Source: an uncultured Pseudomonadota bacterium
Lineage (GTDB): Bacteria > Pseudomonadota > Alphaproteobacteria > JACZXZ01
Direction: 5' to 3'
Assembly: GCA_963749075.1 (NCBI GenBank)
Contig: CAVVLJ010000021.1
Location: 320,001-384,000 of the forward strand
Length of the DNA stretch: 64,000 nt
The position numbers were made by a program, and so were the translations under genes. Numbering within the stretch: position 1 is the stretch's first letter; each line of letters opens with the position of its first letter. Below the pieces are notes generated by a model, which did not search any database, was not told the DNA's origin, and saw nothing but the letters and a program-made list of their open reading frames with translations. Of this stretch, positions 1 through 64,000 are shown piece after piece.

Positions 1-237
1 CGGCGCCGGCTGCCGGCCGGGCGTGAAGAGCGGCCGGGCGAGAACTTCGTCGAGATCGGCAGCACCAGCATCCGGCGCAGCGCTCTTCCCTGCGCCGCTC
101 TCCGCCGGCGCGGTCCGCACGCCGCCGGCGGCACCAAGCGACGCCGAGGACGGACCCGAGGCGAGCTCCGCATAGACGACGGCCGCAAGCGCCACGGCCG
201 CCGCCGCCATGAGCGGGAGACGGAGGTCCGTTATCAT
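1..237 (-). CDS. T2SS GspN/XpsN-like (GspC-equivalent) membrane protein, 5' part only (runs off window edge)
   Basis: ATG at 237 gives MITDLRLPLMAAAAVALAAVVYAEL...LDEVLARPLFTPGRQPAP. It has an N-terminal TM segment and the RPLFxPxR motif typical of the gene after gspM in Xps-type clusters. Absent from the ORF track because there is no stop inside the window. Confidence 0.65.
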   Translation of the reverse strand, partial: MITDLRLPLMAAAAVALAAVVYAELASGPSSASLGAAGGVRTAPAESGAGKSAAPDAGAADLDEVLARPLFTPGRQPAP

Positions 238-309
238 GCGTGTGCCGCCCAAGGGGCGCGGGCAGCGCCGCCGGCGCTCGCCGCGGGGGCCACGGCCGCT
301 CTCTTGGCG

Positions 310-883
310 CTAGGTGCCATTGGCGCGGTATCCATAGACGTCGAGGGCGATGTTGAGGACCGCGCTCTTGTCCGCCGCCTGCAGCCGTGCCGCGGGATTG
401 CTGTGCACCTCGATGTTGTCGACGAAGAGGAACGGACGCGCCGCGCCGAGCGCGTGCAGCACGTTGGCGAGGACGTTCGAGCTCGGCCGCGACGAGGACG
501 CGGATGCCGACGCGGCGCTGGCCGCCTTGTGCTGCCGCGGGCAGGCCCTCGGCGCTGATCAGCTCGGTGCCCGTCTCGGCGAAAAGGTCCTTCACCTTGC
601 TCTGCAGATTGGCCGCGGCAACGGCCTCGCTGGCGCCAGGCAGCAGGAGATCGTCGGGAGCGCTCCGCGTGCGCACCTCGGAGAGCGTGGCGCGCAGCTG
701 CGGCAGCTCGGCGACCGCGCGCCGGAGGTGCGCGAGCCGCTCGCGGAGCTGGGCGATCTCCTGCGCGCGGCTGGCATGGAGCGCCTCGAGCGGCGCCAGC
801 ACCGCGACATAGGCGAGCGCCAGGAGAAGGCCGAGGATGCCGAGCGCGAGTAGCTTGCCGGGCCTGCCTTCCGGCAGCGTCAT
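310..883 (-). CDS. gspM: Type II secretion protein GspM, single +1 frameshift at ~476-477
   Basis: ATG 883 overlaps the gspL stop: MTLPEGRPGKLLALGILGLLLALAYVAVLAPL...AAANLQSKVK...RRVGIRVLVAAEL. After removing one base it continues DVLANVLHALGAARPFLFVDNIEV...LNIALDVYGYRANGT* (TAG 310-312). Span 574 = 3n+1. Confidence 0.8.
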
Positions 884-1926
884 GACCCACCGCCCGCCGC
901 GACCGCAGTCCGGATGGTGAAGAACTCGAGATCGTCGCCCTTCGCGCGCACCACGGGCTCGACGAAGGCGGGGTCCTTGAAGGTCTTGGTGGCGGCGAGC
1001 TTGACGATGAGGCCGGCGGAGGAGGGCGAGCGGCCGGCGATGGTCAACTGCCCGTCGCGGAGCGTGAGCACCGTGAGGTAGCTGTCGTCGGGCACGACGC
1101 GCGTCAGGGCGGCGAGGGTGGCGAGCGGACTGCCGATGCGCGCGCGCTCCGTGCCGAGAAAGTCCGCCGCCTTGGAGAGCTTCTCGAGCTCGGAACGCAT
1201 GGCGGCCGCGGCATGCACGTCGCTGTCGAGCGCTGCGATTTCGCTGCCGAGACGGCCGAGCGCCCACTGCTGCTTGACGAAGGGCGTCAGCACCGCCGCC
1301 AGCGCCAGGAGTACCGTGAGGGCGGCGAGTGCCGGCATGGCGCGCTGCGGCGCGCGGCCCTCGCGCCGCGCGCTCCCGCCGAGCGCCATGCGGTAGGGCC
1401 GCGCCAGGCCCTCGACCTCGACGGCGTCGGCCGCGAGATGGGCGGCGGCGATCGCGGCAATGTCGTCGGCGAGCGGGGCGCGCGGCACCAGCACCAGCTC
1501 GGCCTCGAGGCGTCCGAGCGCGCGGTCGACGCGGACGAGGGTGTAGTCCCATAAGACCTCGCCCTCCTCGAAGGGCGTCTCGCGGGCGATCTCGAAGGCG
1601 AGGGCCTGCGCCAGATCGGCGCGCGCCGCGAGCGGCAGCGTCACGCGCTTGGCAAGGACGCGCTCGCGCGGCAGGCCGAGCGCCAGTCCCGGCGCATTGG
1701 CTCCGAGGCCGGCAAGGCGCTGCTGGAGGGCGCGGATGCCCTGGGAATTGCGCTCGAAGCGCGCGAGCGAGTTGACGCCGCCGTTGCGCCGCAGGGAGAG
1801 CGTATAGGCGCCGGGCTCGAGGCCGACGATCGTCGCATCGGGCAACACGGCGCCGGGCCGCCGCAGCGCCTGCGGCAGCAGGCCCGCCAACTGATCGAGC
1901 CACCAGCGATAGAGCTCCCTGAACAT
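880..1926 (-). CDS. gspL: Type II secretion protein GspL (PilN-domain, XpsL-like)
   Basis: MFRELYRWWLDQL; LPLAARADL..ALAFEIARETPF motif; TM segment followed by a PilN-like C-terminus (VPDDSYLTVL..GQLTIAGRS); position in the gsp operon. Confidence 0.85.
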   Translation of the reverse strand: MFRELYRWWLDQLAGLLPQALRRPGAVLPDATIVGLEPGAYTLSLRRNGGVNSLARFERNSQGIRALQQRLAGLGANAPGLALGLPRERVLAKRVTLPLAARADLAQALAFEIARETPFEEGEVLWDYTLVRVDRALGRLEAELVLVPRAPLADDIAAIAAAHLAADAVEVEGLARPYRMALGGSARREGRAPQRAMPALAALTVLLALAAVLTPFVKQQWALGRLGSEIAALDSDVHAAAAMRSELEKLSKAADFLGTERARIGSPLATLAALTRVVPDDSYLTVLTLRDGQLTIAGRSPSSAGLIVKLAATKTFKDPAFVEPVVRAKGDDLEFFTIRTAVAAGGGS

Positions 1927-2030
1927 CAGGCGGCGATTGTACAAGGGTCGCACCGAGAGTCACGATAGAGAAAATGGCCGATTTCGCGGCGCATGAGGCG
2001 CCGGACGGCCGAGCGCGAGGCCGCGAAGGT

Positions 2031-2780
2031 CTAAGGCGTGCGCAAGGGCAGTGCCGTGACGAGCTCGGTCCAGCGCCGCCGGTCGCCGGGGGCAAACTCC
2101 AGGCGCAGGCGGACGAGGGCCGGGAGTGCCGCGGCCAGGCGCCAGTCCGCACTCCAGCGGCCGGGCTCGTCCTCGGTTGCGGGTGCGAAGTATTGCAGCT
2201 TGAGCGCCGCGACGCCGCGCAGGATCTCGGTCTCCTGCCAGGGAGGCGGCGACGCCCCGCCCCGCGGTCGCAGGTGCGGCCGCCAGCGCAGCACGAGGCG
2301 GCCGGCGCCGGCGAGCGCCAGGCTCGCGTCGTAGAGGTCGCGTCCGGCGAGCGCCTCGGGCAGCTCGGTCACCATGGTGATGCCGTCCGCCCGGCCGTCG
2401 AGATAGAGCGGGGCGTTCTGCGCGCCGAGGCCCACGAGCGGCAGCGGGGCGCTCGCCGCGATGAGCTGGCCGAGGAGTGTGCGCACGGCGTCGAGCTCGC
2501 TCGCCGCGGCGAGGCGGCTGTCCTGCGCCTCCCAGGCGCGCGCGCCGAAGCGGACGCCGCCCACCAGCATGGCGCTCACGAGCCCCAGGACCGCGAGTGC
2601 CACGAGCACCTCGAGGAGGGTGAAGCCGGCGCCGCTAGTGTTCCGGCTCCGACGGTTCACTCTGAACCGTCGGCCCGGAACACTAGCAAAATCATAATGA
2701 TGCGTTGTGGTTCCGGCACGATGATGGGGATCCGGCGCCGGGACCACAACGCGCGGCGGCGCTTTGCGCCCGTCAATCAT
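2031..2780 (-). CDS. gspJ: Minor pseudopilin GspJ (leader extended by an in-frame palindromic insertion)
   Basis: Prepilin motif GFTLLEVLVALAVLGL; C-terminal W..DW....LPALVRLRL; start overlaps the gspI stop. Confidence 0.85.
   Translation of the reverse strand: MIDGRKAPPRVVVPAPDPHHRAGTTTHHYDFASVPGRRFRVNRRSRNTSGAGFTLLEVLVALAVLGLVSAMLVGGVRFGARAWEAQDSRLAAASELDAVRTLLGQLIAASAPLPLVGLGAQNAPLYLDGRADGITMVTELPEALAGRDLYDASLALAGAGRLVLRWRPHLRPRGGASPPPWQETEILRGVAALKLQYFAPATEDEPGRWSADWRLAAALPALVRLRLEFAPGDRRRWTELVTALPLRTP
2634..2752. repeat. Double-hairpin palindromic (REP/MITE-like) element inside the gspJ 5' end
   Basis: GCTAGTGTTCCGG..CCGACGGTTCA-ctc-TGAACCGTCGG..CCGGAACACTAGC (2634-2687), an AT-rich linker AAAATCATAATGAT, then GCGTTGTGGTTCCGGC...GCCGGGACCACAACGC (2702-2752). 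Confidence 0.75.
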
Positions 2781-3192
2781 TGCCGCCGCCGATGCGGCCG
2801 AGCCTGAGGGTGGCGAGCGTCACCGTGCGCGCGACGAGGCCGCGCCGCCAGCTCACCCGAGCCTCGATCGAGTAGAGTGCCGGGACCGCTGGCGTGCCGT
2901 TCCCGGCGGGGCGCCCGGCGACGGCGGGCCTGACCGTGACTTGCCAGCGGTAGCCCTCAGCCTCGCCCGAGCGCACGCCGGGGCTGAGCGGGCTCACGAC
3001 GCCGCTTTCGGCGAGGAGGTTCTGCGCCCGCCGCGCCGCACCGAGGGTGCGCTGGGCGATATCCACGTTGTCGAGCCCGCCGCTCGCGGCCTGGAAGAGG
3101 GCGGCGAGCGCCAGCGCCGCGATGGCGAGCGCCACCACCACCTCGAGAAGCGTGAAGCCGCGCTCGCCGGCCGGCTCAGCTGCGCTCGACAA
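2773..3192 (-). CDS. gspI: Minor pseudopilin GspI
   Basis: ERGFTLLEVVVALAIAALAL prepilin motif; 139 aa; lies between gspH and gspJ. Confidence 0.85.
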   Translation of the reverse strand: MSSAAEPAGERGFTLLEVVVALAIAALALAALFQAASGGLDNVDIAQRTLGAARRAQNLLAESGVVSPLSPGVRSGEAEGYRWQVTVRPAVAGRPAGNGTPAVPALYSIEARVSWRRGLVARTVTLATLRLGRIGGGND

Positions 3193-3652
3193 TCGACACT
3201 CTCCCGCTCAGCCATTCGACGCGGACCGAGATGTGCCGGCTGCCGCCGGCCACGTCGATCCGGCCGCCGCTCGAGCTGCCGTCGGGATTGAAGCGGATGC
3301 TGCCGGTGCTGCCGGAGATCACCTCGCCGCGCGCGGTCAAGAGGCTGAGCCGCAGGACGGCGGGGAGCGGCACCACGGCGGCGCGGCCCACGCGGTAGCG
3401 ATGGGCGGCCACGTCGAGGACGAGGCCTATGGGGCGGTCCTCGGCGATCGCCTGGGCGCGCGCCAGGCGCAGCGCCGAGGCGAGCTCGCCCGCCGCCGCG
3501 CGCGCGGCCGTGCCCGGCGAGACCGGCATCAAGGCGCCGGCCGCCAGCACGGCGGCGAGCGCCAGGATCGCCAAGACGACGACAAGCTCGATGAGCGTGA
3601 AGCCGGCGGCGGCCTCCCTGCGGCAGGGCCGGAACCTAAAGTGCCAGGTCAT
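3176..3652 (-). CDS. gspH: Minor pseudopilin GspH/FimT
   Basis: AGFTLIELVVVL; LRLARAQAI; IRFNPDGSSSGG...VEWLSGRV. Confidence 0.88.
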   Translation of the reverse strand: MTWHFRFRPCRREAAAGFTLIELVVVLAILALAAVLAAGALMPVSPGTAARAAAGELASALRLARAQAIAEDRPIGLVLDVAAHRYRVGRAAVVPLPAVLRLSLLTARGEVISGSTGSIRFNPDGSSSGGRIDVAGGSRHISVRVEWLSGRVSIVERS

Positions 3653-4859
3653 TGAGGCTCAGCATGGCGGTGACGAGCGAGGCGATGATGCCGGCGACCG
3701 CGAGCCCGGTCACGATGGTCACCGCGGGAACGATGAGGCCGGTCAGGCGCTCGAGGCCGAGGCGGACCTGCTCGTCATGGATGTCGGCTGCCCGGAGCGC
3801 CATTTCGCCGAGGCGGCCGGTCTCCTCGCCGAGGCGGAGGAGATGGATCATGCGCATGGGAAAGACGTGCGAGGCTTCGAGCGAGCGGGCGAGCCCGGCG
3901 CCCTGCTTGGCGCTCGCCTCGGCGCGGACGACGGCTGCTTGCGCCGCCCGGTTGCCCAGCACGTCGCGCGCCGCGGCCAGCGCCTGGAGGAGAGGGACGC
4001 CGTTCTCGAGAAGGGTGCCGAGCGTGCGCGTGAGATAGGCCGCGGCGCGCTGGCTCAAAAGCGTGCCTGCCACGGGGAGTGCGAGGAGCATGCGGTCGAC
4101 GGCGAGGCGCAGCTCCGGCGCCGCCAGCGCCTGGCGCGCCGCGAGCAGGGCTACGAGAAGGCCGAGCAAGAGCCAGAGCCCGTCGTCGCGCACGAAATCG
4201 CCGAATGCGATGAGCGCGCGCGTGGCGGCCGGCAGCTGAGCACCGGCCTGCGCGAAGATGGTGGTGAACTGCGGCAGCACATAGACGAGGAGGAGAAGGA
4301 TGACGGCGATGGCTGCCGTCACCAGGAGGGCGGGATAGATGAGGGCCGACTGGATGCCGGCCGCGATGCGCCGCTCGCGCTCGAGGAGGCCGGCCAGCCG
4401 CTCCAGCGTCGCGGCGAGGGCACCACCCGCCTCGCCGGCCCGCACCATGCCGCGGTAAAGCTGGCTGAAGCTCTCGCCATGGCCGGCGAGCGCTGCGGCA
4501 AGCGTCGAGCCGCCGCGCACCTTGTCGCGGATGTCGGCACAGATGCCGCGCGCGCGGGCGCCTGATGCCGTCTCGACGACGAAGCGCAGCGCATGGTCGA
4601 GGTCCTGGCCGGCGCCCAGCATGACGGCGAGCTCGCGCGTGAACTCGGCGACCTCGCCCTTGGAGAGGCCGCGGCGGGCCAGGAGCTCGCGGCCGAGGAG
4701 ATCGCCCAAGGCGCTCCGCCGGCCGGCCGGCTCGGCGCGCAGCACCACATGGCCGTCGGCTTGGAGCCGCGCCACCGCGGCGGCCCGGCTCTCCCCCTCG
4801 AGCGTGCCGCTCACCGTCTTCCCCGCCGTGTCGACCGCCGTGTAGCGAAAGCGCGGCAT
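3636..4859 (-). CDS. gspF: Type II secretion inner-membrane platform protein GspF
   Basis: MPRFRYTAVD..G; FTRELAVML; AGEAGG; SALIYP; LGEETGRL. Start could instead be 4868. Confidence 0.93.
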   Translation of the reverse strand: MPRFRYTAVDTAGKTVSGTLEGESRAAAVARLQADGHVVLRAEPAGRRSALGDLLGRELLARRGLSKGEVAEFTRELAVMLGAGQDLDHALRFVVETASGARARGICADIRDKVRGGSTLAAALAGHGESFSQLYRGMVRAGEAGGALAATLERLAGLLERERRIAAGIQSALIYPALLVTAAIAVILLLLVYVLPQFTTIFAQAGAQLPAATRALIAFGDFVRDDGLWLLLGLLVALLAARQALAAPELRLAVDRMLLALPVAGTLLSQRAAAYLTRTLGTLLENGVPLLQALAAARDVLGNRAAQAAVVRAEASAKQGAGLARSLEASHVFPMRMIHLLRLGEETGRLGEMALRAADIHDEQVRLGLERLTGLIVPAVTIVTGLAVAGIIASLVTAMLSLNDLAL

Positions 4860-4864
4860 CGGCC

Positions 4865-6616
4865 TCATCCGTCGTCGCGCACGCTGCGCACGACCTCCCT
4901 GAGCGTGGTGACGCCGGCGAGCGCCTCCCGCACCCCGCTCTCGAGGAGCGTGCGCATGCCGTCTGCCACCGCGGCCTCCTGCAACGCCCCCTGGTCGGCG
5001 CCCGCGAGGATGAGGCGATGGAGTGCCGCGCTCGGCGCGAGATACTCGGCGATCGCGATGCGGCCGAGATAGCCCGTGCCGTGGCACTCGGCGCAGCCCG
5101 CCGCTTCGTGGAGCAGGATCGGGCGCTCCCGCGCGAGCCGGTCGAGCTCGAAGCGGGCGATGAGCTCCGGGCTCGCTTGAAGCGGCCGCTTGCAGGCGCT
5201 GCAGAGGCGGCGCACCAGGCGCTGCGCCAGCACGCCGTTGAGCGTCGCCGTCAGGAGATAATCCTCGACCCCCATGTCGCGCAGCCGCGTCACCGTGGCG
5301 GCGGCGCTGTTGGTGTGCAGCGTCGAGAGCACGAGATGGCCGGTCAAGGCCGCCTGCACGGCGATCTCCGCGGTCTCGAGGTCGCGGATCTCGCCCACCA
5401 TGATGACGTCGGGATCCTGGCGCAGGATGGCGCGCAGCAGGCTTGCGAAGCTGAGCCCGATCTGCGGCCTGACGTGCGTCTGGTTGATGCCGTCGAGCTG
5501 GTACTCGATGGGGTCCTCGACGGTGATGATGTTGCGCTCGCTCGAGTTGAGGTGGAGGAGGGCGGTATAGAGCGTCGTGGTCTTGCCGCTGCCGGTGGGC
5601 CCGGTCACCAGCACGATGCCGTTGGGCAGGGCGAGCGTGCGGCGGAACTGGTCGGTGAGGTCGGGCGCCAGGCCGAGCTTGGCGAAATCGAGCTCGATGG
5701 CGGAGCGGTCGAGCACGCGCAAGACCACCGTCTCGCCGTGGAGCGAGGGGATGGTGGCGACGCGGAAGTCGATGGCGTGGCCGCGCACGGCGAGCTTGAT
5801 GCGGCCGTCCTGGGGCAGCCGCCGCTCGGCGATATCGAGCCGCGCCATGATCTTGATGCGCGAGATGATGGCGGCCTTAAGGCGAGCCGGCGGCGCCTCG
5901 ATCTCCTCGAGGACGCCGTCGTGGCGGTAGCGGATGCGCAGCCGGTCCTCGAACGGCTCGATGTGGATGTCCGAGGCGCGGGTCTCGACGGCGCGCGCGA
6001 TGAGGCGGTTCACCAGGCGGATGACCGGCGCCTCGCTCGCCAGGTCCTTGAGCCGCTCGGCATCCTCCGCACCCTCCTGGGCGGCGTTCTCCAGATCCTC
6101 GATCTCGGCAGTGGCGGCAGCGCTGGCCGCAGGGACCTGGTCGCCGTAGAGCCTTACTAAGGCGGCCTCGAGGTCGATGGGCACGGCGACCCAGGCCTCG
6201 ACCGCGAGGCCGGTCGCCGTCGCCACGGCGTCGCGCGTGAAGCGGTCGAGCGGATTGGCCATGGCGAGGACGACGCGGTCCGCCGCGACGGCGAGCGGCA
6301 GCGCGCGCGCCTTGCGCAAGTATGGCGCCTTGAGGCGCTCTCCCAGCACGACCGCGGCGGGATAGTCCTCGGGCAGCGCCAGGCGCAGGCCGAGCTCGCC
6401 CGCGAGCAGCTCGGCGAGCGCGCGCTCGCCGATGAGGCCGAGCTGGGTTACCGCCGCGTCGAGGGCGATGCCGTGCTCGGCCGCGACCCGCCGCGCGCGC
6501 TCGAGGCTGCGCGCGTCGATGAGGGCGCTCCGCTCGAGCGCGCGCTCGAGCAAGGGCGCGAGCTCGCCCTCGGCGGGCGGGGCGCTGCTGCTGGGGCGCT
6601 GTTGGGCGAGCGTCAT
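4865..6616 (-). CDS. gspE: Type II secretion ATPase GspE
   Basis: ASDIHIEP, DIAERRLPQDGR, Walker A GPTGSGKTTT, LRQDPDVIMVGEIRD, CxxC...CxxC zinc motif. Confidence 0.95.
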   Translation of the reverse strand: MTLAQQRPSSSAPPAEGELAPLLERALERSALIDARSLERARRVAAEHGIALDAAVTQLGLIGERALAELLAGELGLRLALPEDYPAAVVLGERLKAPYLRKARALPLAVAADRVVLAMANPLDRFTRDAVATATGLAVEAWVAVPIDLEAALVRLYGDQVPAASAAATAEIEDLENAAQEGAEDAERLKDLASEAPVIRLVNRLIARAVETRASDIHIEPFEDRLRIRYRHDGVLEEIEAPPARLKAAIISRIKIMARLDIAERRLPQDGRIKLAVRGHAIDFRVATIPSLHGETVVLRVLDRSAIELDFAKLGLAPDLTDQFRRTLALPNGIVLVTGPTGSGKTTTLYTALLHLNSSERNIITVEDPIEYQLDGINQTHVRPQIGLSFASLLRAILRQDPDVIMVGEIRDLETAEIAVQAALTGHLVLSTLHTNSAAATVTRLRDMGVEDYLLTATLNGVLAQRLVRRLCSACKRPLQASPELIARFELDRLARERPILLHEAAGCAECHGTGYLGRIAIAEYLAPSAALHRLILAGADQGALQEAAVADGMRTLLESGVREALAGVTTLREVVRSVRDDG

Positions 6617-6761
6617 GTCATGACCGGGCGGCGGCGCCGGTAGCACGGGCGGCGGCGGCAACCGCCTGCCTTCCGTGGCGGCTGGCCGGCATTATGCCGG
6701 CTTGCCGGCGGCGCAACAAGGCGCTGGCGCCGAGGCGTGCCAAACCGAGGCCGTCCGGCCG

Positions 6762-6824
6762 TCAGTCCCGCCCGTCTCGGCCGGCTTCGACGTCCGTCGA
6801 GACCCGTGCATAGCGGTAGATCAT
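6762..6824 (-). pseudogene. Serine recombinase/resolvase N-terminal relic
   Basis: Translates MIYRYARVSTD then diverges and stops after 20 codons. This matches the resolvase/invertase start motif M(I/L)xGYARVST that holds the catalytic Ser. Confidence 0.6.
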
Positions 6825-6977
6825 GGTGCCGGTATGCGGCGGATTGCTGCACCAAGGGGCAAGTCGACGATCCTTTGCCGCGAGGTGCGGTGCTGAAGGT
6901 GCGACGGACGCTCGGGGCGCACCGCCGGACGGCAGCCCAAGGCCCGGAGCGGACATCGCCTCTGACGACCACTCCAT

Positions 6978-7015
6978 AAGAATGGCATGCTACGGGAAGA
7001 ATGGCATGCTACGGG
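6978..7015. repeat. Perfect 19-bp tandem duplication AAGAATGGCATGCTACGGG x2
   Basis: Copies at 6978-6996 and 6997-7015; the second overlaps the hydrolase stop codon. Confidence 0.95.
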
Positions 7016-8082
7016 GCGCGCCGCGGGGCCGTCTGCAGCAACTCCTTTAGCTGCTGCTTCCAGAACTTGGCGAAGAAGACGGTGCCATGGCCCCTCGTGT
7101 CTTCGCTGGCTGGAATGAGGAACAGGCGAGCGTTCTTCACGCGCTTGAGCGCGCGCTCCATGATCCCGGTTTCCGGCGGATTGCGCTCGTCGTCCGCCGA
7201 ATTGATCGCCAGCACCGCGGCCTGGATGCGCGCGAGCCCGGGTGCGGGGTTGTAGTCGCGCGAAGAGTCCCATTGATAGAGCACGTCGTTGGCATCCGCC
7301 TTGAAGGGTGCTGCCAGCCGGCCATCGAGCAGCTTATCGGCCGCTTCGCGCGTGGGAGCCAATTTCTGGTATGCCAGCGTGCCGCCGTTGGTGGCGATGC
7401 CGTAGAACACGCTGGCGAACCGCGCCGAGCGCGGCTGGGCCGAGTAGTTGCCGTTGTTCCACTCCGGATCGTTGCGGATGCTGTCTGTGATCAGGCGCCG
7501 CATCATCCAGTTGCGGCTGGACATTTCGGCAGGCTGCGACGCCATGGGCGCGAGAGCGTCCATGAAGCCGGGGTATTTCACGCCCCAAATCCAAGTGTGC
7601 ATGCCGCCCATCGAGAAGCCGAGCACCAGGCGCAGATGGTGCAGCCCCAGCCCTTCGCTCACCAGCCGGTATTGGGCGGCGACCATGTCGTCGTAATTGT
7701 AGAGAGGGAACTTGGCGCGCAGGCCGTCCGAAGGCTTAGCCGATTTGCCGTGACCGATGCTGTCGGGCAGGATGATGTAGTATTTGCCGGCATCCAGCGG
7801 CTGGCCCGCACCGAACAACTCGCCCGCAAAGACGGGCGAGAGCATAGCGGTGCCGGATTGGCTGGTGCCGTGCAGGATCAGCACAGGCTCCCCGGAGGGT
7901 GCGCCGACCGTCGTGTAGTGCAGGTGCAGCTCCGGCATGACTTCGCCGGTGTGAAAGCGGAAATCTCGCGCGACCCAATCGCCTTCTTGCGGCGTGGGAT
8001 AGTCCGCCGCCACAGCCGCAAATGCGATCTGAGACAAAACAACGCAGATTGCCGCGCGGACGAGCAAGCCCAGGACTTTCAT
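7009..8082 (-). CDS. Exported alpha/beta hydrolase, homoserine O-acetyltransferase (MetX)-like fold
   Basis: Signal peptide MKVLGLLVRAAICVVLSQIAFA; LHYTTVG, ILPDSIGHGKS, nucleophile GFSMGG, INSADD, GHGT; GGAG RBS before ATG 8082. Confidence 0.85.
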   Translation of the reverse strand: MKVLGLLVRAAICVVLSQIAFAAVAADYPTPQEGDWVARDFRFHTGEVMPELHLHYTTVGAPSGEPVLILHGTSQSGTAMLSPVFAGELFGAGQPLDAGKYYIILPDSIGHGKSAKPSDGLRAKFPLYNYDDMVAAQYRLVSEGLGLHHLRLVLGFSMGGMHTWIWGVKYPGFMDALAPMASQPAEMSSRNWMMRRLITDSIRNDPEWNNGNYSAQPRSARFASVFYGIATNGGTLAYQKLAPTREAADKLLDGRLAAPFKADANDVLYQWDSSRDYNPAPGLARIQAAVLAINSADDERNPPETGIMERALKRVKNARLFLIPASEDTRGHGTVFFAKFWKQQLKELLQTAPRRAP

Positions 8083-8363
8083 ACCCATCTCCATTCCTGA
8101 TGCGGGACACGGGATTTTCACTATGCTCGACCGCCGACGGCACCAACGCTGCAGCTGAAAAACAGGACTTCGGCAGGTGCCGCCAGCGGCTTTGCAATCA
8201 CGCTACCAGTTCGGTCGGGCGCATGAAATGGGCCACGATGTCGAGATATGGCTCACCGCGGCTGTCTGTTGCGGCGCGCCAGTTCGACCGCGGCCGGGGG
8301 TTGACCGGACCGGTCACGGACATCCGGTCGCGGACGAGCATGCATCGCGCGCATCGCATCGCT

Positions 8364-8705
8364 TCAACTTTCGGGAGGCGGCACGAAACATAGAACCACC
8401 GGGCCCTTGGTGCAGGCCACCGCTTCGCCGGTCGGATTTTCCCGATGCAGAACCTTGTCGGGCGGGACCGGCACCCAAACGCCTCCCTTAAGCAGGACCT
8501 CATATCCTCCCCGACCAATGCGGCTTTGCACGCGCCGACAGTCGGCCGCCGCGCAGCACGACCCGCCCCCGCCCGGCCGCTGCAAGCTTTGGAACCACGG
8601 CGCAAGCGACGGATTGGCGTCCGGCGGCGGCGCGCCCTTGGCCGCGGCGGCGACGCCGAGGAGGGCGAGCGCCGTGCAGATGCTGGACAACAGGTTGCGC
8701 GTCAT
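8364..8705 (-). CDS. Small exported Cys-rich hypothetical protein
   Basis: Signal peptide, then WFQSLQRP...SCCAAADC...WVPVPPDKVL..NPTGEAVAC...LCFVP. Confidence 0.75.
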   Translation of the reverse strand: MTRNLLSSICTALALLGVAAAAKGAPPPDANPSLAPWFQSLQRPGGGGSCCAAADCRRVQSRIGRGGYEVLLKGGVWVPVPPDKVLHRENPTGEAVACTKGPVVLCFVPPPES

Positions 8706-8999
8706 GGCGCGGTGCACGATCTCCGAGAATGGTGTCGCGAGCCTCTGTCGCCAGGACACGGCTGCCAGCCTCCTCATCTCGAATGGCGCAGACTAAATTC
8801 GCGGGCCTCACCTGTAAATAGCCATTAGAAGGTTATGACGGCGTGCGCGGTCGCCGGTGCGCGCGTATCCGGCGCTCTGCTCGTCGGTTCCCTTGGATCA
8901 GGCTGCCTTGGCCATTTCGGCCACCCGCTCCCAGGCGGTGGCCTTGAGGCTCGGCCGCCAGCGGGCCCGCTTTCTTGGGCACTGCGGCCTTTTTCCAGC

Positions 9000-10310
9000 T
9001 CAAAACGCGATGCGTAGGCTGGCGCCAGCCACCACGTTGGTGCTGTGGCTGCGCGCCTCCTCGGTGGTTACGAGGAAACCCGCCTTGACCGCATCGTTGA
9101 TGCGGTAGCGCGTGCCGATGCCGATGGTGACGCCCAGCCTGCCCGCGCCGTCGAGCGGCCGGGTCGTCTCGTAGGCGAGCGAGAGCGGCACATAGGGCTC
9201 GAAATCGCCGAGCGGATAGGCGGCCTCGCCGCCGATCTTGAGGCTGCCGTAGCGCACGAGGGTGGGCTGGGGTGCTGCCGCGGCGGGCGGCAGCCCGGCC
9301 GCCGGGCTCTCGAGCGCATAGGCATAGCCGGCAAAGCCGGTGAGGGCGAAATGTCCCACGTCGTAGAAGGCGTTGACGTTCGCCGCCCCGGTATAGCGGT
9401 TGCTGTCGAAGTTGCCGATGCCGCTGAAGCCGTTGGCGAGGCGGGCGTAGGCGAAGAGGGCGTCGAGCGAGAAATGGGAGGAGATGACGTAGGACGCGTA
9501 AGGTCCGAGCTGCGCGCCGTTGGAGAGCCGGATGCCGTGGATTGCCTTCACCTCGAGGTCCGCGCGGAGGTAGCCGGCGGCGAAGCCCAAGAGCCACGCC
9601 TCGCCGAGCCGGTAGTCGACGCCCGCGAGCGCTGCCGTGCCGTAGCCCTCGAAGCCGGCGGCGGCGCTGTCGTCGCTCAAATAGGAGCCCGAGGCGTCGG
9701 ACCAGAAGCCCCATTTGCGGTCGGCGCCGCCGGTGGAGAGCCCGCCGTAATAGCCGGCGCCGGCGCTGCCGTCCGGCTGCTGCGTGCCCGTCTCCCGCGC
9801 CGCCGCCATCTCGCGCGCGAGTGCCCGGATGCGGGCGGAGATGAGGTCGCGCGTGAGCTCGGTCTCGCTCCTCAAGATCGCCTGCGAGCTGCCCGAGAGG
9901 GCCGCCTGCTGCGCCGGCCCGGTGTTGGCGGCGGCCACGGTGTCGAGGAAGCCGGGCAGCACGCCGCATTGGCCCGAGTGGCCGCCGCTCGCGCTGATCG
10001 TGCAATCGATCTGGCTGGTGACGCCGTTGATCGTCTCGGAGCCGACGATCTCGACCGAGCTCGGCCCGAAAAAGAGTATGAAGCTGCCGGAGCCCGAGGT
10101 CTTGCCGTTCGAGGTGAAGCTATAGGTGCCGGTCGTGGCGTCGAACGTCGTCGTATAGGCGCTGCCGTCCGGGAGCGTCGAGCTCGTGGTGCAGACCGAG
10201 CCGTCGGCGGAGCATGTGGTGGTGGCGGCGCGCGCTGGCGGAGCCACGGCGCCGAGTGCCGCGAGGAGAGCGCCGGCAATGACGAGCGCGGCGGCCAGCG
10301 GTCGGGTCAT
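9000..10310 (-). CDS. Autotransporter beta-domain outer-membrane protein with very short passenger
   Basis: GGAG RBS; signal peptide; Ser/Thr/Gly-rich ~110-aa passenger; linker helix; amphipathic beta strands ending in terminal Phe (ASLRIAF). Confidence 0.8.
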   Translation of the reverse strand: MTRPLAAALVIAGALLAALGAVAPPARAATTTCSADGSVCTTSSTLPDGSAYTTTFDATTGTYSFTSNGKTSGSGSFILFFGPSSVEIVGSETINGVTSQIDCTISASGGHSGQCGVLPGFLDTVAAANTGPAQQAALSGSSQAILRSETELTRDLISARIRALAREMAAARETGTQQPDGSAGAGYYGGLSTGGADRKWGFWSDASGSYLSDDSAAAGFEGYGTAALAGVDYRLGEAWLLGFAAGYLRADLEVKAIHGIRLSNGAQLGPYASYVISSHFSLDALFAYARLANGFSGIGNFDSNRYTGAANVNAFYDVGHFALTGFAGYAYALESPAAGLPPAAAAPQPTLVRYGSLKIGGEAAYPLGDFEPYVPLSLAYETTRPLDGAGRLGVTIGIGTRYRINDAVKAGFLVTTEEARSHSTNVVAGASLRIAF

Positions 10311-10423
10311 CGCGCTCCCTCCCACGCGAGATGTCCCGGATGCTTTCCCCGGTTGCGGCTAGGGTAGCACGTCGGCTGCTCCGCCGCGACTTCAAGCTGG
10401 ACGATGATCGATGGCGGATCGCG

Positions 10424-11068
10424 CTAATCGCTGCCGCCCGCATTCGCCTTGAGATTGTCGACGCGGGCCTTGAGATCGCGGATGAGGCCGTCGAGGCCCT
10501 TGTGCTGGATTTCCGAGGCGAACTCCTGGCGCTGGGTCAGCGCCATGCTGATGCCCTCGACCACCACGTCGATGATCTTCAGCTTGCCGTCGATATCGCG
10601 CACGCGCCAGGCGGCCTTGAGCGGCGGTCCGTCGTTGCGAATGATCTCGGTCTCGACGATGGCGTCGGTCCCGGCGATCGGCTCGCTGCCGGTGACCTTG
10701 AAGGTCTCGCCCTTATACGCGCCGATGCGCCGGGAATAGGTGTCGAGCACCCAGTCGTCGAAGAGCTGGCGATACTGCGCCTTCTGGTCGGGCGTGGCCG
10801 TGCGCCAGGCGCTGCCGAGCACGAAGCGGCTGATGAGCTCGAGGTCGAAGCCCTGGTCGAAGATCTGACGGAACTCCTCGCGGCTCTTGGCCGCTTCGGC
10901 CGGCGTGTAGTTGGCGAACAGCGCCACCGCCCGGTCGCCCAAAGTCTGGACGAATTTGGCCGCCTCGGCGGTCGAGGTGGCGGGAACATCCGCCCGCCCG
11001 CCCGCCGGCGCAGCGGCGAGGCCGGCGAGCAGCAGCAGCATGGGCGCAAGCTTTCCTTTGAGCGGCAT
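10424..11068 (-). CDS. mlaC: Phospholipid-binding periplasmic protein MlaC/Ttg2D
   Basis: FDLELISRFVLG.AWR; KIIDVVVEGISMALTQRQEF; GGAGA RBS. Confidence 0.9.
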   Translation of the reverse strand: MPLKGKLAPMLLLLAGLAAAPAGGRADVPATSTAEAAKFVQTLGDRAVALFANYTPAEAAKSREEFRQIFDQGFDLELISRFVLGSAWRTATPDQKAQYRQLFDDWVLDTYSRRIGAYKGETFKVTGSEPIAGTDAIVETEIIRNDGPPLKAAWRVRDIDGKLKIIDVVVEGISMALTQRQEFASEIQHKGLDGLIRDLKARVDNLKANAGGSD

Positions 11069-11237
11069 GGGGGTCTCCGTGATGGCATCGGCGGCGGGCT
11101 CGGGGCATGCGCGCCGGGAGTGCTGCCAAAGCTCTCCCCGCCCGGCCGTCAGCGATAGGTAGGGCGAACCTGATACGCCGCAAGGGTGCGCCATCCTGCG
11201 GCGGGCGGACCCGGCGCCGGGCACGCCAAGGGCGGCT

Positions 11238-11705
11238 TCATGGCACCGTCGCAATGGCCGGAGCGCTGCCGGCCGCGGCTCTTCGCCGCGCTGCCGCGAG
11301 GCGGATCACCGTGAGCGTCTCGGACCACAGCCCATAGGGCGCCAGCCCGTCGAGCGGCACCCACGCGACCTCGGCCGCGTCGTCGCCGGCCACGGCCTCG
11401 CCGGCCTGCCATTCGGCGAGGAGGTCGACGAGGGTGTAGTGGTAGCTGACGCGTCCCGCCTCATCGCGCGCGATCGAATCCACGACCGCAATCACCTCCT
11501 TGACCTCGACGTCGATGCCGGCCTCCTCCTTGACCTCGCGTAGCACCGCCTCGGCGACGCTTTCGCCGAGCTGCTGGATGCCGCCGGGAATGCTCCACTG
11601 CCCCTGGCGCGGCGGGTTGCCGCGCTTGACGAGGAGCACCTCCTCGCCGCGGAAGACGAGGGCGCCGACGCCCGCGAAGGGCCGCTCGGGATAGCTGCGC
11701 GTCAT
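11238..11705 (-). CDS. NUDIX hydrolase
   Basis: Nudix box [23 protein letters not shown]; [14 protein letters not shown] start. Confidence 0.9.
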
Positions 11706-11777
11706 GGCGGCCATCATAGGGGGAGGCACGAGCCGGCGCCAAGCCCAGGGCATCCGCATATGGCGCCATATGGATTT

Positions 11778-11820
11778 CCTCATCCTTCGAGACGGGCCTT
11801 CGGCCCTCCTCAGGACGAGG
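11778..11820. repeat. CATCCTTCGAGAC...CTCCTCAGGA-type palindromic repeat
   Basis: CCTCATCCTTCGAGACGGGCCTTCGGCCCTCCTCAGGACGAGG; same family as the copies at 29313-29353 and 29382-29424. Confidence 0.8.
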
Positions 11821-11928
11821 CGCCCACATGCGATTCCCCTCGCGCCAAGCTGCTCCCTGATGCGCCCGGCAGCGCCGCGCGCTAAGCTTGAGCGCGTTTC
11901 ATGGGCCAACGCGCTGCGCGAGGACGGG

Positions 11929-13461
11929 ATGGCGGAAAGCTTCACGCTGGTGCCGGGGAAGCTCAGGCTCGGCGATCTGCGCGCGGTGCTCGAGGGCGGG
12001 GAGCGCATCGAGCTCGATGCCGGCGCCTGGCCGGCGGTCGACGCCGCGGCGGCCACGGTCGCACGCCTCGTGGCCGAGGGCCGCCCGATCTACGGCGTCA
12101 ATACGGGCTTCGGCCGGCTCTCGACCACCCACATCCCGGAGAGCGAGCTCGCCGAGCTGCAGCGCCGCTTGCTGCTCTCTCACATGGCCGGCGTCGGCGA
12201 GGCGCTCCCCGACCGCATCGTCCGCCTCATCCTCGTGCTCAAGGCGGCGAGCCTCGCGCGCGGCTACTCGGGTGCGAGCCGCGCGCTCATCGCGGCACTC
12301 CTCGCGCTCGCCAATGCCGGCGTCTATCCCATCGTACCGCAGCAGGGCTCGGTCGGCGCCTCGGGCGACCTGGCGCCGCTCGCCCATCTCTCGGGCGTGC
12401 TCATCGGGGTGGGCGAGGTGCGCTGCAAGGGCGAGCGCCTCCCCGCGCGCGAGGGCCTGGCGCGCGCCGGCCTGGCTCCCATGGCGCTCGGCCCCAAGGA
12501 AGGGCTCTCCCTCATCAACGGCACGCAGGTCTCGGCGGCGCTGGCGCTCGCCGGGCTCTTCGCCGCGGAGGACGCCTTCGCGGCAGCGCTCGCCGCCGGC
12601 GCCTTGAGCGTCGATGCCGCCCTCGGCGCCGACACGCCCTTCGATCCGCGCATCCAGGCCGTGCGCGGCCAGCCGGGCCAGGCCGCCGTCGCCCAGGTGC
12701 TCATGCGGCTTCTCGCCGGCAGCGCCATCCGCCGCTCCCATCTCGAGGGCGACAGCCGGGTGCAGGATCCCTATTCGCTGCGCTGCCAGCCGCAGGTGAT
12801 GGGGGCCGTGCTCGACCAGCTGCGCTTCGCGGCGGGCGTGCTGGAGCGCGAGGCCAACGCGGTGTCGGACAACCCGCTCGTCTTCGCCGAGAGCGGCGCC
12901 GTGCTCTCGGGCGGCAATTTCCATGGCGAGCCGGTGGCGCTCGCGGCGGACGCCATGGCCCTCGCCATTGCCGAGATAGGCTCGCTCTCGGAGCGGCGCA
13001 CCGCACTCCTGGTGGACGCCAACTTGAGCGCCGGCTTGCCGCCCTTCCTCGTGCGCGAGGCCGGGCTCAACTCCGGCTTCATGATCCCGCAGGTGACCGC
13101 GGCGGCGCTTGTCAGCGAGAACAAGGCGCTCGCCGCCCCCTCGAGCGTCGACAGCCTGCCCACCTCGGCGGGCCAGGAGGACCATGTGAGCATGGCGACC
13201 TATGCGGCGCGGCGCACCATCGCCATGGCGGAGAATACGTGCCGCATCGTGGCAATCGAGCTCCTCGCCGCGGCCCAAGGGGTCGAGCTGCGCCGGCCGC
13301 TCGCCACCAGCCCGGCGCTCAAGGAAGTCCTCGCAGCGGTGCGCGCGCGGGCCGCCCCTTACGAGTCCGACCGGCCCCATGCGCCGGACATCGCGGCCAT
13401 CGCCGAGCTCATTGCCAGCGGCTGGTTCCGCGCCGTCGTGGCGCTGCCGATTTGCCCTTGA
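11929..13461 (+). CDS. hutH: Histidine ammonia-lyase
   Basis: [16 protein letters not shown]-forming [35 protein letters not shown]. Confidence 0.95.
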
Positions 13462-13527
13462 CCGCGGGCCGGCCGGCGGCGCTCTGTCTCACCCCGGAAA
13501 CGCGTGCGAGAGAAGGGCGAGGTCGTC

Positions 13528-14514
13528 ATGAAGGTGGTCATTACGGGCGGCACGGGCTTCATCGGACGCATGCTCGCGGCACGCATCCTGGAGCGCGGCC
13601 GGCTCGCCGGCCCGTCTGGGAGCGCGGAGCCCGTGGACGAGCTGGTGCTCTTCGATGCGGTGCTGCCGCCCTCCCTCGGCAAGGGACTCGAGGGCCGCGT
13701 CACGCTGACGGCGGGCGACGTGGCCGATGCCGCCGTGGTCGACGCCCTCATCGACCGCGACGACATCGCGGTCTTCCATCTGGCGTCGGTCGTGAGCGGC
13801 GGCGCCGAGGCGGACTTCGACCTCGCCGTGCGCGTCAATCTCGTGGGCGGCAGCACCGTGCTCGAGGCCTGCCGCCGGCGCCGCAGCGCACCGCGCCTCG
13901 TCTTCGCGAGCTCGATCGCGGTGTTCGGGGCGCCCGCCATGGGGAGCCGGGTCGACGACATGACCAAGCTCACGCCCCAGACGACCTACGGCATGACCAA
14001 GGCGGTGATGGAGCTCCTCGTCAACGACTACACGCGCAAGGGCTTCCTCGACGGCCGCTCGGCGCGGCTGCCGACCGTGATCGTGCGGCCGGGCAAGCCC
14101 AACAAGGCGGCCTCGAGCTTCGTGAGCGGCGTCATCCGCGAGCCGCTCAACGGCGAGCCCTGCCATCTCCCGGTCGGCCTCGACACCGTCATGCCGGTGC
14201 TCGGCTGCCGCTCGATCGTCGAGAACCTGATCCGCCTCCACGAGGCGCCCGGCGAGGCGATCGGCGCCGACCGCGCGGTGAGCTTCCCGAGCCTCGACCT
14301 CTCCTTGCGCGACATGGTCGAGGGGCTCAAGCGCACGGCGGGCGGGCGCAAGCTCGGCGCGATCGAGGTGCGGCCCGACGCGGCGATCGCGCGCATCGTG
14401 GCCGGCTGGCCGAGCGGCACCGGCTGGGCCAAGGCGAAGTCGCTCGGCCTCGTCGTCGACCCGGATATCGACGGCATCATCCGCGCCTACATCGAGGACT
14501 TCCTCCCGGCCTGA
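13528..14514 (+). CDS. denD: D-erythronate dehydrogenase-like NAD-dependent epimerase/dehydrogenase
   Basis: ITGGTGFIG, VFHLASVVSGGAEADFD, YGMTK, DYTRKGFLDGR, RPGKPNKAASSF. Confidence 0.8.
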   Translation: MKVVITGGTGFIGRMLAARILERGRLAGPSGSAEPVDELVLFDAVLPPSLGKGLEGRVTLTAGDVADAAVVDALIDRDDIAVFHLASVVSGGAEADFDLAVRVNLVGGSTVLEACRRRRSAPRLVFASSIAVFGAPAMGSRVDDMTKLTPQTTYGMTKAVMELLVNDYTRKGFLDGRSARLPTVIVRPGKPNKAASSFVSGVIREPLNGEPCHLPVGLDTVMPVLGCRSIVENLIRLHEAPGEAIGADRAVSFPSLDLSLRDMVEGLKRTAGGRKLGAIEVRPDAAIARIVAGWPSGTGWAKAKSLGLVVDPDIDGIIRAYIEDFLPA

Positions 14515-14521
14515 CGCGGGG

Positions 14522-14866
14522 ATGGCTGCGGGCAAGATGGATAGCACGCTTGGCAATATTTTCGCACCGCTGCCCGATGCAGGAGCGGGCGAGCGGAGGG
14601 ACGAGCTCGCGCGCGGCGAGGGCCTCTCTATCGAGCGCATCGTCTCCCGCGGCCAGGCGAGCCCGCCCGGCTTCTGGTACGACCAGGCGTGGAACGAGTG
14701 GGTCGTGCTGCTGCAAGGCTCGGCGCTGCTGCGCTTCGCCGACCTGGCCGAGCCGCTCGCCCTGCGGCCGGGCGACCATGTCGCCATCGCCGCCCATCGC
14801 CGCCACCGGGTCGAGGCCACGGACCCCGGCGGGCCTACCGTCTGGCTCGCGGTGCACTACCGCTAG
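14522..14866 (+). CDS. Cupin-domain protein
   Basis: IERIVSRGQASPPGFWYDQ..NEWV..L.G, HRRHRV, TVWLAVHY. Confidence 0.85.
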   Translation: MAAGKMDSTLGNIFAPLPDAGAGERRDELARGEGLSIERIVSRGQASPPGFWYDQAWNEWVVLLQGSALLRFADLAEPLALRPGDHVAIAAHRRHRVEATDPGGPTVWLAVHYR

Positions 14867-15015
14867 GACGCTAAGGGTTTGTTGGAAATCAAGCGCGCCG
14901 CTCTTGCCGCCGTCGCTCATATTCGCTTGCCGTGAATTCCGGAAGGTCTTAGCGTCCGCATAGCGCCCAAGCTGAAAAATCTGAATGACGATGCCGCATC
15001 GTCGACGGCAACCGA

Positions 15016-16224
15016 GTGCCAAGGGAGTATTCCGTGACCGACCACCATTCCGCGGCACAAGTGCGCGAGTTTTCCCAGCGCGTCGAACGGATTCGCCGGC
15101 TGATGAGGGCGGATGGCGTCGACGCGCTGTTCCTGACCCAGCCGACCAACGTGTGGTACGTCGCCGGCTTCTGGGAATTCATCCCCATCCGGATGGAGGC
15201 CGTGCTGATCCCGGCCAGCGGCGACTGCACTTTCATCGTGTCCAAGAACGAGTTCGAATACGCGAGCAAGGTCAGCTGGATCGGCGACGTGCGCTACTAC
15301 ACGGAGTTCCCCGAGCCGGACCGGCACCAGAATCCCTACGACTTGATGATGGACGTCTTCCGGGAGAAGAAGCTGACGCGCGCCGCGATCGGGATCGAGG
15401 AGACTTTCCTGCCGGTCGGCGAATACCGGCGCTTCGCCAAGATGCTGCCTGAGGCGCGCCTGGTCGACGCCTCGGGCCTCCTCGGCCAATGCCGGATGAT
15501 CAAGTCCGCCTACGAGATCGACCTTCTGAAGAAGTCGGGCAAGGTCGCCGTCGCCGCCTGGAACGCCTCGCTCAACATCGCCAAGCCGGGCTTGCGCGAG
15601 TACGAGGTGGCCCAGGCGGCCCGCGAGGCGGCGACCAATGCGGCGGCAGGTCTGTTTGCACCCGAAGACGTCCACCACTCGCCCCTGACCGACGGCGTGC
15701 AGCTCATTCAATCGGGAGTGCGCTCCTCGATCTCGCACGGCAAGGGCTCGCCCAACCGCCTCAAGCGCGGCGACATGGTCGCCATGTGCTTCTGCATGAC
15801 CAACCAGTTCAAAGGCTACCGCGTGGGCTTCTCGCGCAATTTCGTGCTCGGCAACGCCACGAACGAGATGATCAACGTCTATAACCTCCTCTACGAGGCG
15901 CAGCAGACCGCGCTCGCGGAGTTGAAGCCCGGCGTGACGGCGAGCCACCTCGATGCCGTCGTGCGCAATATGATCCACAACGCGGGCTACGGCGACTATA
16001 TCGAGCACCGCCTCGGCCGCGGCGTCGGCCTCGACATCGCCGAGCGCCCGGACCTCAAGGAGGGCGACGACACCGTGATCGCGACCGGCATGACGCTCGC
16101 CGTCGAGCCGGCGATCTACATCACCGGCAAATGGGGAATCCAGATCGAGGACTCGGTCCATGTCACGGAGAGCGGCTTCGAATACCTGACCGTGGCGCCC
16201 GAGCCCGAGCTGCCGGTCATCTGA
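15016..16224 (+). CDS. M24 (Xaa-Pro peptidase/creatinase) family enzyme, metal ligands degenerate
   Basis: Creatinase_N-like N-terminus (DALFLTQPTNVWYVAGF), RMIKSAYEI, pita-bread domain with AVEPAIY and GIQIEDSV. Confidence 0.85.
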   Translation: MPREYSVTDHHSAAQVREFSQRVERIRRLMRADGVDALFLTQPTNVWYVAGFWEFIPIRMEAVLIPASGDCTFIVSKNEFEYASKVSWIGDVRYYTEFPEPDRHQNPYDLMMDVFREKKLTRAAIGIEETFLPVGEYRRFAKMLPEARLVDASGLLGQCRMIKSAYEIDLLKKSGKVAVAAWNASLNIAKPGLREYEVAQAAREAATNAAAGLFAPEDVHHSPLTDGVQLIQSGVRSSISHGKGSPNRLKRGDMVAMCFCMTNQFKGYRVGFSRNFVLGNATNEMINVYNLLYEAQQTALAELKPGVTASHLDAVVRNMIHNAGYGDYIEHRLGRGVGLDIAERPDLKEGDDTVIATGMTLAVEPAIYITGKWGIQIEDSVHVTESGFEYLTVAPEPELPVI

Positions 16225-16389
16225 GCTGCGGGCGGCGGGGCAAGGCCGCCTGCCGCATTTGTCTGTGGACCGGCGCCATCCAACAGACGCACAATGACGC
16301 ATCGCAACAGCGCGCCGGGTCGAGCGCAAGTCTCCGGCCAAGAGCGCCGCTGCACGGCCGCAACAGGGGCATCGGCAAGGGAGATAACC

Positions 16390-17460
16390 ATGACGGGATT
16401 GACGCGCAGGCAGACCCTCAAGAGCGCCGCCGCGACGGCGGCCATCGCGCTGTTCGGCGGGGCGAGCCGCCCGGCCTCGGCAGCCACCGAGATCACCGCC
16501 GTCGAATGGGGCGGCGACGTGGTCAACGCGATGAAGCAGATCGAGGCCAAGCAGGACAAGGTGAAGGTCAACTGGGTGCTGCACCAGGGCGGCTCGGGCG
16601 CCATCCTGCCCAAGATCAAGGCGACCTGGCCCCATGCCGAATACGACTATGTCGCCGGCTGGGAGGGCTCCTTCAACGGCATGATCAAGGAGGACTGGCT
16701 GGTGCCGGTGACGGTCGCCACCGTGCCTAACCTCGCCGACATTCCCAAGAAGATCATCGTCAAGGATGCCAAGGGCGACTGGATGGCCGTGCCGCGCGCC
16801 GTCGGCGGCATCTATTTCGCCTATCGCGACGACATCTGCCCCGTCAAGCTCAAGAGCATCGACGACCTTTTCTCGCCTAAACTCAAGGGCAAGCTCGTGT
16901 GGCCCGGCCCCACCCAGAGCATGATGCTGCAGATCGTGGCGCTGGCGCTCCATGCCGGCGGCAACGAGAGGAACATGGATCCGGGCTGGGCGCTGATGAA
17001 GAAGCTGGCCCAGTCGGGCAACATCGGCCGCATCGCCGTCACCGACACGGACTTCACGACCTCGCTCACCTCGGGCGAGACGGCGGCCGGCTTCTTCTCC
17101 GAGCCGCAATTGACCTCGGTCGCCAAGTCCTTCCCGCTGGTGCGGCTGACCAAGCAGGCAGGCATGCCGACCTTCCTCTACCAAAGCGGCTTCGCGATCT
17201 TCAAGAACCGGCCGAACCTCAAGGCCACCCTCGATTTCGTCAACTTCTGCATCAGCCCGGAGATGAGCAACCTCTATGCCGAAGTGGCGGGCGAGGCGCC
17301 GCTCAACGTCAAGTCCAAGACGCCTGACGCGCTCAAGCATCTTGCCTTCACGCCCGAGGAAATGGACAAGTACGTCTATGTCCCCGATTTCAACGTGGTG
17401 CTCAGCCAGCAGGACGCCTGGACCAAGCGCTGGGAGAACGAGATCGCTCCCCTGCTGTAG
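16390..17460 (+). CDS. Tat-exported ABC substrate-binding protein (PotD/opine-like family)
   Basis: Twin-arginine signal TRRQTLK; WGG motif; followed by two permeases and an ATPase; GGAG RBS. Confidence 0.88.
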   Translation: MTGLTRRQTLKSAAATAAIALFGGASRPASAATEITAVEWGGDVVNAMKQIEAKQDKVKVNWVLHQGGSGAILPKIKATWPHAEYDYVAGWEGSFNGMIKEDWLVPVTVATVPNLADIPKKIIVKDAKGDWMAVPRAVGGIYFAYRDDICPVKLKSIDDLFSPKLKGKLVWPGPTQSMMLQIVALALHAGGNERNMDPGWALMKKLAQSGNIGRIAVTDTDFTTSLTSGETAAGFFSEPQLTSVAKSFPLVRLTKQAGMPTFLYQSGFAIFKNRPNLKATLDFVNFCISPEMSNLYAEVAGEAPLNVKSKTPDALKHLAFTPEEMDKYVYVPDFNVVLSQQDAWTKRWENEIAPLL

Positions 17461-17504
17461 AAACCCGGAGCTGGCGAAGCAGGGCGGCCGCCGCGGGTCG
17501 GGCC

Positions 17505-18353
17505 ATGAAGCCTGACCGCGGCACCCTCCCGCTGCTGCTGCCGGCCTCGGCCGTCTTCCTGGGCCTCTTCTTCCTGCCCATGGCGGGGCTCTTCGTGGAG
17601 AGTTTCCGCCTCTACCTGCCGGGCAGCATCGGCTCCGCGGCCAACGCCCCCTTCACGCTTCTCAATTACGCGGAGCTCTTGACGCCCGCCTTCGCCGACT
17701 TCTTCTTCGAGACGATGCGGATCAGCCTGCTCGCCTCGCTCGCCGGGCTCCTCCTCGCCTTCCCGCTCGCCTATTGGATCACGCGCCGCTTCACCGCGCG
17801 CTGGCGCGCGATCGCCATAGGCTTCCTCGTCACGCTCATGTTCTTGAGCGTGCTGGTGCGCACCTACGCGCTCGAGCTCACCTTCGGCGCCACCGGCCCC
17901 TTGCGGCCATTGCTCCAGTCGCTCGGCATCTCGCTCAACGGCCGCGCCTACATCGAGACGCTCGTCGGCGCCGGCCTCCTCCACTACATCATCCCCATGG
18001 CGACGCTGACCCTCCTGGGCACGGTGCAGAACGTCGATCCCCGCCTCGTCGACGCGGCCGAGGCGCTCGGCGCCCCCGGCTGGAAGGCGCATCTCACCAT
18101 TACGCTGCCGCTCGCGATGCGCGGCCTCCTGGCCGCCTTTCTCTTCGCCTTCACCTTCTCGATCAGCGCCTTCGTCATCCCGATGATTCTCGGCAAGGGT
18201 CGCGTGCTGTTCATCTCGAACCTGGTCTACAACCGCTTCAGCGAGATCGCCGACTATCCCAGCGGGGCGGCCATCTCGATGGTGCTGTTCTTCGTGGCGC
18301 TGGCGATCGTCTACGCGACGTCCCGCCAGGTGAACAAGCGATGGAACGCATGA
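17505..18353 (+). CDS. ABC transporter permease (PotB-like)
   Basis: TM helices; EAA loop LVDAAEALGA; TLPL. Confidence 0.9.
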   Translation: MKPDRGTLPLLLPASAVFLGLFFLPMAGLFVESFRLYLPGSIGSAANAPFTLLNYAELLTPAFADFFFETMRISLLASLAGLLLAFPLAYWITRRFTARWRAIAIGFLVTLMFLSVLVRTYALELTFGATGPLRPLLQSLGISLNGRAYIETLVGAGLLHYIIPMATLTLLGTVQNVDPRLVDAAEALGAPGWKAHLTITLPLAMRGLLAAFLFAFTFSISAFVIPMILGKGRVLFISNLVYNRFSEIADYPSGAAISMVLFFVALAIVYATSRQVNKRWNA

Positions 18354-19174
18354 GCGGCCGGGCGCTCGACGACGGCTTCCGCCTGCTCGGCCTCCTGATG
18401 ATCGGCGCGGTCGTCGCTTTTCTGGTAACGCCCATCCTCGTGACCGCGGTCATGGCGTTCGATGCCCGCCCCTACCTCGGCCCGCTGCCGCCGCCGGCAC
18501 TCTCGCTGCGCTGGTTCGCCAAATTCTTTTCCGACGACTACTTCCTGCGCGGCTTGGCGACGAGTGCCGAGTTGGCCGCGCTCTCCGTCGCGGTGTCGGT
18601 CTCGGTCGGCGTGGCGACGGCCATCGCCGTCGAGCGCGCGAGCTTCCGCGGCAAGGAGGCGCTGGTCTCCTTCTTCCTCTCGCCCCTCATCGTGCCGCCG
18701 GTGGTCACCGGCTTCGCCCTTCTCCTCTTCCTTTCCCAGATGGGCCTCATCAACGGCTTCGCGCGCCTCCTTTGCGGCCACATCATCATCACGGTGCCCT
18801 ATACGATCCGGGCCACGCTCGCCGGCCTCTCCGGCATCGCCCCGTCGCTCAACGAGGCGGCGCAGAGCCTGGGGGCGACGGAGCGCCAGGCGTTTTGGGA
18901 CGTGACCTTTCCCCTCGCGCGCACCGGCATCTTGAGCGGCGCCATCTTCGCCTTTGCCGTCTCCATGGACGACGTGGCGGTCTCGATCATGCTGACCGAC
19001 GCCAACACCTACACGCTCCCGGTCGCCTTGATCAGCAGCATGCGGGCCAATTTCGACCTGAGCATCGCCGCCGCCTCGGTCATGCTGATGCTGTTGACAC
19101 TCGCCTTGATCCTCGCCCTCGAGAAATTCGTTGGCCTCAACCGGGCCATCGGCCAGGGGGTCTTCCGCTCATGA
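18350..19174 (+). CDS. ABC transporter permease (PotC-like)
   Basis: ATGA overlap with the previous gene; SLRWF; LNEAAQSLGA; FAVSMDD. Confidence 0.9.
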   Translation: MSGRALDDGFRLLGLLMIGAVVAFLVTPILVTAVMAFDARPYLGPLPPPALSLRWFAKFFSDDYFLRGLATSAELAALSVAVSVSVGVATAIAVERASFRGKEALVSFFLSPLIVPPVVTGFALLLFLSQMGLINGFARLLCGHIIITVPYTIRATLAGLSGIAPSLNEAAQSLGATERQAFWDVTFPLARTGILSGAIFAFAVSMDDVAVSIMLTDANTYTLPVALISSMRANFDLSIAAASVMLMLLTLALILALEKFVGLNRAIGQGVFRS

Positions 19175-20283
19175 CGGAGCCCGTGCAACCGCCTCTCGAG
19201 ACCGTCATCGAGTTCCGCGGCGTGAGCAAGCGCTTCGGCCAGGCCGTGGCGGTCGATCGCGTGAGCTTTGCCGTCGGCGCCGGCGAGACGGTCTCGCTCC
19301 TCGGACCCAGCGGCTGCGGCAAGACGACGACGCTGCGCCTGATCTCCGGCTTCGAGGAGCCGGACGAGGGCGTCATCGAGATCGCCGGCGACTCCATGGT
19401 CGGCAAGCGTCCCTACGAGCGCAACGTGGGGCTGCTCTTCCAGCACTACGCGCTCTTTCCCCACATGACCGTGGCCGAGAACATCGCCTATGGGCTGAAG
19501 CACCGCCGCTGGCCCAAGGCGGAGATCGGCAACCGCGTCGGCGAGATGCTGCGCCTCGTGCAATTGCAGGGCTTCGACGAGCGGCGGCCCGGCCAGCTGA
19601 GCGGCGGCCAGCAGCAGCGCGTGGCGCTCGCCCGGGTGCTTGCCACCCGGCCCAAGCTCGTGCTGCTCGACGAGCCGCTCTCGGCGCTCGACGCCAAGCT
19701 GCGCGAGGAGCTGCGCGTCGAGCTGAAGCAGATACTCGCCGCCGTCGGCTCGACGACGATCGTCGTCACCCATGACCAGGACGAGGCGATGAGCCTGGCC
19801 GACCGCATCATCGTGATGAACCGCGGCCGCATCGAGCAGCAGGGCACGCCCGACGAGATCTACGCGCAGCCCCAGACCCCTTTCGTGGCCGCCTTCATCG
19901 GCCGCGCCAACTGGTTCCACGGCCGCATCGCGGGTGCCGCCGGCGAGGGATTATGCCGGCTCGCCACCGCTGCCGGCACGCTGCTCGCGATCCCCGATCC
20001 CGGTGCTGCCGCCGGGGAGAGCTGGAGCGCCTGCGTCCGGCCTGAGCGCGTCGTCGTGGCAGCACCCGGCGCCGCCGCCGGCCCCGGCGGCAACCGGCTC
20101 GCCGGCCAGGTGGTCGATGTCGTCAATATGGGTGCGGCACTCCATTACATCGTCGAGGGTGCGGAGGGCCGCCTCATGGCCATCGAGCCGAACCGCGCCG
20201 GGCCGCGGGTGCGGCGGGGCGACCGCGTCGAGCTCCTGTTCCGCGCCGAGGATTGCGTGGTGTTGCCGCGAAAGGCCGATTGA
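19171..20283 (+). CDS. ABC transporter ATP-binding protein (PotA-like, TOBE domain)
   Basis: GPSGCGKTT, LSGGQQQRVALAR, LLDEP, VTHDQDEA. Confidence 0.93.
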   Translation: MTEPVQPPLETVIEFRGVSKRFGQAVAVDRVSFAVGAGETVSLLGPSGCGKTTTLRLISGFEEPDEGVIEIAGDSMVGKRPYERNVGLLFQHYALFPHMTVAENIAYGLKHRRWPKAEIGNRVGEMLRLVQLQGFDERRPGQLSGGQQQRVALARVLATRPKLVLLDEPLSALDAKLREELRVELKQILAAVGSTTIVVTHDQDEAMSLADRIIVMNRGRIEQQGTPDEIYAQPQTPFVAAFIGRANWFHGRIAGAAGEGLCRLATAAGTLLAIPDPGAAAGESWSACVRPERVVVAAPGAAAGPGGNRLAGQVVDVVNMGAALHYIVEGAEGRLMAIEPNRAGPRVRRGDRVELLFRAEDCVVLPRKAD

Positions 20284-20457
20284 GCCGCTGAGCTGCCGTG
20301 GGGGGTGGCCGGGCGAGCCTTGCCCCCTGCGCGGCTCAGCCATGGTTGCCGAAGGGGTTCACCCTCCCCATCTTTCATGGAACAATCGCGGTCCGAATCC
20401 TGCCGCAAGGCTCGGCCACTCCGCGCGAGCCGCCTGCATTGGCCACAAGAGGGGCTC

Positions 20458-21555
20458 GTGACGCCCGCTGTCGCTGCTGCCAAACCGCGCCCTCCGGCGC
20501 AGCAAACCATGCGCACGGCGCTCGCGGCCTGCCGGGCTCAGACCCTCGCGCGCGTGGCCGGGCTCGACGACGCCGCCTTGCGCGCCCAGCCCGATCCCGA
20601 GTTCAGCCCGCTCGGCTGGCATCTCGGCCACATCGCCTATACGGAGGCCCTGTGGCTGGCGCCCGGCGCCGATCCCCATCCCGAATGGCAGACGCTCTTC
20701 CGCCAGGACGGCTTGCCCAAGGCGGCGCGCCGCCGGCTGCCGCCGCGCGCAGCGCTCGAGGCCTATCTTGCTGCGGTGCGGGAGCTCGTGCTGGCGCGTC
20801 TGGAGACCGAGCCCGACGGCGGCAGCCTGCGGCTCTGGCGCTTCGTCCTCCAGCACGAGGCCCAGCATGCCGAGACCATCGCCGTGGTGCGGCGTTTGGC
20901 CGGCCTCGACGAGCGGGCGGCGCCCTCTCTCGCGGCGGCCGGCGACGAGACGCTTCTCGAGATTCCGGCCGGGAGCTTCCACCAGGGCTCCGACGGAGCC
21001 GAGGCGCTCGACAACGAGGGGCCCGCCCATGAGGTGGCGCTGGCGGGGTTCGGTATCTCGCGGCGGCCCGTGAGCGAGCGGCAGTACGGCCGTTTCATGG
21101 CGGCGGGCGGCTATGGCGACGCCCGCTTCTGGTCGAAGGAGGGCTGGGCCTGGCGCTGCGCCGGCGGTTTCGAGCGTCCGCGCCATTGGCAGGGCGGTGC
21201 GGGGACGCTGCCAGTCCACGGCATCAGCGCCTACGAGGCCGAGGCCTGGTGCCGCTTTTCGGACGTGCGCCTGCCGAGCGAGGCCGAATGGGAGCGCGCA
21301 GCCCGGCTCCATCCCGAGTGCGGCTTCCTCGGCGAGGTGTGGCAATGGACGGCGACCGTCTTCGCACCTTACGCGGGCTTCGCGGCCTTCCCCTACGAGG
21401 GCTATTCCGCCGCCTATTTCGACGGGAGGCACCGCCTCCTCAAGGGTGGCAGCTGGGCGGCGCTGGCGCCCGTGCTGCGCGCCAGCTTCCGCAACTGGTA
21501 TCCGCCCGGGACACGACAGATTTTCGCAGGATTCCGCCATGCCGCCACGCTCTGA
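20458..21555 (+). CDS. egtB: Ergothioneine sulfoxide synthase EgtB-like (DinB_2 + FGE-sulfatase), start uncertain
   Basis: FSPLGWHLGH, iron ligands QHEAQH, RLPSEAEWERAA, FPYEGYS, RASFRNWY; overlaps egtD. Confidence 0.8.
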   Translation: MTPAVAAAKPRPPAQQTMRTALAACRAQTLARVAGLDDAALRAQPDPEFSPLGWHLGHIAYTEALWLAPGADPHPEWQTLFRQDGLPKAARRRLPPRAALEAYLAAVRELVLARLETEPDGGSLRLWRFVLQHEAQHAETIAVVRRLAGLDERAAPSLAAAGDETLLEIPAGSFHQGSDGAEALDNEGPAHEVALAGFGISRRPVSERQYGRFMAAGGYGDARFWSKEGWAWRCAGGFERPRHWQGGAGTLPVHGISAYEAEAWCRFSDVRLPSEAEWERAARLHPECGFLGEVWQWTATVFAPYAGFAAFPYEGYSAAYFDGRHRLLKGGSWAALAPVLRASFRNWYPPGTRQIFAGFRHAATL

Positions 21556-22573
21556 GCCGCTTCCCCTCGCCCCCTACGCGCGCTCGCGCGAGCGCCTCGC
21601 CTGGACCGTGCTGGCGCCCGAGGGCGACGCCGCGGCCGACGGCGTCGAGATCCGCCGCGGCCTTGCCGCCTCACCCAAGCGCCTGCCCTGCCGCTTCTTC
21701 TACGACGAGCTCGGCTCGCAGCTCTTCGAGCGCATCTGCCGCCTGCCGGAGTATTATCTCACGCGCACCGAGAACGCGCTTCTGGCAAGGGTGGCGCGCG
21801 ACATCGCGTCGCGCACCGGCCCTTGCGAGCTCGTCGAGCTCGGCAGCGGCAGCTCGCTCAAGACGCAGCATCTCCTCGACGCCTATGCAACGCTCGGCTC
21901 GACACTCCGCTACGCCGCCATCGACGTGAGCCCGACAAGCCTCGAGCACGGCGCCGCCCAGCTCCTCGCGCGCTATGGCGGCCTTGCGGTCCATGCCATC
22001 GTCGGCACCTACGAGTCCGGACTTGCCGCCCTTGCCGGCGTGCGCGCGGCCGAGGTGCCCTTGCCCCGCCTCCTCGTCTTCCTCGGCAGCACGATCGGCA
22101 ACCTCACGGAGGCGGAGACCCGGCAGTTCCTCGGCAATGCGCGCGCCGCCCTCACCCCCGGCGACTGGCTCCTCGTGGGCACCGACCTCGAGAAGGAGAC
22201 AGCGCTCATCGAGGCCGCCTACAACGACAAAGAGGGCGTCACCGCGGCCTTCAACCTCAACATCCTGCGCCACGTCAACCGCCGCTTCCGCGCCGATTTC
22301 GCCCTCGACCGCTTCGCCCACCGCGCCTTCTACAATCGCGAGGCGCGGCAGATCGAGATGCACCTGGTCAGCCTGGCCGAGCAGGAGGTGCGCATCGCAG
22401 CACTCGGCCTCTCGGTGCGGCTGAGCTACGGCGAGACCATCGAAACGGAGATCTCGCGCAAGTTCGAGCTCGCCTCGTTCGCCCGCGTGCTCGAGACTTG
22501 CGGCTTCGCGGCGGTGGCGGCGCCGACGGACGAGCGCCGCTGGTTCGGCCTCACGCTGGCGCGGGCGGTCTGA
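21539..22573 (+). CDS. egtD: L-histidine N-alpha-methyltransferase EgtD
   Basis: FFYDELGSQLFERICRLPEYYLTRTE, ELGSGSS, FLGSTIGN, AYND.EGVTAAFN, ETEISRKF. Confidence 0.95.
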   Translation: MPPRSEPLPLAPYARSRERLAWTVLAPEGDAAADGVEIRRGLAASPKRLPCRFFYDELGSQLFERICRLPEYYLTRTENALLARVARDIASRTGPCELVELGSGSSLKTQHLLDAYATLGSTLRYAAIDVSPTSLEHGAAQLLARYGGLAVHAIVGTYESGLAALAGVRAAEVPLPRLLVFLGSTIGNLTEAETRQFLGNARAALTPGDWLLVGTDLEKETALIEAAYNDKEGVTAAFNLNILRHVNRRFRADFALDRFAHRAFYNREARQIEMHLVSLAEQEVRIAALGLSVRLSYGETIETEISRKFELASFARVLETCGFAAVAAPTDERRWFGLTLARAV

Positions 22574-22590
22574 GAGGGATATCCCGGTTT

Positions 22591-22679
22591 TCGTCATGCC
22601 CGCGAAAGCGGGCATCCAGTCCTCACGACAACGTCCGTCGTTCGCAATCTCTGGACACCCGCTTTCGCGGGTGTGACGA
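22591..22679. repeat. GTCA-type REP doublet (inverted pair)
   Basis: TCGTCATGCCCGCGAAAGCGGGCATCCAG ... CTGGACACCCGCTTTCGCGGGTGTGACGA, intergenic. Confidence 0.88.
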
Positions 22680-22737
22680 TGATGGGAAAGGGCGCGCGGC
22701 ACTCGGCGCGTTCCAAGAAGACCAATGGGAGGAGAAA

Positions 22738-23493
22738 ATGCGCCTCAAGGATAAGGTCGCCATCGTGACCGGGGCGGGCTCGGGCTTCGGCGAGGGCATC
22801 GCGCGCCGCTTCGCCGCCGAAGGTGCGATGGTGGTGGTTGCCGACATCAACGACCAGACCGGCCGCCGAGTGGCGGACGCGATCGCGCAAGCGGGCGGCG
22901 AGGCGGACTACGTCCATGCCGACGTGTCGGTGGGGCGCGAGGTGGCGGCACTTGCGGCGGCGGCAGCCGAGCGCTTCGGCGGTCTCGACATCGTGGTCAA
23001 CAATGCCGGCATGCCGCAGCGGAACGGCCCCATGCTCGGCGTCGACGAGGCGACCTTCGACCGCATCTTCGCCGTCAACGTGAAGAGCATCTATCTCTCG
23101 GCCCTCCACACCGTGCCGGCGCTGGTACGCCGCGGCGGCGGCGTCATCATCAATACGGCCTCGACCGCGGGCCTCAGGCCCCGTCCGGGCCTCGTCTGGT
23201 ACAACGGCAGCAAGGGCGCGGTCATCAGCCTCACCAAGGCGATGGCCATCGAGCTGGCACCGCAGAAGATCCGCGTCAACGCCCTCTGCCCGGTCGCCGG
23301 CGACACCCCCATGCTCGCCCAATTCATGGGCGGCGACACGCCAGAGAACCGCGCGCGCTTCATCGCCTCGGTGCCGCTCGGCCGCCTCAGCACGCCGGCC
23401 GACCTCGCCAACGCCGCCCTCTACCTCGCCTCGGACGAGGGCGCCTTCCTGACTGGCGTGGCGCTCGAGATCGACGGCGGGCGCTGCATCTGA
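22738..23493 (+). CDS. Short-chain dehydrogenase/reductase (FabG-like)
   Basis: TGAGSGFG, NNAG, YNGSK, IRVNALCP; GGAGGAG RBS. Confidence 0.92.
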   Translation: MRLKDKVAIVTGAGSGFGEGIARRFAAEGAMVVVADINDQTGRRVADAIAQAGGEADYVHADVSVGREVAALAAAAAERFGGLDIVVNNAGMPQRNGPMLGVDEATFDRIFAVNVKSIYLSALHTVPALVRRGGGVIINTASTAGLRPRPGLVWYNGSKGAVISLTKAMAIELAPQKIRVNALCPVAGDTPMLAQFMGGDTPENRARFIASVPLGRLSTPADLANAALYLASDEGAFLTGVALEIDGGRCI

Positions 23494-23529
23494 GCGCTGC
23501 CGCCGGCCGCTCCGGGGCGCCCGAACGCC

Positions 23530-23560
23530 AACGGCCCGGACCTTGCGGTCCGGGCCGTTT
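23530..23560. terminator. Probable bidirectional intrinsic terminator
   Basis: Perfect 13-bp stem AACGGCCCGGACC-ttgc-GGTCCGGGCCGTT between convergent genes. Confidence 0.7.
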
Positions 23561-23584
23561 GCCGTGAGCGACGCCGGCCGCAGC

Positions 23585-24304
23585 CTAATTGCGTCTGCCG
23601 AAGAGCTGCAGCAGGAAGAGGAAGAGGTTGAGGAAGTCGAGGTAGAGGCGGAGCGCCCCCATGACCGACTTGCGCGTCGCGGTGCTCGCGTCGTCGCTCG
23701 CGGTATAGAGTTCCTTGATCGACTGGGTGTCGTAGGCGGTGAGCCCCGCGAACACCAGCACGCCGATCACCGAGATGGCGAACTGCAGCCCCGTGCTGTG
23801 GAGGAACATGTTGACGATCATCGCGAGGAAGACGCCGATGACCCCGACGATGAGGAACGAGGCATAGGCCGAGAGGTCGCGCCGCGTGGTGTAGCCGTAG
23901 AGGCTGAGCCCGGCGAAGGAGCCCGCGGTGATGAAGAACACCTCCGCGATGCTGGCACTCGTATAGATCACGAAGATCGCCGCGAGCGACAGCCCCATGA
24001 GCCCGGCGTAGAACCAGAAGAGGGCCTGGGCGGTCGAGGCCTGCATGCGCGTGATGCGGGCACTCAGGAAGAACACCAGCCCGAGCGGGGCGAAGATCAC
24101 CAGCCAATAGAGCGGCGTGCCGAAGATCGCGTGCATGGCCGCCGGCGATTGGGACACCAGATAGGCGACGATGCCCGTGAGCGCCAGGCCCGAGGCCATG
24201 TAATTGTAGACGCGGAGCATGTAGCTCCGTAGACCCTCGTCGATCTCCGCGCGGTCGACCGTCCGCGGAATGACGCGGCCCTGCTCGCGAATATCCATGG
24301 TCAA
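23585..24304 (-). CDS. Bax inhibitor-1/YccA family membrane protein
   Basis: IDEGLRSYMLRVYNYM, YGYTTRRDLS, TAYDTQ.IK, GALRLYLDFLNLF. Confidence 0.93.
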   Translation of the reverse strand: MTMDIREQGRVIPRTVDRAEIDEGLRSYMLRVYNYMASGLALTGIVAYLVSQSPAAMHAIFGTPLYWLVIFAPLGLVFFLSARITRMQASTAQALFWFYAGLMGLSLAAIFVIYTSASIAEVFFITAGSFAGLSLYGYTTRRDLSAYASFLIVGVIGVFLAMIVNMFLHSTGLQFAISVIGVLVFAGLTAYDTQSIKELYTASDDASTATRKSVMGALRLYLDFLNLFLFLLQLFGRRN

Positions 24305-24438
24305 ACCCTCGTTCGAAATGGCTCTGGGTACACTCCCAGCACGCTATTTTGGGCGTCCGCCCGAGGAAATCAACTCCCTTCTTTCGAGAATCGTTACAGA
24401 TCAGTGACTTGCCGCGAGAGCGCCGGAAAGCGGACCGC

Positions 24439-26996
24439 TCACTCGTTGCGCAGGTAGGGTGCCGGGCGCTCGCCGAGGGCGCGCCAGGTGCCGGCGAAGC
24501 CGAGGACGAGGGCGAGCAGCGTCGCGGCGAGGGCCGTGCCGGCGACGGTGCCGGGAAGAAAGCTCCAGGCGGCCCCCATGATGCGCGTGACCACGAGATA
24601 GCCGGCGAGCGTGCCGAGCGCTGCCGCAAGTGCCGCCGCCGCGGCGCCAAGCGTGCCGTACTCGATGAGGAAGGTGGCGAGGAGCCTCGTCCGCGTGGCG
24701 CCCAGCACCTTGAGCACGACGGCGTCGTAGGTGCGGCGCTCGCGCTCGGCGGCGAGTGCCCCCGCCAGCACCAGCGTGCCGACGAGGAGCGTGAAGAGTG
24801 CCGTGAGCCGCACGGCGGCGGCGAGGTTGCCGAGCGTCGCCGCCACCGTATCGAGCGCGTCCTTGACGCGGATGGCGCTCACGTTGGCGAAGCGGTCGGT
24901 GACGGCGCGGACGAGCGCCTCCTCCGCCGCGGGCACGGCCTTCACCGTCGCGATGAAGGTCTGGGGCGCGCCGTTGAGCAGGCCCGGCGAGAACACCATG
25001 AAGAAGTTGATGGCGAGGCTGGACCAGTCGATCTCGCGCAAGTTGGCGATGCGCGCCGTCACCTCGCGGCCCAGCACGTTGACCGCGAGCGTGTCGCCGA
25101 GCTTGAGCCCGAAATCCTTCGCCACCTCGGCATCGAGCGAGACGAGCGGCAGGCCGGCATAGCCGGCCGGCCACCAGCTCCCCGCCACGATGCGCGTGCC
25201 TGGCGGCGGGCTTGCCGCATAGGTGAGGCCGCGGTCGCTCTCCAGCACCCAGGCCGAGCGCTGGTCGATGCGAGCGCGCTCGGGGGCGACGCCGTTCAAT
25301 GCGGTGATGCGGCCGCGCAGGCTCGGCACCTGCTCGAGGCCGCTCGTTCCCGCGACCCCGCGCACGGCATCGTCGAAGCCCTTGAGCTGGTCGGGCTGGA
25401 TGTCGATGAAGAAGTAGCTCGGGGCATTTTTGGGCAGCGTCTCGCTCACCTCGCGCGCGATGTTGCCCTCGACGAGGCCGACGGCGATGAAGAGCGTGAG
25501 GCCGAGGCCGAGCGCCAGCACGACGCTCGCCGTAGGCGCTGCGGGGCGGTGCAGATTGGCGAGCGCCAGGCGCAGGCTCGGCCGCTTGCGCACCACGGGC
25601 GGCAAGCGGCCGACGGCGCGCGCCAGCGCCGCGATCAGCCAGCCCGCCAGGCGGAAGGCGGCAAGCGTCAGTGCCGCTCCGGCCACGAACCACAGCGCCA
25701 TGCTCTTCTCTCCAGCGGAGAGGATGGCGAGTGCGGCGAGCGCGCTCGCCGCGAGGAGCACCGCGAGCGCGTCGGCGCGCCGCGGCCAGCGCCGGAGCGG
25801 CGCCACCAGCTTGCGGAAGAGATGCGCCGCCGGCACGTCGCGCGCCACGGCGAGCGGCCAGAGGGTGAAGGCGAGCGTGGTGAGGAGGCCGTAGGCCGCG
25901 GCGAGGAGGAGCGGGCCGGGATAGAGCCCGAGGCGCAGCTCGACCGGGAGGAGCGGGGCGAGCGCGCCCCTCAAGAGGGCGGGTGCCAAGGCGCCGAGCG
26001 CCAGCCCGCCCGCGATGCCGGCGAGCGCCAAGGCGAGCGTCTCGGCGAGATAGATCTGGAAGACGAGACGCCCCGGTGCGCCGAGGCATTTGAGGATGGC
26101 AATGGTGTCGGCGCTGCCGTCGAGATAGGCCTTGACCGCATTGGCCACGCCGAGGCCGCCCACGAGGAGTGCGGTGAGCCCGACGAGGGTGAGATAGAGG
26201 GCGATGCGGTCGAGGAACTGCTCGAGGCGCGGCGTCGCGTCGTAGAGGCTGCGCGCGCGCCAGCCCGCGTCGGGGAACTGCCGTGCGAGCCCGGCGAGCC
26301 AGCTCCGCGCGCCGCGCCCCGGCGGCAGCTTGAGGCGGTAGTTGTAATAGACGATGCTGCCGGGCTGGACGAGCCCGGTAGCATCCAGGCCTGCGCGCGA
26401 GATCATGAGGCGCGGGCCCAGGATGAAGACGGCGACGCCGCGGTCGGGCTCGTGCAGAATCGCGGCACGCAGCTCGAAGGTCGCTTGGCCCAGCTTGATG
26501 CGCTCGCCGAGCTTGAGCCCGAGCCTCTGCAGCACGTCGGCGTCGGCCACGGCGCCGAAGACGCCACCGCGCTCGGCGAAGGCCGCCTCTGGCGCGAGCG
26601 ACGGGCCGAGGGCAAGGGTGCCATAGAGCGGGTAGCGCCCGTCGACCGCCTTGAGCTCGACGAGGAGGCGCTTGCCGGTACCCTCGCCCTCCGCGGCGGC
26701 GCGCGTCATGGCGCGCAGATTGGCGCTCCACGAGACGGTACCCGCCGCAGCAAATGCGCCGTATTCCGCCGTGCTCGCCTCGCGGTGGGTGAGCGTCAAG
26801 GCGGCATCGCCGCCGAGGAGCGCCCGCGCATCGCCCTTGAGCGCCGCGTCGACCGAGGCCGAGAGCGAGCCCACCGCGGCGATCGCCCCTACGCCGAGCG
26901 CCAAGGAGGCGAGAAAGACCCAGAACCCCCGCGGGCCCCGGCGAAGCTCGCGCCGTGCCAGGCGGCAGGCGAGTGCGAGGCCCGCGGCCTTGCCGC

Positions 26997-27000
<4 letters not shown>
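24439..27000 (-). CDS. ybbP: FtsX-like ABC permease YbbP
   Basis: 853 aa; ARRELR, ELKAVDGRYPLYG, APSYFFIDIQPDQ, REIDWSSLAINFF. Confidence 0.9.
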
Positions 27001-27738
<738 letters not shown>

Positions 27739-27740
<2 letters not shown>

Positions 27741-28467
27741 GCTGGGCTTGGCGCTCTGGGCCAGGGGCGGGAAGAGGTGCGGCGCGCGCGAAGGCGGCGC
27801 TCGCCCGAAGGACGCTCCCGGCGGATATGTACCTCTGCGCGCGCTTTTCAACCTGCTCGGCGCCGCCGCCATCCTCGCTGCGGCCATTGTCGCGGCACTG
27901 CCGGCCGCAGGCAAGGAGCCCGTGCGCATCCTCATGCTGGGCGACAGCATCACCGCGGGCTACGGCCTGCCCGAGGCGGAGAGCCTGCCGGTGGTCCTCG
28001 AGGCGGCACTGCGCAAGGCGGGCTACGACGTGAGGGTGACGAACGGCGGCGTCTCGGGCGACACCACGGCGGGCGGCCTCGCGCGGCTCGACTGGATGCT
28101 CGCGAGCAAGCCCCAGCTCGTCATCGTCGAGCTCGGCGCCAACGACGCCTTGCGCGCGCTGCCGCCCGCGGAGAGCTACGCCAACCTCGACAAGATCCTC
28201 TCGACGCTCGACGGCGCCGGGCTCAAGGTGCTGCTCGCCGGCATGCTCGCCCCGCCCAATCTCGGGAGCGAGTACGGGCACGCCTTCGCCGCCATCTACC
28301 CCGCACTCGCCAAGAAGCACGGCTGCCTTCTCTATCCCTTCCTCCTCGACGGCGTGGCCGCAGAGCCGGCGCTCACGCAAGCCGACGGCCTGCATCCCAA
28401 CGCCAACGGCGTTGTAGTCATCGCGGCCCGCCTGGCACCCTATGTGGAGCGGCTCCTGAAGCTTTGA
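27739..28467 (+). CDS. tesA: Arylesterase/acyl-CoA thioesterase I (SGNH), start uncertain
   Basis: GDSITAGYG, GVSGDTTAGG, ELGANDAL, DGLHPN. Confidence 0.88.
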
Positions 28468-28481
28468 CGGGATTCCGAGCG

Positions 28482-29124
28482 ATGAGCGAACCCACCCGGT
28501 CGTACGATGCCGAGGAGCTGCGGCGCATCTCGGAAGCGACGATCGCCTTTTACGACCGCTCGGCCGAGGCATACTGGGACGGCACCCGGGACCACGACGT
28601 CGGGCAGAACTACGCGGCACTCCTCGGTGCGATCGAAGGGGAGCCTCCCTTTGCCATCCTCGATCTCGGCTGCGGGCCCGGCCGGGACCTACGCTACTTC
28701 CGCTCGTTGGGCCACGACGCCGTGGGCCTGGACGGAGCGAAAGAGTTCGTTGCCATGGCGCGCGCCTATTCGAGTTGCGAGGTTCTCCACCAGAACTTCC
28801 TCGCCATGGACCTGCCGCAGAGCCGCTTCGACGGCATCTTTGCCAACGCTTCGCTATTCCACGTGCCGAGCCGGGAGTTGCCGCGGGTTTTGGCCGAGCT
28901 CCGCGCAACCTTGAAGCCGCGGGGCGTGCTTTTCTCCTCGAACCCACGAGGGAGCAACGAGGAAGGCTTGAGCGGCGGCCGCTATGGCTGCTTCCTCGCT
29001 CACGACGTTCTGGCGCAATTACGTCAGCGCCGCCGGCTTCTTAGAAGTGAGCCACTACTACCGCCCGCCCGGCCTGCCGCGCGAGAAGCAGCCCTGGCTC
29101 GCGACCGTTTGGCGCAAGGCTTAG
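28482..29124 (+). CDS. Class I SAM-dependent methyltransferase, +1 frameshift at ~29008
   Basis: ILDLGCGPGRD, FDGIFANASLFHVP. After removing one T the frame continues WRNYVSAAGF..HYYRPPGLPREKQPWLATVWRKA*. Span 643 = 3n+1. Confidence 0.82.
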
Positions 29125-29210
29125 CGGTTGCTGCGCGCGGGGCAAGGGGCAAGTCCGAGATCTTTGAGAGCGTGACTCGAAATGACTCGGTAATTTTCAA
29201 TGAGCCATTC

Positions 29211-29543
29211 GTCACCCCCGCTTTCGCGGTAGTAGATGCACACAAGTATGAAGATCGCTGCCCAATCATGACGTTGCGCTGTCGAAGCGGCGCCTCGGAC
29301 CGGCGGCTATGCGTCCTTCGAGACGCTCGCTGCGCTCGCTCCTCAGGATGAGGCTAAGTCTTTCTGCCACCCACGAAATCTCCTCGTCCTGAGGAGCGCC
29401 CCAAAGGGGCGCGTCTCGAAGGACCCGCGGCGGTACTGCAAGCCTCCGCAAGATGCGTGCATCAGCAAGCGCGAAAGCGGGGGTCCATCTTTGACGGCCG
29501 ATTCCAGACCAACTATGGATTCCCGCTTGCGCGGGAATGACGG
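29211..29543. repeat. Nested cluster of REP-like palindromes
   Basis: 15-bp perfect IR ACCCCCGCTTTCGCG (29214-28) / CGCGAAAGCGGGGGT (29470-84) encloses an inverted pair of GTCCTTCGAGACGC..CTCCTCAGGA repeats. Partner arm ATGGATTCCCGCTTGCGCGGGAATGACGG at 29515-29543. Confidence 0.85.
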
Positions 29544-29549
29544 CGGATG

Positions 29550-29595
29550 GCGGGTAATGCGTTGAAAATAGGGTATCGTATTTAATCCTCCGCAT
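29550..29595 (-). pseudogene. YafQ-like toxin 5' remnant
   Basis: ATG overlaps the dinJ 3' end; MRRIKYDTLFSTHY resembles YafQ N-termini (MRxIxYxxxFxxDY), then runs into REP sequence. Confidence 0.5.
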
Positions 29596-29845
29596 TCAGG
29601 TTCGCGAGCAACGCGTTGGCCCGGCCGGCCGTGACGAGTTCCCCCCGCCGTGCGGCCTTCATCGCCTCGATCGTGTCAGCGTTCGGAACGAGCGGCTCGA
29701 AGGGGAGCGCCTTTTCCGCCGCGATCCGCACCATCATGAGGCGAAAGGCATCGGACACGGTAAGCCCCATGGCCGCCAGCACGGCGGCGGCCTCGCGCTT
29801 GATGCGCTCGTCGATCCGCGCCCGCACGACAGAATTTGCCGCCAT
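29582..29845 (-). CDS. dinJ: RelB/DinJ family antitoxin
   Basis: VVRARIDERIK.EAAAVL..MGLTVSDAFR...LPFEPLVPN..TIEAM; GGAG RBS. Confidence 0.92.
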   Translation of the reverse strand: MAANSVVRARIDERIKREAAAVLAAMGLTVSDAFRLMMVRIAAEKALPFEPLVPNADTIEAMKAARRGELVTAGRANALLANLNAED

Positions 29846-29862
29846 GATGCGGTCTCCTTTGG

Positions 29863-29875
29863 GCTACAATGTAGC
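29863..29875. promoter_or_regulatory. Putative DinJ autoregulatory operator
   Basis: Palindrome GCTACA-A-TGTAGC 18 nt upstream of the dinJ start. Confidence 0.6.
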
Positions 29876-30041
29876 ACAAAAGCGAGCGGAGTCCAGAACG
29901 TGTCCAAAGCAAAATTTTCGCACGGATTTCAGAACATTGAGACGACGGACGTTTTCCCGTACAGATTCAGGAGATGTACCCGCGCTCTGCCTGGCGGCCG
30001 CATCGCGGAGCAAGGAGCGCAGGCACTCGACGAGGCACTCC

Positions 30042-31169
30042 ATGACGGCATTCCGCGTCGCTCATTGCGCTGCCAGGAGCTGCGCCGAGGCGGCCAGGGC
30101 CTGCGTGGCCGAGCTCCTTGCGGCGGGTCCCTTGGCGGGGCCGGGGGCGGCGCTCGGCTTCGTCTATGCGAGCGACGCCTTCGCCGGCGAGTTCGCCAGC
30201 CTCGTGACCTACCTGCGCGGCGCCACCGGAGTCGAGCAATGGGTGGGCACGCTCGGCATGGGGGTGCTGGCGACCGGCAAGGAGTATTTCGACGAGCCGG
30301 CGCTCGCCGTCATGGTCGCGAGCCTGCCCGAGAGCTCGTTCCGCGTCTTCCCCACGGTCGCCGATTCGCTCAGCAGTTTTCGCGCCGCGAACGGCGCCTG
30401 GATCAAGGAGAAGCAGCCGGCCCTCGCGGTGGTGCACGGCGATCCGAGCAACCAGCGACTGGGCCAGGTGCTCGAGGGGCTGACCGAGGAGGCCTCGTGC
30501 TTCCTCGTGGGCGGGCTCACCTCCTCGCGCGGTGCCATGAGCCAGGTGGCGGGCCAGGTCACCGCGGGCGGCGTCAGCGGCGTGCTGTTCTCTTCCGAGC
30601 TGGCCCTCCTGACCGGCCTCAGCCAGGGCTGCGCGCCGATCGGCCCCATGCATACGATCACCGCCTGCAGCACCAACGTGCTCTTCGAGCTCGACGACAG
30701 GCCGGCCCTCGAGGTCTTCAAGGAGGACGCGCGCGCCCTCATCGAGCGGCATTCCGCCGCGGCTGCGAGCTCCATCCACGCGGCCCTCCCCATCCGCGGC
30801 AGCGACACCGGCGACTATCTCGTGCGCAACCTCGTGGGCGCCGATCCGGCGCGCGGCTGGCTCGCCATCGCCGGCGAGCCCGAGAGCGGCGATGAGGTCA
30901 TGTTCTGCCGCCGCGACGAGGCGAGTGCCAGGCACGATCTCGCGCACATGCTCGAGCGCCTCGCGGCGCGCGCCAAGGGAGCGGCGCGCGGTGCGGTCTA
31001 TTACAGCTGCGTCGCGCGCGGGCCGCATCTCTTCGGACCCGGCTCGGCCGAGCTCGGCCTGTTGCGCGACGCCCTGGGCGAGGTGCCGCTCGTCGGCTTC
31101 TTCTGCAACGGGGAGATTTCCAACGCGCGGCTTTATGGCTATACCGGCGTGCTTGCGCTATTTCTCTAG
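30042..31169 (+). CDS. FIST N/C domain signal-transduction protein
   Basis: LGFVYASD, EYFDEPA, SQGCAPIG, DYLVRNLVG, YYSCVARG, PLVGFFCNGEI...LYGYTGV. Confidence 0.9.
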   Translation: MTAFRVAHCAARSCAEAARACVAELLAAGPLAGPGAALGFVYASDAFAGEFASLVTYLRGATGVEQWVGTLGMGVLATGKEYFDEPALAVMVASLPESSFRVFPTVADSLSSFRAANGAWIKEKQPALAVVHGDPSNQRLGQVLEGLTEEASCFLVGGLTSSRGAMSQVAGQVTAGGVSGVLFSSELALLTGLSQGCAPIGPMHTITACSTNVLFELDDRPALEVFKEDARALIERHSAAAASSIHAALPIRGSDTGDYLVRNLVGADPARGWLAIAGEPESGDEVMFCRRDEASARHDLAHMLERLAARAKGAARGAVYYSCVARGPHLFGPGSAELGLLRDALGEVPLVGFFCNGEISNARLYGYTGVLALFL

Positions 31170-31217
31170 TGCAGGCGGGCTCTAGCGCCGGCGGGGAAAA
31201 GACGGGACCGGGGCATC

Positions 31218-31811
31218 ATGATCCGCCTGTTCGTCGGCCTCGAGTTGCCCGAGGACATGCGGCGACGCCTCGCCTTGCTCGGCGGCGGCGTGCCGGGCGC
31301 GCGCTGGGTCAGGCCCGAGAGCTATCACGTCACCGTGCGCTTCATCGGCGAGGTGGACGAGGGCCGCTTCGAGGACATCCACATGGCCCTCTCGCGCATC
31401 CAGGCGCCGAGCTTCGAGCTCATGCTCGACGGCGTCTCGACCTTCGGCAAGGCGAGCGCTCCCCATACCCTCTGGGCCGGCGTGCAGCGCGACGAGACGC
31501 TCAGCACACTCCACGCCAAGGTCGACCGCGCCCTCATCACCACCGGGCTCGAGCCGGAAAGCCGCAAATATTCGCCCCACGTGACCTTGGCGCGCCTCAA
31601 GGAGAGCTCGGTCAGGCGGCTTGGCGGCTTCGTCGCCGCCAACTCCCTCTTCCGCGCCGGGCCGGTGCGCGTCGGGCACTTCGTGCTGTTCTCGAGCTTC
31701 CTCTCGAGGAGCGGGGCGATCTATAAGCCGGAGGCGCATTACCCGCTCGGCGGCCCGCACGATCCGCCCGCCTCCCTGGCCCTCCCCCTCGAGGAGGGAG
31801 AGGAAAGCTGA
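31218..31811 (+). CDS. thpR: RNA 2',3'-cyclic phosphodiesterase
   Basis: MIRLFVG; two HxT motifs (YHVTVRFIG, PHVTLAR). Confidence 0.93.
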   Translation: MIRLFVGLELPEDMRRRLALLGGGVPGARWVRPESYHVTVRFIGEVDEGRFEDIHMALSRIQAPSFELMLDGVSTFGKASAPHTLWAGVQRDETLSTLHAKVDRALITTGLEPESRKYSPHVTLARLKESSVRRLGGFVAANSLFRAGPVRVGHFVLFSSFLSRSGAIYKPEAHYPLGGPHDPPASLALPLEEGEES

Positions 31812-31820
31812 GCGGTGCCG

Positions 31821-32999
31821 CTAAGGTGCCGGCGGCGCGTCCGCGTCGGGACCTCGCGGGAAATGCGCCTTGCCCATGTCCTCGACCGCGCGCACGACGC
31901 GCTCGGCGATGATGTCGAGGAGCGCCTCGTCGGGCGGATCCTCGTTGAGCGCCACCACGAGCGCCGTCTCGCTCGCGGGCTCGTAGAGCATTGCCACGTT
32001 GTAGCCGGGCGCCGAGCCCGTATGGCCGTAGAGCATGACGCCGGCATAGCGGAAGCGCTCGATGCCGAGCCCGTAGCCGCTGCCGGGGACGCTGTCCGCG
32101 CCGTCGGTGCCGACGAAGCTCAGCATCTCGCCGAGCCGCGCCTCAGACAGCACGCGTCCGCCGAGGAGCGCCCTCGCCCAGGCCATGAGGTCGGGCGCGT
32201 TCGACACCAGCGCCCCGTCGTCGCCGCCGAGCTCCGCGGGCTCGGCCGTGGCATCCTCGAGGCCGCCGCTGTCCGCCAGATCCGAATAGCCGTGCGCGAG
32301 GGCGCCCGCCGGCACCGCCTCCTCCTCCGCGAACCAGGTCCGCGTCAGGCCGAGGGGGGCGAGAAAGCGCTGGCGCATCTCCGCGAGCGGCGAATGGCCG
32401 AGCACCGCGGCGAGCGCCATGCGCAGGAGGAGGTAGTTGGTGTTGGAGTAGTCGAAGCGCTTGCCGGGCGTGAAGTCGAGCCGCTCGGGATGGGCAAAGG
32501 CGAGGAGCTCGCGCGGCGTCCAGCGCTTCTCCGGCTGGGCGCGCGCCGCCGCGATGAAGGCGTCGGTGATATAGTCGTCGTAGCCCGAGGTGTGGTCGAG
32601 GAGCTGGCGCAGGCTCACGCGCCCGGCATTGGGCACGTCGGGGAGGAAGCGGGCGAGCTTGTCGTCGAGCGCCAGCTTGCCCTCGTCGGCGAGCGTCAGC
32701 GTGAGGGCGGCAAGGAAGCTCTTGGCGATGCTGGCCGCCTTGAAGTCGCTCTCCGGCCGCATTGCTACGTGCGCGGCCATCTCGGCGAGCCCGGCGGCGG
32801 CGATCGCCGGCGCCTCGTCCTTATAGCCGACGGCGATCACGATGCCGCTCACGTCGTCCTCGGCCACGGCCTGGCGCGCGAGCTCGGCGAGCCGCGGGGC
32901 GAGATCGTCGGCAGCCGCACTCGCCCGGCCTTGGAGCCCAAGGACGAGGAGCAGCCCCGCTGCCAGAGAGCGCGCGAACAGTTGAGCCAAGCGGGGCAC
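31821..32999 (-). CDS. Exported serine hydrolase (D-Ala-D-Ala carboxypeptidase/beta-lactamase-like), start uncertain
   Basis: SxxK ASIAKS, LLDHTSG, YSNTNY, GHTG; signal peptide after GTG 32999. Confidence 0.88.
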   Translation of the reverse strand: MPRLAQLFARSLAAGLLLVLGLQGRASAAADDLAPRLAELARQAVAEDDVSGIVIAVGYKDEAPAIAAAGLAEMAAHVAMRPESDFKAASIAKSFLAALTLTLADEGKLALDDKLARFLPDVPNAGRVSLRQLLDHTSGYDDYITDAFIAAARAQPEKRWTPRELLAFAHPERLDFTPGKRFDYSNTNYLLLRMALAAVLGHSPLAEMRQRFLAPLGLTRTWFAEEEAVPAGALAHGYSDLADSGGLEDATAEPAELGGDDGALVSNAPDLMAWARALLGGRVLSEARLGEMLSFVGTDGADSVPGSGYGLGIERFRYAGVMLYGHTGSAPGYNVAMLYEPASETALVVALNEDPPDEALLDIIAERVVRAVEDMGKAHFPRGPDADAPPAP

Positions 33000-33264
33000 C
33001 TCGAGCGCGCCTGTCTCAAGGAAAGGCGCTGCGATATCATAGGGGAGTGCCGCAGGACTTGCCATGACCGCGCGCGGCCCCGGCGCTCTCCGGCGCTGCG
33101 CGCATTGCATGCGCAGCATGGCAATGTGCACTAAACGTGAACTCCGTCCTGGACCGTCCCTCAGGATTCGGCTAGAGTCGGGGCCGTCTCCCAAGATGCG
33201 CAATGACGCGATTCCGCGCGTCTATTAGCATGTGTTCTGCCACGTGACGGAGATCGAAGGGACC

Positions 33265-34402
33265 ATGCCGGGCGAGCGCGACGCGAAGGCACTCACGCAA
33301 GACTCCGTTCTTGCTCCTGGTGCCGCCGTGCGCCGCCGGGAGCCGAGCTACGCCATGGCCGGCGTGCGCTCGGCCACGCTCGACGACGCCCAGTTCGCGG
33401 AGACGAAGGACGGCTACGAGCGGGCGGAGATGTTCCAGCTGGCCTTGCGCGCGACGCTGCGCGAGACCGAGATTTCGCTCATCGACGGCAGCCGCGGCAA
33501 CGACGCCTTCAGGGTCGGCTACTACCGCCGGATCGCGGGTCTGCTCAGGACGAGAACGGTGAGCGGCACCGTCCTCCTGAGGGACAAGCAGGACCTCGCG
33601 GCGGAACTCTGCCGCGCCTGCTGGGCCTTGTACGACGTCGAGCGCTTCGAGGTGGCCAAGCTCAAGCTGGCGAACTACCGCAAGTCGGACGGCATCTGGG
33701 CCACGCTGATCAGGCGGGCGTCCGGCCGGCCCCTCCTGATGATCGGCGTGCCGGAAAGAACGCGGGAAATCCTCCCTCTCGCGGCCGATTACCAGACCTT
33801 CCTCAAGAAGCTGGGCAAGTTCACGCGGCGCAACGTGCGCAAGGCGCGCGAGCGCGCCCAAGCCTCGGCAATCCGCTTCGCGCCCGTGAGCGGGCATCTG
33901 CCGGGCCGGGTGCTCGAGGAGATCATGGCACTCTGCCGGCACAACGGCCCGCGGGTCGTGCCCGAGAACGAGATCCGCGAGTGGGAGCGCAGAACTCTCT
34001 CGGCAGAACAACCACTTCTACTCCATTCTGACGGCCGCAGACGGGGAGATATTCAGCATTTGCCGCGGCTTTATCTGGGGCAAGAGCGCCATCATCCCCT
34101 ATCAGCTCAACCACCGCGGGCATTACGACAAGAACCCCTCCCTGCTGCATCGCGCCTTTCTTGCCGAGTGGCTGATGGAGCGAGGCGTGCGCGAGATGAT
34201 CTTTCCGCACGGCTGCGCGGGGCTGCTCAAGAACGTCTGCGCTCCCGATCTCGCCTCGTCGGTCGTGGTCTTCCCCTTGACCGTCACGGGTTTCGTCAAG
34301 GCGCTCGTCTCCTTGTTCGCGCGCGGGGGGGCCTTGCTGGGATTTATCGGCACGCTGTTGCCCGGGCGGCTGCGCAAGCGGCTCGGGATGCACGAGTTGT
34401 GA
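33265..34402 (+). CDS. GNAT/FemAB-like (Acetyltransf_6) protein, +1 frameshift at ~33999
   Basis: YQTFLKKLGKFTRRNVRKARERA helix typical of CelD/Fem-like GNATs. After removing one base the frame continues NHFYSILTAADGEIFSICRG...YQLNHRGHYDKNPSLLHRAFLAEWLMERGVREMIF and joins ORF 34175..34402. Confidence 0.65.
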
Positions 34403-34421
34403 GGGACGCGCACCCGACGCC

Positions 34422-35642
34422 ATGAGCCGCGAGCGGGCGGCGGGAACGCATCACGAGGGAGAGTTGCCGACCATGCAGCCTTGGACCGAGATGGAGCTCG
34501 TTCCTGCAGCGCGCTTTCCGGACCGCCTCGACGCGCTGAGCCGGGAGGGCCGGCCGGCGGTGGTGACCGGGCTCCTCGACGGGCAGCCGTCTTCCGCGCT
34601 GCTCTCGCGCGAGAAGGTGCGCGAGCTTCTCGGCTCGGCGCCCATGACCATGGGGCGCAATTACCTCGATTTCAGGCGCCACGAGATCCTCGATTTCCTC
34701 TCCGGCAGGAAGCGCCCGCTCGAGTCGGAGGAGACCACCCTCGCCGCCTATCTCGATCTCGCCGAGCGGGCGCCCGAGGCGCGCCGGTTCTATGCCGAAG
34801 GGCCGGTGCCGGTGAGCTTCCTCGCCTTGATGGATCTGCGCTCGATCGGTCTCACGCGTCTCATCGGGGGCTACGTCGAGCGCACCGAGCCGCGGCGGCG
34901 CGACACGGCCTATACCCAGATTTTCGCGGGCAACGCCGGCAACGCCGCCGACCTGCACACCGATTGGGACGGCCACGACGTGCTGCTCTACCAGGGCTTC
35001 GGGCACAAGCACGTGACCCTCTTCCCGCCGGCGGCCGCCCCGCACTTCCACTCCATCGGCTGGTTCAGCACCGTACGGCTGTCCGACATGCCGCAGCCGG
35101 CGCGGCGCGACTTCGTGCGCTATGCCGGCGGGGTCGAGCACATGCTCCAGCCGGGCGAGGCCGTCTTCATGCCGGCCTTCTGCTGGCACCATCTCGAGTA
35201 TGTCGATCTCGCCATCTCCATCGCCATCCGCTTCTACGGCATCCAGGACGCGGACGTGCTGTTCCCGATCGACCGCATGCACAAGGACCTCTATCTGCAG
35301 AACCTGATGGCCGCCTCGCTCGACCCGGCCAAGGCGGCGGCGGTGCGCGCCGCGATGCTCGAGATCAGGGCGGCGTTCGAGCGCTCCTACCCAAGCGCGC
35401 GCGTGAAGTACCGGGCCATGCGCGCCTTGGCCCGGGAGAAGTGCCTGGCGCTCGGGCTGTTCGACGGCGCCTTCGCGCGCGAGACCTGGCTCGAGTTCGA
35501 GGATCTGCTCGACGGCATCGAATGCACGCCCTATCAGGAGCTGATCGGCGGCTCCCCCTTGAGGCGCTGGTGGTGGCATACGCGGGAGCGGGCGCGCAGC
35601 CTCGTGCGGCGCTCGGCCAACCGCGTGGCCAATTGGGCCTGA
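34422..35642 (+). CDS. JmjC/cupin-like Fe(II)/2-oxoglutarate oxygenase 1 (start 34422 or 34473)
   Basis: GRPAVVTG; HxD in DLHTDWD; VLLYQGFGHKHVTLFPP; LQPGEAVFMPAFCWHHLEY. Confidence 0.88.
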   Translation: MSRERAAGTHHEGELPTMQPWTEMELVPAARFPDRLDALSREGRPAVVTGLLDGQPSSALLSREKVRELLGSAPMTMGRNYLDFRRHEILDFLSGRKRPLESEETTLAAYLDLAERAPEARRFYAEGPVPVSFLALMDLRSIGLTRLIGGYVERTEPRRRDTAYTQIFAGNAGNAADLHTDWDGHDVLLYQGFGHKHVTLFPPAAAPHFHSIGWFSTVRLSDMPQPARRDFVRYAGGVEHMLQPGEAVFMPAFCWHHLEYVDLAISIAIRFYGIQDADVLFPIDRMHKDLYLQNLMAASLDPAKAAAVRAAMLEIRAAFERSYPSARVKYRAMRALAREKCLALGLFDGAFARETWLEFEDLLDGIECTPYQELIGGSPLRRWWWHTRERARSLVRRSANRVANWA

Positions 35643-35668
35643 GCGTCCTCCGCCCGGCCGCCGCCGTC

Positions 35669-35709
35669 GATAACCAAGTCTTTACGCTTGGATAACCAAA
35701 TTTTTACGC
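35669..35709 (+). promoter_or_regulatory. Tandem AT-rich direct repeat, putative regulator site
   Basis: GATAACCAAGTCTTTACGC (35669) and GATAACCAAATTTTTACGC (35691): 17/19 identical, period 22 bp. Confidence 0.6.
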
Positions 35710-35840
35710 CTGCCCATTAACATGCGCGGAAGCCGAGGTGCGGCGGTGCCGAGACGGCCCCGGGAGGGACCGGGAGCCGCCATCCATCGAGCGGCCGCCG
35801 CGCGCCGGCAAAACCGGTCTCCTATGGGGTGGGCCTTGTC

Positions 35841-37100
35841 ATGACTGCCGATCAATTGTTCATGGACTACCGGACCGCGCCGCGGTCCGGGGCGAAGCGC
35901 GATGCGCGCCGCGGCGAGAGGTCCGCGTCGCCGCCGGCGGCGATCCCGATACTCTCCGCCAAGCGCTTTGCCGAGATGCGCGAGGAGCTCGTCATGCGCG
36001 GCCAAGCCGCGGTGGTGACCGGGCTCTTCGACGGACAGCCGGTCGCCGCCCTTGCCTCGCTCGACAAGACGCGCGCGCTCATCGGCGCGGCGCCCGTGCT
36101 GATGAGCCGCAACTACGCCGATGCGAAGCTCGACCACATCGTCAAATTCACCCAGGGCCGCAAGCCGAAGGCCGCCATCCCGCGAGAGCCGACCAGCCTT
36201 GGCGCCTATCTCGACCTGGCGCTGCGCGAGCCCGGCACGCGATGGATCGTCGCCGAGCAGCCGGTGCCGGATGCCGTTCTGGCCATGGCCGATCTCCGCT
36301 CGCTCGGCATCGGACGGATCGCCGGCGGCTATGCCGATTGCAGCGCCGCCCACGCGCGGGACCAGGCCCAGGCCCTCCTCTTCGTCGCCAATGCCGGCAA
36401 CGCGTCCGACGTGCACTGCGATTGGGACAGCCGGGACGTGCTGCTCTATCAGGGCTTCGGGCGCAAGCGGGTCACCGTCTTCCCCGCGGCGGCGGCACCC
36501 CTCCTCTACCCCTACGACGTCTACGGCACGCTCAAGCTGAGCGCCATGCCGGAGCCGGTGCGGCGCGCGCTGCTGCTGCGGGCCGGCGGCGTCGAGCATA
36601 TCCTCGAGCCCGGCGAGACGATGTTCATGCCTGCTTTCGTCTGGCATCACATCGAGTACCTGGACCTGGCACTCTCGGTGAGCTTCCGCTTCGCCGGCAT
36701 CGAGGACGAGGACGCACTCTTCCTCGTGCACCATCTTCACCGCGACCACTATGTGCAGAACCTGCTGGCCGCCTCGCGCGATCCGCAGAAGGCCGCTGCC
36801 TGCCGCACCGCGATCCTCGACATCCGCGAGGCCTTCGAAGAGCCCTACGCGAGCGCCCGGGCCAAATACAGGGTGCTCAGGGCGCGCGTCCGGGCGCGCT
36901 GCGAGGCGCTCGGCCTCATCTATCAGCGCTATCCCCGGCAATCCTGGATCGAGTTCGACGAGCTGATCGACGGCATGCAGTGCAGCTCCTACCATACTCT
37001 CCCGGCAGGCTCGCCGCTCAAGCGCTGGTTCTGGCACAGCCGCGAGCGCGTGCGCAGCCTGACCCGCCGCCTCGCCAATCGGGTGGCTTACTGGGCGTGA
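35841..37100 (+). CDS. JmjC/cupin-like Fe(II)/2-oxoglutarate oxygenase 2 (paralogue of 1)
   Basis: DVHCDWD; VLLYQGFGRKRVTVFP; LEPGETMFMPAFVWHHIEY; colinear C-terminal extension ending RERVRSL.RRLANRVAYWA. Confidence 0.88.
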   Translation: MTADQLFMDYRTAPRSGAKRDARRGERSASPPAAIPILSAKRFAEMREELVMRGQAAVVTGLFDGQPVAALASLDKTRALIGAAPVLMSRNYADAKLDHIVKFTQGRKPKAAIPREPTSLGAYLDLALREPGTRWIVAEQPVPDAVLAMADLRSLGIGRIAGGYADCSAAHARDQAQALLFVANAGNASDVHCDWDSRDVLLYQGFGRKRVTVFPAAAAPLLYPYDVYGTLKLSAMPEPVRRALLLRAGGVEHILEPGETMFMPAFVWHHIEYLDLALSVSFRFAGIEDEDALFLVHHLHRDHYVQNLLAASRDPQKAAACRTAILDIREAFEEPYASARAKYRVLRARVRARCEALGLIYQRYPRQSWIEFDELIDGMQCSSYHTLPAGSPLKRWFWHSRERVRSLTRRLANRVAYWA

Positions 37101-37216
37101 CGATGCCGCTCGCGCGTCTCGCCCGGCGTCGCGGGTTGACGCCGGCGAATCCGCGCTGCTATGAGTCGATTCCATCGGCGCTGCGGCGGCACCGTGAGGC
37201 GGGCCGAGAGACTAAC

Positions 37217-38041
37217 ATGCGTCAATTCATCATTGCTTCGATAACGCTTGCGGTCTTGATGCTTGCGGCCGGGACGCCGCCGCTCCGGGCGGACGAGGTC
37301 GCGTGCAAGCCGAGCGGCCACCACCCCTCGACGACCGGCGTGGTCCTGCTGCACGGCGCCTTGGATCCGTCGAACCTGATCATGCCGCTGCGCAACAAGA
37401 TGGCAGCTGCCGGCTTCCGCGTGGCGATGCCCGAGATGCCGTGGTCGGAAACCCGCGAATACAATCGCACCTACCAGCAGGCGATGGACGAGATCACCGC
37501 CGCCGCGGCGCCGCTCAGGCAGAAGGGCGCCGCGCGCATCGTGGTGGGCGGCTTCAGCTACGGCTCCAATGCGGCCGTCGGCTACGCGGCGCTGCGCGGC
37601 GGCGTGGCCGGCGTGATGGTGATCTCGCCCGGCCTCTTGCCGGACGACCCGGGCTTTTTCAAGATCATCGAGCCCGGCGTCGCCAAGGCGCGCCAAATGG
37701 TGGAGGCCGGCCTGGGCGACAAGTTCGACATCTTCAAGGACGTGGCCCAATGGCACGGCTCGACCGCGGGCGCCTATACCACGGCGAAGAACTATCTCAG
37801 CTACTTCGATCCCATGGGCGACGCGGTCATCCCCAAGAACATCATGCGCGTGGGGCCTGGCATCCCGCTGCTCTGGATCATCGGCAAGGACGACCCGGAG
37901 TCCATGGCGCTCGGCCGCGCTTACGCCTTCGACAAGGCGAAGCCGAACCCGCTCAGCCGCTATCTCGTGGTGCCCGGCGGCCACATCAATACGCCGGCCA
38001 CGGGCGCCAACGCCGTGGTCGCGTGGCTCAAATGCCTCTGA
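37217..38041 (+). CDS. Exported alpha/beta hydrolase (esterase-like)
   Basis: Signal peptide; GVVLLHG; nucleophile GFSYG; IIGKDD; PGGH. Confidence 0.85.
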   Translation: MRQFIIASITLAVLMLAAGTPPLRADEVACKPSGHHPSTTGVVLLHGALDPSNLIMPLRNKMAAAGFRVAMPEMPWSETREYNRTYQQAMDEITAAAAPLRQKGAARIVVGGFSYGSNAAVGYAALRGGVAGVMVISPGLLPDDPGFFKIIEPGVAKARQMVEAGLGDKFDIFKDVAQWHGSTAGAYTTAKNYLSYFDPMGDAVIPKNIMRVGPGIPLLWIIGKDDPESMALGRAYAFDKAKPNPLSRYLVVPGGHINTPATGANAVVAWLKCL

Positions 38042-38125
38042 CGGCGGCGGGCGCGGCCGTCCTCCGCCCGCGCCGCCACGAAGAGGCCGGCCGCTTGACC
38101 AGCATCGCATCGAGGTGACGGAGCC

Positions 38126-38536
38126 ATGGCTGAGAGCCTTCCAACGGACGGCAAGGTCGACTTCCTGATCTGCAACCAGGTCAGACACGACTCCGACGAG
38201 ACGCTGTCCCTCTCCCAGCTGTCGCTTCTCGGTTACTTTGCCGGAGCGGAGATCAGCGTAGACCGCGCGGCGAAATTTCCCGTCAACTTTCCCCTCGGCG
38301 TGCTGTTCGTCCTGAAGGACGGCGAGGGATCCTACGCCGCCGAATTCAGGGTCGTGAACCCCGGCGGCGTACAGATCGTCACCCACCCGCTCCCCACGAT
38401 CGTCAAGGAGCCGAACAAGCACCACACGATCTTCCTCAACGCGGACAGCTTTGTCGCGGAGCTGCCGGGACGTTACACCGCGGTGCTCACCTTGGGCGGC
38501 CGCACCTACATCAGGCATTTCGCCGTCAGGCAATAG
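38126..38536 (+). CDS. Hypothetical beta-rich protein (DUF6941-like)
   Basis: GGAG RBS; FLICNQVR...LSLLGYF...PGRYTAVL pattern; coding-like codon usage. Confidence 0.65.
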   Translation: MAESLPTDGKVDFLICNQVRHDSDETLSLSQLSLLGYFAGAEISVDRAAKFPVNFPLGVLFVLKDGEGSYAAEFRVVNPGGVQIVTHPLPTIVKEPNKHHTIFLNADSFVAELPGRYTAVLTLGGRTYIRHFAVRQ

Positions 38537-38566
38537 AGGCGGACGGCTTGCGCGCTCGGCACCCGC

Positions 38567-39739
38567 TCAGCCGGCGCCGGGCCGCTGGGGAGCCGCCATC
38601 CCGAGAGCCCTCTTGATCTCCCGCCGCCAGGCGGGCGGCACGAGCCCGGTCAGCCGGCGCCGCGCCGCCCTGGCCGCGGCGACGGACTTGCGCCACAGAA
38701 CATAGGCGGCGCCGAGCGGCGAGTTGGCGATCTCGCAGCTCACCGCCTCGCCGTCGCGGTTGGTCCAGGTGCGCTTATAGGGGTGGCTGCCCATGCGGAA
38801 GTCGACGGCGAGGCCCTGCTCGAACGCCCATTTCAGGCAATATTCCAGGAGCACCTGGCCGGGCGAGTATTTGTTGTAGGCAACGTCGAAGGCGCCGACC
38901 TGCCCCTCCATGCGCACCTTGTCGACGCCGCAGATCTGGCTGGCGATGAGGCGGCCGTCGAGCTTCATCGCCATGACGGCGAAGGCGCCCGCGGGCGCTC
39001 CGCGGGAGAGCATGGCGGCGAGGAAATTCTCCATCTCCCGCGAGGCGAGCCATGAGACCCGCTCCTTGAGGCGCACCAGCCAGTCGCGCTTCTGGCTGAC
39101 CGTCCATCTGAGGATTTCCTCACGCGCGGCGCCGTCCGTCACCACCTCGAAGGTGAGCTTGCCGAGCTCGCCCAGGCGCCGGCGCTTGCGCGCGAGCTCG
39201 CTGCGGAAGTCGCGGCTGAGCGAGCGCATGTAGCTCTCCCAATCGCGGTATCCTTCGGGGGAGAGCCAGGGCGAGGGTTCCGAGCGGAGGGTCGAGGGCG
39301 CGCGCGTCGCGGCAAGCGCGCGGTAGAGCCGGGACTCGGTGCGGATGTTGGGGAGGGCGATGACATCCGCGCGCGAGCTCTCGCGGAGCCGGCGCCAGGC
39401 CGCCTCCACGCGGCGCTCGGCGTCCGGGCCGTCCTCGACGAGGACGTCGCTGTATTCCGTCGTCTCCCAGCCGATCTGGGCGGCAAAGGAGCAGAGCGCG
39501 CGCCGCTCGAGCGCGAGCGGCCAGACCAGCACGATGCGGCCCGCTCGGCGCATCACCAGGCAATGGAGCCGCCGCCCGCGAGGTGCCGCCAGGATTTCCC
39601 ACGCGGCGCTGCACCAGGGAAAGCTTTGCGAGAGGCGATAGCCGCTCGCGCGCGTCAGAAGCGCATTCCAATCCTCTTCCAGAGCGGCGAAGGCCCGCGC
39701 GTCGCGCACGATCTCGAAGGACTCGGACTGGGAAGCCAT
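38567..39739 (-). CDS. GNAT family acetyltransferase, CelD/BcsL type
   Basis: LEEDWNAL, EYSDVLV, SRDFRSELARKRRRL, YNKYSPGQVL, DFRMG..PYK..W. Confidence 0.88.
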   Translation of the reverse strand: MASQSESFEIVRDARAFAALEEDWNALLTRASGYRLSQSFPWCSAAWEILAAPRGRRLHCLVMRRAGRIVLVWPLALERRALCSFAAQIGWETTEYSDVLVEDGPDAERRVEAAWRRLRESSRADVIALPNIRTESRLYRALAATRAPSTLRSEPSPWLSPEGYRDWESYMRSLSRDFRSELARKRRRLGELGKLTFEVVTDGAAREEILRWTVSQKRDWLVRLKERVSWLASREMENFLAAMLSRGAPAGAFAVMAMKLDGRLIASQICGVDKVRMEGQVGAFDVAYNKYSPGQVLLEYCLKWAFEQGLAVDFRMGSHPYKRTWTNRDGEAVSCEIANSPLGAAYVLWRKSVAAARAARRRLTGLVPPAWRREIKRALGMAAPQRPGAG

Positions 39740-39761
39740 GTGAGCCTGGTCTTTCCGCCGC

Positions 39762-40154
39762 TCATTTCTCGAGGTGCGCCATGTCGTCGTCGCTCAGGCC
39801 GAAATAATGGCCGATCTCGTGGATGAGCACGTGGCGCACGAGCTCGAAGAGGTCCTCGCCGGTCTCGCACCAATAGTCGAGGATGGGGCGGCGGTAGAGG
39901 AAGATCATGTCGGGGCCGCGCGGCGGGTAGGCGACGCTCTTGTGGGCAAGCGAGATGCCGCGGTAAAGGCCGAGGATGTCGTACGGGCTCTCGAGCTGCA
40001 TCGCCTTCTCGGTCTCCTCGTCCGGGAACTCGTCGACGCGGATGACGACGTTGCGCACGTGGCGCCTGAGCTTCGCCGGCACGCTCTCGAGCGCCTTGCG
40101 CCCGATCGCCTCGAGATCGTCGAGGCTGGGCGGCGTCGTGAAGGCGGCGCTCAT
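39762..40154 (-). CDS. Zincin-like metallopeptidase (Zincin_1)
   Basis: LGLYRG, IFLYRRPILDYW, HVLIHEIGHYFG. Confidence 0.9.
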   Translation of the reverse strand: MSAAFTTPPSLDDLEAIGRKALESVPAKLRRHVRNVVIRVDEFPDEETEKAMQLESPYDILGLYRGISLAHKSVAYPPRGPDMIFLYRRPILDYWCETGEDLFELVRHVLIHEIGHYFGLSDDDMAHLEK

Positions 40155-41365
40155 GGCGACGCCTCGCTGCCTGCCGCCTCTCGTTGGCCGTCGCCCGGCC
40201 GTGCCGCGGCGAGCGCTGCCAGCAATTGCCCTGCCATGCGCGCGGCACCGTCGCGCGTGCGCACCCTCTCGGGCGGCGCCAGGAGCTTCGCCTCGAGCGT
40301 CTCGTCGGCGCGCCACAGATTGGCGCCGAGCGCGCTTGCGATCGGTGCCAGCTCGGGAGCGACCTCGAAGCCCCAGCTCGTGATCGTGGGCAGCCCGTGC
40401 TCGAGCATGGCGGCGATCGAGCCGCTCTTCCCCGCGGTATAGTGGGGGTGGGACGAGAGCCCGAAGTCGAGCTCATTGAAGAGGGCCGAAAGCTCCGCCT
40501 CGGAGCGCCTCCCGAGATTGCCGAACAGGATCTGCGGATGCCCCGCGCGCCAGGCCGCGAGAAGCGCCTCGGTATCGCGGCCCGTGCCGCCCGCCACGAG
40601 GACCGCCGCTTGCCGCCCGTGGGCGCCCGCCAGTGCTGCAAGACGGGCGAAGAGCCCGTCCGGCCGCCATTGCGGCAGGATCGTGCCGAAGATGCCGAAG
40701 AGCCAGTAATGCCGCCGGCCGTCCCTCGCCACGTCGACGCCGGCCGCGCGCAAGGCCTCGTCGAGCCACGGCCCGCCGACCGCATCCCCGACCGCGATGT
40801 TGCCGGCGAGCGGAATGGCGTGCGACCGCACGCCGATCTCCTGCAATTGCCGCACGTAGAAGAGGCAGGAGGTCGTCACCACGGCCGGCTGCAGGCGGCG
40901 CAGCAGGACCCGGATGGAGAATCTCTGAAGGGCGCCGAGGAGCGCGTTGCGCGGCGTGCGGAAAACCCCGTGTCCGACCCAGAGCTCGTGCATCATCACA
41001 TGGAGCGGCCAGCCGCGGAGGACGCGCGGCAGCCAAAAGGGCTCGGCCATGAGGATACCCTTCTCGGCAAAGGAGTAGCAGACGAATTGCAGGCTCAGCC
41101 AGTCGGGGCGAAAGCGCTCGAGCGCCTCGCGCGCGAGGCGGCTCGCGGCGCCATAGCCCATGCGGCGGGGAATGCGCCGGATGGCCGCCCCGCAGTGGGC
41201 GCTCGAGGCGCCATCGTCGACGAGGCGCTCAACGTCGGGGTCGTTCAGGCCGACGAGCAGGCATTCGACGCCCGCGAGCCGGAGCGGCGGAACGAGACGG
41301 CGGACCATGTCGCCGACGCCGTTGACGCCCGGCTCGAGGCCGCCGCAGAGAAACGCGAGCCTCAT
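40151..41365 (-). CDS. GT-B glycosyltransferase (GT4-like)
   Basis: MRLAFLCGGLEPGVNGVGD, WLSLQFV.YSF, MHELW, GKSGSIAAMLEHGLP. Confidence 0.8.
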   Translation of the reverse strand: MRLAFLCGGLEPGVNGVGDMVRRLVPPLRLAGVECLLVGLNDPDVERLVDDGASSAHCGAAIRRIPRRMGYGAASRLAREALERFRPDWLSLQFVCYSFAEKGILMAEPFWLPRVLRGWPLHVMMHELWVGHGVFRTPRNALLGALQRFSIRVLLRRLQPAVVTTSCLFYVRQLQEIGVRSHAIPLAGNIAVGDAVGGPWLDEALRAAGVDVARDGRRHYWLFGIFGTILPQWRPDGLFARLAALAGAHGRQAAVLVAGGTGRDTEALLAAWRAGHPQILFGNLGRRSEAELSALFNELDFGLSSHPHYTAGKSGSIAAMLEHGLPTITSWGFEVAPELAPIASALGANLWRADETLEAKLLAPPERVRTRDGAARMAGQLLAALAAARPGDGQREAAGSEASP

Positions 41366-41526
41366 CGCGCCTGGCATCCGATGGCAGCGCAGGCGCCGCG
41401 GCCGGACGCCGCGGACGGGTGCCGCCTTAGCGCGGGCGCCATGGCGACGCCCTTGATCGCACGCGGGCGCTGGTCCACTCTCGGAGATGCGAGGAGGCTC
41501 GGGGCACAGCAAGCGGAGGGACGAAG

Positions 41527-41817
41527 ATGGTCGAGAAGCTTGGAGGAGCGGCGCGCCGCGCCGCACTCGCCCGCCTCGCCGCCTGGCGCGAAGCGGCCGG
41601 CCGCGACGCCATCACGCGGGAATTCAAGTTCGCCGATTTCAACGAGGCCTTCGCCTTCATGACCAGGGTGGCCCTCATCGCCGAAAAGATGGACCATCAC
41701 CCGGAATGGTTCAACGTCTATAACAGGGTCGAGATCACGCTCAGCACCCATGATGCGGGCGGCCTCTCCGAGCGCGACATCGAGCTCGCCGAGCGCATCG
41801 ACAGGCTCGCGGCCTGA
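41527..41817 (+). CDS. phhB: Pterin-4a-carbinolamine dehydratase
   Basis: [22 protein letters not shown]. Confidence 0.95.
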
Positions 41818-41826
41818 GCGCCGCCC

Positions 41827-42588
41827 TCACTTCGCCTGCATGCGCATGGCGCCGTCGAGGCGGATGCACTCGCCGTTGAGCATCACGTTCTCGATGAGAT
41901 GGAGGCAGAGCCGCGCATACTCGTGGGCATGGCCGAAACGCTGGGGGAAGGGCACCTGGCTTGCGAGGCTCTCCTGCACCGCCTGGGGCATGGTGAGGAG
42001 GAGAGGGGTGGCGATGAGGCCGGGTGCGATCGCCAGCACGCGGATTCCTACGCGGGCGAACTCGCGCGCCGCAGGCAGCGTGAGCGCCACGATGCCGCCC
42101 TTGGAGGCGGCGTAGGCGGCCTGGCCGATCTGACCCTCGAAGGCGGCCACCGAGGCGGTCGAGATGATGACGCCGCGCTCGCCGTCGGCAAGCGCCTCGA
42201 GGTCCATCATGTCGGCGGCGGCGAGGCGCATCATGTTGAAGCTGCCGATCAGGTTCACGCCGATGACCTTGCTGAACTGCTCGAGCGGCATGGGCCCGTC
42301 CTTGCCGACGATGCGCGCTGCCGGTCCGATGCCGGCGCAATTGACGAGGAGGCGCGCCGGCCCCTGCCGCTCGCGCGCCGCGGCGAGTGCTGCCTCGCCG
42401 CTCTTGGCGTCCGACACGTCGCAGCGCACGGCCACCGCACCGATCTCCTCGGCGACGGCCTCGGCAGCGGCCATGTTCACGTCGAGCACGGCGACGCGCG
42501 CCCCCGCCTTCGCGAGATGGCGGGCGGTCTCGGCGCCGAGGCCCGATCCGCCGCCCGTGACGATGGCCGCATGTCCGCGAAGCTCCAT
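41827..42588 (-). CDS. SDR, 3-hydroxyacyl-CoA dehydrogenase type II-like
   Basis: TGGGSGLG, VNCAGI, AFEGQIGQAAYAASKGG, IRLDGAMRM. Confidence 0.92.
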   Translation of the reverse strand: MELRGHAAIVTGGGSGLGAETARHLAKAGARVAVLDVNMAAAEAVAEEIGAVAVRCDVSDAKSGEAALAAARERQGPARLLVNCAGIGPAARIVGKDGPMPLEQFSKVIGVNLIGSFNMMRLAAADMMDLEALADGERGVIISTASVAAFEGQIGQAAYAASKGGIVALTLPAAREFARVGIRVLAIAPGLIATPLLLTMPQAVQESLASQVPFPQRFGHAHEYARLCLHLIENVMLNGECIRLDGAMRMQAK

Positions 42589-42700
42589 GGCGTTCCCCTT
42601 CCCGATCGCGATCTGCCGCCGCTCAGGGCGAGGCCGCTTTCCTTAGCAGAAGGGCGGAAGCGAGGCGAGCGCGGCGGCGGTGCAATGGAGGGCCGCCGTC

Positions 42701-43036
42701 TCAGAAGGGATTAAGGCCGCCGAAGAACGAGCTGTTGCGCGACAGCCCCTGGCAGGTGAAGAAGCCCTGGTCCCACCCCTTCTTGAAGTCGAGGTCCGTG
42801 GCGTAGCGCGGATCGCTCTTGGCGTTGGTCCAGCCGGAGCTCGAGGCGTCGGCGCTCTGCGTACCCGCGGGGCAGCCCTGCTCGTAGCCCTCCTTGAAGG
42901 AGGCGCTGCTGTTGGGCGGCGGCTGCCGCGGATCGGGAGCCGGCTTCTTGCTGTCGCCGCCGCCGCCGCAGGCGGCGAGCACCGCGAGGGCCATGGAGAG
43001 GAGGATCACGCCGAGCCAGGCACGCACCACGGTCAT
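42701..43036 (-). CDS. Putative lipoprotein
   Basis: Lipobox LAAC; FKEGYEQGC...FKKGWDQGF..C repeats. Confidence 0.75.
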   Translation of the reverse strand: MTVVRAWLGVILLSMALAVLAACGGGGDSKKPAPDPRQPPPNSSASFKEGYEQGCPAGTQSADASSSGWTNAKSDPRYATDLDFKKGWDQGFFTCQGLSRNSSFFGGLNPF

Positions 43037-43179
43037 TCCTTCGCAGTCCTGCCGATTTTTCCGCCCCAGCTTAAGGCGATCGGGCGGCGCTGAGAAGCCT
43101 CGCGTTGGCGAGCCCCTTCCCGCGCCGCTTTCTCCCGTCGTATAGCTATGTCCTCCGAATGGCACAGCGAGTGACGGGA

Positions 43180-45165
<1,986 letters not shown>

Positions 45166-45170
45166 ACGAC

Positions 45171-46358
45171 ATGATGACGACCGTCCTCGGCAGGCCCGTG
45201 CGGCTTGCTGCCCCCTTGCGCGCGGCGATCTCGGCGCTCGAGCCCCAGCTCATCTCCAACGTCTCCAGCCTCGCACTCGGCGATCCGAGCGTGATCCCCT
45301 TATGGTTCGGCGAGTCGGACGTGGCGACGCCCGAATTCATCCGGCGCACCGCCAAGGAGGCGCTCGACAAGGGCGAGACCTTCTACACCCACACGCGCGG
45401 CATCCTGCCCCTGCGCAAGGCCATCGCCGACTACAGCACGGCTCTCTACCGCCGCCCCGTCGGCGTCGAGCGGGTGAGCGTCACCACCGCCGGCATGAAC
45501 GCCATCATGCTGATGATGGAGCTCTCGCTCGAGGCCGGCGACAATGCGGTCATGGTGACGCCGCTGTGGCCCAACGCGGGCGCCGCGGCGCGCATCATGG
45601 GTGCCGAGGTGCTGGAGGTCAGCCTCGCCGAGGAGCAGGGGCGCTGGCGCCTCGACCTCGATCGTCTCTTCGCCGCCTGCGACGCGCGCACGCGCCTCAT
45701 CTTCGTCAATTCGCCGGGCAATCCGACCGGCTGGATGATGAGCCGCGAGGAGCAGCAGGCGGTGCTCGACTTCTGCCGCCGCCGCCGCATCTGGCTCGCC
45801 GCCGACGAGGTCTACGCCCGCATCGTCTACCAGGGCAACGCCGCCCCCTCCTTCCTCGACATCGCCGAGCCTGACGATCCGCTCCTCGTCGCCAACAGCT
45901 TCTCCAAGGCCTGGGCCATGACCGGCTGGCGCATCGGCTGGCTCACCGCACCCGCGGCCTTGGGCGATCTCATCGGCGAGCTCGTGCAGCACAATGTGAG
46001 CGGCGTTGCGACCTTCCTCCAGCCGGCGGCGATCACGGCCCTCAAGGAGGGCGAGCCCTTCGTCAAGGAGATGGTCGAGCGCTGCCGGCGCGGCCGCGAC
46101 ATCGTGGCCGAGCATCTCGCCGAGATCCCGCGCGTGCGCTTCACGCCGCCCGAGGCGGCCTTCTACGCCTTCTTCCAGGTCGAGGGTGCGGACGACACGC
46201 TGGCGCTTGCCAAGCGCCTCGTGCGCGATGCCGGCGTCGGGGTGGCGCCCGGTGCCGCCTTCGGCACGGGCGGCGAGGGTTTCCTCAGGCTCTGCTTCGC
46301 CCAGGCGCCGGAGCTCCTGGCCACCGCCATGGAGCGCCTCAAGCGCGCGCTCGGCTGA
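45171..46358 (+). CDS. PLP-dependent aminotransferase class I/II
   Basis: [33 protein letters not shown]. Confidence 0.92.
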
Positions 46359-46459
46359 GGCGGCGCGCGCCCAGATGCCGCTCTGGTTGTCGCCGCCGAT
46401 CGCCTCGCCGCGCGCATCGCCGTCGCGCTCGAATGATCGCCACTTGATTTCCTATTTTT

Positions 46460-46470
46460 CGTATATACAA
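46460..46470. promoter_or_regulatory. Putative brnTA operator / -10 region
   Basis: Palindrome GTATATAC (46461-68) in an AT-rich stretch immediately before the brnT ATG. Confidence 0.55.
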
Positions 46471-46473
46471 TAA

Positions 46474-46752
46474 ATGGCGATCGCTTGGAACGAGGCAAAG
46501 CGGCGCCGAACCTTGGCGGAACGAGGCCTGGATTTCGCCGACGCGGAGCAGGCGTTCGCGGGCGGCCATTACACCAGCCTCGACGACCGGCGGGACTATG
46601 GCGAGCCGCGATACATCACAGCCGGCTACGTGAAGGGGCGGTTTGTCGTCATTGTCCGGACGCAGCGCGACGGCGGACGGCGCGTCATTTCGATGAGGTA
46701 CGGACATGAGCGGGAAGAAGAGTGCTACAAAGCGCGAACGGCTCGATCCTGA
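46474..46752 (+). CDS. brnT: BrnT family ribonuclease toxin
   Basis: WNEAKRR..LAERGLDFADA, DYGEPRY, RRVISMR. Confidence 0.92.
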   Translation: MAIAWNEAKRRRTLAERGLDFADAEQAFAGGHYTSLDDRRDYGEPRYITAGYVKGRFVVIVRTQRDGGRRVISMRYGHEREEECYKARTARS

Positions 46753-46969
46753 TGACGCGCCCGAGCTGACCGAAGAGTGGTTCGAGCGTGCCGACTACTT
46801 CGAGGGCGGCAAGCTCGTCCGCCGCGGCCGACCCAAGTCGGCCTCGCCAAAGGAGGCAGTGAGCCTGCGCCTCGATCCCGATGTGCTCGCGCATTTCCGC
46901 GCCACGGGCCCCGGCTGGCAATCGCGCATCAACGCGGCTCTGCGCAAGGCCGCCGGGCTTCGTTCCTGA
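46706..46969 (+). CDS. brnA: BrnA family antitoxin
   Basis: DDAPELT, RGRP, VSLRLDPDVLAHFRATGPGWQSRINAALR. Confidence 0.93.
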   Translation: MSGKKSATKRERLDPDDAPELTEEWFERADYFEGGKLVRRGRPKSASPKEAVSLRLDPDVLAHFRATGPGWQSRINAALRKAAGLRS

Positions 46970-47131
46970 GAACCGGGTCGGGACCATGCCCCGGCAATTG
47001 CGCGCCTCGCGAGCCACCGCCGGGCCGGCGGCGGGTGGTCAAGGGCGGCGCAGCCGTCGGGCCGGCGATGCGCGGCCGCCAGGCCGCGCACCCTTGATGG
47101 CGGGGCGCCAGTCCGATCTGGAGGATTAGAG

Positions 47132-47581
47132 ATGGCATTCGGATACCGCTACGCGTTGCAGCGGCAGGAGAATGGCTGGTGGCTTGTCCGCTTTCCCGGC
47201 ATCCCCGAAGCGCTGACCGAGGGCGAGACCCAGGAGGAGGCCCGCACCAATGCCGTCGACTGCGTGATCACGGCGCTGGAAGGGTACATGAAGGCCGGTA
47301 GGCCGCTGCCGCGACAGGGTGCCGGTCATAACGGGTGCGAGCGGGCGGTGCTGCCGTCTCTCGTCACCGCCAAGCTGGCGGTCTACGAGACGATGCGCGC
47401 CCGCGGCTGGTCCAAGCTGAAGCTGGCCAAGGAGCTCGGTGCGCCTGAGAATTCGGTGCGCCGTCTGCTCGACCTGCGCCACAACTCGCATATGTGGATC
47501 ATCGACGAGGCGCTGGGCAAGATGAATGCCGAACTGACAATCGATTTGCCGAAGGCGAGGGAGCGCGGCAAGGCGGCGTAA
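47132..47581 (+). CDS. hicB: HicB family antitoxin (no intact hicA upstream)
   Basis: VRFPGIPEALTEGET.EEA..NA.D; C-terminal HTH (KLAKELG...VRRLLD..H.S). Confidence 0.88.
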   Translation: MAFGYRYALQRQENGWWLVRFPGIPEALTEGETQEEARTNAVDCVITALEGYMKAGRPLPRQGAGHNGCERAVLPSLVTAKLAVYETMRARGWSKLKLAKELGAPENSVRRLLDLRHNSHMWIIDEALGKMNAELTIDLPKARERGKAA

Positions 47582-47722
47582 GCATGGCGAGCGAAGGCCG
47601 TTCCGGCTTTGCGGTCGCACCACGATCTCCGCCGTGTCATCGGCCGTGCCGCCAAAACCTTCGCAATCGGTGCTTGGCGGGAGCTGCCGACGGCGTGGCA
47701 GTGCCTCCGCCTGATCCCGCGC

Positions 47723-48679
47723 TCAGTCGGCCGCCGCCGCCCGACCGCGCGGCCCCGCCCGGTCCTTCGCCGCCTCTTCATGCAGCCAGTCGCGGAAGGC
47801 GCGCACCTTGGGGCGCTCGACCGCGCGCGGCGGATAGACGATGTAATAGGCGAGCGCCACTTTGAGCTCGAGCGCCAAGGGCTTGACGAGGCGGCCCGCC
47901 GCGAGGTCCTCGGCGATGAGCGCCGTGCGCCCGAGCGCCACCCCCTCGCCGTTGATGGCCGCCTCGAGCACCATGCTCGAATGGCTGAAGATGGGGCCGC
48001 GCCCGGCATCGACGCCTTCCACGCCCGCGGCCTTGAGCCACATGCGCCAGCCGACGGCGCTGGGCTCGCCGGGCATGTCCTGGCGCAGCGAGTCCTCCTC
48101 GTGGAGGAGCGTGTGGTGGCGCAGGTCCTGGGGCTTCAGCAGCGGGTGTGCGCCCTTGAGGAGCGCCGGGCTGCACACCGGCACGTAATCGTCGATGGTG
48201 AGCTGCTCGGCGGCGAGGCCGGCGTAGCGGCCGCGCCCGTAGCGGATCGCGAGGTCCACGTCGTCGCGCGTGAAATCGATGAGCTGGTCGTTGGCCTGGA
48301 GGCGCACGTCGATCTCCGGGTGCCGCTCGCGGAAGCGCGCCAGGCGCGGCATCAGCCATTTGGTCGTGAAGGAATAGGTCGTGCTGACGGTGACGCCGCC
48401 CTTCTCGTCGCGCGCGCGCAGCCGCTCGCTCGCCTCCGCCAGCCGCTCCAGGAGCTCGCGCACGGTCCCGACATAGGCCTGGCCCTCGTCCGTCAGCCTG
48501 AGCGCGCGATTGAGCTGGCGGAAGAGCTTGACCCCGAGCGCCTCCTCGAGCGCCTTCACCTGGCGGCTCACCGCGCCGTGGGTCACGTGCAGCTCCTCTG
48601 CCGCCTTGGTGAAGCTCAAATGGCGGGCGGCGGCCTCGAAGTCGGGGAGGGCCTTGAGCGGGGGCAGTCGGCGGGCCAT
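47723..48679 (-). CDS. gcvA: LysR-family regulator, GcvA-like
   Basis: RRLPPLKAL..FEAAARHLSFTKAAEELHVTHGAVSRQVK; DVDLAIRYG. Confidence 0.85.
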   Translation of the reverse strand: MARRLPPLKALPDFEAAARHLSFTKAAEELHVTHGAVSRQVKALEEALGVKLFRQLNRALRLTDEGQAYVGTVRELLERLAEASERLRARDEKGGVTVSTTYSFTTKWLMPRLARFRERHPEIDVRLQANDQLIDFTRDDVDLAIRYGRGRYAGLAAEQLTIDDYVPVCSPALLKGAHPLLKPQDLRHHTLLHEEDSLRQDMPGEPSAVGWRMWLKAAGVEGVDAGRGPIFSHSSMVLEAAINGEGVALGRTALIAEDLAAGRLVKPLALELKVALAYYIVYPPRAVERPKVRAFRDWLHEEAAKDRAGPRGRAAAAD

Positions 48680-48696
48680 GGAAGCCTCGATTTCGT

Positions 48697-48711
48697 GTGA
48701 AATTCACTCAC
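48697..48711. promoter_or_regulatory. LysR T-N11-A box
   Basis: GTGA-N7-TCAC between the divergent gcvA-like and DUF1127 genes. Confidence 0.65.
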
Positions 48712-48826
48712 GCATCATAAGACAACTAATCGATTGTCGACAAGCAAAAACATCCTTATTTCCTATGCGTAACATCGAACAGCGCAACCGAGGAAGGACT
48801 GAATCCTTCCGATTTATGTGAGGAAT

Positions 48827-49054
48827 ATGACGATGGCAACGCTCCACCTCGACCGTCTCCCCGAAACCCACGGCGCAGCCGGGCTGCGGGCACTCGCGGC
48901 TCTTGCCTGGGCCGGTGCGCGCTTCGAGGAATGGCGCCGGCGGGCGCGTGGGCGGCGCGAGCTCATGGCGCTCGGCGACGACGTGCTCAAGGACATCGGC
49001 CTCGGCCGCAGCGAGGCCTTCCGCGAGTACAGCAAGCCCTTCTGGGAGCGCTGA
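48827..49054 (+). CDS. DUF1127 small protein
   Basis: WRRRARGRREL..L.D..LKDIGL.R.EA..E.SKPFW; GAGG RBS. Confidence 0.9.
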   Translation: MTMATLHLDRLPETHGAAGLRALAALAWAGARFEEWRRRARGRRELMALGDDVLKDIGLGRSEAFREYSKPFWER

Positions 49055-49060
49055 GACCGG

Positions 49061-50050
49061 CTATTTGGCGCTCAGCCCCGTGGTGAGCACGAGCTTCCCG
49101 GTGATCTTGCGCTCCATCATGAGGGTGAGCGCCTCGGCCGCCCGCTCCAAGGGAAAGGTGCGCGAGACGAGCGGCTTGAGCTTCCCCGCCTCGTACATGG
49201 AAAAGAGCTCGGCGAAGCTGGCGTGCGCGAGCGCGGGGTCGCGGCGCACGCTCGCCCCCCAGAGCACGCCGATCACCGCGCAGTTCTTGACCAGCACGTA
49301 ATTGGCCGGCGCCGACGGGATGCGCCCCGAGGCGAAGCCGACGACGAGGAGCCGGCCCTCCCAGGCGATGGCGCGCAGCGAGGCGTCGAAGGCGTCGCCG
49401 CCGACGGGATCGAAGACGACGTCCGCACCGTGGCCTTGGGTGAGCGCCTTGACCCGCTCGCGCAGGTCCTCGGAGGCGTAATTGATGCCGTGATCGGCGC
49501 CGTGGGTGCTGGCCACGGCGAGCTTCTCGGCCGAGCTCGCGCCGGCGATCACGGTGGCGCCCATTGCCTTCCCGACCTCGACCGCGGTCAGGCCCACGCC
49601 GCTGGAGGCGCCGTTGACGAGGAGCGTCTCGCCCGCCTTGAGATTGCCGCGGTGCGTGAGGGCGAGATGGGCGGTGCCGTAGGCGACGGCAAAGCCCGCC
49701 GCCGTGGTGAGGTCCATCTTGTCGGGCACGCGGACGGCCTGGGCCTCGCGTACCACCGCCTCTTCGGCGAAGCCGCCGTGGCCCATATAGGCCATGATGC
49801 GGTCGCCCACCTTGAGGCGCTGGACGTCGGCTGCCACCTCGCTCACGACGCCGGCTGCCTCGAGGCCGGGGACGAAGGGGAAGGCGGGCTTCTCCTGGTA
49901 CTTGCCGGCGATCATCAGCGTGTCGGCGAAATTGATGCCGGCGCCGTGCACGGCAAAGCGCACGTGCCCCGGCGGCAGCTCGGGCGCCGCGGTCTCCTCG
50001 CAGCTGAGCGTCGCCGGCCCGCCCCAGGCCTTGCACAGAATGGCGCGCAT
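49061..50050 (-). CDS. NADPH:quinone oxidoreductase (MDR family)
   Basis: GINFADTL..GKYQ.KP.FPFVPG.E, GASSGVG, DPVGG, VGFASG. Confidence 0.92.
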   Translation of the reverse strand: MRAILCKAWGGPATLSCEETAAPELPPGHVRFAVHGAGINFADTLMIAGKYQEKPAFPFVPGLEAAGVVSEVAADVQRLKVGDRIMAYMGHGGFAEEAVVREAQAVRVPDKMDLTTAAGFAVAYGTAHLALTHRGNLKAGETLLVNGASSGVGLTAVEVGKAMGATVIAGASSAEKLAVASTHGADHGINYASEDLRERVKALTQGHGADVVFDPVGGDAFDASLRAIAWEGRLLVVGFASGRIPSAPANYVLVKNCAVIGVLWGASVRRDPALAHASFAELFSMYEAGKLKPLVSRTFPLERAAEALTLMMERKITGKLVLTTGLSAK

Positions 50051-50076
50051 GGCGCTCTCTCTCCTCCTGCCGCGTC

Positions 50077-51114
50077 TCAGCCGAGGCGGCTCCGTATCTC
50101 GCCGGTCGCGATGCCGTTCCAATTGCGTAAGACCGGCCGGGCCACGGCGCCGAGTGCTGCCCAGCTCGCCTCGTCGATGGCGCCGAGATGGCGCAGGATC
50201 GCCGCCGCCGCCACCTCCGAAGCACGCCCGGCGCCATCGTCGATCTTGAGCGCGAGACCGAGGCCGAGTGCCGGCAGTGCCGCGCAATAGACGCCCTCGG
50301 CGCCGCCCTTGACGAGGATGCGTCCGCCGGTCGCCTCCATGAGCACCGTGGCGAAGCGCCCGGTGCCGGACACCATGTCGGGGCGCGCCGCGACCGCGGC
50401 AAGGACGCGCCGCGCCGCGGCTCCGCGCTCGGGCCCAAGCCCGGTCTGGCTCGCCAGGCGCGCCATGCCGAGCGCCAGCGCGCGGATGGGGATGGCGAGC
50501 GTCGGGATGCTGCAGCCGTCGGTCCCCATCGGCGCTGCCGCGAGGTCGACGCCGCACATCTCGCCGACCGTGCGCATCCAGCGCCGCTGCGCCGGATGCT
50601 CGGGGCGGACGTAGCCCTTGGTCGGCTCGCCCAAGTGGCGGGCACCGGAGAGCATGCCCGCATGCTTGCCCGAGCAATTGTTGTGCGCGGCCGTCGGCGC
50701 CGTGCCGGTCCTGAGGAGCGCCTCGCCCGCCGCCGGCGTGGAGGGGAGGTGGGCGCCGCACTCGAGGTCGGCGATGCCGAGCCCCACGCGCGCGAGCCAG
50801 CGCGTCACCGTCTCGACGTGCTTGGGCTCGCCGCCGTGCGACGCGCAGCACAAGGCGAGCTCGGCGTCGTCGAGCGCATAGGCGTCGGCCGCACCGGTCT
50901 CGATGACGGCGATCGCCTGCAGCGGCTTGATCGCCGAGCGGGGATAGACGGCGCGTTCCACGTCGCCCCAGGCGGCGACGCTGCGGCCGCGCGCGTCGAC
51001 CACGGCGGCGGCACCGCGGTGCCGGCTCTCTACGGCCGGGCCGCGCGTCACCTCGATCAGCACGGGATTGGCCTCGAGCGAGAGCGTCGGGCTTGTTTCT
51101 GGCGCGTTCGGCAT
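50077..51114 (-). CDS. ansA: L-asparaginase II (Rhizobium AnsA type)
   Basis: ESRHRG, RSAIKP, ASHGGE, NNCSGKHAG, DGCSIP, KGGAEG, KIDDG. Confidence 0.88.
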   Translation of the reverse strand: MPNAPETSPTLSLEANPVLIEVTRGPAVESRHRGAAAVVDARGRSVAAWGDVERAVYPRSAIKPLQAIAVIETGAADAYALDDAELALCCASHGGEPKHVETVTRWLARVGLGIADLECGAHLPSTPAAGEALLRTGTAPTAAHNNCSGKHAGMLSGARHLGEPTKGYVRPEHPAQRRWMRTVGEMCGVDLAAAPMGTDGCSIPTLAIPIRALALGMARLASQTGLGPERGAAARRVLAAVAARPDMVSGTGRFATVLMEATGGRILVKGGAEGVYCAALPALGLGLALKIDDGAGRASEVAAAAILRHLGAIDEASWAALGAVARPVLRNWNGIATGEIRSRLG

Positions 51115-51187
51115 CGCTGGCTCTTGTTCTCCCATCGCGCGGTCAAACACCTTGCCTTGGCGCGCCCCGCGGTGCAAGGTGCGAGCC

Positions 51188-51727
51188 ATGCGCGGCTATT
51201 TCGGCATCGGCGTCGAGGGCATCAGCAAGCCCATGAATCTGGGCAGCCTTTGGCGCACGGCCCACGCCTTCGGTGCGGCCTTCGTGTTCACCATCGGCGC
51301 GCAGTACGAGCGGGCGGCGGGCGAGCTCGCGGACACCTCCAAGACCTCGGACCAGGTGCCGCTCCACGAATTCGCCGGCCTCGGGCAGTTCCGCCTGCCG
51401 CGCGGCTGCCTCCTCGTCGGCATCGAGATACTCGACGGCGCCGTGGAGCTGCCGAGCTTCCCCCATCCGCGCCAGGCGGCCTACGTGCTCGGGCCGGAGC
51501 GCGGCGCGCTCTCGCCGGACCTCCTCGCGCGCTGCGCCCACACCGTCAAAATTCCGACCAAATTCTCCGTGAATCTGGCGCTCGCCGGCGCCATCGTCAT
51601 GTACGACCGGCTCTTGAGCCTCGGCCGCTTCGCCGACCGTCCGCTCGCCGCCGGGCAGCAGGCGGCAGCGCTGCCGGAGCCGCACTTCGGGCCGCCCATC
51701 CTGCGGCGCCGGGCGGTCGAGGCCTAG
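51188..51727 (+). CDS. SpoU/TrmH family RNA methyltransferase
   Basis: KPMNLG.L.RTAHAFG, YVLGPERG, SVNLALAGAIVMYDR. Confidence 0.92.
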   Translation: MRGYFGIGVEGISKPMNLGSLWRTAHAFGAAFVFTIGAQYERAAGELADTSKTSDQVPLHEFAGLGQFRLPRGCLLVGIEILDGAVELPSFPHPRQAAYVLGPERGALSPDLLARCAHTVKIPTKFSVNLALAGAIVMYDRLLSLGRFADRPLAAGQQAAALPEPHFGPPILRRRAVEA

Positions 51728-51777
51728 GGAAGCTTGCGCGCGCAGTTTTGTCACCATGGCATGATCGGAAGGCGCCC

Positions 51778-52350
51778 ATGAAGAGATTATCCGCATTCGC
51801 CCTCGCCCCCGTCTTCGCCGTTGTCTTCGCCTTGGGCGCCTCGACGCTCGCCGCCCAGACGCAGCTCAAATCGGCGGAGAAACCGCAAGACAAGCAGCCG
51901 GGGCAGAAGGCCACGGTCATCGGCACCTACGGCGAGTGGCAGGCGATCACCTACAAGGAGGGCAGCGCCAACACCTGTTACGTCGCGAGCTATCCCAAGA
52001 AGATGGAGGGCCATCAGAGCAAGCCCGGCGAGGCCAATATCCTGGTCACCCATTGGCCGTCCCAGAAGACCTTCGGCGTGGTGAGCGTCACCGGCGGCTT
52101 CGATTACAAGAAGGACAGCACCGTCGAGCTCGCGATCGGCGACGAGAAGTTCTCGCTCTTCACGCAAGGCTCGCGCGGCTGGGCCAAGGAGGGCGAGGAT
52201 CCCAAGATCGTCAAGGCCTTCAAGTCCGGCAAGGACGCCGTCGCCTCGGGCGTCGCCGCGAGCGGCACCAAGACCAGGGACACCTTCTCGCTCGACGGCT
52301 TCACCAAGGCCTATGAGGAGGCGAGCAAGGCCTGCGGCGTCAAACCATGA
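51778..52350 (+). CDS. ialB: Invasion-associated locus B (IalB) family exported protein
   Basis: Signal peptide; G.YGEW...TCYV.S.P; T.DTFSLDGFTKAY....C; usual position upstream of rlmN in Alphaproteobacteria. Confidence 0.85.
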   Translation: MKRLSAFALAPVFAVVFALGASTLAAQTQLKSAEKPQDKQPGQKATVIGTYGEWQAITYKEGSANTCYVASYPKKMEGHQSKPGEANILVTHWPSQKTFGVVSVTGGFDYKKDSTVELAIGDEKFSLFTQGSRGWAKEGEDPKIVKAFKSGKDAVASGVAASGTKTRDTFSLDGFTKAYEEASKACGVKP

Positions 52351-52428
52351 GTACACCGAGTCGGTCCAGCGGCGTGCCGGTAAGCATGGCAATTGACTGG
52401 CGCAAACAGCATTCGGAGACGAGCTCGA

Positions 52429-52987
52429 TTATTTGCTCGACAGTCGGGTGATCTGGACGCGCCTGTTGATGCCGGCGGTCGGATTGGCCGTGTCGTAGAG
52501 CTTCAATTTCCCGAAGCCGATCGCGACGAGCTTCTGCGGATCGAGACCGGCGTGGGCGAGGAGGTAATCGCGCACCGTGCCGGCCCTTGCTTCCGAAAGA
52601 CGCTGGTTGTACTCGACGGAGCCGACCGCATCGGTGTGGCCGGCGATCTCGAAGCGAGCGCCGCGCAGGGACGAATCGCTCAGCGCCTTGCCGAGGACGT
52701 TCGAGCGAGATGATCCCGTCATTGGTGAGCCGCGCGGAATTGAACTCGAAATTGACCATGAGGCTCACCGTGGCCGGCTGCTGAGCCGGCTCGTCGCCCT
52801 CGACGGCGACTCCCCGGTTCGGCACGAAGGCGCGTGTGGGAGTGGGTGGATTGAGGCAGCCCACGATCTCGGACGCGGAGAGGGAGCCGGAGCACGCCGG
52901 GGTGGAGTCCGCAGCACTTGCGGGCAGGAGCCGCGCCGCCGTTGCGATGAAGACCGCTATCAGGAGGAGAATGCGCAGGTCAGGCAT
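52429..52987 (-). CDS. Exported OmpA-C-like peptidoglycan-binding protein, +1 frameshift at ~52700
   Basis: Signal peptide; VNFEFNSARL. After removing one base: LDVLGKALS..L.GARFEIAGHTDAVGS..YNQRLSEARA...INRRVQI. Span 559 = 3n+1. Confidence 0.85.
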
Positions 52988-52999
52988 GGCCGTCCCCGC

Positions 53000-54589
53000 T
53001 CACGGCTTGGCCGCGTCGTGCGTCGTCAGAACGACCGTTGCGGCATCGACGACCCGGTCCCGCTGTTTCGGGTCGGGCTTGTACAAGAGCGCCTTGCGCA
53101 GCGCGGTGAGATATTCGCGCTCGGTCATGCTCCGGCCGAGCCCGTCGGCGAAGAGCGGGCTCGCCGATGCCACGGCCACGACCATCTCATGCCCGAATGG
53201 CGGGCCGATGCGGTACTTGCGCCGGTCGTCGTCGCCGCCGAGAACCACGGTGCTGTTCGGCGGCAAGGCGGCCGGGACCGTTCCAAGAGGCTGATAAAGC
53301 TGCACGGCGTCGCCGCCTGCCTGAAGGTAGGTGACATAGACATAGGCGGGATAGGTGGGCGTGCGGAGGCGCAGAATCAGGCGGCTGCCGGCCCCATAGT
53401 CGCCGCCATCGTTGCCGACCGCCGCAAGCTCCAGCCCGCGGCGACGCTTGATCACGTCGTCGAGCGTCATCAGGGCCTCGCACTGCGGCCACGGCCGCAG
53501 CAGCACATCGAATTTCACGTCAACCCCTTCCGGCAATTGCGCAACCGCCTCCTTCAACCGGCCGAAGTCCGTCTCCGACCCCACCCACCCGGAGAGCATG
53601 CCATGCTGCTGGTCCGTCGCGCGCAGCTTCACCCGCGCGCATTTCAGCCCGGCCGCGGCTTCGGAGAGGCTCGCCTGCCATGCCACCGGCTCGGGTTGCG
53701 GCGGCGGTGCCGGCTCCGGAGCGGGTGGTGGCGTCGGCGGAGCGATGTCCGTCACGGTGAACGCGTCGTGGACGCTTGCGAGATAGGCGCCATATGACAT
53801 CCAGCCGAACCCGCGGTCGCCCCAATACGGCCCCCATGAGTTGAAGAACTTGAAGGCCTGACGCGTATCGTCGTGGCCGACGATGACGATGGCGTGGCTG
53901 TCATTCGAGCCGGCGGCGTCGACGTTGTAGATGCCGCCCGGCCCGAGGTGCTTCATGACATAGTCGTTCAGCCTCATGCCGATGACGACCGGATCGCCGG
54001 CCGCGAGGCGCCCTTTCACGTCGTCCAGATTTCCGCGGTCGACGACGGCAAAGCCGAAGATCGTATGCTCGCGCGCGTGCTCCCTCACCGCCGGATCGGG
54101 AAGTGCTGAGCAGAAGCGCGGGTCGTAGGGGAACTCGGCAAGGCTCGCGATGCCGTCGCTTTGCAGCAACACGAGGGCGTCGGAGATGCGCGAGCCGCTG
54201 TTGCATTGGCCGGGCGTGTGGACGATCTGATTGTAGACGAAAGCCGGGCTGAAGAGATTATTGTCGTCGGCAAGCGACGTCCCGCGGCGCAGATGATCGT
54301 AGTAGGTCCTGAGCGCGTAGCCGACCGACCAAGCGACGCAGGAGCCTTGCCTGCCCTGGTCGCGCGGATCGGGGAAGCCGCCCGAGAGGTCCGTTTGCAG
54401 CGGCAGGAACGCCCGGTAGGGCGGCAGGTGCGGCAGCTTGGCGAGCACCGCCGGGTCCTCGGGGATGAGGCCTTGCGTGTAGGCGTGTTGGGGCATAAGT
54501 GCCAGAGCCGCGGCCACGTTGGCGGCGAAGACGATGTTAGAGGCGATTTTCCTTAACTGCGTCGTGTTTCGATCAATCGCATTGTCCAT
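53000..54589 (-). CDS. Papain-like C1 cysteine peptidase with C-terminal DUF4384-like domain (start uncertain)
   Basis: DQGRQGSCVAW (Gln, Cys), SHAIVIVG (His), FFNSWG..WG..G (Asn); Pro-rich linker; RPWPQCEAL; YVYVTYLQAGG..L...PFGHEMVVAVAS. Confidence 0.88.
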   Translation of the reverse strand: MDNAIDRNTTQLRKIASNIVFAANVAAALALMPQHAYTQGLIPEDPAVLAKLPHLPPYRAFLPLQTDLSGGFPDPRDQGRQGSCVAWSVGYALRTYYDHLRRGTSLADDNNLFSPAFVYNQIVHTPGQCNSGSRISDALVLLQSDGIASLAEFPYDPRFCSALPDPAVREHAREHTIFGFAVVDRGNLDDVKGRLAAGDPVVIGMRLNDYVMKHLGPGGIYNVDAAGSNDSHAIVIVGHDDTRQAFKFFNSWGPYWGDRGFGWMSYGAYLASVHDAFTVTDIAPPTPPPAPEPAPPPQPEPVAWQASLSEAAAGLKCARVKLRATDQQHGMLSGWVGSETDFGRLKEAVAQLPEGVDVKFDVLLRPWPQCEALMTLDDVIKRRRGLELAAVGNDGGDYGAGSRLILRLRTPTYPAYVYVTYLQAGGDAVQLYQPLGTVPAALPPNSTVVLGGDDDRRKYRIGPPFGHEMVVAVASASPLFADGLGRSMTEREYLTALRKALLYKPDPKQRDRVVDAATVVLTTHDAAKP

Positions 54590-54728
54590 GGAATCTGTCC
54601 GGCCAACCGTGATGTCTTTGCGCCACGTTCCGCCCCGATCGGATGCCGGGAACGCGGACCACTGCATGACCGGTTTCGTCGCAGAAATAGCCGGCACTCC
54701 AATTACCCATTTAGCGCTATCGTCAAGC

Positions 54729-56471
54729 TCATTCGTCGGGGAGGCGTCTCAAAGCGTCCTTGGCCGCTTCATTGCCCTGCGCCGCTGCTAGCTTGTACCA
54801 GTAACGTGCTTGGGCATAGTCCGTCGCGACGCCCTCACCCATGTCGTAAAGATGTCCGACTTGGTACTGCGCCCTGTCATGCCCCTGACCGGCGGCCTTG
54901 CGGTACCAACGCATCGCTTCGGCATAGTCCATCGCCACGCCCCAACCGGTGTAGTAAAGACCTCCGACATTGTACTGGGCCCAGGCATGCCCCTGATCGG
55001 CGGCCTTGCGATACCAACGCATCGCTTCGGCAAAGTCCATCGACACGCCCCAACCCATGCTGTAAAGAATTCCGATGTTGTACTGCGCCTCGGCATTCCC
55101 CTGATCGGCGGCCCTGCGGTACCAACGCATCGCTTCAGCATAGTCCTTCGACACACCCCGACCCATTCCGTAAAGAACTCCGATGTTGTACTGCGCCCCG
55201 GCATCCCCCCGATCAGCCGCCTTGCGGTACCAACGCATCGCTTCGGCATAGTCCTTCGACACACCCCAACCGTTCGCGTAAATTACTCCTATGTGGTTCT
55301 GCGCCAACGCATCCCCCTGATCGGCGGCCTTCCGGAACTGAGCAACGGCGTTACGGAACCAGCGCTCGGCTTCGGCATGGTCCTGAGGTACGCCCGAACC
55401 TTTCTCGTATAGGATGCCAATTTCAAGTTGCGCCTCGGCATCCGCCTCATCGGCAGCCTTGCGTAACCAACGCATCGCTTCGGCAGGGTCTCTCGGCACC
55501 CCTTTTCCCATGGCGTAAAGTCTTCCGATGAAAATCGGTGCCTTGGTATTTTCCTGGTCGGCGGCTTTGAGATACCAACGCATAGCTTCGCCGTAATCTT
55601 TCCTATCTTCGGCTTCCCTTCCTCTGTGAAAGGCCTCTTCCGCCGAAATCGCCGGCTCCGGGACGGATGTAACGACCGCTACCTGCGGGGGCTGGCGCTC
55701 TCCAGCGAAATAGAACTCCCCATCGATGGGCGAAATCGCCACCCAGGGCTGCTGGGACCCGTTGGTGTTCCGATCGACGGTCAAGCCGACCTCGTTGAAC
55801 ATGTGGAGGATGTCGAGACCGGGCTTGCGCATCGCCTCGGCGAGCGCCTTGGTGTAGGGGCTGTTGCCGACGAGGCCGCCGTCGCTCGCCACATTGCCCG
55901 GCTGCGTCGCGTAGGAGATCAGCGTTCCCCTGGGCGCCTTCATCTGGGCGAGGCCGCCGCCGGCGTCCCTCAGGCCGCGCCCGCCGAATGGGTTGTTGCG
56001 GCAGGCGTCGAGGATCATCACGTTGAGCCGCGCACCCGAGGCCTCCATCTGGCGCAGCACGACTCCGGCATCCACGAGCTCGAAGTCCGCGTCGGCCGCC
56101 TGCGTCGGATTGGCGTCGACGGGGGCCAGATAATTGACGCCCTGCAACTGGAGCCCGTGGCCGGCGTAGTAGAAGAGTCCCACGCCGCCCCCGGTGAGCT
56201 GCTCGCGGAACGAGCGGATCGCTTTGTCGAAGGCGGCCTTGTCGAGGTTGAGGAGCGCCCGGTCGCCGACCAAGGTAAAGCCTAAGCTCCTCAGCGTGTC
56301 CGCTATGAGGTTCGCATCGTTGGGCGTATTCGCGAGCCGGGCGGCGTGCTGGTAGTCGGCGTTTCCAATGACCAGTGCTACGCGCCGCTCGGGCGTCTCC
56401 GCCATTGTCTCGGACGAGGCCGCAATGGCCCACATCGCCGCGACAATCAAGTGCCGGAAGAGCGGTCTCAT
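54729..56471 (-). CDS. Exported caspase-like peptidase C14 with C-terminal SEL1-like repeats
   Basis: Signal peptide; RVALVIGN; dyad FYYAGHG / LDACR; about eight SEL1 repeats (EAMRWYRKAADQG.A.AQ). Confidence 0.93.
   Translation of the reverse strand: MRPLFRHLIVAAMWAIAASSETMAETPERRVALVIGNADYQHAARLANTPNDANLIADTLRSLGFTLVGDRALLNLDKAAFDKAIRSFREQLTGGGVGLFYYAGHGLQLQGVNYLAPVDANPTQAADADFELVDAGVVLRQMEASGARLNVMILDACRNNPFGGRGLRDAGGGLAQMKAPRGTLISYATQPGNVASDGGLVGNSPYTKALAEAMRKPGLDILHMFNEVGLTVDRNTNGSQQPWVAISPIDGEFYFAGERQPPQVAVVTSVPEPAISAEEAFHRGREAEDRKDYGEAMRWYLKAADQENTKAPIFIGRLYAMGKGVPRDPAEAMRWLRKAADEADAEAQLEIGILYEKGSGVPQDHAEAERWFRNAVAQFRKAADQGDALAQNHIGVIYANGWGVSKDYAEAMRWYRKAADRGDAGAQYNIGVLYGMGRGVSKDYAEAMRWYRRAADQGNAEAQYNIGILYSMGWGVSMDFAEAMRWYRKAADQGHAWAQYNVGGLYYTGWGVAMDYAEAMRWYRKAAGQGHDRAQYQVGHLYDMGEGVATDYAQARYWYKLAAAQGNEAAKDALRRLPDE
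54860..55330 (-). repeat. Near-identical 108-bp coding tandem repeats (SEL1 units)
   Basis: CG(G/A)TACCAACGCATCGCTTC recurs at 54901, 55009, 55117 and 55225. Confidence 0.92.
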
Positions 56472-56560
56472 GATACCCGCCGCCTTATGCTTCTTCCTAT
56501 GGCACTCTCCTATCCGAACGAAAAAGCAGCGTCAGTGACGCAGCTCACAATCTTGGGCTG

Positions 56561-56589
56561 AGAATATCAAAACGGGCGCACGTGCTCAA
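56561..56589 (-). promoter_or_regulatory. Putative sigma70 promoter of the caspase-SEL1 gene
   Basis: Minus strand TTGAGC-N17-TATTCT; homologous to the site upstream of the second caspase gene. Confidence 0.55.
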
Positions 56590-56685
56590 TGAGCAACAGC
56601 ACGGGCTCGAGGCACGGTCCGGCGCCTCCTGAACGATCTCCGCACTCCCGTGATCCGGTCCTGTGACCCGCGAGGCGGCGCATGC

Positions 56686-57762
56686 TCATGACGGATCAAA
56701 GAAGTCGCCGCAGTTGTTTTGCCGGCAAAGATAGACCCCAACGTAGCTGCCATAGGGAAACGGAAGCTCGATTCCGATTGGGGTCTTTGTCGTTCTTATC
56801 CCCAGAACTCTTATCGCCAACACGACCTGCTGTCCCGGCATGGTGAACCGTGTGCTCGGCAGATCGATCACCAGGAGGTCGCCGAACGCCCCCTCAGTCT
56901 CCGACAGCATCTGGGAGAAGTCGGCCCTGACGCCGACCACCTTGTCCTTGAATGGGAACGGGTTCGTTTTGAGCATTTGCGCGCTGGCCCAGGCGACGAC
57001 GCCGTTTGCGGCAATGAAGGCGGCGCGGGCAGTCTTGCGCGCTTCCGCCAGCTCCGCCGCCTCCTTGGCCTCGGCCGCGAGTTTCGCCTCACGCGCAAGC
57101 CGCGCCGCCTCCTCCCGACGCTTCTGCTCCTCTTGTTGCCGCACTCGGCTTGCTTCGGCTTCCGCTTGCCGCCGGCGCTCCTCCGCCGCGGCATAAGCGC
57201 GATCTTCAATATTCGGATTGTTCGGCGACCAATCCCACGTGGCGGTGGCCGCTGGGTCGCTTTTCGCGGCCTTGAACCAGGCCTTTGCGACATACTGCTG
57301 GTCGTAGGACTTGCCGTAGCGCTCGGAGTAGGCCGCTATCTCCTGGTTCCTGTAGAGCAGGACATACACCACAAGCTGGTTCGTGTTGAAATCGCTCGGC
57401 GGCCCCGCCATGGAATACATCCTTGCATCCGGGCAGATCTCCTGAAATTTCGCTGCCGCCTTCCGGGCGACCTCTCTTGCATAGCTCAAATTCTCGAAAC
57501 GCTCGCGAAGGTCATACGGCACGCCCACTACAATCTCGTATGTGGTCGGGAAGCCCGCAAAACCGCGGTAGGCGCACGGGTTGACCCACCCGTGAAGGGG
57601 GTCGTGCATGGCAGGGACGACATAAAAAATTCTAACACCGCCCTCTTCGGCCGTCACTTTCTTGTAGACGGGCGGCGTCTTTATGTCGTTTGCGGCGGCG
57701 CCTCGCGCACAGACAAGTCCGGCTATGCCGATGGCAAGCAACAGCATCAGTCGTCCAAGCAT
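56686..57762 (-). CDS. Exported hypothetical protein with central coiled coil
   Basis: Signal peptide MLGRLMLLLAIGIAGLVCARGAAA; Glu/Arg/Ala coiled coil; C-terminal L.TNPF.FK..VV domain ending CRQNNC. Confidence 0.75.
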   Translation of the reverse strand: MLGRLMLLLAIGIAGLVCARGAAANDIKTPPVYKKVTAEEGGVRIFYVVPAMHDPLHGWVNPCAYRGFAGFPTTYEIVVGVPYDLRERFENLSYAREVARKAAAKFQEICPDARMYSMAGPPSDFNTNQLVVYVLLYRNQEIAAYSERYGKSYDQQYVAKAWFKAAKSDPAATATWDWSPNNPNIEDRAYAAAEERRRQAEAEASRVRQQEEQKRREEAARLAREAKLAAEAKEAAELAEARKTARAAFIAANGVVAWASAQMLKTNPFPFKDKVVGVRADFSQMLSETEGAFGDLLVIDLPSTRFTMPGQQVVLAIRVLGIRTTKTPIGIELPFPYGSYVGVYLCRQNNCGDFFDPS

Positions 57763-57902
57763 CGTCGCTGCGGCGTCTTGCACGGCGGATGATACTCGAT
57801 GCTGGCTCGCTCCCGAGGGGACCCGGCATCGCCACCCGATTGAGCGAGAAGCAAGCGCGGGCGCGGCCCCATGGCGCGATCGGGGGATTCCGCAGAGCAT
57901 AT

Positions 57903-59402
57903 CTAGGGCGTCAGTCCGCAGGCCTTGCTCGCCCTTGTGTAGGCCTCCCTGAACCCCTCGAGCGAGTAAACATCCCTTGTCCTAGCGCCTTCGGCACTCG
58001 TGCCGGTGACGACAGCCTGCCTGCCAATCTTGAGGGCTTCGACGATCTCGGCGTCGCCTCCAGCCATGGCCCATCCGCGGCTGCCGTTGGTGAAAAGCGA
58101 GAACTTCTCACCGTCGACTACGAGCTCGACGGTGCTGTTCTTCTGATAGTCATAGCCGCTGGTGACGCTGACGATGCCAAAGGTCTTCTGCCTCCGCCAG
58201 TGCGTGACGAGGATATTGGCCTCGCCGGGCTTGCTCTGATGGCCCTCCTCCTTCTTGGGATAGCTCGCGACGTAGCAGGTATCGGTCGCGCCTTCCTTGT
58301 AGGTGATCGCATTCCAATTTCCGAACGTGCCCATCATATTTGCGCGCGGTCCTGAAATCGATAGGTCCGCCACAGGTGGGATTGCTGACACTGCCTTCTG
58401 CGGCGGTGCCGCAACAGCAACCTTCTCTGGCGTCGGCCTCGCCGGCGGCAGCGCCTGAATCCGGTTGCGCGCCAGCGAGGCGAAGGCGCCCGTCGGATAT
58501 TGTTTCAGGTATGCCTCGAAATCCGCCGGGTCCTTGCTGCCCTCGATAAACTCCCAGAATACCGTCTCCTTGTCTGCCGATGGCACGGGCGCGGGCGGGG
58601 TCGGAATCGTGCTGCCGGGCGACAGGCCGGCGAAATAGAACTCTCCGTCAATGGGCGAATGCGATACCCACGGCTGTTGCGATCCGTCCGTCTCGCGGTC
58701 GACGGCCACGCCGACCGAGTTGAACATGTGCAAGATGTCGAGGCCGGGCTTGCGCATCGCGTCCGCAAGCGCCTTGGTATATGGGCTGTTGCCGCCCAGG
58801 CCGCCGTCGCTCGCGACGTTGCCCGGCTGCGTCGCGTACGATATCAGCGTCCCTCGCGGCGCCTTCATTTGCGCGAGGCCGCCGCCGGCGTCGCGAAAAC
58901 CCCGCCCGCCGAAGGGGTTGTTGCGGCAGGCGTCGAGGATCATCACGTTGAGCCGCGCTCCGGACGCGTTCATCTGCCGCAGCACCACCCCCGCGTCCAC
59001 GAGCTCGAAGTCCGCGTCGGCCGCCTGGGTCGGGTTGGCGTTCACTGGTGCTAGATAATTGACTCCCTCCAACTGAAGCCCGTGGCCCGCATAGTAGAAG
59101 AGACCCACAGCGCCGCCGGTGAGTTGCTCGCGGAAGTCGCGAATCGCTTTGTCGAAGGCGGCCTTGTCAAGATCGAGGAGCGCCTGGCCGCCGACAAGTG
59201 TGAAGCCTAGGCTCTTCAATGTATCGGCGATGAGCTTCGCATCGTTAGAGGTATTCGCGAGCCGGGCGGTGTGCTGGTAGTCGGCGTTGCCGATGACGAG
59301 CGCGATGCGTTGCTCGCGGGTATCGGCCGTCGCCTCGAGTGATGCCGTGCCGGTGACGGCCAATATCGCCGCAACGGCCATACGCCGGATAAACGGTCTC
59401 AT
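57903..59402 (-). CDS. Exported caspase-like peptidase C14 fused to an IalB-like domain
   Basis: Signal peptide; FYYAGHG / LDACR; helical hairpin FWE....DPADFEAYLKQYPTGAFASLAR; C-terminal 147 aa 98/147 identical (hand count) to IalB at 51778. Confidence 0.92.
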   Translation of the reverse strand: MRPFIRRMAVAAILAVTGTASLEATADTREQRIALVIGNADYQHTARLANTSNDAKLIADTLKSLGFTLVGGQALLDLDKAAFDKAIRDFREQLTGGAVGLFYYAGHGLQLEGVNYLAPVNANPTQAADADFELVDAGVVLRQMNASGARLNVMILDACRNNPFGGRGFRDAGGGLAQMKAPRGTLISYATQPGNVASDGGLGGNSPYTKALADAMRKPGLDILHMFNSVGVAVDRETDGSQQPWVSHSPIDGEFYFAGLSPGSTIPTPPAPVPSADKETVFWEFIEGSKDPADFEAYLKQYPTGAFASLARNRIQALPPARPTPEKVAVAAPPQKAVSAIPPVADLSISGPRANMMGTFGNWNAITYKEGATDTCYVASYPKKEEGHQSKPGEANILVTHWRRQKTFGIVSVTSGYDYQKNSTVELVVDGEKFSLFTNGSRGWAMAGGDAEIVEALKIGRQAVVTGTSAEGARTRDVYSLEGFREAYTRASKACGLTP

Positions 59403-59468
59403 GACCCCATCTCGAATCTGGTGTATCAGGCGTTAATCACCCCCGCAGTGACACGAACCGCGACGTAG

Positions 59469-59497
59469 AGACTATCATGACCCTGGGGCACTCTCAA
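59469..59497 (-). promoter_or_regulatory. Putative sigma70 promoter of the caspase-IalB gene
   Basis: Minus strand TTGAGA-N17-TAGTCT. Confidence 0.55.
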
Positions 59498-59671
59498 TCA
59501 CAAGTAGCGGCGCGCTAGAATCGTGCCCTGCGCCCCTTGGACGACCGAGCCTGGCGCCAAGGCGTGTGAAACGGATCAGGCTAGCGACGGATCGAGGAAG
59601 CTGTCACGACTTCCCCGTTGACAGGAACAACGGCCGTCGCCATGCGGAAATGGGATCCGAGTCAGGTGACC

Positions 59672-59785
59672 ATGGGGATTCGAGCATTCTGCGAGTTTGC
59701 TTTCCCGCCGGTTGTCACCTACATCCAGGGCAGCAATGACACCTGCGCTGAGGAGGCGGGCAAGGCCTGCGGCGCGAAAGACTAG
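59672..59785 (+). pseudogene. Internally deleted ialB relic (37-codon mini-ORF)
   Basis: MGIRAFCEFAFPPVVTYIQGSNDTCAEEAGKACGAKD*; segments match IalB ITYKEGSANTC and EEASKACGVK; 59749-79 matches 52314-44 at 28/31 nt. Confidence 0.7.
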
Positions 59786-59814
59786 CAGCCGCCGCCCTTG
59801 CCGCATGAAGAGCC

Positions 59815-60943
59815 ATGAGCGTCGCCGTCGAGCGCGCGTCCGAGACGCAAAAGAACCTGATCGGGCTCAGCCGCGCGGAGCTCGAGGAGGAGCTCGCCGT
59901 CCTCGGCCTCGAGCGCTTCCGCGCCCGCCAGCTCTGGCACTGGATCTATCACCGCGGCGCGCCCGACTTCGCCGCGATGTCCTCGCTCTCGCGCCGGCTG
60001 CGCGAGACGCTCGAGCGGCACTTCACGCTCGCCCGTGCCGTGGCCGTGCGCGACCAGCAGTCCTCGGACGGCACGCGCAAGTGGCTCTTGCGGCTCGCCG
60101 ACGGCAATCTCGTCGAGACCGTGCACATTCCGGAGGAGGACCGCGGCGCCTTGTGCGTCTCCTCGCAAGTCGGCTGCACGCTCACCTGCAAGTTCTGCCA
60201 TACCGGCACGCAGAAGCTCGTGCGCAACCTCGAGGCCGGCGAGATCGTCGGCCAGCTCATGCTGGCGCGCGATGCCATCGGCGAGTGGCCGTCGCCGCGT
60301 GACGGCCGCATGATCTCCAACATCGTGCTCATGGGGATGGGCGAGCCGCTCTACAATTACGAGAACGTCGCGCAAGGCATTGCGCATCGTGATGGATGCG
60401 GACGGCATCGCCATCTCGCGCCGGCGCATCACGCTCTCGACCGCGGGCGTGGTGCCGCAGATCAGGCGCGCGGGTGCCGAGCTCCGCGTCAATCTCGCGG
60501 TCTCCCTCCACGCGGTGACCGACGGCTTGCGCGACGTGATCGTGCCGCTCAACCGCAAATACCCGATCGCGGAGCTCATCGCGGCCTGCCGCGACTATGC
60601 GGCACTCAACCCCAACCGGCGCATCACCTTCGAATACGTCATGCTCAAGGGGGTGAACGACGGTGCGGCCGACGCGCGCGAGCTCCTGCGCCTCATCCGC
60701 GGCATCCCGGCCAAGGTGAACCTCATCCCCTTCAACCCCTGGCCGGGCGCGCCCTTCGAATGCTCGGACGAGGGCGCCATCCGCGCTTTCGCCGACATCG
60801 TGATGAACGCCGGCTATCACGCGCCCGTGCGCACGCCGCGCGGCCGCGACATCCTCGCCGCCTGCGGCCAGCTCAAGTCCGAGAGCCTGCGCGAGCGCGC
60901 CGCCGCGCGCGCGGCCAAGCGCGCGGCGGCGGCGGCATCATGA
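59815..60943 (+). CDS. rlmN: Dual-specificity RNA methyltransferase RlmN, +1 frameshift at ~60363-60372
   Basis: [21 protein letters not shown]; second frame [39 protein letters not shown]. Span 1129 = 3n+1. Confidence 0.93.
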
Positions 60944-60945
60944 GA

Positions 60946-61581
60946 TCATGAGGCGGCGAGCGCGAGCCTCTCCTCGGCGAAGCGCCAATTGACCAGCTTG
61001 TCGAGCCAGGCCGCGACGTAGTCGGCGCGCCTGTTCTGATAGTCGAGGTAATAAGCGTGCTCCCACACGTCGATGGTGAGGAGCGGCGTGGCACCGTGAA
61101 CGAGGGGCGTGTCGGCGTTGGCGGTCGCCATGACCTTGAGCGCGCCCTTCGCGTCGGCTGCGAGCCAGGCCCAGCCGCTGCCGAACTGGCCGAGCGCCGC
61201 CTGCGCCATGGCCTCGCGGCACGCCTTGGCGCCGCCGAAATCGCGCTCGAGCGCCGCCTTGAGCTTGCCCGCAGGCTCGCCGCCGCCGTGCGGGGCCATG
61301 CACTGCCAATAGAACGCGTGGTTCCACGCCTGGGCGGCGTTGTTGAAGATCTTGCCCGCCTTGGCATCCTTGGCCGCGCGCCGGATCACCCCTTCGAGCG
61401 CCGCGCCCTCGTAGCCCGTGCCCTTGACGAGCTCGTTGAGCGTCTTGACGTAGCCCGCGTGGTGCTTGCCGTGGTGGAAGGAGAGCGTGCGCGCGGTGAT
61501 CACCGGCTGAAGCGCGTTCTCGTCGTAAGGCAGCTTCGGCAGCTCGAAGGCGGCTTGGCCCTTGGTCAAGGTATCTGGCAT
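60946..61581 (-). CDS. sodB: Fe superoxide dismutase
   Basis: [34 protein letters not shown]. Confidence 0.93.
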
Positions 61582-61831
61582 GGTACGGTCTCCTTCGTGA
61601 ATTGCATTCGAGGCGGCGGCAGGCGTCCGCCCGCGCCGCTGCATTCGCTCGCTAGCCCTCGTGGCGCCCTCGCGAAGACGCGGGGCCGCATGTTGTGAAC
61701 CAGCATCCAAGGGCTTTCGTTCCATATGGGAAGTGCCGCCGCCCCTGGCGAGGCGCCGCGCGCGCTAAGTGCTGGCGGGCGGTGCGGCCATCTGCCGCAG
61801 CGCGAGAGGCGAAGAGGACCGTCCGTCGCGC

Positions 61832-62263
61832 TCAGCAGGCGATTGCGCGGACGTGGCCTGCGCGCGCATAAGCAAGAATGTGGCGGTCGCGCGTGACGAT
61901 GGGGACGCCGAGCGCGCGTGCCGTGGCGACGAGGAGGCGGTCGCCCGGATCGGCATGGAAGTTTCCCGGAAGTTCGGACGATTCGATGGCGATCTCCGGG
62001 GTGAAGGGGGCGAGCCTGATCCCGGCTTGCGCGAGGAGACGAGCGAACCAGGTCTTCGCGTCGGGGAGGAATTGCACCGGGTGCTTGCGTCGGGCGGCGC
62101 CCAGCAGGCCGATCTCCCAGGCCGACACCACGGACACGAGAACGCCCTCCCCGCGCGCCGCGGCGAGGATCTCATCGTGCCCGCGCGCCTGCATCTCGTC
62201 GCCGTTGGCGACAAAGATCGCGGCACAGGTGTCGAGGAGGAGCGGCCCCGCCGCCGCGCTCAT
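61832..62263 (-). CDS. vapC: VapC PIN-domain toxin
   Basis: [30 protein letters not shown]. Confidence 0.92.
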
Positions 62264-62532
62264 CCGTGGATGCGCCCCTTGCGCGCGGAGAGCGGCTCGT
62301 CGAGCACGGGGGCGGTAAGATCGACAGCCGGCGGCACGCGCACGCTGCCGCGCATGCAGCCGAAAAGCGCTTCCGCCTCATGGCCGCGGTCGAACGGAGT
62401 CAGCACCGCCATGGGCCGTCCGCGCTTGGTGATGATGAGTCGGTTGAGCTTGCCCTGCTGAAGGCGCTCCAGGAGTGCGAGGCAGGTTGCCTTGAAGGCG
62501 CTCGCGCTGATGGTCTCTCCGGCGTCGCGCAT
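62260..62532 (-). CDS. Phd/YefM family antitoxin
   Basis: [26 protein letters not shown]; ATGA overlap with vapC; GGAG RBS before ATG 62532. Confidence 0.88.
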
Positions 62533-62549
62533 GGTCATCTCCATATGTC

Positions 62550-62569
62550 TGGTCATAAATATATGACCA
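62550..62569. promoter_or_regulatory. Putative phd-vapC operator
   Basis: TGGTCATA-aata-TATGACCA inverted repeat, plus another TGGTCAT half-site at 62532. Confidence 0.65.
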
Positions 62570-62700
62570 TAAGGGACCTCCGGTCAAGAAATGCGGGACG
62601 GTGCCGCTTGGCGCCTGCCCTGGCCGCGCCTTGCCGGCGCGCCCGATTTCCCTATACTGCCGCGCCGTTCGACACTTCCTCCCGCGGAGCGGAGCCGGCC

Positions 62701-63909
<1,209 letters not shown>

Positions 63910-63927
63910 GGGGCGCGCGCGGCCGAG

Positions 63928-64000
63928 CTAACCCCCGAGCGGGTTGACCCCGATGAAGTGGCTGTGGCCGTGGAGGAGGGCCGCGTAGAGCACGACGCCG
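63928..64000 (-). CDS. C-terminal end of a membrane protein, NnrU-like (partial)
   Basis: GVVLYAALLHGHSHFIGVNPLGG*; resembles NnrU C-termini (H..LxGVxP). Confidence 0.45.
   Translation of the reverse strand, partial: GVVLYAALLHGHSHFIGVNPLGG

Follow-up and report, generated by a model that had tools for sequence, protein, structure and literature searches.

A gene block encoding putatively exported caspase-like and papain-like proteases with an OmpA-like partner, a candidate envelope protease module in an alphaproteobacterial genome

Caspase homologues (family C14) are abundant in Alphaproteobacteria. To our knowledge, the bacterial caspase systems that have been characterised are cytoplasmic, and we know of no exported bacterial caspase homologue with a known function. 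The closest described homologues are found in a 2012 survey, whose text describes exported homologues that carry Sel1, FGE-sulfatase or peptidoglycan-binding domains, N-terminal helices that are read as signal peptides, and operons with several caspase genes in Alphaproteobacteria; of 217 metacaspase operons, 14 contained OmpA (PMC3501461). The caspases described here share with these homologues the C14 domain, the His/Cys dyad and the Sel1-type architecture, whereas the words "Papain" and "IalB" are absent from the main text of that survey and a papain partner and an IalB fusion are features of the present locus. Orthocaspases cut after positively charged residues according to an excerpt of a further study (PMC6426788).

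On the papain side, the closest solved relative of the protease in our locus is xylellain of Xylella fastidiosa (PDB 3OIS). This enzyme has one domain, whereas the protein described here (C1-DUF4384) also has a signal peptide, a Pro-rich linker, an alpha/beta domain and a DUF4384 domain, and its gene is accompanied by one for an OmpA-like partner. Multidomain bacterial C1A peptidases were expressly left unanalysed in a 2023 papain-family survey, as stated in an excerpt of it (PMC10380794). In the type III-E Craspase (Csx29 protease, Csx30 substrate), as in our block, a caspase-fold protease is found with a DUF4384-bearing protein, and DUF4384 is often fused to protease domains according to a passage of a preprint (bioRxiv 10.1101/2022.08.17.504292). 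However, Craspase is cytoplasmic and RNA-guided, while the block is without CRISPR genes, its proteins are predicted to be exported and its DUF4384 protein is itself a protease. Zymogen cascades, as known for the caspases and extracellular proteases of animals, provide a working analogy only, as they also show several proteases per compartment and a conserved basic residue at the pro/mature junction; the families and the compartment differ, and the block is without an inhibitor gene.

The locus was found in a 64,000-nucleotide stretch of alphaproteobacterial DNA (the window), where an accessory block of 7,435 nt is located between ialB and rlmN (Table 1). The original prediction listed five co-oriented minus-strand genes between these two flanking genes, and all five were confirmed. 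The block had also been described as more AT-rich than its flanks, which agrees with a GC content of 0.634 against 0.697 in the rest of the window. The genome mean is 0.684 (sd 0.025), and 5% of the genome windows of the same size were observed to be as low as the block or lower.

Table 1. Features of the block and its flanks, in window coordinates
Feature	Coordinates	Strand	Evidence or position
Resident ialB	51778..52350	+	Left flank; PF06776 5e-12, 46.5 bits (cut-off 22.1)
Direct repeat, left copy	52314-52344		Last 31 nt of resident ialB
OmpA-like	52429-52987	-	PF00691 9.3e-15, 55.2 bits (cut-off 27.2)
C1-DUF4384	53000-54589 (from M37)	-	PF00112 4.5e-11; PF14326 2.9e-9
Caspase-Sel1	54729-56471	-	PF00656 1.2e-35; PF08238, 7 Sel1 repeats
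Coiled-coil protein	56686-57762 (from M47)	-	Without Pfam match
Caspase-IalB	57903-59402	-	PF00656 1.7e-36; PF06776 1.5e-11, 45.0 bits (cut-off 22.1)
Non-coding stretch	59403..59748		Upstream of caspase-IalB; GC 0.595
Direct repeat, right copy	59749..59779	+	ialB 3'-end remnant; 36 nt before rlmN start
rlmN	59815..60943	+	Right flank; two overlapping ORFs

Each of 10 family relatives has a single ialB, to which the resident ialB shows 66-78% identity, and rlmN directly follows ialB in 8 of these 10. The block is bounded by the 31-nt direct repeats (D7), whose copies are 90% identical with a spacing of 7435, and on the right side the alignment with the relatives shows similarity to ialB starting only at the right copy. 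Furthermore, one contig of the public run X1 joins position 52344 to position 59851, a junction which we read as the empty site of a related strain. Because of the ialB-rlmN adjacency in the relatives, the 31-nt repeat, the low GC content and this X1 junction, the block is taken to be an insertion at the 3' end of ialB and is probably a horizontally acquired islet.

Tight spacing within the block was observed only for the C1-DUF4384/OmpA-like pair, the remaining gaps being 139-214 nt. The non-coding stretch upstream of caspase-IalB contains no listed ORF at the 80-aa cut-off. Promoter-like and terminator-like sites between 52200 and 59900 were found at chance level (2 and 8, with 1.7 and 5.4 expected). 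Two of the genes appear frameshifted in the window. The shift in rlmN near 60372 is an assembly error, since contigs of the public runs X1 and X2 omit one base at this position. The OmpA-like gene is likewise read in two frames with a shift at about 52700; this too is an assembly error, because the X1 and X2 contigs lack one base at 52700, the surplus base of the window, and a true pseudogene is thereby ruled out. When placed on 23 relatives, the two frame fragments join with nothing lost.

Signal-peptide-like export signals are predicted on all five proteins, as called by a hydrophobicity heuristic. This bears out the earlier claim of hydrophobic N-termini throughout the block, and in C1-DUF4384 the signal-like N-terminus appears only with the start at M37, which is also the start of the database copy P0003. 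An N-terminal hydrophobic stretch was observed in 24 of the 27 C1-DUF4384 relatives compared with 52 of 332 long control ORFs. The catalytic residues, earlier described as intact, were found to be so: the C1 active site (Q78, C84, H232 and N250) is invariant in 27/27 relatives and both caspases carry the dyad formed by His (YAGHG) and Cys (LDACR).

The most informative protein is C1-DUF4384, which consists of the signal peptide, a short N-terminal extension up to R59, the C1 domain, the Pro-rich linker, the alpha/beta domain and DUF4384. It belongs to the papain family (Peptidase_C1, C1A), with PF00112 above its cut-off and a papain fold. The DUF4384 domain reaches 37.3 bits (cut-off 27), and PF14326 was matched in all 27 relatives. 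Conserved Cys pairs, which would fit an exported location, are found in the C-terminal half of this protein and also in the OB domain of the coiled-coil protein. A short N-terminal extension is typical of the bacterial papain type, and the I29 propeptide is not needed for family membership. No match to an I29-type inhibitory propeptide was found in C1-DUF4384 at E up to 1, and only about 21 residues separate the predicted signal cleavage site from R59. Arg59 is invariant and in the alignment falls exactly at the papain pro/mature junction, with residue 1 of mature papain-family chains falling on the residue right after it. For example, residue 10 of ficin pairs with residue 105 of the 565-residue query, and residue 15 of cathepsin K with its residue 110. 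An arginine 25 residues ahead of the catalytic Cys (Cys-25) was observed in 34 of 36 C1-DUF4384 loci compared with 11 of 41 loci in which the C1 domain is without DUF4384 (C1-only).

The alpha/beta domain of C1-DUF4384 is possibly BON-like. Its residues 303-364 match BON (PF04972) in 3 of 27 relatives at E up to 1 (best 0.043), and a paralogue on contig C20 matches BON at 0.0075. The predicted model of these residues shows a helix-strand-strand-helix-strand order, which we take to be the BON topology (alpha-beta-beta-alpha-beta). A fold search with the full model returned a list filled by the papain domain and therefore speaks for that domain, not for residues 302-529. No further C1-DUF4384 match was found in the same genome by hmmsearch. 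The genome contains a second pair of a DUF4384-region protein and an OmpA-like protein, which is without a recognisable protease and without a nearby C14 gene.

In the OmpA-like protein, a signal peptide is followed by a conserved N-terminal motif (P-S-x-E-E-I-I-x-A-L ... T-R-S-L ... R-G-V) and by the OmpA_C domain. The start of its gene lies 12 nt past the C1-DUF4384 stop in the window, and the spacing is 10-12 nt across the two loci measured, the window and L015. The protein shares OmpA_C, including the GHTD...N..LS..RA motif, with anchors of the Pal, YiaD, YfiB and MotB type; unlike these, it has no lipobox, has its own N-terminal motif and holds a fixed place after C1-DUF4384. The named NCBIfam equivalogs (Pal, YiaD, YfiB, MotB and TssL) were all far below their cut-offs, the best being YiaD with 52.9 bits against 175. 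Complex prediction for the L015 proteins (C1-DUF4384 residues 57-558 with OmpA-like residues 33-194, alignments included) gave scores of 0.07 and 0.30, the mark being 0.32, in a run without controls; these scores speak neither for nor against binding.

The two caspases are paralogues with 75% identity over 307 residues, and their PF00656 scores of 126.5 and 123.7 bits are well above the cut-off of 21.4. Of 45 C14 ORFs in an alignment, 44 have the dyad. Neither protein belongs to the EACC1-associated caspases (NF047832) by score, as the 57.6 and 59 bits obtained are below the cut-off of 140. In caspase-Sel1 the PF08238 repeats reach 218.3 bits over seven stretches and are encoded by 108-nt tandem DNA repeats (family D1); its best solved matches are Sel1 proteins (E down to 2.2e-100) and the MALT1 paracaspase. 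The IalB domain fused to the other caspase is 66% identical to the resident ialB at the protein level and 78% at the DNA level, where the two form an inverted repeat. In a tree, this domain falls with the IalB of its own genus, where its branch is long, and PF06776 was found in none of the 43 database matches to the C-terminal half of caspase-IalB. The fusion probably arose by tandem duplication of the caspase gene followed by capture of an inverted copy of the adjoining ialB.

Between the two caspase genes lies the gene for the coiled-coil protein, which combines a rare N-terminal domain with a 70-residue helix and, at the C-terminus, a putative OB-fold domain with two conserved Cys. A word-based homologue search returned two matches and an exhaustive one 461. 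M47 is most likely the start of this protein because its homologues align from this residue, and for the same reason an alternative start, the ATG immediately next to the caspase-IalB stop (57900), was dropped. The best score for the OB domain in a Protein Atlas look-up was 0.86, which is below the useful range.

The original prediction proposed that co-occurrence of C14, C1-DUF4384 and OmpA across genomes should be examined, and the three families were found to recur together in other species when compared with C1-only controls. The neighbourhoods counted were the best 80 of 592 confirmed loci, comprising 39 C1-DUF4384 and 41 C1-only loci from related lineages that are not independent of each other. 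In 33 of the C1-DUF4384 loci the DNA extends 700 nt or more downstream, and in 23 of these an OmpA_C gene on the same strand comes immediately after C1-DUF4384. A C14 gene is present in 27 of the 39 (within 3 kb in 24) and all three families occur together in 16 of the 39. In contrast, among the 41 C1-only controls OmpA was observed in none and C14 in four. The recurring neighbour families were only three (36, 26 and 20 loci), the next cluster being found in 4 loci. As C14 is missing from the retrieved DNA in 12 of 39 loci and OmpA from the directly downstream position in 10 of 33, the triad is frequent and not obligatory. Secretion-system genes, a sensor NTPase, a nuclease and known defence genes were not recurrent beside the triad in the scanned loci.

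Co-occurrence of the three families extends over species of several proteobacterial classes and a Binatia genome. Methylobacterium aerolatum DSM 19013 (L016) also has the full triad, as does a 1.98-Mb Ralstonia sp. replicon, which carries the only full-length relative among 72,556 records of a plasmid collection. The stretch of this replicon containing the relative carries no annotation. From the counts in C1-DUF4384 and C1-only loci, the conserved core is the triad of C1-DUF4384, OmpA-like and C14. The system had been proposed to include all five genes; the recurrence of the three families upholds that proposal in part, whereas neither the coiled-coil protein nor the IalB fusion is recurrent in the other loci, and both appear to be local, lineage-specific additions.

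A conserved protease module with swappable domains had also been proposed, and variation of the kind envisaged was observed both among the C1-DUF4384 neighbours and among the C14 paralogues of the genome. The domains found on adjoining C14 proteins are FGE-sulfatase (the commonest), PG_binding_1, Sel1, MORN, PAN, WD40, SH3_3, OmpA and DUF4384. The genome holds 13 PF00656 matches, of which 11 are outside the block, and at least 9 of the 13 paralogues have a hydrophobic stretch 28-45 residues ahead of the caspase domain. By coordinates, the 11 outside paralogues have neither a C1-DUF4384 nor an OmpA-like match nearby; caspases can therefore work alone.

Taken together, we give an even chance to the reading that the block is an acquired islet with a conserved periplasmic envelope protease module, including its anchoring and the sequential action of its proteases. 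The core of this module would be an exported papain-like protease, a peptidoglycan-binding OmpA-like protein and at least one exported caspase-like protease. The non-catalytic domains of the caspases (here Sel1 and IalB), which differ by genome, probably select the target or the signal, and the OmpA-like protein would hold the unit at the cell wall. The two protease types may act in sequence. In the most likely order, the caspase homologue, which is expected to cut after Arg/Lys, would cleave the papain-like enzyme after Arg59, stripping the short N-terminal extension and baring the canonical mature N-terminus. The invariant Arg59 supports such a proteolytic cascade as its one lead, because an invariant arginine at the pro/mature junction would suit Arg-specific caspase homologues. 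The likeliest final substrates would be envelope proteins or foreign proteins in the periplasm.

A more specific version, which we offer tentatively and consider unlikely in its entirety, is that of a wall-anchored periplasmic cascade for envelope surveillance. Caspases with sensor domains (Sel1, IalB, the lectin of the FGE-sulfatase type, peptidoglycan-binding, MORN and PAN) would detect a foreign or damage signal and cut at Arg59, and the papain-like executioner held by the OmpA-like protein would then degrade intruding or self envelope proteins. New sensors would be gained by gene duplication and domain capture, with the IalB fusion as an instance.

The proteases might instead be independent exported enzymes located in one compartment, possibly with a common regulator or a common anchor, each of which degrades separate substrates in the envelope or outside the cell, for example for quality control, for turnover or for the supply of peptide nutrients. 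The wide gaps between most of the block genes (139-214 nt), operon signals at chance level, the 12 of 39 C1-DUF4384 loci with C14 missing from the retrieved DNA and the 11 other C14 paralogues standing apart from C1-DUF4384 and OmpA-like genes are all consistent with this, as is a junction arginine that is not exclusive to C14 loci and lies near the junction in 11 of 41 C1-only relatives. However, C14 is located within 3 kb in 24 of 39 C1-DUF4384 loci and anywhere in only 4 of 41 C1-only loci, it abuts or overlaps C1-DUF4384 in seven loci and Arg59 falls exactly at the position of the mature N-terminus; we consider independent action somewhat unlikely. Mere chance clustering by paralogue expansion in a caspase-rich genome, with no functional link, draws on the 13 PF00656 matches and is hardly credible, since the three families recur across several proteobacterial classes and Binatia and the C1-only controls are without them.

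A role in envelope defence or cell death, in which caspase domains would sense phage, predator, toxin or damage in the periplasm and the intruder or the cell's own envelope would be destroyed, seems to us quite unlikely. The FGE-sulfatase domain, a lectin-like binding fold that is diversified by retroelements in other bacteria, is the commonest partner on adjoining C14 proteins, and the block is accessory and, as we read it, horizontally acquired with variable sensor-like domains, all of which would fit such a role. DUF4384 also forms the C-terminal part of some Csx30, the Craspase substrate, according to a passage of the Craspase preprint (bioRxiv 10.1101/2022.08.17.504292). On the other hand, PADLOC returned no system component beyond generic caspase (3.3e-10) and ZorB/MotB-like (6e-6) similarity, and known defence genes are not recurrent next to the triad. 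Host-interaction proteins can carry Sel1 and IalB domains, and xylellain comes from a plant pathogen; both would suit proteases that are secreted past the outer membrane for nutrition or for interaction with a host or neighbour, with the OmpA-like protein as an unrelated neighbour. This is very improbable given that no neighbour is as constant as the OmpA-like gene (23/33), which has 10-12 nt spacing in the two measured loci and its own N-terminal motif, that secretion-system genes are not recurrent in the loci and that the caspase partner domains include peptidoglycan-binding ones.

Our verdict on the predicted envelope protease module, as judged from the sequences compared here, is that it is real, conserved and apparently undescribed. 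A search of the literature outside subscription journals and supplements returned no description of the triad in print. The claim of an undescribed system thus stands for the triad, whereas exported caspase fusions and operons with OmpA are already present in the text of the 2012 survey (PMC3501461). The papain-like partner and the cell-wall anchor would provide a concrete setting for exported caspase homologues. The window also illustrates a probable route to new binding domains, in which a caspase gene is duplicated in tandem and one copy captures an inverted copy of an adjoining housekeeping gene. If the caspases do cut at Arg59, the module would be a bacterial counterpart of zymogen cascades.

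The check set as decisive for the five-gene block between ialB and rlmN was whether a C14 caspase, a C1-DUF4384 protease and an OmpA-like protein co-occur in other genomes, and this triad was found to recur. An alignment of 27 C1-DUF4384 proteins, searched against one-genome-per-species contigs, gave 592 confirmed loci, of which the best 80 were fetched and their six-frame ORFs scanned with our own profiles. Thirty-nine of these 80 contain a C1 domain together with the DUF4384 region, while 41 contain the C1 domain only (one of them, L037, is truncated at a contig end) and serve as controls. Of the 33 C1-DUF4384 loci with 700 nt or more of sequence past the gene, 23 have OmpA_C directly downstream in the same orientation. 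C14 was present in 27 of the 39, within 3 kb in 24 and directly abutting or overlapping the C1-DUF4384 gene in seven. Among the 41 controls, downstream OmpA was never observed and C14 occurred in four. Sorted by neighbour, the 39 loci hold both OmpA and C14 (16), OmpA only (7), C14 only (11) or neither (5, three of which are short contigs), and clustering of the neighbouring ORFs returned only the three families of the triad as recurrent (36, 26 and 20 loci), the next cluster having four loci. The hosts belong to the Alpha-, Beta- and Gammaproteobacteria, with one Binatia genome, and the loci of the triad search include the cultured Methylobacterium aerolatum DSM 19013 and a Ralstonia sp. replicon. 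The counts overstate the statistical weight, since related genomes do not count as independent, yet the contrast with the control loci is still large. The module is real and conserved.

ORF and domain searches recovered the five minus-strand genes as they had been described, and the lower GC content of the block was also borne out (0.634, against 0.697 in the remaining window and 0.684, sd 0.025, as the genome mean); among equally long windows of the genome, five percent have a GC this low or lower. None of the NCBIfam/PADLOC curated families matches any of the five proteins above threshold.

Genes of the block and its two flanks, with positions in the window
Feature	Position	Strand	Description
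ialB	51778-52350	+	left flank of block
OmpA-like protein	52429-52987	-	
C1-DUF4384	53000-54589	-	529 aa from M37; Peptidase_C1 then DUF4384
caspase-Sel1	54729-56471	-	580 aa; C14 and seven Sel1 repeats
protein without assigned function	56686-57762	-	358 aa from M47, the most likely start
caspase-IalB	57903-59402	-	499 aa; Peptidase_C14 at residues 32-256, IalB at 363-490
rlmN	from 59815	+	right flank of block

The OmpA-like gene is read in two frames in the window, with a switch at about 52700, and both fragments tile without loss on 23 relatives. The rlmN gene is likewise split into two overlapping frames near 60372 (60360-60390). Contigs from two public soil-metagenome runs, X1 and X2, have one base fewer at 52700 and one fewer at 60372, so that both frame shifts are assembly errors and the OmpA-like gene is intact; further single-base insertions may be present in the window's assembly. 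These runs may include the source sample of the genome and, although separately assembled, are no independent proof of the block. The M47 start was chosen because the alignments of its three full-length relatives begin at their residues 8-13, and M37 is where the database copy of C1-DUF4384 starts. Beyond rlmN, two small overlapping minus-strand ORFs at 61832-62556 (143 and 98 aa) resemble by eye a PIN-type toxin and an antitoxin-like protein.

All five N-termini carry a positive charge, then a hydrophobic stretch and a cleavage-like site of small residues, in line with the original description; the export call is a simple hydrophobicity heuristic and not SignalP. The stretch was present in 24 of 27 C1-DUF4384 relatives against 52 of 332 long control ORFs, and the three relatives that lack it have gene calls that look truncated. 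The catalytic residues had also been described as intact. In the papain-like enzyme, Q78, C84, H232 and N250 do not vary across 27/27 relatives. Both caspases of the window have the His/Cys dyad, as do 44 of the 45 C14 ORFs examined, and the active sites of all three enzymes are intact.

The structure model of C1-DUF4384 (pLDDT 86.6) predicts a disordered Pro-rich linker at residues 284-301, followed by a helix-strand-strand-helix-strand domain with an invariant C317 and a W-P-Q-C370-E motif, and finally the DUF4384 beta domain. Similarity of the middle domain to BON is weak, with matches in 3 of 27 relatives (best E 0.043). The OmpA-like gene begins 12 nt past the stop of C1-DUF4384 and encodes a predicted signal peptide, a conserved N-terminal motif and an OmpA_C domain. 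A second pair lies on another contig of the same genome (C20:501075-503177; L114:5076-7178), where a DUF4384-region protein of 405-463 aa is immediately followed by the protein that, in this genome, matches the OmpA-like partner best (1.2e-49). This protein has the same alpha/beta and DUF4384 C-terminal region (hmmsearch E 2e-31; weak BON match 0.0075); it shows no recognisable protease domain, and no C14 gene was found nearby. The DUF4384-region protein and the OmpA-like protein thus seem to be the basic couple.

A conserved protease module with varying binding domains had been proposed, and this variation was observed in the 43 C14 ORFs of the fetched loci, which carry FGE-sulfatase, PG_binding_1, Sel1, MORN, PAN, WD40, SH3_3, OmpA, DUF4384 or no recognised partner domain. 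It was seen again among the 13 C14 matches of the window's genome, where the partners include Sel1, YfiO-like, TonB_C, FGE-sulfatase and WD40; at least nine of these have a signal-like N-terminus, and only the two in the block lie beside C1-DUF4384 and an OmpA-like gene. The module is exported, and its binding domains are exchangeable. At six loci (L041, L047, L053, L077, L080 and L082), C1 or C1-DUF4384 genes adjoin those of giant proteins (1285-1655 aa) in which C14 at the C-terminus is combined variously with SH3_3, TPR, OmpA and WD40, a fused form of anchor and caspase.

The two block caspases share 75% identity over 307 residues (84% in DNA) and are therefore a recent tandem duplication. 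Compared with the resident ialB, the fused IalB domain has 66% protein and 78% DNA identity and is inverted, and in a small tree it groups on a long branch with the genus' own IalB proteins, a placement that is tentative (support 89/92, not starred). PF06776 was found in none of the 43 matches to the C-terminal half of caspase-IalB (5.8 billion proteins; 274-874 residues). We read the domain as a copy of the neighbouring gene that was captured locally. Past the caspase domain of caspase-IalB, a stretch of about 35-65 residues is common to 43 proteins (15-31% of the 230-residue query) that carry C14, FGE-sulfatase, PG_binding_1, TIR, DUF4189 or kinase domains. This stretch was placed by eye, match coordinates not being shown, in the linker at about 58430-58560 (residues about 282-325), and might represent a general linker or docking motif. 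The Sel1 region (54700-55584) consists of 108-nt tandem DNA repeats; its six overlapping 216-nt copies share 63-85% identity with the reference copy, suggesting a recent expansion.

At its N-terminus, the protein at 56686-57762 has a rare domain that three relatives share at 32-38% identity; it also contains a 70-residue helix, modelled with confidence, and its C-terminal domain is common to 461 proteins. These last 100 residues (56689-57000) are widespread, have a possible OB-like fold with two conserved C-terminal Cys, are preceded by a coiled coil and match no Pfam model. Elsewhere this C-terminal domain follows or is fused to LprI, Ivy, M23, PG_binding_1, Sel1 and TPR, which are mostly periplasmic families, and also to FKBP or DUF2207. 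The protein was not observed to recur beside C1-DUF4384 in the fetched loci.

Each of ten same-family relatives has one ialB, directly followed by rlmN in eight; in the other two, a contig end follows in one and no rlmN was found in the locus in the other. Just upstream of rlmN in the window, 31 nt from the 3' end of ialB recur (59749-59779, 90% identical to 52314-52344), so that direct repeats with a spacing of 7435 nt flank the block. This arrangement indicates that the block is an insertion; no integrase was found within it. One X1 contig joins 52344 to 59851 and carries many base differences, and it is therefore an empty site, with ialB running directly on to rlmN, from a related strain that shares the soil sample. 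Its depth is 14.5, compared with about 4-6 for the block-bearing contigs.

When mature papain-family chains were aligned, ficin residue 10 and cathepsin K residue 15 paired with residues 105 and 110 of the 565-residue query (the same protein with a longer N-terminus), which places mature residue 1 right after R59 as numbered in the 529-aa protein. R59 is invariant in 27/27 relatives, and the Cys-25 position holds Arg in 34/36 C1-DUF4384 loci, compared with 11/41 C1-only loci. Orthocaspases cut after positively charged residues (PMC6426788), and together with R59 at the mature junction this makes caspase activation of the papain-like enzyme a specific, testable proposal. The original interpretation thus stands for a real, exported and conserved module with swappable domains; for its cascade we only infer that a neighbouring caspase would activate the papain-like enzyme by cleavage at R59.

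A 2012 survey counts 40 metacaspase sequences with Sel1, 33 with FGE-sulfatase and 11 with peptidoglycan-binding domains, and also lists N-terminal helices, possibly signal peptides, multi-metacaspase operons in Alphaproteobacteria and OmpA in 14 of 217 operons (PMC3501461); the word papain is absent from its main text. DUF4384 is described as often fused to protease domains (Craspase preprint, bioRxiv 10.1101/2022.08.17.504292), and a survey of the papain family from 2023 did not analyse the multidomain C1A peptidases of bacteria (PMC10380794). No published description of the triad was found in the main texts of openly accessible papers. We regard the finding as a conserved, so far undescribed partnership that involves bacterial caspase homologues, and the IalB fusion provides a live example of non-catalytic domain change in these proteases.
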